Below, piece after piece: positions 1 to 30,000 of a stretch of 30,000 nt of DNA. A model generated the notes under the pieces. The model did not search any database, was not told the DNA's origin, and was given only the letters and a program-made list of their open reading frames with translations. The DNA is from an uncultured Azonexus sp. (GTDB taxonomy: Bacteria > Pseudomonadota > Gammaproteobacteria > Burkholderiales > Rhodocyclaceae). The stretch is taken from positions 1-30,000 of the forward strand of contig NZ_CALJNI010000015.1 in NCBI RefSeq assembly GCF_937982035.1, given 5' to 3'. A program made the translations under genes and the position numbers. Each line of letters starts with the position of its first letter. Position 1 is the first letter of the stretch.

Positions 1-390
1 GAGCTTGATCTGGGCAGCCTTGGCGACCAGTTCGTCGAGCTTGGCCTTGCCTTCCGGACGCAGGACAGCCTTGTTGAAGTCGAACAGGGCATCAGCGGCG
101 ACGGTGATCTTCTCACCGGTCGGCTTCGGGCCGGCGACAGCCGGGGTTGCAGCAGCGCCAGCCTTGCCATCGCAGGCTTCCTTCGGCAGCAGGTCCTTGT
201 CGCATTCGCAACCGGCCTTGTCGGCAGCGGCGCCGGCCGGGGTCCAGTAGCCGGTGCGCCAGCACAGGCCAGCACCCGACTTGGCGACGACGTCGCGCTG
301 GTCGATGACATAGACGCGTTCCTGGGCAATGGCGGAGAAGCCGATGCCGGCCAGCAGGGCAACAGCGATGGATTTCTTGACGAGGTTCAT
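1..390 (-). CDS. OmpA-family outer-membrane protein (N-terminal part only; C-terminus lies beyond base 1)
   Basis: Absent from the ORF track because it runs off the window edge. My reverse-strand translation from ATG at 390 (AGGAAG RBS upstream) gives MNLVKKSIAVALLAGIGFSAIAQE, a signal peptide. It continues ...LCWRTGYWTPA... and ...ITVAADALFDFNKAVLRPEGKAKLDELV, the start of an OmpA C-terminal-like domain. The frame is open for all 130 codons to base 1. Confidence 0.8.
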   Translation of the reverse strand, partial: MNLVKKSIAVALLAGIGFSAIAQERVYVIDQRDVVAKSGAGLCWRTGYWTPAGAAADKAGCECDKDLLPKEACDGKAGAAATPAVAGPKPTGEKITVAADALFDFNKAVLRPEGKAKLDELVAKAAQIKL

Positions 391-543
391 GGTTCTTCCT
401 GTGGAAAGGGTTGTTATTGATATTGCAGCCCGCATTCTATTACGAATCGTCACCAAGACAACAGGCTGGAAAGGACGGGTTTCACGCGCCACGGGATATC
501 ATGGTACGACCTGAACCACCGGGCAAGCCCGTTTGTCCCGACA

Positions 544-2616
544 ATGCCTTTGAAAACACTGATCCACCGTCTGACCCGATACTTTGGCGATTACCGCCCG
601 ACCGGCGACCAGCGCCTGCTTGCCGCACTGGAGGACTTCCGCAATCCAGAAGCCTGCGAGCTTGAACTGCTGCGCCGGCTGATCGCCGCCCTGCGCCCGG
701 AAAACGCCGGCGACGACCAGAGTAACCGTCGCTACGCGCTGATGCTCGAACGACTGGAAGACGATGCGGCATTGCGTGCCGGCTTCCGGCATCACGTCAT
801 CCATTTCGTCGGCAGCCGTCGCCTGCTGAGTTTCTTCACCGACAGCGGCATCCTGCCCGGCACCGGTTTCTTTTCCGAATGGTGGCGCATCCTCGGCAAC
901 CGCCTGCTGCCCGAAGTGCCCGACGAAAGGCGGATGAAGGACTGCCTGCACCTGATCTTCTCCGACCGCAACGACTGGCGCTGGCTGGAAGCCGTTCCGG
1001 CCGAGCTGGCGCACCGCTTCTGGGAAATCCTGGCGCCGCCCGAAACCTTCCGCGAAATGGACCGGCGCGGCGTGCAGGAACAGATGCTCGACGCGCTGCT
1101 GCTGCTCGCCCACCGGGTCAGCGGCCTGGGCCTGGAAGGCGAGCTGATGCGTGCCTCGCCCAACCTCGAGGACGATTCGCCGCGCTTCGTCGCGCTCTCG
1201 GCCGAAGCGCTGGAATTCGTCCGCAGCTTCCGCGCCGGGCTCGACGGCGACGACAGCAGCTTCGACAACGGCGACCAGTTGCTGGTCATTGTCGACCAGT
1301 GCCAGGACACCCTCAACCGGATCCGGAAGCGGGCGCTCACCATCGGCACCAGCCTGCATCTCTCGTACATCCTGACTCGCAGCGAACAAAGCCTGCAGCG
1401 CATCACCGAACTCACCCGCATCCTCACCGCCGGCCTGCGCAATGCCCCGCACGAGGTTGCCATCCGCGACTGGACGACCTTCGCCCGCGAAGTTTTCCTG
1501 GCGGAAAACCGCCGCCACAGCCTGCGTCACTACATGCAGCAACTGTCCGGCGTGCTGGCAGTGCGCGTCACCGAAAACGCCGCCCGCTCCGGCGAACACT
1601 ACATCTGCGAAACCCGTACCGACTACCGCCGGATGTGGCGTTCGGCGGCCGGCGCCGGGGTCCTGATCGGCATCATGGCCCTGCTCAAGATCAAGGCGGC
1701 GGCACTCGGTGCGCCGCTGTTCGTCGAGGCCTTCCTGTTCAGCATGATTTACGGACTGGGCTTCGTCACCATCTTCCTGCTCGGCTTCACCGTCGCCACC
1801 AAGCAGCCGGCCATGACCGCGCAGACGCTGGCCGGGCTGCTCGACGGACTCAAGCCGAACCGCCAGGCCGATCTCGAACGCATTGCCGACGTCGCGGCAG
1901 CGGTCAGCCGCAGCCAGCTGGCGGCGATCGGCGGTAACGTCATGGTCGCCCTGCCGGTCGCCGTCCTGGTCAGCCTTGCCGCCGCTTTCCTGTTCGGCGG
2001 GCCGGCGGTCGATGCCGCCAAGGCGGCGCACCTGATGGCCGATCTCGACCCGCTGTCGTGGGCCATCCCGCACGCGGCAATCGCCGGCTTCTATCTGTTC
2101 CTGTCCGGCCTGATCAGCGGCTATTTCGACAACCGGGCCGCCTACGCCAACATCGGCCCGCGCATCGCCCGCCTCGGCTGGCTGCAGCGCCTGGCCGGCA
2201 AGGAACGGGCCGCGCGCACCGGGGACTACATCGAAAACCACCTCGGCGGCATCATGGGGAACTTCCTGTTCGGCTGCATGCTCGGCTCGACCGGCATGAT
2301 CGGCACCCTGCTCGGCCTGCCGCTGGATATCCGCCACATCGCCTTCTCCTCCGCCAACTTGGGTTACGCCTTCGGCGGTTTCGAGTTCGCCATGGCCTGG
2401 CAGGCTTTGCTCTGGGGTGCACTCGGCGTTGCCCTGATCGGGCTGACCAACCTCGGCGTCAGTTTCGCGCTGGCCTTGCGCACAGCCATGGGCGCCCGGC
2501 GCATCGCCTTCGCCCACTGGGGGACCTTGCTGGCGGCACTCGGCCGGCGCTTCCGCCAGCAGCCGCGCAGCTTCCTGCTGCCGCCCGAAGAACCACGGGA
2601 GGATGGGAGCCACTGA
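544..2616 (+). CDS. Polytopic membrane protein resembling the 'site-specific recombinase' family (Pfam PF10136/Gcr-like, recalled from memory)
   Basis: 690-aa ORF. The N-terminal half is soluble and helical (..SGILPGTGFFSEWWRILGNRLLPEVPDE..). The C-terminal half has several hydrophobic helices (GAGVLIGIMALLKIKAAALGAPLFVEAFLFSMIYGLGFVTIFLLGF.., GNVMVALPVAVLVSLAAAFLF.., ALLWGALGVALIGLTNLGVSFALAL). Its stop TGA (2614-2616) overlaps the tamA ATG (2616). The family call is from recollection and is not searched. Confidence 0.6.
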   Translation: MPLKTLIHRLTRYFGDYRPTGDQRLLAALEDFRNPEACELELLRRLIAALRPENAGDDQSNRRYALMLERLEDDAALRAGFRHHVIHFVGSRRLLSFFTDSGILPGTGFFSEWWRILGNRLLPEVPDERRMKDCLHLIFSDRNDWRWLEAVPAELAHRFWEILAPPETFREMDRRGVQEQMLDALLLLAHRVSGLGLEGELMRASPNLEDDSPRFVALSAEALEFVRSFRAGLDGDDSSFDNGDQLLVIVDQCQDTLNRIRKRALTIGTSLHLSYILTRSEQSLQRITELTRILTAGLRNAPHEVAIRDWTTFAREVFLAENRRHSLRHYMQQLSGVLAVRVTENAARSGEHYICETRTDYRRMWRSAAGAGVLIGIMALLKIKAAALGAPLFVEAFLFSMIYGLGFVTIFLLGFTVATKQPAMTAQTLAGLLDGLKPNRQADLERIADVAAAVSRSQLAAIGGNVMVALPVAVLVSLAAAFLFGGPAVDAAKAAHLMADLDPLSWAIPHAAIAGFYLFLSGLISGYFDNRAAYANIGPRIARLGWLQRLAGKERAARTGDYIENHLGGIMGNFLFGCMLGSTGMIGTLLGLPLDIRHIAFSSANLGYAFGGFEFAMAWQALLWGALGVALIGLTNLGVSFALALRTAMGARRIAFAHWGTLLAALGRRFRQQPRSFLLPPEEPREDGSH

Positions 2617-4289
2617 TGCACCGCGCTCGCCCCGCCCTGCCCCTGCTGCTTGCCTGCCTGGCGCTGCCGGCGGCGGCGCAGTTGCGGACCGAGGCACCGG
2701 CAGCGCTGGCCAGCCGCCTGTCGGCTTTCCTGCAGGCGGAAGCCGGCCCCCAGCGGCTGCAAGCCCAGGCCCGCGACATTCTCGCCACCGAGGGCTACTT
2801 CTCGCCGGACATCAACATCGTCGACCACGACGGACTGCAACTGCGTGTCGATCCGGGGCCGCGGACACTGATCGAGCGTGTCGACCTGAATGTCGATGGT
2901 CCCATCGACCACGAACGTCGCCAGGCACTGATAACCGGCTGGCGACTGCCGGCCGGCCAGCCCTTCCGCCAGGAAGACTGGAATGCCGCCAAGCAGCAAG
3001 TGCTGGCCGAACTGCTGGCCAACGAACATGCCGACGCCCGGCTGGTCGACAGCCGCGCCGACATCGATGCCGAATCGGCGCGCGCCGTGCTTAGCGCCCG
3101 CTACGATGCCGGCCCGCGCTACCGCTACGGCGAACTGGAATTCAGCGGCCTGCACCGCTACACGCCGGAACTGGTCGCCCGTTACAACCGCCAGGTCAGG
3201 CCGGGCGAGCCCTACCGGGCGGCCGACCTGCAGACCCTGACCGGCATCCTGCAATCGACGCCGTACTTTGCCAGCGTCCGTGCCGAACTCGATACCGCTG
3301 CCGCAGAAATCGACGCCGACGGCAACGCCGTCGCCCCGGTCCGCCTGCGGGTCCGCGAGCGCCCCGGCCATCGCGCCGGCTTCGGTATCGGTGCCAGTTC
3401 CAATACCGGCGCCCGGGTCGAGGCCAATTACAACACGCCCGACCTCTTCGGCCAGGCCTGGGAATTCGATACCGGCTTGCGTCTCGAACAGAAACGGCAG
3501 ACCTTCTACAGCGACGTGATCCTGCCGCCCGACGACAAACAGCGCCGGCACAGCATCGGCTTTGTCCGCGAAACCAGCGACATCGAGAAGCTGCGCACCG
3601 AACGCCACGCATTGGGCATTCAAAGCGTGCAGCAGCGCGGCAGCGTCGAGCAGCGCCTGTCGCTGAACTGGCAGCGCGAAACCCGCTGGCCCGACGGCAG
3701 TGCCGACATCACCAGCCGGGCGCTGGTGCCCAATGCCATGTGGACCTGGCGCCGGATCGACAACCTGCTCGACCCGCGCGCCGGCACGGTACTCCAGTTG
3801 AGCGTCGGCGGCGGCGCCAGGGCGGCGTTGTCGGACCAGAATTTCGTCCGCCTGCACGGGCGCATCCAGCACTACCTGCCGGTTGGCCCCCGCGACACCC
3901 TGGCCCTGCGCGGCGAACTGGGGCGGACCTTCGCCGACTCGCGCCTGCGCATTCCGCAGGACTACCTGTTTCGCGCCGGCGGCACCGGTTCGGTCCGCGG
4001 TTACGCCTATCAGAGCCTGGGCATCAAGGAAGGCGAAGCCACCGTGGGCGGCCGTTACCTGGCGGTGGCCAGCGCCGAGTACACGCACTGGCTGAACGAC
4101 CACTGGGGCCTGGCGCTGTTTGTCGATGCCGGCGACGCCGTCGATGGACTCAAGGACATCCGCCTTGCCGCCGGTTACGGCCTCGGCGTGCGCTGGCGCA
4201 GCCCGGCCGGCCCGATCGGCGCCGACCTCGCTTACGGCGAACGCGAAGGTCGCCTGCAACTGCACTTCTCGCTGGCCATCCCGTTCTGA
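2616..4289 (+). CDS. tamA: Translocation and assembly module outer-membrane subunit TamA (Omp85/BamA family)
   Basis: I trimmed the 2058..4289 ORF to the in-frame ATG at 2616, which yields the signal peptide MHRARPALPLLLACLALPAAAQ. POTRA-like N-terminal region. The Omp85-type barrel ends ...GRLQLHFSLAIPF with a terminal aromatic residue. tamB follows directly. Confidence 0.88.
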   Translation: MHRARPALPLLLACLALPAAAQLRTEAPAALASRLSAFLQAEAGPQRLQAQARDILATEGYFSPDINIVDHDGLQLRVDPGPRTLIERVDLNVDGPIDHERRQALITGWRLPAGQPFRQEDWNAAKQQVLAELLANEHADARLVDSRADIDAESARAVLSARYDAGPRYRYGELEFSGLHRYTPELVARYNRQVRPGEPYRAADLQTLTGILQSTPYFASVRAELDTAAAEIDADGNAVAPVRLRVRERPGHRAGFGIGASSNTGARVEANYNTPDLFGQAWEFDTGLRLEQKRQTFYSDVILPPDDKQRRHSIGFVRETSDIEKLRTERHALGIQSVQQRGSVEQRLSLNWQRETRWPDGSADITSRALVPNAMWTWRRIDNLLDPRAGTVLQLSVGGGARAALSDQNFVRLHGRIQHYLPVGPRDTLALRGELGRTFADSRLRIPQDYLFRAGGTGSVRGYAYQSLGIKEGEATVGGRYLAVASAEYTHWLNDHWGLALFVDAGDAVDGLKDIRLAAGYGLGVRWRSPAGPIGADLAYGEREGRLQLHFSLAIPF

Positions 4290-4290
4290 C

Positions 4291-7200
4291 ATGCGCCGCC
4301 TGCTACCACTCCTGCTGACCCTGGTCGTCGTCACCGGCGCCGCCGGCTACTGGCTGTTAAATACCGGCGGCGGACTGCAATTCGCCCTGAATCTGGCCGG
4401 CATGCTGAGCAGCAATCGCCTGCAGGTCGAGCAGGCTGACGGCCGCCTCGGCGGCCCGCTCACGATCGGCGAACTGCGCTGGCAGGATGGCGACACCACC
4501 ATCGTCGCCACCGACCTCGCGCTGGCCTGGACACCCGGTGCCCTGCTGCAGCAGCGCCTGCAGATCGAGTCCCTGAGCACGAGCAACCTGAGCATCACGA
4601 CCCCGGCCAGCGACACCCCGACCGTCGAGCCGGCCGACCTGCAGCTGCCCCTGGCCGTCCATGTCGGGGAATTGCGCATCGCCCACCTGCACCACGGCGG
4701 ACAGGAAATCGCCCGCGAACTGGTGGCGCGGATCGACAGCGACGGCCGCCACCATCGCATCGACGACCTGCGCCTGCACAGCGGCGATGTCGCCGTACGC
4801 GGCCAGGTGCAGCTCGACGGCCAGGCCCCCTTCCCGCTCGAGGGCAGCGGCGAGATCCAGGGGCAACTGGAAGACAAACCGCTGGCGCTGGCGTTTCAAG
4901 CGGCGGGGCCGCTGGCCGGCTTCACCGTCAAGCTCGATGCCCGCGCCGGCATCGAAGGCCATGCCCGGGTCAGCCTGAACCCGTTCGCGGCGATGCCGCT
5001 GATCGAGGCCGACATCAAGCTCGCCAACATCGACCCGGCGGCCTGGCGCGACGGACTGCCCGACGCCCGCCTCGACCTCGATCTCAAGGTGACACCGGCG
5101 GCCGGCGGGGTAAGCGCCCGCTTCGACCTGAACAACCGCCAAGCCGCGCCGCTCGACCGACCGGGATTGCCGATCGAGCGCCTGCAGGGGCAAGCCACCT
5201 GGCTGGACGGACAACTGGCGTTTCCCGAACTGCAGGCCCGCCTGGGCGGCGGCGAACTTTCCGGACGCGGCGTCTGGCAGGGCGAACTTGACGACGGCGC
5301 GCTGCAACTGGAACTCGCCGTCCGCCAGCTCGACGCCATCCGCCTGCACAGCAGCCTGCGGCCGACCCGGCTGGACGGCCGGCTGAGCGCGACCCTCGGT
5401 CAGCAGCGCCAGGACATCCGCGTCGACCTGCGCGACCGCCGTTTCACCTTGCGCGGCACCGCACAACACGCCGCCGACACCCTGACCCTGACGGACGTCG
5501 AAATCGCCGCCGGCCAGGCCCGCCTGCTTGCCGCCGGCAGCCTGCAGCTGGCCGAGCAGGCATTCACGGTCGACGCCCGCTTGCAGGAATTCGATCCCGC
5601 CCGCTTTGCCGAACTGCCGGGCGCCCGCATCAACGCCAGGCTGCAGGCCAAGGGACGACTGCAGCCGAAACCCGTCATCGACGCCAGCTTTGCCCTCGGC
5701 GACAGCCAGTTTCGCGGCCAGCCGCTGGCCGGCCAGGGCGAATTGCGGGTGGACTGGCCGACGCTCAGCGGCATCGACCTGAACCTGGCGCTGGCCGGCA
5801 ACCGCCTGACCGCCAAGGGCGGTTTCGGCGCCCCCGGCCAGCGGCTGCAGCTCGCCATCGACGCACCCCGGCTGGCCGCCCTCGGCGCCGAAGGCGACCT
5901 GAAGGCCGACCTGAATGTGAGCGGCAGCGTCGCCCGACCGCTGGTCGACGGCGAATTGCGCGCCGGCCGCATCGGCCTGCCCGGCGTTTTCCGCGCCGAC
6001 GGCGTGCATCTATCGGCCAGCCTCGCGGAAGCGGCCGATGCGCCGCTGCAACTCGGGCTGACGCTGCAGCGCCTCGAATCCGGCGCCGGCCAGCGCCTGT
6101 TCGCGCCGCTGACCATCCGTGGCGACGGCAGCCGGCGCCAGCACCAAATGACCATCGACGGTCGCCTGGCCGCCGGCGAACGCCTGCAACTGCAGGTCGA
6201 CGGCAGCGAGCAGGATGGGCGCTGGCAAGGCATGCTGACGCAACTCTCGTTGCTCGCCGACAGCGCCGCCCGCAACCTGCGCCTGCGCAGCCCGGCCGCG
6301 CTGCGGGCGAGCGCCGACGGCTGGTCGGTCGGCCCTCTGCAACTGGCCGGCGAGCCCCTCGACTGGCAGGCCACGATCCAGGCCAACGCCGACCGTAAAG
6401 CGCTCAAACTCGACCTGCAGGCCAGCGGCTCGCGGATCGGCCGGGTCCAGGCCGGCCTGACCGCCGGCGTGGACGGCCCCTGGCAACTGGCCGCCAGCGC
6501 GCCCTGGCAAGGCCAGGCCACGGCCGAAATCGCCGACCTCGGCTGGCTCGGCGAACTGCTCGGCGAGGACTGGCAAACCGGTGGCCGCATCGACGCTCGC
6601 CTGCAGCTTGCCGGCAGCCCGGCCCGACCGGCGCTGGCCGGCACCCTGAACGGCCAGGCCCTCAGCCTGCGCCTGCCGGCCCAGGGGCTGGCGCTGGTCG
6701 ACGGCGAGCTGGCCGCCGACATCGCCGACAATCTGCTGAGCATCCGCCGGCTCAGTTTCAGCAGCGCCCGCCAGCGCGCCCCCCGGCCGTTGCGCATGGC
6801 GCTCGGCGAACAGGCCGGCAGCCTGGAAGGACCGGGACGACTCGATGTTTCCGGCGAACTGCGCGTCGCCCCCGGACAGGCCGACGGCCAGGCGGCGCTG
6901 ACCGTCCGCCTCGACCGCGTCGGCGTCTGGCAACGCCAGGACCAGTGGGTCAGCCTGTCCGGCGAAGGAAAATTGCGCTGGCAGGAAGCCGCGCTCGGCA
7001 TCGACGGTCGCCTCGCCATCGACGCCGCCTACTGGCAACTGGCGCCGGCCGGCGCCCCGCGACTGTCCGACGACGTCGTCATCCATCGCCCGGGCGACCA
7101 GCGATCGCCGGGCCTGCGCCCGAACCTGGCACTCGATGTGCAGACCGATCTCGGCCGCCATTTCCTGTTCGAAGGCGCCGGCCTGAGTACCCGGCTGGCC

Positions 7201-7959
7201 GGTCAGGTCCGGCTGAGCGCCAGTGGTCGGGACCTGCCCCGGGCCACCGGCACGATCCGCACCCGCGACGGTCGTTTCGAGGCCTACGGCCAACGGCTGG
7301 AAATCACCCGCGGCATCCTGACTTTCCAGGGACTGCCCGACAACCCGGCGCTCGACGTGCGCGCCGTGCGTAAAGGCCTGGCAGTCGAACCCGGCGTCCA
7401 GTTGTCCGGCACCGCGCAGCGACCGGTGGTGCGCCTGATCTCGGACCCGGACCTGCCGGACCCGGAAAAACTGTCCTGGCTGATCCTTGGTCACGGCCAG
7501 GACAGCATGAGTGCCGGCGACGCCAGCCTGCTGCTGTCGGCGGCCGGCGGCTTGCTCGGCAACGACTCGGGCAATCTCGTCCAGCAACTGAAACGCACTT
7601 TCGGCATCGACGAATTCGGCGTCCGCCAGGGCAATCTCGACGGCAGCGGCGGCCGTCAGCCGGGCAGCCGCGTCGTTGCCGCCGGCGTCGACACCGGCGC
7701 AACGACGGGCAACCAGATCCTCAGCATCGGCAAGCGCCTGTCGTCGTCGGCCACCCTGAGTTATGAGCAGTCGCTGGGCACGGCCGAAAGCATCGTCAAG
7801 CTGTCGATCGAACTGACCCGCCAGATCACGCTGATCGGGCGGGCCGGCAGCGACAATGCGCTGGACGTGTTCTACACGCTTACCTGGGGTCTTCCGCCGA
7901 CATCACGACGTCAGAGTTCTCGGCGTCAGCCGTCGGCAGATACAGAACCAGAAGATTGA
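4291..7959 (+). CDS. tamB: Translocation and assembly module inner-membrane subunit TamB (DUF490/AsmA-like)
   Basis: I trimmed the 4120..7959 ORF to the ATG at 4291, 2 nt after the tamA stop. This gives the signal anchor MRRLLPLLLTLVVVTGAAGYWLL. The roughly 1200-aa body is repetitive and beta-rich. The DUF490-like C-terminus is ..GKRLSSSATLSYEQSLGTAESIVKLSIELTRQITLIGRAGSDNALDVFYTLTW. Confidence 0.88.
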   Translation: MRRLLPLLLTLVVVTGAAGYWLLNTGGGLQFALNLAGMLSSNRLQVEQADGRLGGPLTIGELRWQDGDTTIVATDLALAWTPGALLQQRLQIESLSTSNLSITTPASDTPTVEPADLQLPLAVHVGELRIAHLHHGGQEIARELVARIDSDGRHHRIDDLRLHSGDVAVRGQVQLDGQAPFPLEGSGEIQGQLEDKPLALAFQAAGPLAGFTVKLDARAGIEGHARVSLNPFAAMPLIEADIKLANIDPAAWRDGLPDARLDLDLKVTPAAGGVSARFDLNNRQAAPLDRPGLPIERLQGQATWLDGQLAFPELQARLGGGELSGRGVWQGELDDGALQLELAVRQLDAIRLHSSLRPTRLDGRLSATLGQQRQDIRVDLRDRRFTLRGTAQHAADTLTLTDVEIAAGQARLLAAGSLQLAEQAFTVDARLQEFDPARFAELPGARINARLQAKGRLQPKPVIDASFALGDSQFRGQPLAGQGELRVDWPTLSGIDLNLALAGNRLTAKGGFGAPGQRLQLAIDAPRLAALGAEGDLKADLNVSGSVARPLVDGELRAGRIGLPGVFRADGVHLSASLAEAADAPLQLGLTLQRLESGAGQRLFAPLTIRGDGSRRQHQMTIDGRLAAGERLQLQVDGSEQDGRWQGMLTQLSLLADSAARNLRLRSPAALRASADGWSVGPLQLAGEPLDWQATIQANADRKALKLDLQASGSRIGRVQAGLTAGVDGPWQLAASAPWQGQATAEIADLGWLGELLGEDWQTGGRIDARLQLAGSPARPALAGTLNGQALSLRLPAQGLALVDGELAADIADNLLSIRRLSFSSARQRAPRPLRMALGEQAGSLEGPGRLDVSGELRVAPGQADGQAALTVRLDRVGVWQRQDQWVSLSGEGKLRWQEAALGIDGRLAIDAAYWQLAPAGAPRLSDDVVIHRPGDQRSPGLRPNLALDVQTDLGRHFLFEGAGLSTRLAGQVRLSASGRDLPRATGTIRTRDGRFEAYGQRLEITRGILTFQGLPDNPALDVRAVRKGLAVEPGVQLSGTAQRPVVRLISDPDLPDPEKLSWLILGHGQDSMSAGDASLLLSAAGGLLGNDSGNLVQQLKRTFGIDEFGVRQGNLDGSGGRQPGSRVVAAGVDTGATTGNQILSIGKRLSSSATLSYEQSLGTAESIVKLSIELTRQITLIGRAGSDNALDVFYTLTWGLPPTSRRQSSRRQPSADTEPED

Positions 7960-9826
7960 GCGCCGGAAAGCGACGGGCAACGCGCTCCGGCAAGGTGCCC
8001 AGCGAAGTGCGCCAGGCATAACCGCCGGGACGCACACCGACGAAAAGCAGCAACTGATCCGGCGTCGCCAGTTCGTTCAGGGCGCGCAGCACGCCGCTCC
8101 AGGCATCAACCGTCTGCACACGGAATTCGCACTGCGGCCGCAGCGCCAGCAGGCGGGCACGCAACGCCGCCTCGTGCCCGCGCTCGCACAACACCAGCAG
8201 CCCGACGCCCAGTTGCCGCGCCAGCCGCGTCACGTTAGCCATGCCGGCAAAGAACCCCTCTTCCAGCTCCGCATGCGGCGGCATGGCGACGATGATCCGG
8301 CGGCAGGTATTCAGCGGTGTCGCCAGGCGGGCAGCGAGCAGGCTGTATTGACGATCCTGCAGCAACTGTTCAACCAGCGAGCCGAAGAAGAACTCGGTCC
8401 CGGCACTGCGTTGTCGCCAGCCGACGATGGTCAGCGTCGCCCGCAACTCGCGCCGCGCCCGCAGGATGCCGGAGGCCGCGTTGAGGTCGATCCGGGTCAG
8501 CGGATGCGCCGGTACATTGGCCGACGACAACTGGCCGACGACACCGGCCAGCAATTTCTCGGAGGCGGCCACGGCTTCGCTCGCCCCTTCACCGTCATCG
8601 ACCACCGCGACCGGGTAGATCGGCTGCCCGGGCACCGGGTCGCGGATCAGCATGGCCAGATCGAGCAGCGGCCGGGCCGAGCTTGCCGACGAACAGCCAA
8701 CCAGAATGCGCTGCATGGACTCGGCCATTTCGGGCGGCTGCAGCGCTTCGAGCTGGGCCATGTTGCGGCCGTGCCGGTCGACCAGGATGGGCGCCACGAA
8801 ACAACTGACCAGAATCATCACGATGGCGCCGTTGACCACCGCATCGTCGAACAGGCCGATCTCGAAACCGACCATGGTCGCCGCCAGCGTGGCCGCCGCC
8901 TGCGGGACGCTCAGACCGAACACCACGCGCGCCTGATCGCGGCTGTAACGTAGCAGCGGCCGGGTCGATTCGGCAGCCAGCCACTTGCCGACGAAAACGG
9001 TGGCAACCATGCTGATGGCCACGGCCCAGGCCTTGAAGCCGGCCAGAAAGACTCCGAAATCGAGCAGCATGCCGACCGACAGCAGGAAGAAGGGAATGAA
9101 CAAGGCATCGCCGGTGAACTGGATACGGTTCATCAGCGTACTGTTATGGGGGATCAAGCGGTTGAGGGCCAGGCCGGCGAGGAAGGCGCCAACGATGGGT
9201 TCCGAACCGGCCAGATGCGAGACGGCGGCGCAGGTGAACACGGTGGCCAGCACGAACACGAATTCCGCCACGCCGTCGCGGGCGACATGGCGGAAGAACC
9301 AGCGGGCCAGCGCCGGTACGCCGAACAGGATCAGGGCGACGTACAGCGACAGCCCCAGCGCCAGGCGCTGACCGAACTGTTCATCGACCTCGCCGCGCGT
9401 CATCCCGGCGATCACTGCCAGCACCAGCAGCGCCAGGCTGTCGGTGATGATGGTTCCGCCGACCGCCGTGGTCACTGCCTGGTTGCGGGCGATGCCGAGG
9501 CGCGAGGCAATTGGGTACGTCAGCAGCGTATGCGAGGCGAACATGCTGGCCAGCAGGATCGCCGCCGGCCATTCGAAACCGAGCAGATAACGGGCGACCG
9601 GCACCCCCAGCCCCATCGGAATGGCAAAAGTCAGCAGGCCGAAGACCAGACTGTGCAGACGATAGCGCTTGAGCACCGCCATGTCGATTTCGAGGGCGGC
9701 GGTGAACATGATGTAAAGCAGGCCGACTGTGCCGAACAGCACGAAGGATTGATCCCGGGCCAGCACCCCCAGTGCATTCGGCCCAAGCAAGGCGCCCGCC
9801 GCCAGCAAACCGACCATGCCGGGCAT
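7880..9826 (-). CDS. Cation:proton antiporter (CPA2/Kef-type Na+/H+ exchanger fold) with a cytoplasmic USP-like C-terminal region; the 5' end appears frameshifted
   Basis: 648-aa ORF starting MPGMVGLLAAGALLGPNALGVL, the conserved motif that normally follows TM1 in CPA2 transporters. About 12 hydrophobic helices are followed by a roughly 250-aa soluble tail. The expected TM1 is encoded just upstream in another frame (see next feature). Confidence 0.8.
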   Translation of the reverse strand: MPGMVGLLAAGALLGPNALGVLARDQSFVLFGTVGLLYIMFTAALEIDMAVLKRYRLHSLVFGLLTFAIPMGLGVPVARYLLGFEWPAAILLASMFASHTLLTYPIASRLGIARNQAVTTAVGGTIITDSLALLVLAVIAGMTRGEVDEQFGQRLALGLSLYVALILFGVPALARWFFRHVARDGVAEFVFVLATVFTCAAVSHLAGSEPIVGAFLAGLALNRLIPHNSTLMNRIQFTGDALFIPFFLLSVGMLLDFGVFLAGFKAWAVAISMVATVFVGKWLAAESTRPLLRYSRDQARVVFGLSVPQAAATLAATMVGFEIGLFDDAVVNGAIVMILVSCFVAPILVDRHGRNMAQLEALQPPEMAESMQRILVGCSSASSARPLLDLAMLIRDPVPGQPIYPVAVVDDGEGASEAVAASEKLLAGVVGQLSSANVPAHPLTRIDLNAASGILRARRELRATLTIVGWRQRSAGTEFFFGSLVEQLLQDRQYSLLAARLATPLNTCRRIIVAMPPHAELEEGFFAGMANVTRLARQLGVGLLVLCERGHEAALRARLLALRPQCEFRVQTVDAWSGVLRALNELATPDQLLLFVGVRPGGYAWRTSLGTLPERVARRFPALNLLVLYLPTADAENSDVVMSAEDPR

Positions 9827-9965
9827 GCCGCCAGCGCCCCATGACGATAGGCGCCAGCAGGATGAGGACGGCGACCAGGGCGAAGACGACGACGGGATTG
9901 GTGATCGGGAACAGCGCTGTCATTTCATGGTGCAGTGCAAAAACCAGCCCGGATAGTAACCCCAT
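9827..9965 (-). other. Out-of-frame 5' segment encoding the missing TM1 of the antiporter (frameshift or sequencing error)
   Basis: Reverse-strand reading from ATG 9923 (or 9965) gives MTALFPITNPVVVFALVAVLILLAPIVMGRWR. The frame then diverges at tgg cgg c|atg ccc ggc atg gtc. Removing one nucleotide would give ..APIVMGRWRMPGMVGLLAAG.., a normal CPA2 N-terminus. Confidence 0.6.
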
Positions 9966-10003
9966 CCGGGATCAGCGCACCACCCTGCCGGCAGACGCCG
10001 GCC

Positions 10004-11632
10004 CTAACCCGTAGCCGAGCCGACGATGTCCGGTCGTAGATGCATCGGCGCATCGACGAAGATGCGCGCGTCCATGAGTCGGGGCGCAGTCGGCATCAAG
10101 GGCACGAAGTCCATGCGCGCCAGGATGTCGTGCTGCAGGTCCACACCCGGCGCGATTTCGGTCAGCACCAGCCCGGCCGCGGTCAGTTCGAAGACGCAGC
10201 GCTCGGTGATGAAGAGCACCGGCGTGCCGCGCTTGACCGCCTGCGGCCCGGAGAAGGTGCGGTGTTCGACCTGGTCGACGAACTTGACCGCCGAGCCGTC
10301 CTGGAGAATTTTCAACTTGCCGCCGTCGACCGCCACTTCAAGTTGACCGGCGGTGAAGGTACCGACGAAGACGACCTTGCGCGCCGATTGCGAGATGTTG
10401 ATGAAGCCACCGGCACCGGCCAGTCGCGGGCCGAATTTGGAGACATTCAGGTTGCCTTCGCGGTCGGCCTGGGCCAGCCCGAGGAAAGCGAGGTCGAGAC
10501 CGCCGCCGTCGTAGAAATCGAACTGGCTGGGCTGGTCGATGATCGCCTGGGTGTTGGTGGCGGCGCCGAAGTTCAGGCCACCGGCGGGCACGCCGCCGAT
10601 GACGCCGGGTTCGGCGGTCAAGGTCATCAGGTCGACGATGCCCTCCTCGGCGGCGACGTCGGCCACGCCCTCGGGCATGCCGATGCCGAGATTGACCACG
10701 GCGCCCGGCGTCAGCTCCATCGCCGCGCGGCGGGCGATGATCTTGCGCTCGCTCATCGGCATCGGCTTCAGCGCCGACATCGGCACCCGGATTTCGCCGG
10801 CAAAGGCCGGGCTGTACGGCTCGGCGAAGGTCTGCATGTGGTATTCGGGCTTCTCGGCGACCACCACGCAATCGACCAGGATGCCGGGAATCTTGACCTG
10901 GCGAGGGTTGAGCGTGCCGCGTTCGGCGATGCGCTCGACCTGGACGATGACGATGCCGCCTGAATTCTTCGCCGCCATGGCGATGGCCTGCGCTTCCAGC
11001 GTCAACGCTTCCTTTTCCATGGTCACGTTGCCGTCAGGATCGGCGGTGGTGCCGCGGATGATGCCGACGTGAATCGGGAAAGCCTTGTAGAACAGGTATT
11101 CCTCACCGTCGATTTCCATCAGCCGGACCAGTTCGGCGGTCGTCCGTTCGTTCAGCTTGCCGCCGCCGAAGCGCGGATCGACGAAGGTACCGAGACCGGT
11201 GCGCGTGATCGTTCCCGGCTTGCCGGCGGCGATGTCGCGGAACAGGTGGGAGATCACGCCCTGCGGCAGGTTGTAGGCGGCGATGCGGTTGGCCACCGCC
11301 AGTTCCTGCAGGCGCGGCACCAGCCCCCAGTGACCGCCGATGACCCGGCCGACCAGGCCTTCATGACCGAGGTGGTTGAGCCCGCGTTCCTTGCCGTCGC
11401 CCTGGCCGGCGGCATAGACCAGCGTCAGGTCGCGCGGCGCACCCTGGCCATGCACGTCGCCTTCGCGCGTTTCGAGAAAGCGCTGCTCCAGCGCCACGGC
11501 GATGTTCTCGGGAAAGCCGATGCCGACGAAACCGCCGGTCGCCACCGTCGCGCCATCGCCGATGCGGGCGACGGCATCGCGTGCCGAAACGATCTTGCCA
11601 GCGGGGGAAAGGGATTGCGCCACAGTGCTCAT
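10004..11632 (-). CDS. pct: Acyl-CoA:acetate/propionate CoA-transferase (family I, fused alpha-beta, YdiF/Pct type)
   Basis: 542-aa ORF. Contains ..[29 protein letters not shown].., ..[56 protein letters not shown].. and ..[20 protein letters not shown]... Length and motifs are typical of Pct/YdiF. Confidence 0.8.
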
Positions 11633-11712
11633 CGAGTTCTCCGGGAAACGACAAACCCCAATGTTCGGGCAGAGCGCGGCATTGCGCCACGCTCGTTTAC
11701 CCGCATGCGGCG

Positions 11713-12297
11713 TCAGTTGACCAGCGCTGCCTCGATTTCGGCGAAGGTCCGCGGCAGATCGAAGCCCAGCACCGGCACGCCGAGCGCACGACCGATCTGG
11801 GTGGCCGAGAACAGGCCGCGAACGCGCGGCAGGCCGGTGGACGGATCGGTATCCTCAACCAGCACGTGCTGACGACCGAGTTGCTTGAGCGCGTTGAGGA
11901 TGTCGGCCACGCGGGCGCGCAACACGTCTTCCAGATACAGGGTGTCGATGCTGGCGATCGGCGTCATCAGGTCGGCCACACGCAGTTCATCGCGCTTGCC
12001 GCCGCGCGCCTGTGCCACCTGCAAAGGCTTCTCACCGAGGATGTCGCGGGCGGTGATCAGGCCGACGACTTCTTCGTCCTTGCCCAGCACCATCAGCAGG
12101 CGGACGCCGCGCGAGATCATGCGCGCATTGGCATCGTCCACCGAGGCTTCGGGACCGATGCTGACCACATTGACCCGGGAAAAATCGGTCATCGCTTCGA
12201 TCGCCGGCGAATCGGCGGCAATCAGGTTGAAACCGGAAACGCACAGCGAGGCATTTTGCGACAGCTTGTGCGCACGAACGTTAACAGGATGGTTCAT
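11713..12297 (-). CDS. CBS-domain pair protein
   Basis: I trimmed the 11713..12411 ORF to the ATG at 12297, which is preceded by GGAGGAAGA. The product is [12 protein letters not shown]... with two CBS-like modules (..[44 protein letters not shown].. and ..[28 protein letters not shown]). Confidence 0.75.
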
Positions 12298-12531
12298 GGT
12301 GTCTTCCTCCATCAGGATTCTTATTTTTGCGGGGCAAACCGCTTGCCGGGAGTGTCTCGACCAACCCGCACTCCTTGTCCACAGTATTCCGGGAAGCGGG
12401 CCCACTTGCAAGCGATTGGCACATTCGCCACAACACCGCTGAAAAGCCTCCGGGCAACTGCGCTTTCGGCTACGCAGACGCGGTATGATTCGCCGCTTTC
12501 ACCCAGCACCCGCCTACCCAAGCCACCAGCC

Positions 12532-13098
12532 ATGAACCGCCCGACCAGCCGCCTGCGCTCACTGATTCCGACCCGGGAACAGATCATGGCCAATCGCTGG
12601 CTCGGCTGGCTGCGCCCCTTCCTGGCCCACCCGCAACTGTGGCGCTGGTCGCGCCGCGGCGTCGCCCTCGGCGTGGCGCTCGGCATCTTCTTCGGGCTGC
12701 TGATCCCGATCGCCCAGATCCCCTTCTCCGCCGCTGCAGCCGTCCTGCTGCGCGCCAATGTCCCGGCCGCCGCAGCCAGCACGCTGGTCACCAACCCGGT
12801 GACTTTCGGCCCCGTGTATTACGCGGCCTACCGTCTGGGCAGCTGGATATACGGCGACACGCCGCAGGACGAACCGCCGGTACATGAGGATGCCGACCAT
12901 GAGACCAGTATCTGGGAACGCATCGGCAAACTCGGCCTGCCGCTGATCACCGGCCTGGCCGTCATGGCCACGCTGTTCGGCCTGCTCAGCTATTTCGTGA
13001 TCAGCGCAGTATGGTACTGGCGGGTCAAGGCCAAACGACGGCGCATGATCCGCTATTACCAGACACGCGACGGCAGGAAGAACGGCGACCCGCAATAG
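12532..13098 (+). CDS. DUF2062-like small membrane protein
   Basis: I trimmed the 11581..13098 ORF to the in-frame ATG at 12532, because its upstream part overlaps pct and the CBS gene antisense. The product is MNRPTSRLRSLIPTREQIMANRWLGWLRPFLAHPQLWRWSRRGVALGVALGIFFGLLIPIAQIPFSAAAAVLLRANVPAAAASTLVTNPVTFGPVYYAAY.., matching my recollection of DUF2062. Confidence 0.7.
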   Translation: MNRPTSRLRSLIPTREQIMANRWLGWLRPFLAHPQLWRWSRRGVALGVALGIFFGLLIPIAQIPFSAAAAVLLRANVPAAAASTLVTNPVTFGPVYYAAYRLGSWIYGDTPQDEPPVHEDADHETSIWERIGKLGLPLITGLAVMATLFGLLSYFVISAVWYWRVKAKRRRMIRYYQTRDGRKNGDPQ

Positions 13099-13100
13099 GA

Positions 13101-13125
13101 AAAGCCCGGCGCGCGGCCGGGCTTT
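13101..13125. terminator. Bidirectional stem-loop terminator between the DUF2062 gene and tRNA-Ala
   Basis: AAAGCCCGG(C) ..loop.. (G)CCGGGCTTT forms a 9-10 bp GC-rich stem. It is flanked by A-run/T-run, so a U-tract exists on either strand. It lies 3 nt after the DUF2062 stop and 8 nt after the tRNA 3' end. Confidence 0.6.
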
Positions 13126-13132
13126 CGAATGA

Positions 13133-13208
13133 TGGTGGAGACAGGCGGGATCGAACCGCCGACCTTCTGATTGCGAACCAGACGCTCTCCCAACTGAGCT
13201 ATGCCCCC
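13133..13208 (-). tRNA. tRNA-Ala (anticodon CGC)
   Basis: Reverse complement is GGGGGCATAGCTCAGTTGGGAGAGCGTCTGGTTCGCAATCAGAAGGTCGGCGGTTCGATCCCGCCTGTCTCCACCA. It folds by hand into a cloverleaf with anticodon loop TTCGCAA (CGC). It has the G3:U70 alanine identity pair, the GTTCGATCC T-arm and an encoded CCA. Confidence 0.93.
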
Positions 13209-13241
13209 GAAGTGCCCGAATTCTAGCGCAATACTTCGGGC

Positions 13242-14261
13242 TTATCCATTCTCCGACACCCCGGCAGGTTTCTGGCCTGCGCCGACCGCGGCACGCCGGA
13301 GCCGGTCGGCGACGGCCACCCAGTCCGCTCCCGTCGGCAGGGCTTCGACAACGATCAGGTCGACGCCGGCATGATCCATATCGCGCAGCGCGGCGTAGAG
13401 GTCGTGAGCGTAGCCGACCGGGTCGGCCGGCAGCATCCGCCAGGCGTGCGGCATGCCGGCCTGCGGCGGCTGGTTGGGGCTGATCACGCCGCAGGTGCCG
13501 CCGCGATGGCGCTGGGCGTTGAGGAAGTCGAGCAGGCGCTCGCCAGTGACCACGCGTAGCGGCGTGATCGGCGCGTAATGCGCTTCCAGCGAGCCGGAAA
13601 CGCGCGGCGCGCCGTGGCTGGTTTCGATCGCCGGCACACGACCGAGCACCGCTTCGAGATGCAACGGCGAGATGTGGCCGGGACGCAGCACCACCGGTTC
13701 GCCACGCGAGCAGTCGATGATCGTCGATTCGATGCCGACGGCGCAGGGACCGCCGTCGAGGATCAGCGGCACGGCTTCGCCCAGTTCCTCGGCAACGTGG
13801 GCAGCGGTGGTCGGGCTGATGCGGCCGAAGCGGTTGGCCGACGGCGCGGCGATGCCGGCGTGCTCACCTTTGGCGGCGGCAAAACGGCGCAGCAGTTCGA
13901 GCGCCACCGGATGGCCGGGGACGCGCAGGCCGACGGTATCCTGGCCGCCGGTGACGGCGTCGGGCACCCAGGCCTGCTTCTTCAGGATCAAGGTCAGCGG
14001 GCCGGGCCAGAAGGTTTCCATCAGCTCCCAGGCGACCGCCGGCACCTGCTCGGCCCAGGCCTCGACGGTATCGTGGCCGGCCAGGTGGACGATCAGCGGA
14101 TGATCGGCCGGGCGGCCCTTGGCAGCGAAAATTTTCGCCACCGCCGCCGGGTTGGCAGCGTCGGCGCCGAGGCCGTAGACGGTCTCGGTCGGCAGCGCGA
14201 CCAGTTTGCCGGCCAGCAGCAGGTCGACAGCGCGCTGGTAATCCGCTTCGGAAGGCGTCAT
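13242..14261 (-). CDS. tsaC: L-threonylcarbamoyladenylate synthase (Sua5/YwlC-type TsaC with C-terminal Sua5 domain)
   Basis: I trimmed the 13242..14879 ORF to the ATG at 14261, which overlaps the purK stop (TGATG). The product is [61 protein letters not shown].. (YrdC/Sua5 fold). It also has ..IAAPSANRFGRISPTTAAHV.. and a roughly 120-aa C-terminal extension. Confidence 0.85.
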   Translation of the reverse strand: MTPSEADYQRAVDLLLAGKLVALPTETVYGLGADAANPAAVAKIFAAKGRPADHPLIVHLAGHDTVEAWAEQVPAVAWELMETFWPGPLTLILKKQAWVPDAVTGGQDTVGLRVPGHPVALELLRRFAAAKGEHAGIAAPSANRFGRISPTTAAHVAEELGEAVPLILDGGPCAVGIESTIIDCSRGEPVVLRPGHISPLHLEAVLGRVPAIETSHGAPRVSGSLEAHYAPITPLRVVTGERLLDFLNAQRHRGGTCGVISPNQPPQAGMPHAWRMLPADPVGYAHDLYAALRDMDHAGVDLIVVEALPTGADWVAVADRLRRAAVGAGQKPAGVSENG

Positions 14262-15409
14262 CAGTCCTTGATGCCGATGGCGGCGCGGGCGGTCAGCGCG
14301 GTCTTCTGCACGGCTTCTGGATTGTCGCCGATGACCGTGAAGTGGCCCATCTTGCGGCCCGGGCGGGCGTGGTGCTTGCCGTAGAGGTGCAGCTTCAGGT
14401 TGGGGATGGCGTAGAGCACCGACCAGTCGGGTTCGCGGTAGGTATCGCCGTCGTACCACAGGTCGCCGAGCAGGTTGACCATCACCGACGCCGAATGCGC
14501 GCGCGGCTCGCCCAGCGGCAGGCCGCACAGCGCGCGCACCTGTTGCTCGAACTGATTGGTGACGCAGGCGTCGATGGTGTAGTGGCCGCTGTTGTGCGGG
14601 CGCGGCGCCATTTCGTTGACCAGCAGCTGGCCACGGCTGACGAAGAACTCGACGCCCATGGTGCCGATGTAGCCGAGCTTTTCGGCGATGCGCGCGGCGA
14701 CGTCTTCGGCGTCGCTCTTCATGCAGCCGGAAGTGCGCGCCGGCACGATGGAGACATCGAGGATGCCGCGCGTGTGCTGGTTCTCGCCGGTCGGGAAGCA
14801 GGCGACCTGGCCGTTCTCGTCGCGCGCCAGCACGACCGAAACTTCGTAGTCGAGCGGCAGACGCTGTTCGAGCACGCATTGCTCGCCCTTGAACTGGGCG
14901 AAGGCGAGCAGCGCCTCCTCGATGTTGTTGACCGTCGCCTGGCCTTTACCGTCGTAGCCGAAGCGGGCGACCTTGAGGATGGCCGGGAACAGGCTGGCCG
15001 GCGCGGCCTTCAGGTCGGCGTCGCTGTTGACCTCGATGAACGGGCCGTGCGGGAAACCGTTGTCGCGCAGGAAAGATTTTTCGCTCACGCGGTGCTGGCA
15101 AATGGCCACTGCCGCCGCGTGCGGGCGCACCGGCACGAACTTGGCGAGGTAGTCGAGCGTCGCCGCCGGCACGTTCTCGAATTCGGTGGTGATCGCGGCA
15201 CAGCCGGCGGCGAATTCGTCGAGCGCGGCGTAGTCGTCGTAGGCGACGCAGAAGTGGCGTTCGGCAATCTGCGCGGCGGGGGAATTCTTGTCCGGATCGA
15301 GCACCCAGACCCGGTAGCCCAGTTCGTGGGCGGCGGCAACGAAGAAGCGGCCGAGCTGGCCACCGCCGAGCATGCCCAGCGTGGCGGGCGGCAAGATCGT
15401 CGTCTTCAT
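14261..15409 (-). CDS. purK: N5-carboxyaminoimidazole ribonucleotide synthase
   Basis: 382-aa ORF starting [40 protein letters not shown].. ATP-grasp body ..[17 protein letters not shown].. and ..[21 protein letters not shown]... Directly downstream of purE with an ATGA overlap. Confidence 0.93.
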
Positions 15410-15903
15410 ACTTCGGGCAGCTTCATCGCCAGGACCTTCTCGGTCTGGGCGGTACGGAAAGCCTGCAGCTTGGCGTTCAGCGCCGCGTCGCCGTTGGCCA
15501 GCATGGCGACGGCGAACAGCGCGGCGTTGGCGGCGCCGGCTTCGCCGATGGCGAAGGTGGCAACCGGGATGCCCTTGGGCATCTGCACGATGCTGTGCAA
15601 GGAATCGACGCCGGACAGCGCGCGCGACTGCACCGGCACGCCGAGTACCGGCACCGTCGTCTTGGCGGCAAGCATGCCGGGCAGGTGGGCGGCACCGCCG
15701 GCACCGGCGATGATCGCCTGCAGGCCGCGCGGAGCGGCGGTCTCGGCGTATTCAAAGAGCAGGTCGGGCGTGCGGTGGGCGGAAACGACGCGGGCTTCGA
15801 AAGCGACGCCGAAGTCCTTGAGGATGACGGCGGCGGCCTGCATGGTCGGCCAGTCGGAGTCGGAACCCATGACGATACCGACGGAGATTTTCTTGTCGCT
15901 CAT
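15406..15903 (-). CDS. purE: N5-carboxyaminoimidazole ribonucleotide mutase (class I PurE)
   Basis: I trimmed the 15406..16044 ORF to the ATG at 15903. The product is [77 protein letters not shown]... ATGA overlaps with the folD stop and the purK start. Confidence 0.93.
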
Positions 15904-16760
15904 TTGCGGATTCCTGCTTTGCGTTCGGCGGCCTCGATGGTGTTGGCCAGCAGCATGGTGATGGTCATCGGCCCGACGCCGCCTGGCACCGGGGTGATCT
16001 GGCCGGCAACGGCGAGGCAGTCGTCGAAGTCTACGTCGCCGCACAGCTTGCCGTCCGGCAGGCGGTTGATGCCGACATCGATGACGACGGCGCCCGGCTT
16101 GATCATGTCGCCCTTGACGAACTTCGGCTTGCCGACGGCGGCGACGACGATGTCGGCGCGGCTGGTGTGGAACTTCAGGTCGCGCGTCTTCGAATGGCAG
16201 ACGGTGACCGTGGCGCCGGCATTGATCAGCAGCATCGCCATGGGTTTACCCACGATGTTGGAGCGGCCGATGACGACGGCTTCCTGGCCGGTCAGGTCGA
16301 CGTTGCCCTTTTCGAACATCTTCATCACGCCGTACGGCGTGCAGGGGATGAAGCGCGGCGCGCCTTGCGACAGCGCGCCGACGTTCTCGGCGTGGAAGCC
16401 GTCGACGTCCTTCTCGGCGGAAATCGCTTCAAGGACCTTTTCTTCGTCGAAGTGCTTGGGCAGCGGCAGTTGCACCAGGATGCCGTGGATGGACGGATCG
16501 GCGTTCAGTTCGGCGATCTTGTCGAGGACGACCTGCTGATCGACGTCCTTCTCATAGACGATCTTCTCGGAATGCATGCCGATGGCCAGGCAGCCATTGA
16601 CCTTGTTCTTCACGTAGACCTGCGAGGCCGGGTCCTCGCCAACCAGAATGACCACCAGACCGGGCTTGTGCCCTTTGGCCGTCAGGGTTTCCACGCGTGC
16701 CTTGAAGCTCTGCCGAAGCTCTTCCGCCAGCGCCTTGCCGTCAATGATTTGTGCCGTCAT
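15900..16760 (-). CDS. folD: Bifunctional methylenetetrahydrofolate dehydrogenase / methenyltetrahydrofolate cyclohydrolase
   Basis: 286-aa ORF starting [53 protein letters not shown].. Also ..[10 protein letters not shown].. and ..[37 protein letters not shown]... Confidence 0.95.
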
Positions 16761-16771
16761 CGTCCATCCGT

Positions 16772-16805
16772 CAAAAAGAAAAGGGGAAAGGCGGTGGCCT
16801 TTCCC
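16772..16805 (-). terminator. Rho-independent terminator downstream of iorB
   Basis: On the minus strand GGGAAAGGC-cacc-GCCTTTCCC forms a perfect 9-bp stem (16784-16792 / 16797-16805). It is followed by CTTTTCTTTTTGA. It lies 27 nt after the iorB stop and ends only about 11 nt before the folD ATG. Confidence 0.7.
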
Positions 16806-16831
16806 TTTGATTCGGCGCGGATTTTACCAGA

Positions 16832-17443
16832 TTACGCGAGCGCTGCTTCAGCCGCGCCCACCGCCGCCCTTCCGGCCTCGAAAGCACGCCGGTTGAGTTC
16901 GACCAGTTTCTCGCCCTTGCGCGCAAAACGCTTGAGCACGCAATCGAGCAGGACTTCCGCGCCGAACGGCAGATGATCGGCGATGGCACCGAGCATGACG
17001 GTGTTGCCGAGGCGGATGTCGCCGAGTTCCTGGGCAATCGTCGTCGCGTCGAAGGCGACCACCTTGTTGCCGGTCTTGCGGATTTCGGCGAGCGGATCGT
17101 CGGGGTAATCGAAGAGGCCGAGTTCAACCACCGGCGGCACCAGCCGGGCGGTGTTCATCAGCGTGATGCCGCCTTTCTTCAGCATGTGCTGCCAGCGCAT
17201 CGCCTCGGCCGATTCGAAACCGAGCAGCACGTCGGCGCTGCCCGGCGTGATCTGCGGCGACAGCACGCGCTCGCCGAAACGCAGGTGCGAGGAGACGACG
17301 CCGCCGCGCTGCGCCATGCCGGCGACTTCGGTTTTCTTGGCATCGTGACCGAGGGCGATGGCCGCTTCGGCGAGGATTTCGGTGGCGGTCATAACGCCCT
17401 GGCCACCGATACCGACGACGAGGATATTGGTCGTTGCGCTCAT
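16832..17443 (-). CDS. iorB: Indolepyruvate:ferredoxin oxidoreductase subunit beta
   Basis: I trimmed the 16832..17545 ORF to the ATG at 17443, which has an ATGA overlap with the iorA stop. The product is MSATTNILVVGIGGQGVMTATEILAEAAIALGHDAKKTEVAGMAQRGGVVSSHLRFG.., a typical 2-oxoacid:ferredoxin oxidoreductase gamma-type domain. Confidence 0.85.
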   Translation of the reverse strand: MSATTNILVVGIGGQGVMTATEILAEAAIALGHDAKKTEVAGMAQRGGVVSSHLRFGERVLSPQITPGSADVLLGFESAEAMRWQHMLKKGGITLMNTARLVPPVVELGLFDYPDDPLAEIRKTGNKVVAFDATTIAQELGDIRLGNTVMLGAIADHLPFGAEVLLDCVLKRFARKGEKLVELNRRAFEAGRAAVGAAEAALA

Positions 17444-19314
17444 GCCAAACACCCTCCCTTGACGAACTGGATCGGCGCGCTCGGTACGTAGTGCTCGATA
17501 GCCTTGGGCGCACAGGGCTGCAGACAGAGGCCACAACCGGTACACACCGACGATTCGATACGGACGAAGGCCAGGTCGACCTCACGGCCGCTGGCCTTGA
17601 CCTCCTTGCCGCGCCGGGTGACGTGAATGGCCGGACAGCCGACATCGATACAGTTGCCGCAACCGGTGCACTTGTCCTCATCGACTGCGTAGGGCTTGAG
17701 CTTGTGGTAGTCCTTGATCAGCACGCAGGGCTGGTCGGTGATGATCACCGACACATCCGGCACCTTGACCTCTTCGCGGATGGTCTTGAACAGCACCGGC
17801 AACTCGTACGGATTGACCACGTGAATGCGCTCGTCCTTGACCCCCAGCGCCGACACCAGCTTGGCGAAGTCGATGCGCGGTGCTTCGTCGCCGTGGATGT
17901 CGCGGCCGTTGCCCGGGTTGTCCTGACCGCCGGTCATGCCGACAGCGCGGTTGTCGAGCAACAGGACGGTGACGTTGCCTTTGTTGTACACCATGTCGAG
18001 CAGACCCTGCATGCCCATGTGCAGGAAAGTCGAATCGCCGATCACGGCGACCACGCGCTTGTCCTTGTCGGACTCGCCGCGGCCCTTGTCCATGCCCAGG
18101 GCGATGCCCATCGACGCGCCCATCGAGACGCAGGTATCCATCGCCTGCCAGGGGTGACCGGCACCCAGCGTGTAGCAGCCGATGTCGCCGGAGATGTTGA
18201 GGTTGCGCACCTGCGACAGCGTGTAATAGACGCCAAGGTGCGGGCAAGCGACGCACATCGTCGGCGGCCGCGGGAACAGTTGCAGGGCGGCCGTCGCTTC
18301 GCTTTCCGGCAGCACTTCGCCGAGCAGCCGGGCAATCGCCGGCCTGAGCACGGCCGGCGACAACTCGCCCTGCAGCGGCAGGATGTCCTTGCCGATGACG
18401 GCGATGCCCTGGGCCTTGAGTTCGGTTTCGAGCAGCGGCTCGACTTCCTCGACCACCACCACCTGATCGACCAGCGCCGCCAGTTCGCGGCACTTCTCGA
18501 ACGGCGCCGGGCAAGAGAAGCCAAGCTTGAGCACCGGGGCATTCGGGAAGGCTTCCTTGACGTGCATGTAGGCCGGACCGGAAGTGATGAAGCCGACGCG
18601 GCGGTCGCTGCCCGGCTCGATGAAGTTCAGCGGCGAAGTCTCGGCCAGCGCGCGCAGGTCGCGGTCGCGCTGGAACATCAGCGGAATGCGCTTGCCGGCG
18701 TTGCCCGGGACCATCACGTAACGCGCCGGGTCCTTGCGGAAGCCGGCGCCGGTGTGCGGCACGCGCTCACCGACGGTGACGATGGATTTGACGTGATTGA
18801 TGCGCGTCGTCATGCGCAGGATCACCGGCACCTGGAACTGCTCGGACAGCGCGAAGGCGTCGAGCGTCATCGCGTAGGCTTCCTGCGAATCGGCCGGCTC
18901 GAACACCGGCACATGCGCGAAACGCCCCCAGTAGCGGGAATCCTGCTCGTTCTGCGACGACGACAGGCCGACGTCGTCGGCAATGGCGATCACCAGACCA
19001 CCACTGACGCCGGTCAGGGTCAGCGTCATCAGCGCGTCGGAGGCGACGTTCATGCCGACATGCTTCATGCAGCAGAAGGCGCGCGACCCGGCGTAGGCGG
19101 CGCCGATGGCAACTTCCAGCGAGACCTTCTCGTTGACCGACCACTCGGCGTAGAGATCCGGGTAGGTGGCGATTTCTTCCAGCATCTCGGTCGACGGCGT
19201 GCCGGGATAGGCCGCAGCCACCTTGACGCCGGCTTCCCAGACGGCGCGGGCGACAGCTTCGTTGCCGGAAAGCAAATGCCGGCTGGCGGCCGGTGCGGGC
19301 ATGACTGCTGCCAT
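17440..19314 (-). CDS. iorA: Indolepyruvate:ferredoxin oxidoreductase subunit alpha (TPP- and 4Fe-4S-binding)
   Basis: 624-aa ORF. Contains ..LLSGNEAVARAVWEAGVKVAAAYPGTPSTEMLEEIA.., the TPP region ..VAVIGDSTFLHMGMQGLLDMVYNKGNVTVLLLDNRAVGMTGGQ.., and the C-terminal ferredoxin motifs CTGCGNCIDVGCP and CTGCGLCLQPCAP. Confidence 0.88.
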   Translation of the reverse strand: MAAVMPAPAASRHLLSGNEAVARAVWEAGVKVAAAYPGTPSTEMLEEIATYPDLYAEWSVNEKVSLEVAIGAAYAGSRAFCCMKHVGMNVASDALMTLTLTGVSGGLVIAIADDVGLSSSQNEQDSRYWGRFAHVPVFEPADSQEAYAMTLDAFALSEQFQVPVILRMTTRINHVKSIVTVGERVPHTGAGFRKDPARYVMVPGNAGKRIPLMFQRDRDLRALAETSPLNFIEPGSDRRVGFITSGPAYMHVKEAFPNAPVLKLGFSCPAPFEKCRELAALVDQVVVVEEVEPLLETELKAQGIAVIGKDILPLQGELSPAVLRPAIARLLGEVLPESEATAALQLFPRPPTMCVACPHLGVYYTLSQVRNLNISGDIGCYTLGAGHPWQAMDTCVSMGASMGIALGMDKGRGESDKDKRVVAVIGDSTFLHMGMQGLLDMVYNKGNVTVLLLDNRAVGMTGGQDNPGNGRDIHGDEAPRIDFAKLVSALGVKDERIHVVNPYELPVLFKTIREEVKVPDVSVIITDQPCVLIKDYHKLKPYAVDEDKCTGCGNCIDVGCPAIHVTRRGKEVKASGREVDLAFVRIESSVCTGCGLCLQPCAPKAIEHYVPSAPIQFVKGGCLA

Positions 19315-19446
19315 GAAAGCTCCTGATTACAAAGACAAGAGCGGAAATTATAGGAAGGCGGCAGAACTTCGATTTGATACAACGCAAGCAAGGCTGCATT
19401 AGTTTTTTGTCTCATATCGGATTGCATAAAAAATCCCGCAAACCAA

Positions 19447-19464
19447 TCGCGCAATATTGCACGA
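19447..19464. promoter_or_regulatory. 18-bp near-perfect palindrome (candidate operator) overlapping the aceE -35 box
   Basis: TCGCGCAATATTGCACGA matches its own reverse complement at 16 of 18 positions. The core GCAATATTGC (19451-19460) is a perfect 10-bp palindrome. Related GCGCAA/TGCGAA words recur at about 19465-19470 and 19485-19491. Confidence 0.4.
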
Positions 19465-19485
19465 TGCGAATTTTGTTTTTACAAT
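19457..19485 (+). promoter_or_regulatory. Candidate sigma70 promoter of aceE-aceF-lpdA
   Basis: TTGCAC (19457-19462), a 17-nt spacer, then TACAAT (19480-19485). It sits in the AT-rich divergent region about 110 nt upstream of the aceE ATG. Confidence 0.45.
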
Positions 19486-19543
19486 GCGCAACAGAAACTA
19501 GGTGTAAACACGGGGTGTGATCCTCCGTGCAAAGCGTTAAAGT

Positions 19544-19566
19544 TGTCCTGCTGAGCCAGCAGGACA
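19544..19566 (+). promoter_or_regulatory. Perfect 10-bp stem-loop in the aceE 5' leader
   Basis: TGTCCTGCTG-agc-CAGCAGGACA, 28 nt upstream of the aceE ATG and just before the AGGAGA RBS. No U-tract follows, so it is not a canonical terminator. Function unknown. Confidence 0.4.
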
Positions 19567-19594
19567 GAATGAAAACCCACGTAGGAGACAAACC

Positions 19595-22264
19595 ATGGCC
19601 GACCAGCCGAACACCCTGCCCGCCGACCAGGACCCGCAGGAAACCCGGGAATGGATCGACGCACTCGAAGGCGTCATTAGCAACGAAGGCGCCGAACGCG
19701 CCCATTACCTGATCGAAACGCTGATCGGTCAGGCCCGCGAGGACGGTATCGACATCCCGTACTCCGCCAACACCGAATACATCAACACCATCCGCGCCGA
19801 CCAGCAGCCCAAGTACCCGGGCGATCCGGACATGGAGATCAAGATTCACTCCTACATCCGCTGGAACGCCATGGCCATGGTCGTGCGTGCCAACAAGCAC
19901 ACCAACGTCGGCGGCCACATCGCCTCCTTCGCCTCCGCCGCCGCGCTGTACGACGTCGGCTTCTCGCATTTCTGGCGCAGCATCAACGACCCGTCCGGCG
20001 GCGACCTGATCTTCTTCCAGGGCCACTCGGTGCCGGGCGTCTATTCGCGCGCCTTCATGCTCGGTCGCCTGACCGAAGAGCAGATGGACAACTTCCGCCA
20101 GGAAACCGACGGCAAGGGCATCTCGTCCTATCCGCACCCCTGGCTGATGCCGGACTTCTGGCAGTTCCCGACCGTCTCGATGGGCCTCGGCCCGATCCAG
20201 GCCATCTACCAGGCCCGCTTCATGAAGTACCTGGACTCGCGCGGTCTGGCCAAGGCCGGCGACCGCAAGGTGTGGGCCTTCCTCGGTGACGGCGAGACTG
20301 ACGAAGTCGAATCGCTCGGCGCCATCGGCATGGCCGGCCGCGAGAAGCTGGACAACCTGATCTTCGTCATCAACTGCAACCTGCAGCGCCTCGACGGTCC
20401 GGTGCGCGGCAACGGCAAGATCATCCAGGAACTCGAAGCCGAATTCCGCGGCGCCGGCTGGAACGTCATCAAGCTGATCTGGGGCACCCACTGGGACGCC
20501 CTGTTCAACCGCGACAAGAAGGGCATCCTCAAGAAGCGCATGATGGAACTGTGCGACGGCGAGTACCAGACCTTCAAGGCCAAGAACGGCGCCTACGTCC
20601 GCGAGCATTTCTTCAACACGCCGGAACTGCGCGAACTGGTCGCCGACTGGACCGACGACGACGTCTGGAACCTGAACCGCGGCGGCCACGACATCTTCAA
20701 GATATTCGCCGCCTACAACGCCGCCGTCACCCACAAGGGTGCGCCGACGCTGATCCTGGCCAAGACCATCAAGGGCTTCGGCATGGGCCAGGCCGGCGAG
20801 GCCATGAACATTTCCCACCAGCAGAAGAAGATGGACAAGGAGCAGATCGCCCGCTTCCGCGACCGCTTCGGCCTGCCGGTGCCGGACGACAAGCTGGAGG
20901 AACTGCCTTACCTGAAGTTCCCGGAAGACTCGGCCGAGTACAAGTACATGCAGGCGCGCCGCGCCGCGCTCGGCGGCTACCTGCCGCAACGCCGCCGCAA
21001 GGCCGAGCCGCTGGCGGTGCCGTCGCTCGACGCGTTCACCGCCCTGCTCAAGGCTTCCGGCGAAGGCCGCGAACTGTCGACGACGATGGCCATCGTGCGC
21101 ATCATGAACATGCTGCTCAAGGACAAGAATGTCGGCAAGAACGTCGTCCCCATCGTCCCGGACGAGTCGCGCACCTTCGGCATGGAAGGCATGTTCCGCG
21201 CCGTCGGCATCTGGAACCAGGAAGGCCAGAACTACGTTCCGGAAGACCACGACCAGCTGATGTTCTACAAGGAGTCGAAGACCGGCCAGGTGCTGCAGGA
21301 AGGCATCAACGAAGCCGGTGCGATGAGCGACTGGATCGCCGCCGCCACGTCGTACTCGGTGCATAACGTCCAGACCATTCCGTTCTACATCTGCTATTCG
21401 ATGTTCGGCCTGCAGCGCACGCTGGACCTGTGCTGGGCTGCCGGCGACCAACGCGCCCGCGGCTTCCTGATCGGCGGCACCGCCGGCCGCACCACGCTGA
21501 ACGGCGAAGGCCTGCAGCACGAAGACGGCCACAGCCTGATCCTGTCGCAACTGATCCCGAACTGCATTTCCTACGACCCGACCTTCCAGTACGAAGTCGC
21601 CGTGATCGCCCAGGACGGCATGCGCCGCATGTTCCAGGAACAGGAAGACGTGTTCTATTACCTGACGGTGATGAACGAGAACTACGAGCACCCGGAAATG
21701 CCGGCCGGCGCCGAAGCCGACATCATCAAGGGCATGTATTCGTTCAAGCAGGGCGGCGATTCGGCCGGCCCGCGCGTGCAACTGCTCGGTTCCGGCACCA
21801 TCTTCCGCGAAGTCATCGCCGCCGCCGAACTGCTCAAGCAGGACTGGGGCGTCGAGGCCGACATCTGGGGTTGCCCGAGCTTCAACGAACTGGCCCGCAA
21901 CGGTCAGGACGTCGCCCGCTGGAACCTGCTGCATCCGCTGGAAGAGCCGAAGCTGTCGCACGTCGAGCAGAAGCTGGCTGGCGCCAAGGGACCGGTCGTC
22001 GCTGCTACCGACTACATCCGGATGTTCGCAGAGCAGATTCGGCCCTTCGTCAAGGCGCCGTACGTCACGCTGGGCACCGACGGCTTCGGTCGCTCCGACA
22101 CCCGCGAGAAGCTGCGTCATTTCTTCGAGGTCGACCGTCACTGGGTGACGCTGGCTGCCCTCAAGGCGCTGGCCGACAACGGCGAGATCGCCCGTGAAAA
22201 GGTCGCGGCCGCGCTGGTCAAGTACAACCTGGATCCGGCCAAGCCGAATCCGATGTCGGTTTAA
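19595..22264 (+). CDS. aceE: Pyruvate dehydrogenase E1 component (homodimeric type)
   Basis: 889-aa ORF with an AGGAGA RBS. Starts MADQPNTLPADQDPQETREWIDALEGVISNEGAERAHYLIETLI.. Also ..GGHIASFASAAALYDVGFSHFW.. and ..GDGETDEVESLGAI.. (TPP-binding GDG motif). Confidence 0.96.
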   Translation: MADQPNTLPADQDPQETREWIDALEGVISNEGAERAHYLIETLIGQAREDGIDIPYSANTEYINTIRADQQPKYPGDPDMEIKIHSYIRWNAMAMVVRANKHTNVGGHIASFASAAALYDVGFSHFWRSINDPSGGDLIFFQGHSVPGVYSRAFMLGRLTEEQMDNFRQETDGKGISSYPHPWLMPDFWQFPTVSMGLGPIQAIYQARFMKYLDSRGLAKAGDRKVWAFLGDGETDEVESLGAIGMAGREKLDNLIFVINCNLQRLDGPVRGNGKIIQELEAEFRGAGWNVIKLIWGTHWDALFNRDKKGILKKRMMELCDGEYQTFKAKNGAYVREHFFNTPELRELVADWTDDDVWNLNRGGHDIFKIFAAYNAAVTHKGAPTLILAKTIKGFGMGQAGEAMNISHQQKKMDKEQIARFRDRFGLPVPDDKLEELPYLKFPEDSAEYKYMQARRAALGGYLPQRRRKAEPLAVPSLDAFTALLKASGEGRELSTTMAIVRIMNMLLKDKNVGKNVVPIVPDESRTFGMEGMFRAVGIWNQEGQNYVPEDHDQLMFYKESKTGQVLQEGINEAGAMSDWIAAATSYSVHNVQTIPFYICYSMFGLQRTLDLCWAAGDQRARGFLIGGTAGRTTLNGEGLQHEDGHSLILSQLIPNCISYDPTFQYEVAVIAQDGMRRMFQEQEDVFYYLTVMNENYEHPEMPAGAEADIIKGMYSFKQGGDSAGPRVQLLGSGTIFREVIAAAELLKQDWGVEADIWGCPSFNELARNGQDVARWNLLHPLEEPKLSHVEQKLAGAKGPVVAATDYIRMFAEQIRPFVKAPYVTLGTDGFGRSDTREKLRHFFEVDRHWVTLAALKALADNGEIAREKVAAALVKYNLDPAKPNPMSV

Positions 22265-22279
22265 GAAGGGAGCGACGAC

Positions 22280-23911
22280 ATGAGCCAGATCATTGAAGTC
22301 AAGGTTCCCGATATCGGTGATTTCGACGAAGTCCCGGTCATCGAACTGTTCGTCAAAGTCGGCGACACGATCAATGTCGACGACGCCATCGTCACCCTCG
22401 AATCCGACAAGGCCACCATGGATGTGCCGAGCACGGTTGCCGGCACGGTCAAGGAAGTGCTGGTGCAAGTCGGTTCCAAGGTGGCCGAAGGCGCCCTGCT
22501 GATCAAGGTCGAAGCTGGCGCGGCTGCCGCTGTTGAAGCGGCTCCCGCCCCCGCTGCGACACCGGCCCCCGCCGCTGCGCCGGCCGCTCCGGCGGCTGCA
22601 CCTGCCCCGGCTGCCGCCGGCGGCCTGGTCGAGGTCAAGGTGCCGGATATCGGCGATTTTGCGGAGGTCCCGGTTATCGAGTTGTACGTCAAGGTTGGCG
22701 ACAGCATCAAGATCGACGATGCGATCGCCACGCTCGAATCCGATAAGGCGACGATGGATGTTCCGTCCACCGTCGCCGGCACGGTCAAGGAAGTGCTGGT
22801 CCAGATTGGCTCCAAGGTCGGCGAAGGCACGGTCCTGATCAAGGTCGAAACCGGTGCCGGCGCAGCTGCCCCGGCTGCCGCGGCGCAAGCTGCCACGCCG
22901 GCGCCAGTTGCTGCACCGGTTGCCGCAGCACCCGCTGCCGCACCGGCCGCCGCGCCCGTCGCACTGGCCCCGGCCCTGCCGGTCGGCGGCAAGGTGCACG
23001 CCTCGCCATCGGTTCGCGCCTATGCCCGCGAGCTCGGCGTCGACCTGACCAAGGTCAGCGCTTCCGGGCCCAAGGGTCGTATCGTCAAGGAAGACCTGAC
23101 CAAGTACGTCAAGGGCGTGATGTCCGGCGCCACTGCCGCCCCGGCGGCTGCCGCCGGCGCCAGCCTGGGTGGCGGGCTCGACCTGCTGCCCTGGCCGAAG
23201 GTCGATTTCAGCAAGTTCGGCGAGATCGAGGTCAAGCCGCTGTCGCGGATCAAGAAGATTTCCGGCCAGAACCTGTCGCGCAACTGGGTCATGATTCCGG
23301 CCGTGACCTATCACGAAGACGCCGACATCACCGACCTGGAAGCCTTCCGCGTCCTGCTCAACAAGGAAAACGAGAAGGGCAGCGGCGCCAAGCTGACCAT
23401 GCTGGCCTTCCTGGTCAAGGCCTGCGTCAAGGCACTGGAGAAGTTCCCCGAGTTCAACGCCTCGCTCGACGGCGACAATCTGGTGCTGAAGAAGTACTTC
23501 AACATCGGCTTCGCTGCCGACACGCCGAACGGTCTGGTCGTGCCGGTGATCAAGAACGCCGACAAGAAGTCGGTGTTCGAGATCGCCCAGGAATCCGGCG
23601 ACCTCGCCAAGCAGGCCCGTGACGGCAAGCTCAAGCCGGCCGACATGCAGGGCGCCTGCTTCACCATCTCGTCGCTCGGCGGCATCGGCGGCACCTACTT
23701 CGCGCCGATTGTGAACGCCCCGGAAGTCGCCATCCTCGGCGTCAACAAGTCGACGATGAAGCCGGTCTGGGACGGCAAGCAATTCGTGCCGCGCCTGACC
23801 CTGCCGCTGTCGCTGACCGCCGACCACCGCGTCATCGACGGCGCGCTGGCGACCCGCTTCAACGTCTATATCGCACAACTGCTGGCCGACTTCCGTCGCG
23901 TCGCGCTGTAA
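22280..23911 (+). CDS. aceF: Dihydrolipoyllysine-residue acetyltransferase, E2 of the pyruvate dehydrogenase complex (two lipoyl domains)
   Basis: 543-aa ORF. Two lipoyl modules carry ..TLESDKATMDVP... Ala/Pro linkers separate them. E3-binding domain VHASPSVRAYARELGVDLTKVSASGPKGRIVKEDL. The catalytic domain ends ..LSLTADHRVIDGALATRF... Confidence 0.96.
   Translation: MSQIIEVKVPDIGDFDEVPVIELFVKVGDTINVDDAIVTLESDKATMDVPSTVAGTVKEVLVQVGSKVAEGALLIKVEAGAAAAVEAAPAPAATPAPAAAPAAPAAAPAPAAAGGLVEVKVPDIGDFAEVPVIELYVKVGDSIKIDDAIATLESDKATMDVPSTVAGTVKEVLVQIGSKVGEGTVLIKVETGAGAAAPAAAAQAATPAPVAAPVAAAPAAAPAAAPVALAPALPVGGKVHASPSVRAYARELGVDLTKVSASGPKGRIVKEDLTKYVKGVMSGATAAPAAAAGASLGGGLDLLPWPKVDFSKFGEIEVKPLSRIKKISGQNLSRNWVMIPAVTYHEDADITDLEAFRVLLNKENEKGSGAKLTMLAFLVKACVKALEKFPEFNASLDGDNLVLKKYFNIGFAADTPNGLVVPVIKNADKKSVFEIAQESGDLAKQARDGKLKPADMQGACFTISSLGGIGGTYFAPIVNAPEVAILGVNKSTMKPVWDGKQFVPRLTLPLSLTADHRVIDGALATRFNVYIAQLLADFRRVAL
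22295..22513 (+). repeat. Lipoyl-domain module copy 1 (aceF)
   Basis: Encodes EVKVPDIGDFDEVPVIELFVKVGDTINVDDAIVTLESDKATMDVPSTVAGTVKEVLVQVGSKVAEGALLIKVE. It shares an exact 26-nt block GCCGGCACGGTCAAGGAAGTGCTGGT (22439-22464) with the other two copies. Confidence 0.9.
22631..22849 (+). repeat. Lipoyl-domain module copy 2 (aceF)
   Basis: Encodes EVKVPDIGDFAEVPVIELYVKVGDSIKIDDAIATLESDKATMDVPSTVAGTVKEVLVQIGSKVGEGTVLIKVE. The exact 26-nt block lies at 22775-22800. Confidence 0.9.
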
Positions 23912-23923
23912 GGGGGAATGACC

Positions 23924-25693
23924 ATGAGCAATCTGGTTGAAGTGAAAGTCCCGGACATCGGCGATTTCGACAGCGTGCCGGTCATCGACCTGTTCGTGAA
24001 GGTCGGCGACACGATCAAGGTGGACGACGCTATCGTCACCCTGGAATCGGACAAGGCCACCATGGACGTACCGTCCACGGTCGCCGGCACGGTCAAGGAA
24101 GTGCTGGTGCAGGTCGGTTCCAAGGTCAGCGAAGGTGCGCTGCTGATCAAGGTCGAGGCCGGTGCAGCCACCGCCGCCAGCGCCCCGGCGCCGGCCGCGG
24201 CAACCCCGGCAGCGGCCCCCATGGCCGCACCGGCTGCCGCCAGCCACGGCGGCAGCGCCGACATCGAGTGCGAGATGCTCGTCCTCGGCGCCGGCCCCGG
24301 CGGCTATTCCGCCGCTTTCCGTTCGGCCGATCTGGGCATGAAGACGGTCATCGTCGAACGCTATTCGACGCTCGGCGGTGTCTGCCTGAACGTCGGCTGC
24401 ATCCCGTCCAAGGCACTGCTGCACGTCACCGCCGTCATGGACGAAACCAGCCACCTGGCCGACGCCGGTGTCACTTTCGCCGCGCCGCAGGTCGATATCG
24501 ACAAGCTGCGCGCACACAAGGACAAGGTCGTCGGCAAGCTGACCGGCGGTCTGGCCGGCATGGCCAAGGGGCGCAAGGTCGACATCGTGCGCGGCTACGG
24601 CCATTTCCTCGACCCGCATCACCTTGAAGTCGAGGAAACCACCGGCAGCGGCCAGGACAAGACCGGCAGCAAGAAGGTCATCAAGTTCCAGAAGTGCATC
24701 ATCGCCGCCGGTTCGGCAGCGGTGCATCTGCCCTTCATCCCGCGCGACCCGCGCATCGTCGATTCGACCGGCGCGCTGGAACTGCGCTTCGTGCCGGAGA
24801 AGATGCTGGTCATCGGCGGCGGCATCATCGGCCTGGAAATGGCCACCGTCTATTCAACGCTGGGCGCCAGGGTCGATGTCGTCGAAATGGGCGACGCGCT
24901 GATGCAGGGCCCGGACCGCGATGCGGTCAAGGTCTGGGAAAAGCAGAACCTGTCGCGCTTCGACAAGATCATGCTGAAGACCAAGACAGTCGCGGTCGAC
25001 GCCAAGGACGACGGCCTCTGGGTCAAGTTCGAGGGCGAAGGCGCGCCAGCCGAAGCGGTCAGGTACGACCTGATCCTGCAAGCGGCAGGCCGCTCGCCGA
25101 ACGGCAAGAAGTTCGCCGCCGACAAGGCCGGCGTGATTGTCGACGAGCGCGGTTTCATCCCGGTCGACAAGCAGATGCGGACCAATGTCCCGCACATCTT
25201 CGCCATCGGCGATCTGGTCGGCCAGCCGATGCTGGCGCACAAGGCGGTGCATGAAGCGCACGTCGCCGCCGAAGTCGCCGCCGGCCACAAGGCCGCTTTC
25301 GACGCCCAGGTCATCCCCGGCGTGGCGTATACCCATCCGGAAGTGGCGTGGGTCGGCTACACCGAGGATCAGGCGAAGAAGGAAGGCCGCAAGGTCGAAA
25401 CCGCCAAGTTCCCCTGGGCGGCCAGCGGTCGCGCCATCGCCAACGGCGCCGACTACGGCTTCACCAAGCTGATCTTCGATGCCGAAACGCACCGCGTCAT
25501 CGGCGGCGCCATCGTCGGCCCGTCGGCCGGCGACATGATCGGCGAAGTCTGCCTGGCGATCGAGATGGGCTGCGACGCCGTCGACATCGGCAAGACCATC
25601 CACCCGCATCCCACCCTGGGCGAAACCGTCGGCATGGCCGCCGAAGTTGCCCACGGCTCCTGCACGGACGTTCCCGCGCCGCGCAAGAAGTAA
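23924..25693 (+). CDS. lpdA: Dihydrolipoyl dehydrogenase (E3) with a fused N-terminal lipoyl domain
   Basis: The ORF track starts at 23918 (MTMSNL..). I prefer ATG 23924 because the GGGGGA RBS then sits 6 nt upstream, and the product MSNLVEVKV.. parallels aceF MSQIIEVKV... A lipoyl domain and Ala/Pro linker precede the FAD fold ..MLVLGAGPGGYSAAFRSADLG... The redox disulfide is GGVCLNVGCIPSKALLH. Confidence 0.93.
   Translation: MSNLVEVKVPDIGDFDSVPVIDLFVKVGDTIKVDDAIVTLESDKATMDVPSTVAGTVKEVLVQVGSKVSEGALLIKVEAGAATAASAPAPAAATPAAAPMAAPAAASHGGSADIECEMLVLGAGPGGYSAAFRSADLGMKTVIVERYSTLGGVCLNVGCIPSKALLHVTAVMDETSHLADAGVTFAAPQVDIDKLRAHKDKVVGKLTGGLAGMAKGRKVDIVRGYGHFLDPHHLEVEETTGSGQDKTGSKKVIKFQKCIIAAGSAAVHLPFIPRDPRIVDSTGALELRFVPEKMLVIGGGIIGLEMATVYSTLGARVDVVEMGDALMQGPDRDAVKVWEKQNLSRFDKIMLKTKTVAVDAKDDGLWVKFEGEGAPAEAVRYDLILQAAGRSPNGKKFAADKAGVIVDERGFIPVDKQMRTNVPHIFAIGDLVGQPMLAHKAVHEAHVAAEVAAGHKAAFDAQVIPGVAYTHPEVAWVGYTEDQAKKEGRKVETAKFPWAASGRAIANGADYGFTKLIFDAETHRVIGGAIVGPSAGDMIGEVCLAIEMGCDAVDIGKTIHPHPTLGETVGMAAEVAHGSCTDVPAPRKK
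23939..24157 (+). repeat. Lipoyl-domain module copy 3 (N-terminus of lpdA)
   Basis: Encodes EVKVPDIGDFDSVPVIDLFVKVGDTIKVDDAIVTLESDKATMDVPSTVAGTVKEVLVQVGSKVSEGALLIKVE. The exact 26-nt block lies at 24083-24108. Confidence 0.9.
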
Positions 25694-25709
25694 GGTCCTC
25701 TGCGTTACG

Positions 25710-26525
25710 CTAAGTTGTTGTATTAGCGTTCGTCTTCGGCGACGGCTCACCCCGTCGCCTTTTTTTTGTGTTGTCGCGGCAACTGGACGTTTCACAGGGT
25801 TGAGCCAGCGAAAGCCACAGGTGATGAACCGTAATCATGCCTGCTGGCGTCGAACCACCCTGCAGGCAGAACATTCGTTCATGTGTTGACTGATAGACCG
25901 GATCGCCCGAGGCCGTTGGGATTAGCGCTTGAAGCATGCCATGTAGCGCTAACTCAGTGGCAAGCTGAGCATCGCTCAAGCATGTCGCCAACCCACCCGG
26001 CAGCGAGCAAATATTACGCACGTAGCCAACCATCATGGACCTGTCCACCGCCCAAGCATAATCGCCGTTTACGAAGCGGATCAAACCCGCTCGGCAATAA
26101 ATGCTCGGTAAGGGATGGATGCTGTCGATCGGTTTGCATTCGATGAAGATGGCTGCTGGAACCGAATTGGCTGTCGGAATCTGGCCGCGCAGGGGGCGAA
26201 AGGCAAGATCGGGCTGTTTATCCAGATGCCGGCCATCAAAATTCCGCATGTTTCCCTCTCTGACAGAGGTTTCGAATTTCGATAATCCGGGAATAGCCGC
26301 TTCGCCGGCGGCATGAAACTCCCCAAGAATCATGTAAAGGCGCTCGGTAATTTCGTCCTCGGTTGCGGCACATATCGAGAAAGTGCCGGCCTGCACTTCT
26401 TGCTGCAAGAGCCGCCAGGCCATGGAGAGGGCATTCTGAACAACGACAAGCAGGGATGGAGCAATCTGTGCGGGAGAGTCTGGGGCTGCTGGTCGCGACC
26501 AGTTCCGGGTCATCAGGCCACTCAT
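25710..26525 (-). CDS. PD-(D/E)xK-type nuclease-like protein (putative restriction or effector nuclease of the cassette)
   Basis: 271-aa ORF whose ATG overlaps the stop of the upstream methyltransferase (ATGA at 26522-26525). The signature order is an acidic helix TEDEITERLY (E56-E61), then KQPD106LAF, then AAIFIE129CK131PID. This gives E...PD-x22-ExK with hydrophobic beta-strand context. Low GC relative to the core. The last roughly 25 codons (..KKRRRGEPSPKTNANTTT) are read from the antisense of the lpdA terminator. Confidence 0.65.
   Translation of the reverse strand: MSGLMTRNWSRPAAPDSPAQIAPSLLVVVQNALSMAWRLLQQEVQAGTFSICAATEDEITERLYMILGEFHAAGEAAIPGLSKFETSVREGNMRNFDGRHLDKQPDLAFRPLRGQIPTANSVPAAIFIECKPIDSIHPLPSIYCRAGLIRFVNGDYAWAVDRSMMVGYVRNICSLPGGLATCLSDAQLATELALHGMLQALIPTASGDPVYQSTHERMFCLQGGSTPAGMITVHHLWLSLAQPCETSSCRDNTKKRRRGEPSPKTNANTTT
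25738..25767 (+). terminator. Rho-independent terminator of the aceE-aceF-lpdA operon
   Basis: GGCGACGG-ctcacc-CCGTCGCC forms an 8-bp stem followed by eight T residues (25760-25767), 45 nt after the lpdA stop. Confidence 0.85.
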
Positions 26526-29521
26526 CGTTTGGCACGCTCCTCAAGCAAGGCTCCGTGCGCCCACAGGATATCGGAGGCCAGCAGTCTGGTCTGGGTGTGG
26601 GTCCAGTAGCGTCGCTGATCGAGCAGGCCGATGACAATCAGCGGCTGATGAGCGTCAACGACGGTGATACGGCTGACGGCAAGGTCGTCGGCATGCTTGA
26701 TCCATGTGGGTGGCAAAGCCTCTGGCAGCGTGCATTGCCCGAGGCAGACAGCGATGAATTTCCAGGGAAGTCGGCTATCGCCCGCAAGTTGCTGGACATG
26801 GACCTGATATCCACTTGCAGCCAACACGCTGGATAGCTCCTCGGCCAGACGAGCGCGGAATTGCTCGGCGCAGTGCTGACTTACCGGGCTGGAAGCGAAC
26901 TGTTTGATTGCAGGGAAAGGCGAACGCGTCGCGAGCGTGTCTCCGATGGTTTCCCGATCGTAATGGCCGAGACCATAGATCGCAGCAACCGTCTGATCCA
27001 GTTCAGCCCAATCGGGTTGGCGATCAAGCAGGGCGACCGCGCAGCGATCGATTTGCTCGCGGCAGCTTGCGTTGAAGCATTCCGGCGCGACAAACGGGAA
27101 ACTCTCGATATCGCGCAATTGTAAGGATTCACGCTCAACGCCAAATTTGGCGCTGGTCATTAGCGCCCAATATTCGAATAGCTGGCTGTGCATCAGCACA
27201 AGCAGGTACTTGGCCAGGAATTCGCCATCAGGGTGATTGGCGGCGGAGAAACCGTAATACGATTCCGAATAGGCGATGTTCGAAAGGCTGAGCAGTGCGC
27301 GACCTTGATTGCGGTCTGATTTGTATCCTTCGCGGACCAAAACTAATGGTGCCCGATAGATTTCCGGGCTCCGTGGCCATTGCAAGCCGCCAGGCTGGTA
27401 GGGCGTCAGCGTATCAGTCTGGACCACAAAAGGATGCCTCTCATAGCGGGCACCCAGCGTCGGGTAACCCTCAAGAAACGAGTCATCATCTGTTCGCTTG
27501 GCGACTTGATACCCCTGCCCACGTAGCAATCCGTGCTCGTGATTCCAGTATTCACCGAGGGAAGTCTTTGCCCGTTCGTGAATGCGCTGAACAATAGCGG
27601 CATCAAGCACGGAACCCCGATACAAGGTCTTGATCAGCGCCGCTTGTTTGGTAACCAGATCAAGTGCGATCGGCACAGCATCACTGGCATCAATCCGCAT
27701 GCGTCCTTTTTCGCTGAGTCCGGGTTGATCGTCGGGGCTGACCAGAACGAACTGATCTCCAGCCTGAGGCACTTGATTGTCCGCAAACAGCAGACAGAAA
27801 GGCTGATCGACATTGGGCCAAACCCGGGTCTGACGAACGGATGCGCCATTCAGAATACCGGTGATGGACAAAGCCCGGAAAATCGCGCTACGGGCAGAAA
27901 ATCCGGCTGGCGACATCTTGAACAGCCAACGCCCCGCCAAGGCCAGTGCGATACGTCCACCCGGCCTTGCCCAATCCATGGCCCCCCATATGAAGGGCAG
28001 GTCGGTCACCTGATCCGGATTTTTATAGGTACGGTAGAGATCGAGCAGACCCCGTTGTGCGGCGATGGCACGGCAGCGTTTTGTAAACGTCCGGTCTATC
28101 GCGGCATAGGCGGGCTTGAGGCTGGTCCAAGGTGGATTGCCGATGACCAGATCGAAGGCTGAACGATATTGCGCCGACACATGATCGCCCATGCTACCGG
28201 CCATGGGGCGGATAGAGCACGGATCGGCATCAGGATCGGCAACGTCAATCAAGACCTTGCCCTCCAGTTTGCTGAAAGTCAGTTCTTCGACCGGGGCTGG
28301 GTCGGGGTCGAGCTCCAGCGCGGTGAGATACAAGGCCAAGGCGGCAAGCATGCGCGCGTGGGCATTGATGTCAAAGCCGACCAATTGCTCATTCAATATG
28401 TGCCGCAAGGCAGCGCGTTCAGGGCGTCGCCCAGTTTCCGCAAAATACAGTTCTGCGAGCTTGCGGAAGCTCGCAACCAGAAAGACACCCGCGCCGCATG
28501 CCGGGTCGAGCACCCTTGCCGCCGCACCGGCCGGATGCCGATGGAAAGCTTCGTCAACCATGTATTCGGCAATATGCGCCGGGGTGTAATAGACGCTGGT
28601 ATCGTGCCGAGTCTCTGCATCGAAGCGGCACATCAACTCTTCGTAAGTTTCGCTCAGGAGACCGATTGGCAGATGGTCAAAATCCAGGTCTCCCCAGTTC
28701 AGCGACCGTTGTGAAGCACCGGGAGCGCGCGGCATGTCCAGACCGAGGATGGCCTCAAGGGGACGACTGAGGCCTTGCCCAAGCTGCAGAAAAAGATAGC
28801 GAAAATATTCCCGGTAATTCTGCGTGGGCAGTTTCAGCAGGTCGCCATTGAAGGTCTGGTCCAGCCAGGCGTTGGTTTCAACCAGGCAATCTTCACTGGC
28901 GAAACACATCTCCAGTGATTGCGCACTGGGTGAAATGGCGCTCAGATGATGTTGCTTGATAATCCCGCGCCCTATCAGGTAGCGGAAAAACAGGGCTCGT
29001 CCGGTCAACGCGATGCTTTCGCTGGTCGACATGCCCATCTCTTTCAATTCCTGACTGGCGTCCGTCATCAGCCCGAAGAGCACGCTACGCAGCAGCAGTT
29101 CAGACGGCTGGGCCAGATTTTCACCGTAAGCGAGCCTGGCGAGGACACCGAGGGCATCGGCTTGGTCGGCGAAAAAGGAGACAGGCTTGGAATCCGGTAC
29201 GGGACGGAGATCCGTTGCGTAGATATCCAGGCGACCGAGGCGCAGCACGCCAAGCCAAGCGGGGTCGCCACGCATGGCCAACTTGCGGCGTAGCTCGGCG
29301 ATATAACGAGCGCTGTCGGCCAAGCCGCTCAGTCGTGCCACATCAACGACATAGAGCAGCGCTTGCGCTTTGTTTTCTATAACCGTGTCGACCATGGGAG
29401 ATGAGCCACCGCGAATGAGGTCGACATAACGCAGCAGACGAGGATCGTCCTGGCGGTGCAGTTCGACACAATCAACCGGACGTGCGCCGAAGTCTCCGAG
29501 TCGGTCGAGGGTTGTTCTCAT
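26522..29521 (-). CDS. Large gamma-class N6-adenine DNA methyltransferase with helical N-terminal region and specificity-domain-like C-terminus (MmeI/Eco57I/PglX-like architecture)
   Basis: 999-aa ORF. Motif X is YYTPAHIAEYMVDEA (aa 311-325). Motif I is RVLDPACGAGVFLV (aa 336-349, nt 28475-28513). It also has GFDINAHARMLAALAL. Motif IV is DLVIGNPPW (NPPW at nt 28127-28138). Upstream, TGRALFFRYLIGRGII resembles the helical-spacer motif of MmeI/PglX-type enzymes. Downstream, YLLVLMHSQLFEYWALMTSAK..LRDIESFPF resembles the conserved TRD motif (LNS..f.f....l..lPiP) of type IIG/HsdS specificity domains. All calls are by eye. Confidence 0.75.
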   Translation of the reverse strand: MRTTLDRLGDFGARPVDCVELHRQDDPRLLRYVDLIRGGSSPMVDTVIENKAQALLYVVDVARLSGLADSARYIAELRRKLAMRGDPAWLGVLRLGRLDIYATDLRPVPDSKPVSFFADQADALGVLARLAYGENLAQPSELLLRSVLFGLMTDASQELKEMGMSTSESIALTGRALFFRYLIGRGIIKQHHLSAISPSAQSLEMCFASEDCLVETNAWLDQTFNGDLLKLPTQNYREYFRYLFLQLGQGLSRPLEAILGLDMPRAPGASQRSLNWGDLDFDHLPIGLLSETYEELMCRFDAETRHDTSVYYTPAHIAEYMVDEAFHRHPAGAAARVLDPACGAGVFLVASFRKLAELYFAETGRRPERAALRHILNEQLVGFDINAHARMLAALALYLTALELDPDPAPVEELTFSKLEGKVLIDVADPDADPCSIRPMAGSMGDHVSAQYRSAFDLVIGNPPWTSLKPAYAAIDRTFTKRCRAIAAQRGLLDLYRTYKNPDQVTDLPFIWGAMDWARPGGRIALALAGRWLFKMSPAGFSARSAIFRALSITGILNGASVRQTRVWPNVDQPFCLLFADNQVPQAGDQFVLVSPDDQPGLSEKGRMRIDASDAVPIALDLVTKQAALIKTLYRGSVLDAAIVQRIHERAKTSLGEYWNHEHGLLRGQGYQVAKRTDDDSFLEGYPTLGARYERHPFVVQTDTLTPYQPGGLQWPRSPEIYRAPLVLVREGYKSDRNQGRALLSLSNIAYSESYYGFSAANHPDGEFLAKYLLVLMHSQLFEYWALMTSAKFGVERESLQLRDIESFPFVAPECFNASCREQIDRCAVALLDRQPDWAELDQTVAAIYGLGHYDRETIGDTLATRSPFPAIKQFASSPVSQHCAEQFRARLAEELSSVLAASGYQVHVQQLAGDSRLPWKFIAVCLGQCTLPEALPPTWIKHADDLAVSRITVVDAHQPLIVIGLLDQRRYWTHTQTRLLASDILWAHGALLEERAKR

Positions 29522-29973
29522 CTAGCTTGGACAAGCACATCAGCAACCAGCGGCAATTCGCGCTGGGGCGGAGCGATACCGAGGTATACATTGATACGGT
29601 TACGCTCTTCCGCCATATCCAGAACCCAACCAGGTTCGCAAATCGGCGCGGCATCAATTCTGCGCGTCATTCCGTCCTCAAGGCGAATGAAAACCCATTC
29701 CTCAACACTTACAGCCTTTGGCTCAGACAGGTAACGATGAATACCGCCGGATAATCGCCCCAGCAATCGGCTCTTGACGCAAAAGCGATCTTCCAGCGTT
29801 TGCAGGACAGCCATGGCGAGCAAGTCGGCAATGTCGAAGCGACGCGCGCTCCGCTCCGTAGTTTCAATCAGGGAAAAAGGAGGCAACTGAGTCCACGCAT
29901 GGGCGCGCGATCGGCATAGACCACCCAGAGCGCTACACACATCCTTGACGGTAAAGGAAAGGGACCGAGCCAT
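29518..29973 (-). CDS. Small protein with a possible N-terminal MerR/excisionase-like helix-turn-helix (candidate regulator of the cassette)
   Basis: 151-aa ORF and the first gene of the cassette. Its stop overlaps the methyltransferase ATG (ATGA at 29518-29521). The N-terminus FTVKDVCSALGGLCRSRAHAWTQ followed by RRFDIADLLAMAVLQTLE resembles the hT.ke.a..lG.s..t...W pattern of HTH_17/MerR-type domains. The resemblance is weak and by eye only. An AT-rich sequence (29974-30000) lies upstream. Confidence 0.4.
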   Translation of the reverse strand: MARSLSFTVKDVCSALGGLCRSRAHAWTQLPPFSLIETTERSARRFDIADLLAMAVLQTLEDRFCVKSRLLGRLSGGIHRYLSEPKAVSVEEWVFIRLEDGMTRRIDAAPICEPGWVLDMAEERNRINVYLGIAPPQRELPLVADVLVQAR

Positions 29974-30000
29974 ATCTGCCTAAAATTCCATTCAAATCTG

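Follow-up and report, generated by a model that had tools for sequence, protein, structure and literature searches.

An operon of an MmeI-like methylase, a separate PD-(D/E)xK-type nuclease and an HTH regulator in an uncultured Azonexus sp.: a candidate two-subunit restriction-modification system

Closest described systems

Type IIL and type IIG restriction enzymes such as MmeI, DrdV and BpuSI combine, within about 1000 aa, an N-terminal alpha/beta domain, a helical connector, an N6-adenine methylase, a single recognition domain and a C-terminal domain. The connector carries an NGxL-type motif and a conserved Trp, and a gamma-class motif I is followed by NPPW. Their defining element is an N-terminal PD-ExK motif, formed in MmeI by D70, E80 and K82, and next to MmeI-family genes carrying this motif no neighbouring gene is consistently conserved (PMC2731913). 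For MmeI homologues without the motif, the use of separate nuclease subunits was proposed as a speculation (PMC2731913). That a methylase/specificity subunit of MmeI type but without PD-ExK might recruit separate cleavage subunits was already put forward for the Bacillus subtilis YeeA/DnmA-YeeB-YeeC group, in which yeeA is flanked by genes for a helicase and a GIY-YIG nuclease (PMC2731913). The PglX/BrxX methylase of BREX is likewise MmeI-like, carries its own recognition domain and has no nuclease active site; PglX lacks a nuclease domain and depends on partner proteins (PMC11341690). In type II systems with a controller (C) protein, nuclease and methylase are separate polypeptides, a small HTH regulator heads the operon and a palindromic operator overlaps the promoter of that regulator. 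In heterodimeric type IIS enzymes such as BspD6I, the small nuclease subunit has no specificity of its own and cuts only when recruited by the specific large subunit, which is itself a nuclease and not a methylase.

The cassette analyzed here resembles type IIL/IIG enzymes in the total length, domain order, connector features and motif order of its 999-aa protein. Unlike in these enzymes, the N-terminal PD-ExK is missing and a separate, translationally coupled PD-(D/E)xK protein is present (75 of 76 informative metagenome loci). The cassette shares with the YeeA group the type of methylase subunit, but has neither a helicase nor a GIY-YIG gene; its partner is one PD-(D/E)xK protein of about 250 aa, and no sequence relation between this nuclease and the YeeA-group partners was found. 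BREX PglX matches structurally over about 1000-1100 columns, and the PADLOC and NCBIfam PglX profiles match the methylase core, but the PglX profile scores 40 bits, far below the cut-offs of 400-900. Also unlike BREX, the three genes include no PglZ, BrxC, BrxL, BrxA or BrxB, and DNA cleavage is expected since the methylase partner is a nuclease. The cassette is like C-protein systems in its leading regulator, its operator and its separate polypeptides, but the regulators are MerR/excisionase-like, LexA-like, WYL or MerR and not XRE-type alone, the order is regulator-methylase-nuclease with translational coupling, and the methylase is about double the usual size. The large and small subunits of BspD6I serve as a working analogy, with no homology claimed. 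Overall, the cassette looks like an uncharacterised restriction-modification variant whose 999-aa protein pipelines would file as type IIG.

Layout and borders of the locus

The window, i.e. the whole stretch of 30,000 nucleotides analyzed, ends with three ORFs on the minus strand (151, 999 and 271 aa) chained via two ATGA overlaps, and both coordinates and coding-strand letters agree with the preliminary description here. The features are as follows.

25710-26525, minus: small PD-(D/E)xK-type nuclease, 271 aa (ORF list, invariant residues, model)
25738-25769, plus: lpdA intrinsic terminator, hairpin stem followed by T8, marking the cassette's right-hand insertion junction
26133-26135, 26139-26141, 26208-26210 and 26358-26360, minus: predicted catalytic codons K131, E129, D106 and E56 of the nuclease (invariant residues)
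26522-26525, minus: ATGA overlap of methylase stop and nuclease start (coding-strand sequence; the NTGA form recurs in related loci)
26522-29521, minus: methylase/specificity subunit, 999 aa (ORF list, Pfam, PADLOC, model)
26525-27841, minus: target-recognition domain (residues ~561-860) and C-terminal domain (~861-999), from Foldseek alignments
27842-28651, minus: methyltransferase domain, residues 291-560 (Pfam, invariant motifs)
28127-28138, minus: motif IV NPPW, residues 462-465, invariant in the alignment
28487-28513, minus: motif I VLDPACGAG, residues 337-345, invariant in the alignment
28652-29101, minus: helical connector, residues 141-290 (model helices; type IIG profiles align from residue 167)
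28835-28855, minus: TFNGDLL motif of the connector, residues 223-229 (invariant columns)
29102-29521, minus: N-terminal alpha/beta domain, residues 1-140, without nuclease catalytic motif (family alignment)
29518-29521, minus: ATGA overlap of regulator stop and methylase start (coding-strand sequence; the same overlap is annotated in a P. frederiksbergensis plasmid)
29518-29973, minus: regulator ORF, 151 aa (ORF list)
within 29518-29973, minus: N-terminal HTH of MerR/excisionase type, residues ~6-30, FTVKDVCSALGGLCRSRAHAW (sub-threshold HTH matches)
29974-30000, minus: 5' leader of the operon with the final 4 nt (29997-30000) of a candidate palindromic operator (sequence, position across loci)

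The block is indeed poorer in GC than the core genes (0.571 in 25770-30000 vs 0.664 in 1-25700), and GC3 is 0.55-0.63 across the cassette vs 0.87 in lpdA. The proposed horizontal acquisition is further supported by occurrences of the same cassette on plasmids, in integrase islands and in a Tn7-like context. The block had been thought to start right after the lpdA terminator; instead, the nuclease ORF reads through this terminator at its 3' end, so that it sits inside the last ~20 codons. The resulting C-terminal tail of ~15-20 residues, KKRRRGEPSPKTNANTTT, is absent from the homologues, which stop earlier, and residues 259-271 have a pLDDT below 50 in the predicted structure. Judged from alignment and model, the last ~17 residues are a non-native read-through tail. 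At the other border, further cassette genes had been considered possible beyond base 30000. None were found in the contig holding the same locus, where a divergent 4HBT thioesterase gene lies 245 nt upstream of the cassette. The cassette therefore consists of three genes only, with both borders known. Within these borders, genes for HsdR/HsdS, Res helicase, PglZ/BrxC and Drm proteins are absent, so the earlier exclusion of type I, type III, BREX and DISARM holds.

Methylase, nuclease and regulator

The 999-aa protein matched N6_Mtase, MmeI_Mtase and Eco57I in Pfam. In PADLOC, the best matches were type IIG enzyme-methylase profiles of equal length, and REase_MTase_IIG matched with an E value of 1e-25, collinear only from residue 167. 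The AlphaFold2 model (pLDDT 83) was matched by Foldseek to CamA, BpuSI, BrxX/PglX, DrdV and M.BseCI; the alignment spans ~640-670 columns for CamA, covering methylase and recognition domain, and 950-1100 for BpuSI, DrdV and BrxX. Together with motif I and NPPW, both noticed beforehand, sequence and model identify the protein as a putative N6-adenine methylase of the gamma class that carries its own target-recognition domain and is built like type IIG/IIL enzymes and PglX. In the connector, W219 is invariant and TFNGDLL is retained in relatives at 34-38% identity; the RYW..TQ.RL motif of the C-terminal domain is retained in distant homologues.

For residues 1-140, the only polar residues invariant across the wide family are Y32, E49 and R84, and the alignment of this family contains no conserved D..ExK or Lys. 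Within the close clade D45 does not vary; distant members have other residues in place of D34 and D45. The domain had no sequence match in the PDB, was not aligned by type IIG profiles and could not be related to the 271-aa nuclease with hhalign. This suggests that a nuclease active site was lost or never present. The label "unclassified" given previously is thus partly corrected: PADLOC assigns the 999-aa protein to type IIG, but the nuclease motif that defines this type is missing from it.

These data also bear on the reading in which the 999-aa protein both cuts and methylates as a full type IIG/IIL enzyme and the 271-aa protein is an accessory or unrelated nuclease (second-strand cutter, repair nuclease or type IV-like). 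The equal-length PADLOC profiles, the alignment of BpuSI and DrdV over 950-1000 columns, the close-clade conservation of D45 and a helix/strand order of the modelled N-domain resembling that of the MmeI nuclease domain (PMC2731913) would fit it. We consider it highly improbable, given the N-domain without motif, D34 and D45 replaced in distant members, the failure of type IIG profiles to align there and the lack of endonuclease activity in motif-less MmeI homologues (PMC2731913). Also, if the small nuclease were dispensable, its strict linkage to, and coupling with, the methylase gene would be difficult to account for.

The 271-aa protein belongs to a stand-alone family of 542 representative clusters at 50% identity and had no match in Pfam, PADLOC, NCBIfam or the PDB. 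The E..PD..ExK signature noticed in the preliminary description is present as E56, P105-D106 and E129-x-K131, with E56, D106, E129 and K131 invariant in 51 diverse representatives of 25-56% identity. In the model (pLDDT 86), E56 starts a helix, D106 just precedes a strand, and E129 and K131 lie within the strand after it, followed by a helix and a strand. From alignment and model, the protein looks like an active nuclease of the PD-(D/E)xK type from an unannotated family. The best Foldseek matches, all non-significant, include EcoO109I and BbvCI. A nuclease of ~250 aa is big enough for DNA recognition of its own, as in ordinary type IIP enzymes, which counts against a two-subunit reading.

For the 151-aa protein, 74 homologues were found, most of them sharing contigs with the methylase. 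The expected HTH is supported by matches to HTH_17 in 16 and MerR_1 in 14 of 30 members, all sub-threshold. Elsewhere, the first-gene slot is filled by LexA-like, XRE (Agrobacterium and Allorhizobium loci), WYL or bona fide MerR_1 regulators. By this comparison, the first gene appears as a swappable regulator and not as a fixed cassette member; of the trio whose conservation as a unit was to be surveyed, the methylase-nuclease pair stands and the 151-aa protein does not. Upstream of the regulator gene, no sigma-70 promoter passed a strict consensus scan. A candidate operator, W-CTG-N14-CAG-W, at about 29997-30018 and hence mostly just past the window end, encloses a TAGAAT/TATAAT -10-like box. 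Of 29 loci that have a 151-like gene, 27 carry such a site at position -45 or -53/-54 relative to the start codon; the background frequency per 90 nt is 0.0086 sites. Inverted repeats are present in loci L006, L010 and L009, with arm sequences differing among them.

Linkage of the pair and probable function

Among metagenome loci chosen through methylase similarity alone, 76 were informative, and in 75 of these the nuclease gene is directly downstream of the methylase gene on the same strand, confirming the module as a conserved unit; locus L046 carries the methylase gene but lacks the nuclease gene. The same arrangement occurs in all plasmid and genome loci examined, and the methylase was upstream in 4 of 4 loci found starting from the nuclease. 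Of 86 related loci, 61 have the methylase and nuclease genes overlapping by NTGA, a recurrence that argues against chance; nine more have a 1-nt overlap, and the spacing in loci without NTGA is -14 to +4 nt. The trio or the pair recurs across many bacterial phyla. In other genomes the cassette is located in defence islands, as anticipated for a defence system, and has AbiE, DarT, SIR2 or Gabija-like genes, an integrase or a Tn7-like element close by; the A. hydrophilus cassette is set among housekeeping genes outside any defence island.

Methylase and nuclease diverge together across loci, with similar overall rates for recognition domain and nuclease. With methylase-domain divergence controlled, nuclease divergence tracks that of the helical connector, at a partial rho of 0.41; it hardly tracks that of the recognition domain, where the value is 0.20 overall and 0.04 for distant pairs. 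All these values come from non-independent pairs. This covariation is a hint that specificity may lie outside the nuclease. Recognition-domain swaps, which could have revealed a nuclease independent of specificity, were not seen among close relatives.

Our preferred reading, with a probability of roughly 0.55, is a compact mobile defence operon of the restriction-modification type: a two-subunit, type IIL-like system with a nuclease acting in trans, plus a regulator. The 151-aa protein would bind the palindromic operator over the -10 box of its own promoter and set level and timing of the whole operon, like the controller proteins of type II systems. The 999-aa protein would recognise a specific site via its recognition domain and N6-methylate adenine there, thereby protecting host DNA. 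The 271-aa protein, whose translation is coupled to the methylase gene's end, would provide cleavage in trans, most likely complexed with or controlled by the methylase subunit as the source of site specificity. Incoming unmethylated DNA would be cut and methylated host DNA spared.

A classical controller-regulated type II system, in which the 271-aa protein is a self-sufficient specific endonuclease and the 999-aa protein an oversized cognate methylase without complex formation, seems unlikely, though it deserves consideration. Separate nuclease and methylase genes with a small HTH regulator are its standard layout, XRE-type regulators do head some loci, the nuclease has type IIP size with EcoO109I and BbvCI among its non-significant matches, and recognition domain and nuclease diverge at similar overall rates. 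On the other hand, ~550 aa suffice for a stand-alone methylase (CamA, M.BseCI), and the N-domain, helical connector and C-domain that come on top of this here, together ~430 aa, show conservation across phyla. Methylase-to-nuclease coupling is near-universal, and nuclease divergence does not follow the recognition domain once the methylase domain is controlled. Furthermore, the nuclease family is recognisably homologous over the full range of methylase divergence, which counts against this reading because independent type II nucleases of differing specificity usually lack similarity, as is established knowledge and is stated in PMC2731913.

It is very unlikely that the cassette is not mainly anti-phage, serving instead as an addiction module that stabilises mobile elements, with the methylase as antidote and the nuclease as toxin, or as a dcm/vsr-like pair of epigenetic methylase and repair nuclease. 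The tight two-gene unit with a regulator, its presence on plasmids and integrative elements and the A. hydrophilus setting would agree with such a role, and vsr and dcm overlap in a similar way. However, addiction and defence are compatible in restriction-modification systems, and no m6A-derived lesion is known to require a dedicated repair nuclease. Defence genes adjoin the cassette in many genomes, and the LexA-like and WYL regulators fit a stress- or defence-type response.

Layout and borders of the cassette

The cassette comprises three minus-strand ORFs, which were recovered as given in the preliminary description, and both junctions between them read ATGA on the coding strand. The features are as follows:

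29973..29518, minus strand, regulator of 151 aa
29521..26522, minus strand, predicted methylase/specificity subunit of 999 aa
26525..25710, minus strand, small PD-(D/E)xK protein of 271 aa
25738-25769, lpdA terminator, hairpin followed by T8
~29997-30018 (1054-1075 in the locus record L001), candidate operator of the window locus, ACTGCTTTAGAATTCTGACAGA, of which only 29997-30000 lie inside the window

The lower GC content that had been noted for this block was reproduced, with 0.571 for positions 25770-30000 versus 0.664 for the remainder of the window. GC3 was 0.55-0.63 in the cassette versus 0.87 in the adjoining lpdA, and the block is compositionally foreign.

Both borders had to be redrawn. 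The lpdA terminator had been placed outside the block, but it falls within the final ~20 codons of the 271-aa ORF. The ~17 C-terminal residues encoded there (KKRRRGEPSPKTNANTTT, window 25710-25769) correspond to the reverse complement of the lpdA terminator hairpin and its T-run. Since homologues end 15-20 residues sooner and the tail has a pLDDT <50 in the structural model, this tail is best read as read-through made by the insertion junction, at which the native stop of the gene seems to have been lost. The lpdA hairpin may serve as terminator of both convergent transcripts. At the other end, further cassette genes had been considered possible past base 30000, but none were found in a 5.5-kb public contig with an identical locus, from which this border was read; instead, a divergent 4HBT thioesterase gene lies 245 nt upstream of the 151-aa gene. 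The cassette is thus bordered by lpdA and the thioesterase gene.

Azonexus hydrophilus DSM 23864 matches the window at 98.1% identity. The exact 999-aa sequence is on record as WP_298398224.1 (uncultured Azonexus) and the 271-aa sequence as WP_157272466.1, a 'hypothetical protein'. In the type-strain assembly of A. hydrophilus (L002, 7544-8001, equivalent to window 29518-29973) the 151-aa gene is frameshifted near codon 40-45, and the sole product in the NCBI annotation is 98 aa long (WP_211226404.1), whereas the window has an intact copy. The frameshift could be a strain difference, result from a sequencing error or mean that regulation has been lost. An ORF of 1771 codons antisense to the pyruvate-dehydrogenase/lpdA genes (window 19412-24727, minus strand) was discarded. 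Its composition is extremely biased towards Ala, Gly, Arg and Asp, and the ORF is almost certainly no gene but an antisense frame that stays open by virtue of the high GC of the coding DNA.

The large and the small protein

Residues 288-559 of the 999-aa protein matched the Pfam models N6_Mtase, MmeI_Mtase and Eco57I above their cut-offs, with motif I (VLDPACGAG, 337-345) followed by motif IV (NPPW, 462-465). Its best PADLOC matches were type IIG enzyme-methylase profiles of similar length (E 1e-25), which are collinear with it only from residue 167 on, while models of PglX, MAD2 and HsdM matched just the methylase core, far under their cut-offs. The AlphaFold2 model (pLDDT 83, pTM 0.83) shows helices across residues 144-260. 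Foldseek retrieved CamA and M.BseCI, corresponding to the methylase plus recognition domain, as well as BpuSI, DrdV and BrxX/PglX over 950-1100 alignment columns. Because of these profile and Foldseek matches, the architecture of the protein is that of type IIG/IIL/PglX enzymes, with an N-domain (residues 1-140), a helical connector (141-290) carrying an invariant W219 and TFNGDLL, the methylase, a recognition domain (~561-860) and a C-domain (~861-999).

In the N-domain, the only invariant polar residues among close and distant family members are Y32, E49 and R84. No conserved Lys was found there across the methylase family, and D34 and D45 are replaced in distant members. In MmeI, the nuclease motif D70...E80-x-K82 is fully conserved, and homologues without the motif showed no endonuclease activity (PMC2731913). 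In the model, helices and strands of the N-domain follow an order similar to that published for the nuclease domain of MmeI, so the N-domain may be a decayed nuclease fold. A decayed copy of the 271-aa partner was considered and rejected, as hhalign revealed no relation between the two. Profile searches of PDB sequences with the N-domain and with the 151-aa regulator gave nothing useful.

The 271-aa protein had no match in Pfam, PADLOC or NCBIfam, and its family profile had none among PDB sequences. In an exhaustive profile search the family comprised 542 representative clusters (50% identity), of which 414 reached E <= 1e-10; among the best 150 of the 542, nearly all are stand-alone proteins of ~230-260 aa. 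For 51 representatives, which are 25-56% identical to the query, the Pfam and PADLOC models likewise gave no match (0/51). In their alignment E56, D106, E129 and K131 are invariant, and P105 is nearly so. The AlphaFold2 model (pLDDT 86) places E56 at the start of a helix, D106 just ahead of a strand and E129/K131 within the next strand, followed by a helix and a further strand (H56-76, E107-109, E126-133, H139-152, E162-169; the first core strand was not called by DSSP). The invariant, predicted catalytic residues and the modelled order of elements together correspond to the signature of the PD-(D/E)xK superfamily.

Six cysteines (C52, C130, C144, C173, C244, C249) and three histidines (H137, H215, H235) of the 271-aa protein are invariant within the proteobacterial clade (window 25779-26372). 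In the wider family only H235 is invariant, and H215 nearly so. A zinc-binding role was dropped because the residues are not kept family-wide; within the clade, they may form a metal or disulfide site.

Linkage, regulators and genomic setting

Of 79 metagenome loci retrieved by the methylase profile alone (33-82% identity), 76 include enough flanking DNA, and in 75 of these the next gene downstream, in the same orientation, encodes a nuclease homologue. Look-ups starting from the nuclease found the methylase upstream in 4/4 cases, and a single-sequence scan of genome contigs yielded 4 loci. The pair occurs on plasmids of Pseudomonas frederiksbergensis, Burkholderia glumae, Agrobacterium tumefaciens and Allorhizobium, in Acidobacteriota and Opitutales genomes, in Vreelandella, Microbulbifer and Thiocapsa, and in many P. 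aeruginosa assemblies, for which the index of the assembly collection lists the nuclease in 60 blocks. Searches of phage and of E. coli genomes found no homologue. The stop codon of the methylase and the start codon of the nuclease overlap as NTGA in 61/86 loci and by 1 nt in 9 more, the others ranging from -14 to +4 nt. The system is real, conserved and widespread, and it is built around an unannotated nuclease family. The sole exception to the linkage (L046, 325-4420) is a methylase homologue of 1048 aa with no nuclease homologue within ~950 nt downstream, which may be an orphan derived from the system.

The domains of the methylase and the nuclease diverge in step. With methylase-domain divergence controlled, nuclease divergence is correlated most closely with that of the helical connector (partial rho 0.41) and least with that of the recognition domain (0.20 over all pairs, 0.04 for distant ones). 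This hints weakly that the connector, and not the DNA specificity, is what the nuclease is matched to. Swaps of recognition domains between close relatives were not found, the largest gap between methylase- and recognition-domain identity being 0.27.

The first gene is less constant. The 151-aa family gave 74 matches, and HTH_17 and MerR_1 were seen below threshold in 16/30 and 14/30 members, respectively (best E 6e-4 to 2e-3), with no match for the window protein itself, whose N-terminal stretch (FTVKDVCSALGGLCRSRAHAW) resembles an excisionase/MerR-type HTH. A 151-aa homologue heads the operon in the beta-/gamma-proteobacterial clade, in B. glumae and in two distant metagenome loci. Elsewhere the slot is taken by a 96-aa XRE-family regulator (Agrobacterium and Allorhizobium), a true MerR_1 protein (locus L036, E 8e-10; MerR_1 also in L037), a WYL-domain protein (L074) or, in 12/44 distinct upstream ORFs tested, a LexA-like protein with LexA_DNA_bind and Peptidase_S24 domains; the Opitutales locus has no regulator gene. 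As regulators vary or are absent across loci, the core consists of methylase and nuclease, and the regulator is exchangeable. Conservation as a unit, which had been raised as a question for all three genes, therefore holds for the methylase-nuclease pair and does not extend to the 151-aa regulator.

The LexA-like genes (L048 3282-3965, L058, L060, L061, L063, L077, L083, L085-L089, L092) belong to a distant clade with ~35% methylase identity; their products carry an IAAG cleavage-site motif, and the genes overlap or abut the methylase start. This would place a self-cleaving and possibly SOS-responsive repressor over the methylase-nuclease operon.

In 27/29 loci with a 151-like gene, a TATAAT/TAGAAT box upstream of this gene is enclosed by a palindrome W-CTG-N13/14-CAG-W, which lies at -45 or -53/-54 relative to the start codon; the background is 0.0086 sites per 90 nt. 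The arms vary in sequence between loci while palindromy is kept in each. Besides the window locus, the same position is occupied in L003, L006, L010, L011, L015-L035, L075 and L079. The palindrome is probably the operator of the 151-like regulator, which would act autoregulatorily over the -10 box. This box was seen by alignment only; a strict sigma-70 scan upstream of the 151-aa gene gave no match. A longer palindrome, ATCTGCGTA-N-TACGCAGAT, is present in two or three copies in L075 and L079.

Whether the cassette sits in defence islands of other genomes had been put forward as a check, and defence and mobility genes were indeed found around it there. One locus is surrounded by AbiE, a caspase-like protein, a restriction endonuclease, an integrase and Dnd-like genes, a second by DarT, SIR2, HNH and VapBC, and the Microbulbifer cassette by Gabija-like genes, a RES toxin and TniQ. 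In some loci a type IIG gene or a PLD-SNF2 gene adjoins. The P. aeruginosa trio (L011-L013, L095) adjoins a phage-type integrase in an island, which also encodes a 2121-aa DEAD/Helicase_C/MZB protein, UvrD, an SLFN-like helicase, a MazG-like protein, SymE and a 2098-aa kinase-DUF4011-AAA protein. In an Acidobacteriota locus (L004, 3651-6983 and 7284-10210), the methylase is frameshifted into 219 + 799 aa and divergently paired with a 1110-aa protein that, judged from its sequence, looks like a PLD-nuclease/SNF2-helicase fusion.

Azonexus and Vreelandella carry a bare three-gene insertion amid housekeeping genes. In L003, a related metagenome-assembled genome with flanks 86% identical to Azonexus, the cassette occupies the same lpdA 3' end and lies between 161-nt direct repeats of this end (7228-7388 and 11919-12079, 90% identical). 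The shared position and the direct repeat point to site-specific insertion; the L003 cassette has no integrase gene, and the 161-nt repeat was not found in A. hydrophilus (L002).

Proposed mechanism and relation to known systems

The preliminary description had set the cassette apart from several known classes, and this separation stands. PglZ and BrxC/PglY genes of BREX are absent from the cassette and from all of the ~95 related loci inspected, and the 999-aa protein scores 31-40 bits with the NCBIfam PglX models, whose cut-offs are 400-900 bits. The cassette has neither an HsdS nor an HsdR gene of type I (hsdM model 13.9 bits versus a cut-off of 242) and no helicase gene of type III, whose Mod is of the beta class, in contrast to the gamma arrangement of the 999-aa protein (motif I before IV, C-terminal recognition domain). 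DISARM does not apply either, as PADLOC gave no match to Drm proteins and the cassette has three genes only.

Closer relations exist to type IIG/IIL enzymes of the MmeI family, which share with the 999-aa protein the gamma-class N6-adenine methylase motifs, the recognition domain in the same chain and the helical connector ahead of the methylase. Their defining same-chain PD-(D/E)xK motif, however, is missing from the 999-aa protein. By analogy, the cassette would work like a type IIL enzyme split in two chains. A precedent for an MmeI-like methylase that lacks a nuclease and needs partners is PglX (PMC11341690). For YeeA-YeeB-YeeC, an MmeI-like subunit with trans-acting cleavage partners, a helicase and a GIY-YIG protein, was proposed in 2009 (PMC2731913); unlike YeeA/DnmA, neither the cassette nor the related loci have flanking YeeB-like helicase or YeeC-like GIY-YIG nuclease genes. 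A 'split type IIG' was suggested for Haloferax HVO_A0006. This suggestion and the YeeA speculation are the nearest published items to the pair, of which no prior description was found in the searched part of the literature, REBASE aside.

Domains, motifs, the lack of a nuclease motif in the large protein, linkage, coupling, the operator palindrome and genomic contexts are direct observations. We infer from sequence all activities, the complex and the source of cleavage specificity in the following proposal, to which we assign a probability of about 0.55. In this two-subunit restriction-modification system, the large subunit (999 aa) would recognise a DNA site and methylate it. The small PD-(D/E)xK subunit, made by coupled translation, would cut unmethylated DNA, either together with the large subunit or controlled by it, and the HTH regulator (151 aa) would set expression of the operon.

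An ordinary type II system, in which the 271-aa nuclease acts independently of the methylase, is rather unlikely. It would account for the separate nuclease and methylase genes, the HTH regulator and the palindrome at the promoter, all of which the cassette has in common with type II systems employing controller proteins. It leaves ~430 extra conserved residues in the methylase unexplained, and one nuclease family persists over the whole range of methylase divergence. The translational coupling of the two genes and a nuclease divergence that follows the connector, not the recognition domain, are indirect hints against it as well. The reading of the 999-aa protein as a complete type IIG enzyme would suit its overall architecture but is contradicted by an N-domain without a conserved catalytic motif, and we consider it most improbable. 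A role in addiction or repair instead of defence fits the gene neighbourhoods more poorly and is judged very unlikely.

Beyond the two-subunit restriction-modification proposal, we tentatively suggest, at somewhat less than even odds, that such loci form a distinct and widespread class, 'split type IIL', in which a nuclease-less MmeI/PglX-like subunit would recruit a detachable, specificity-free PD-(D/E)xK subunit of ~250 aa. Interchangeable regulators would set expression, LexA-like ones making restriction DNA-damage-responsive in some lineages; LexA-like and WYL regulators heading some operons suggest that restriction is stress-induced there. If true, this class would stand between type IIL enzymes, which are single chains, and BREX methylases, which depend on partners. 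A natural type IIL-like enzyme with its nuclease in trans would bear on the kinship of fused type IIG/IIL enzymes, BREX PglX and type I, and on how a methylase subunit relays the state 'unmethylated site' to a cleavage module.

Defence pipelines probably call hundreds of these loci single-gene type IIG. A call of the methylase alone would miss the actual nuclease, for whose family Pfam, PADLOC and NCBIfam offer no model. Since MmeI-type recognition domains can be re-programmed, a cutter separable from the recognition/methylation subunit would be attractive for engineering. The P. aeruginosa carriers offer a tractable host for the system; in the records of this species, the methylase start is annotated 42 codons late (957 aa).
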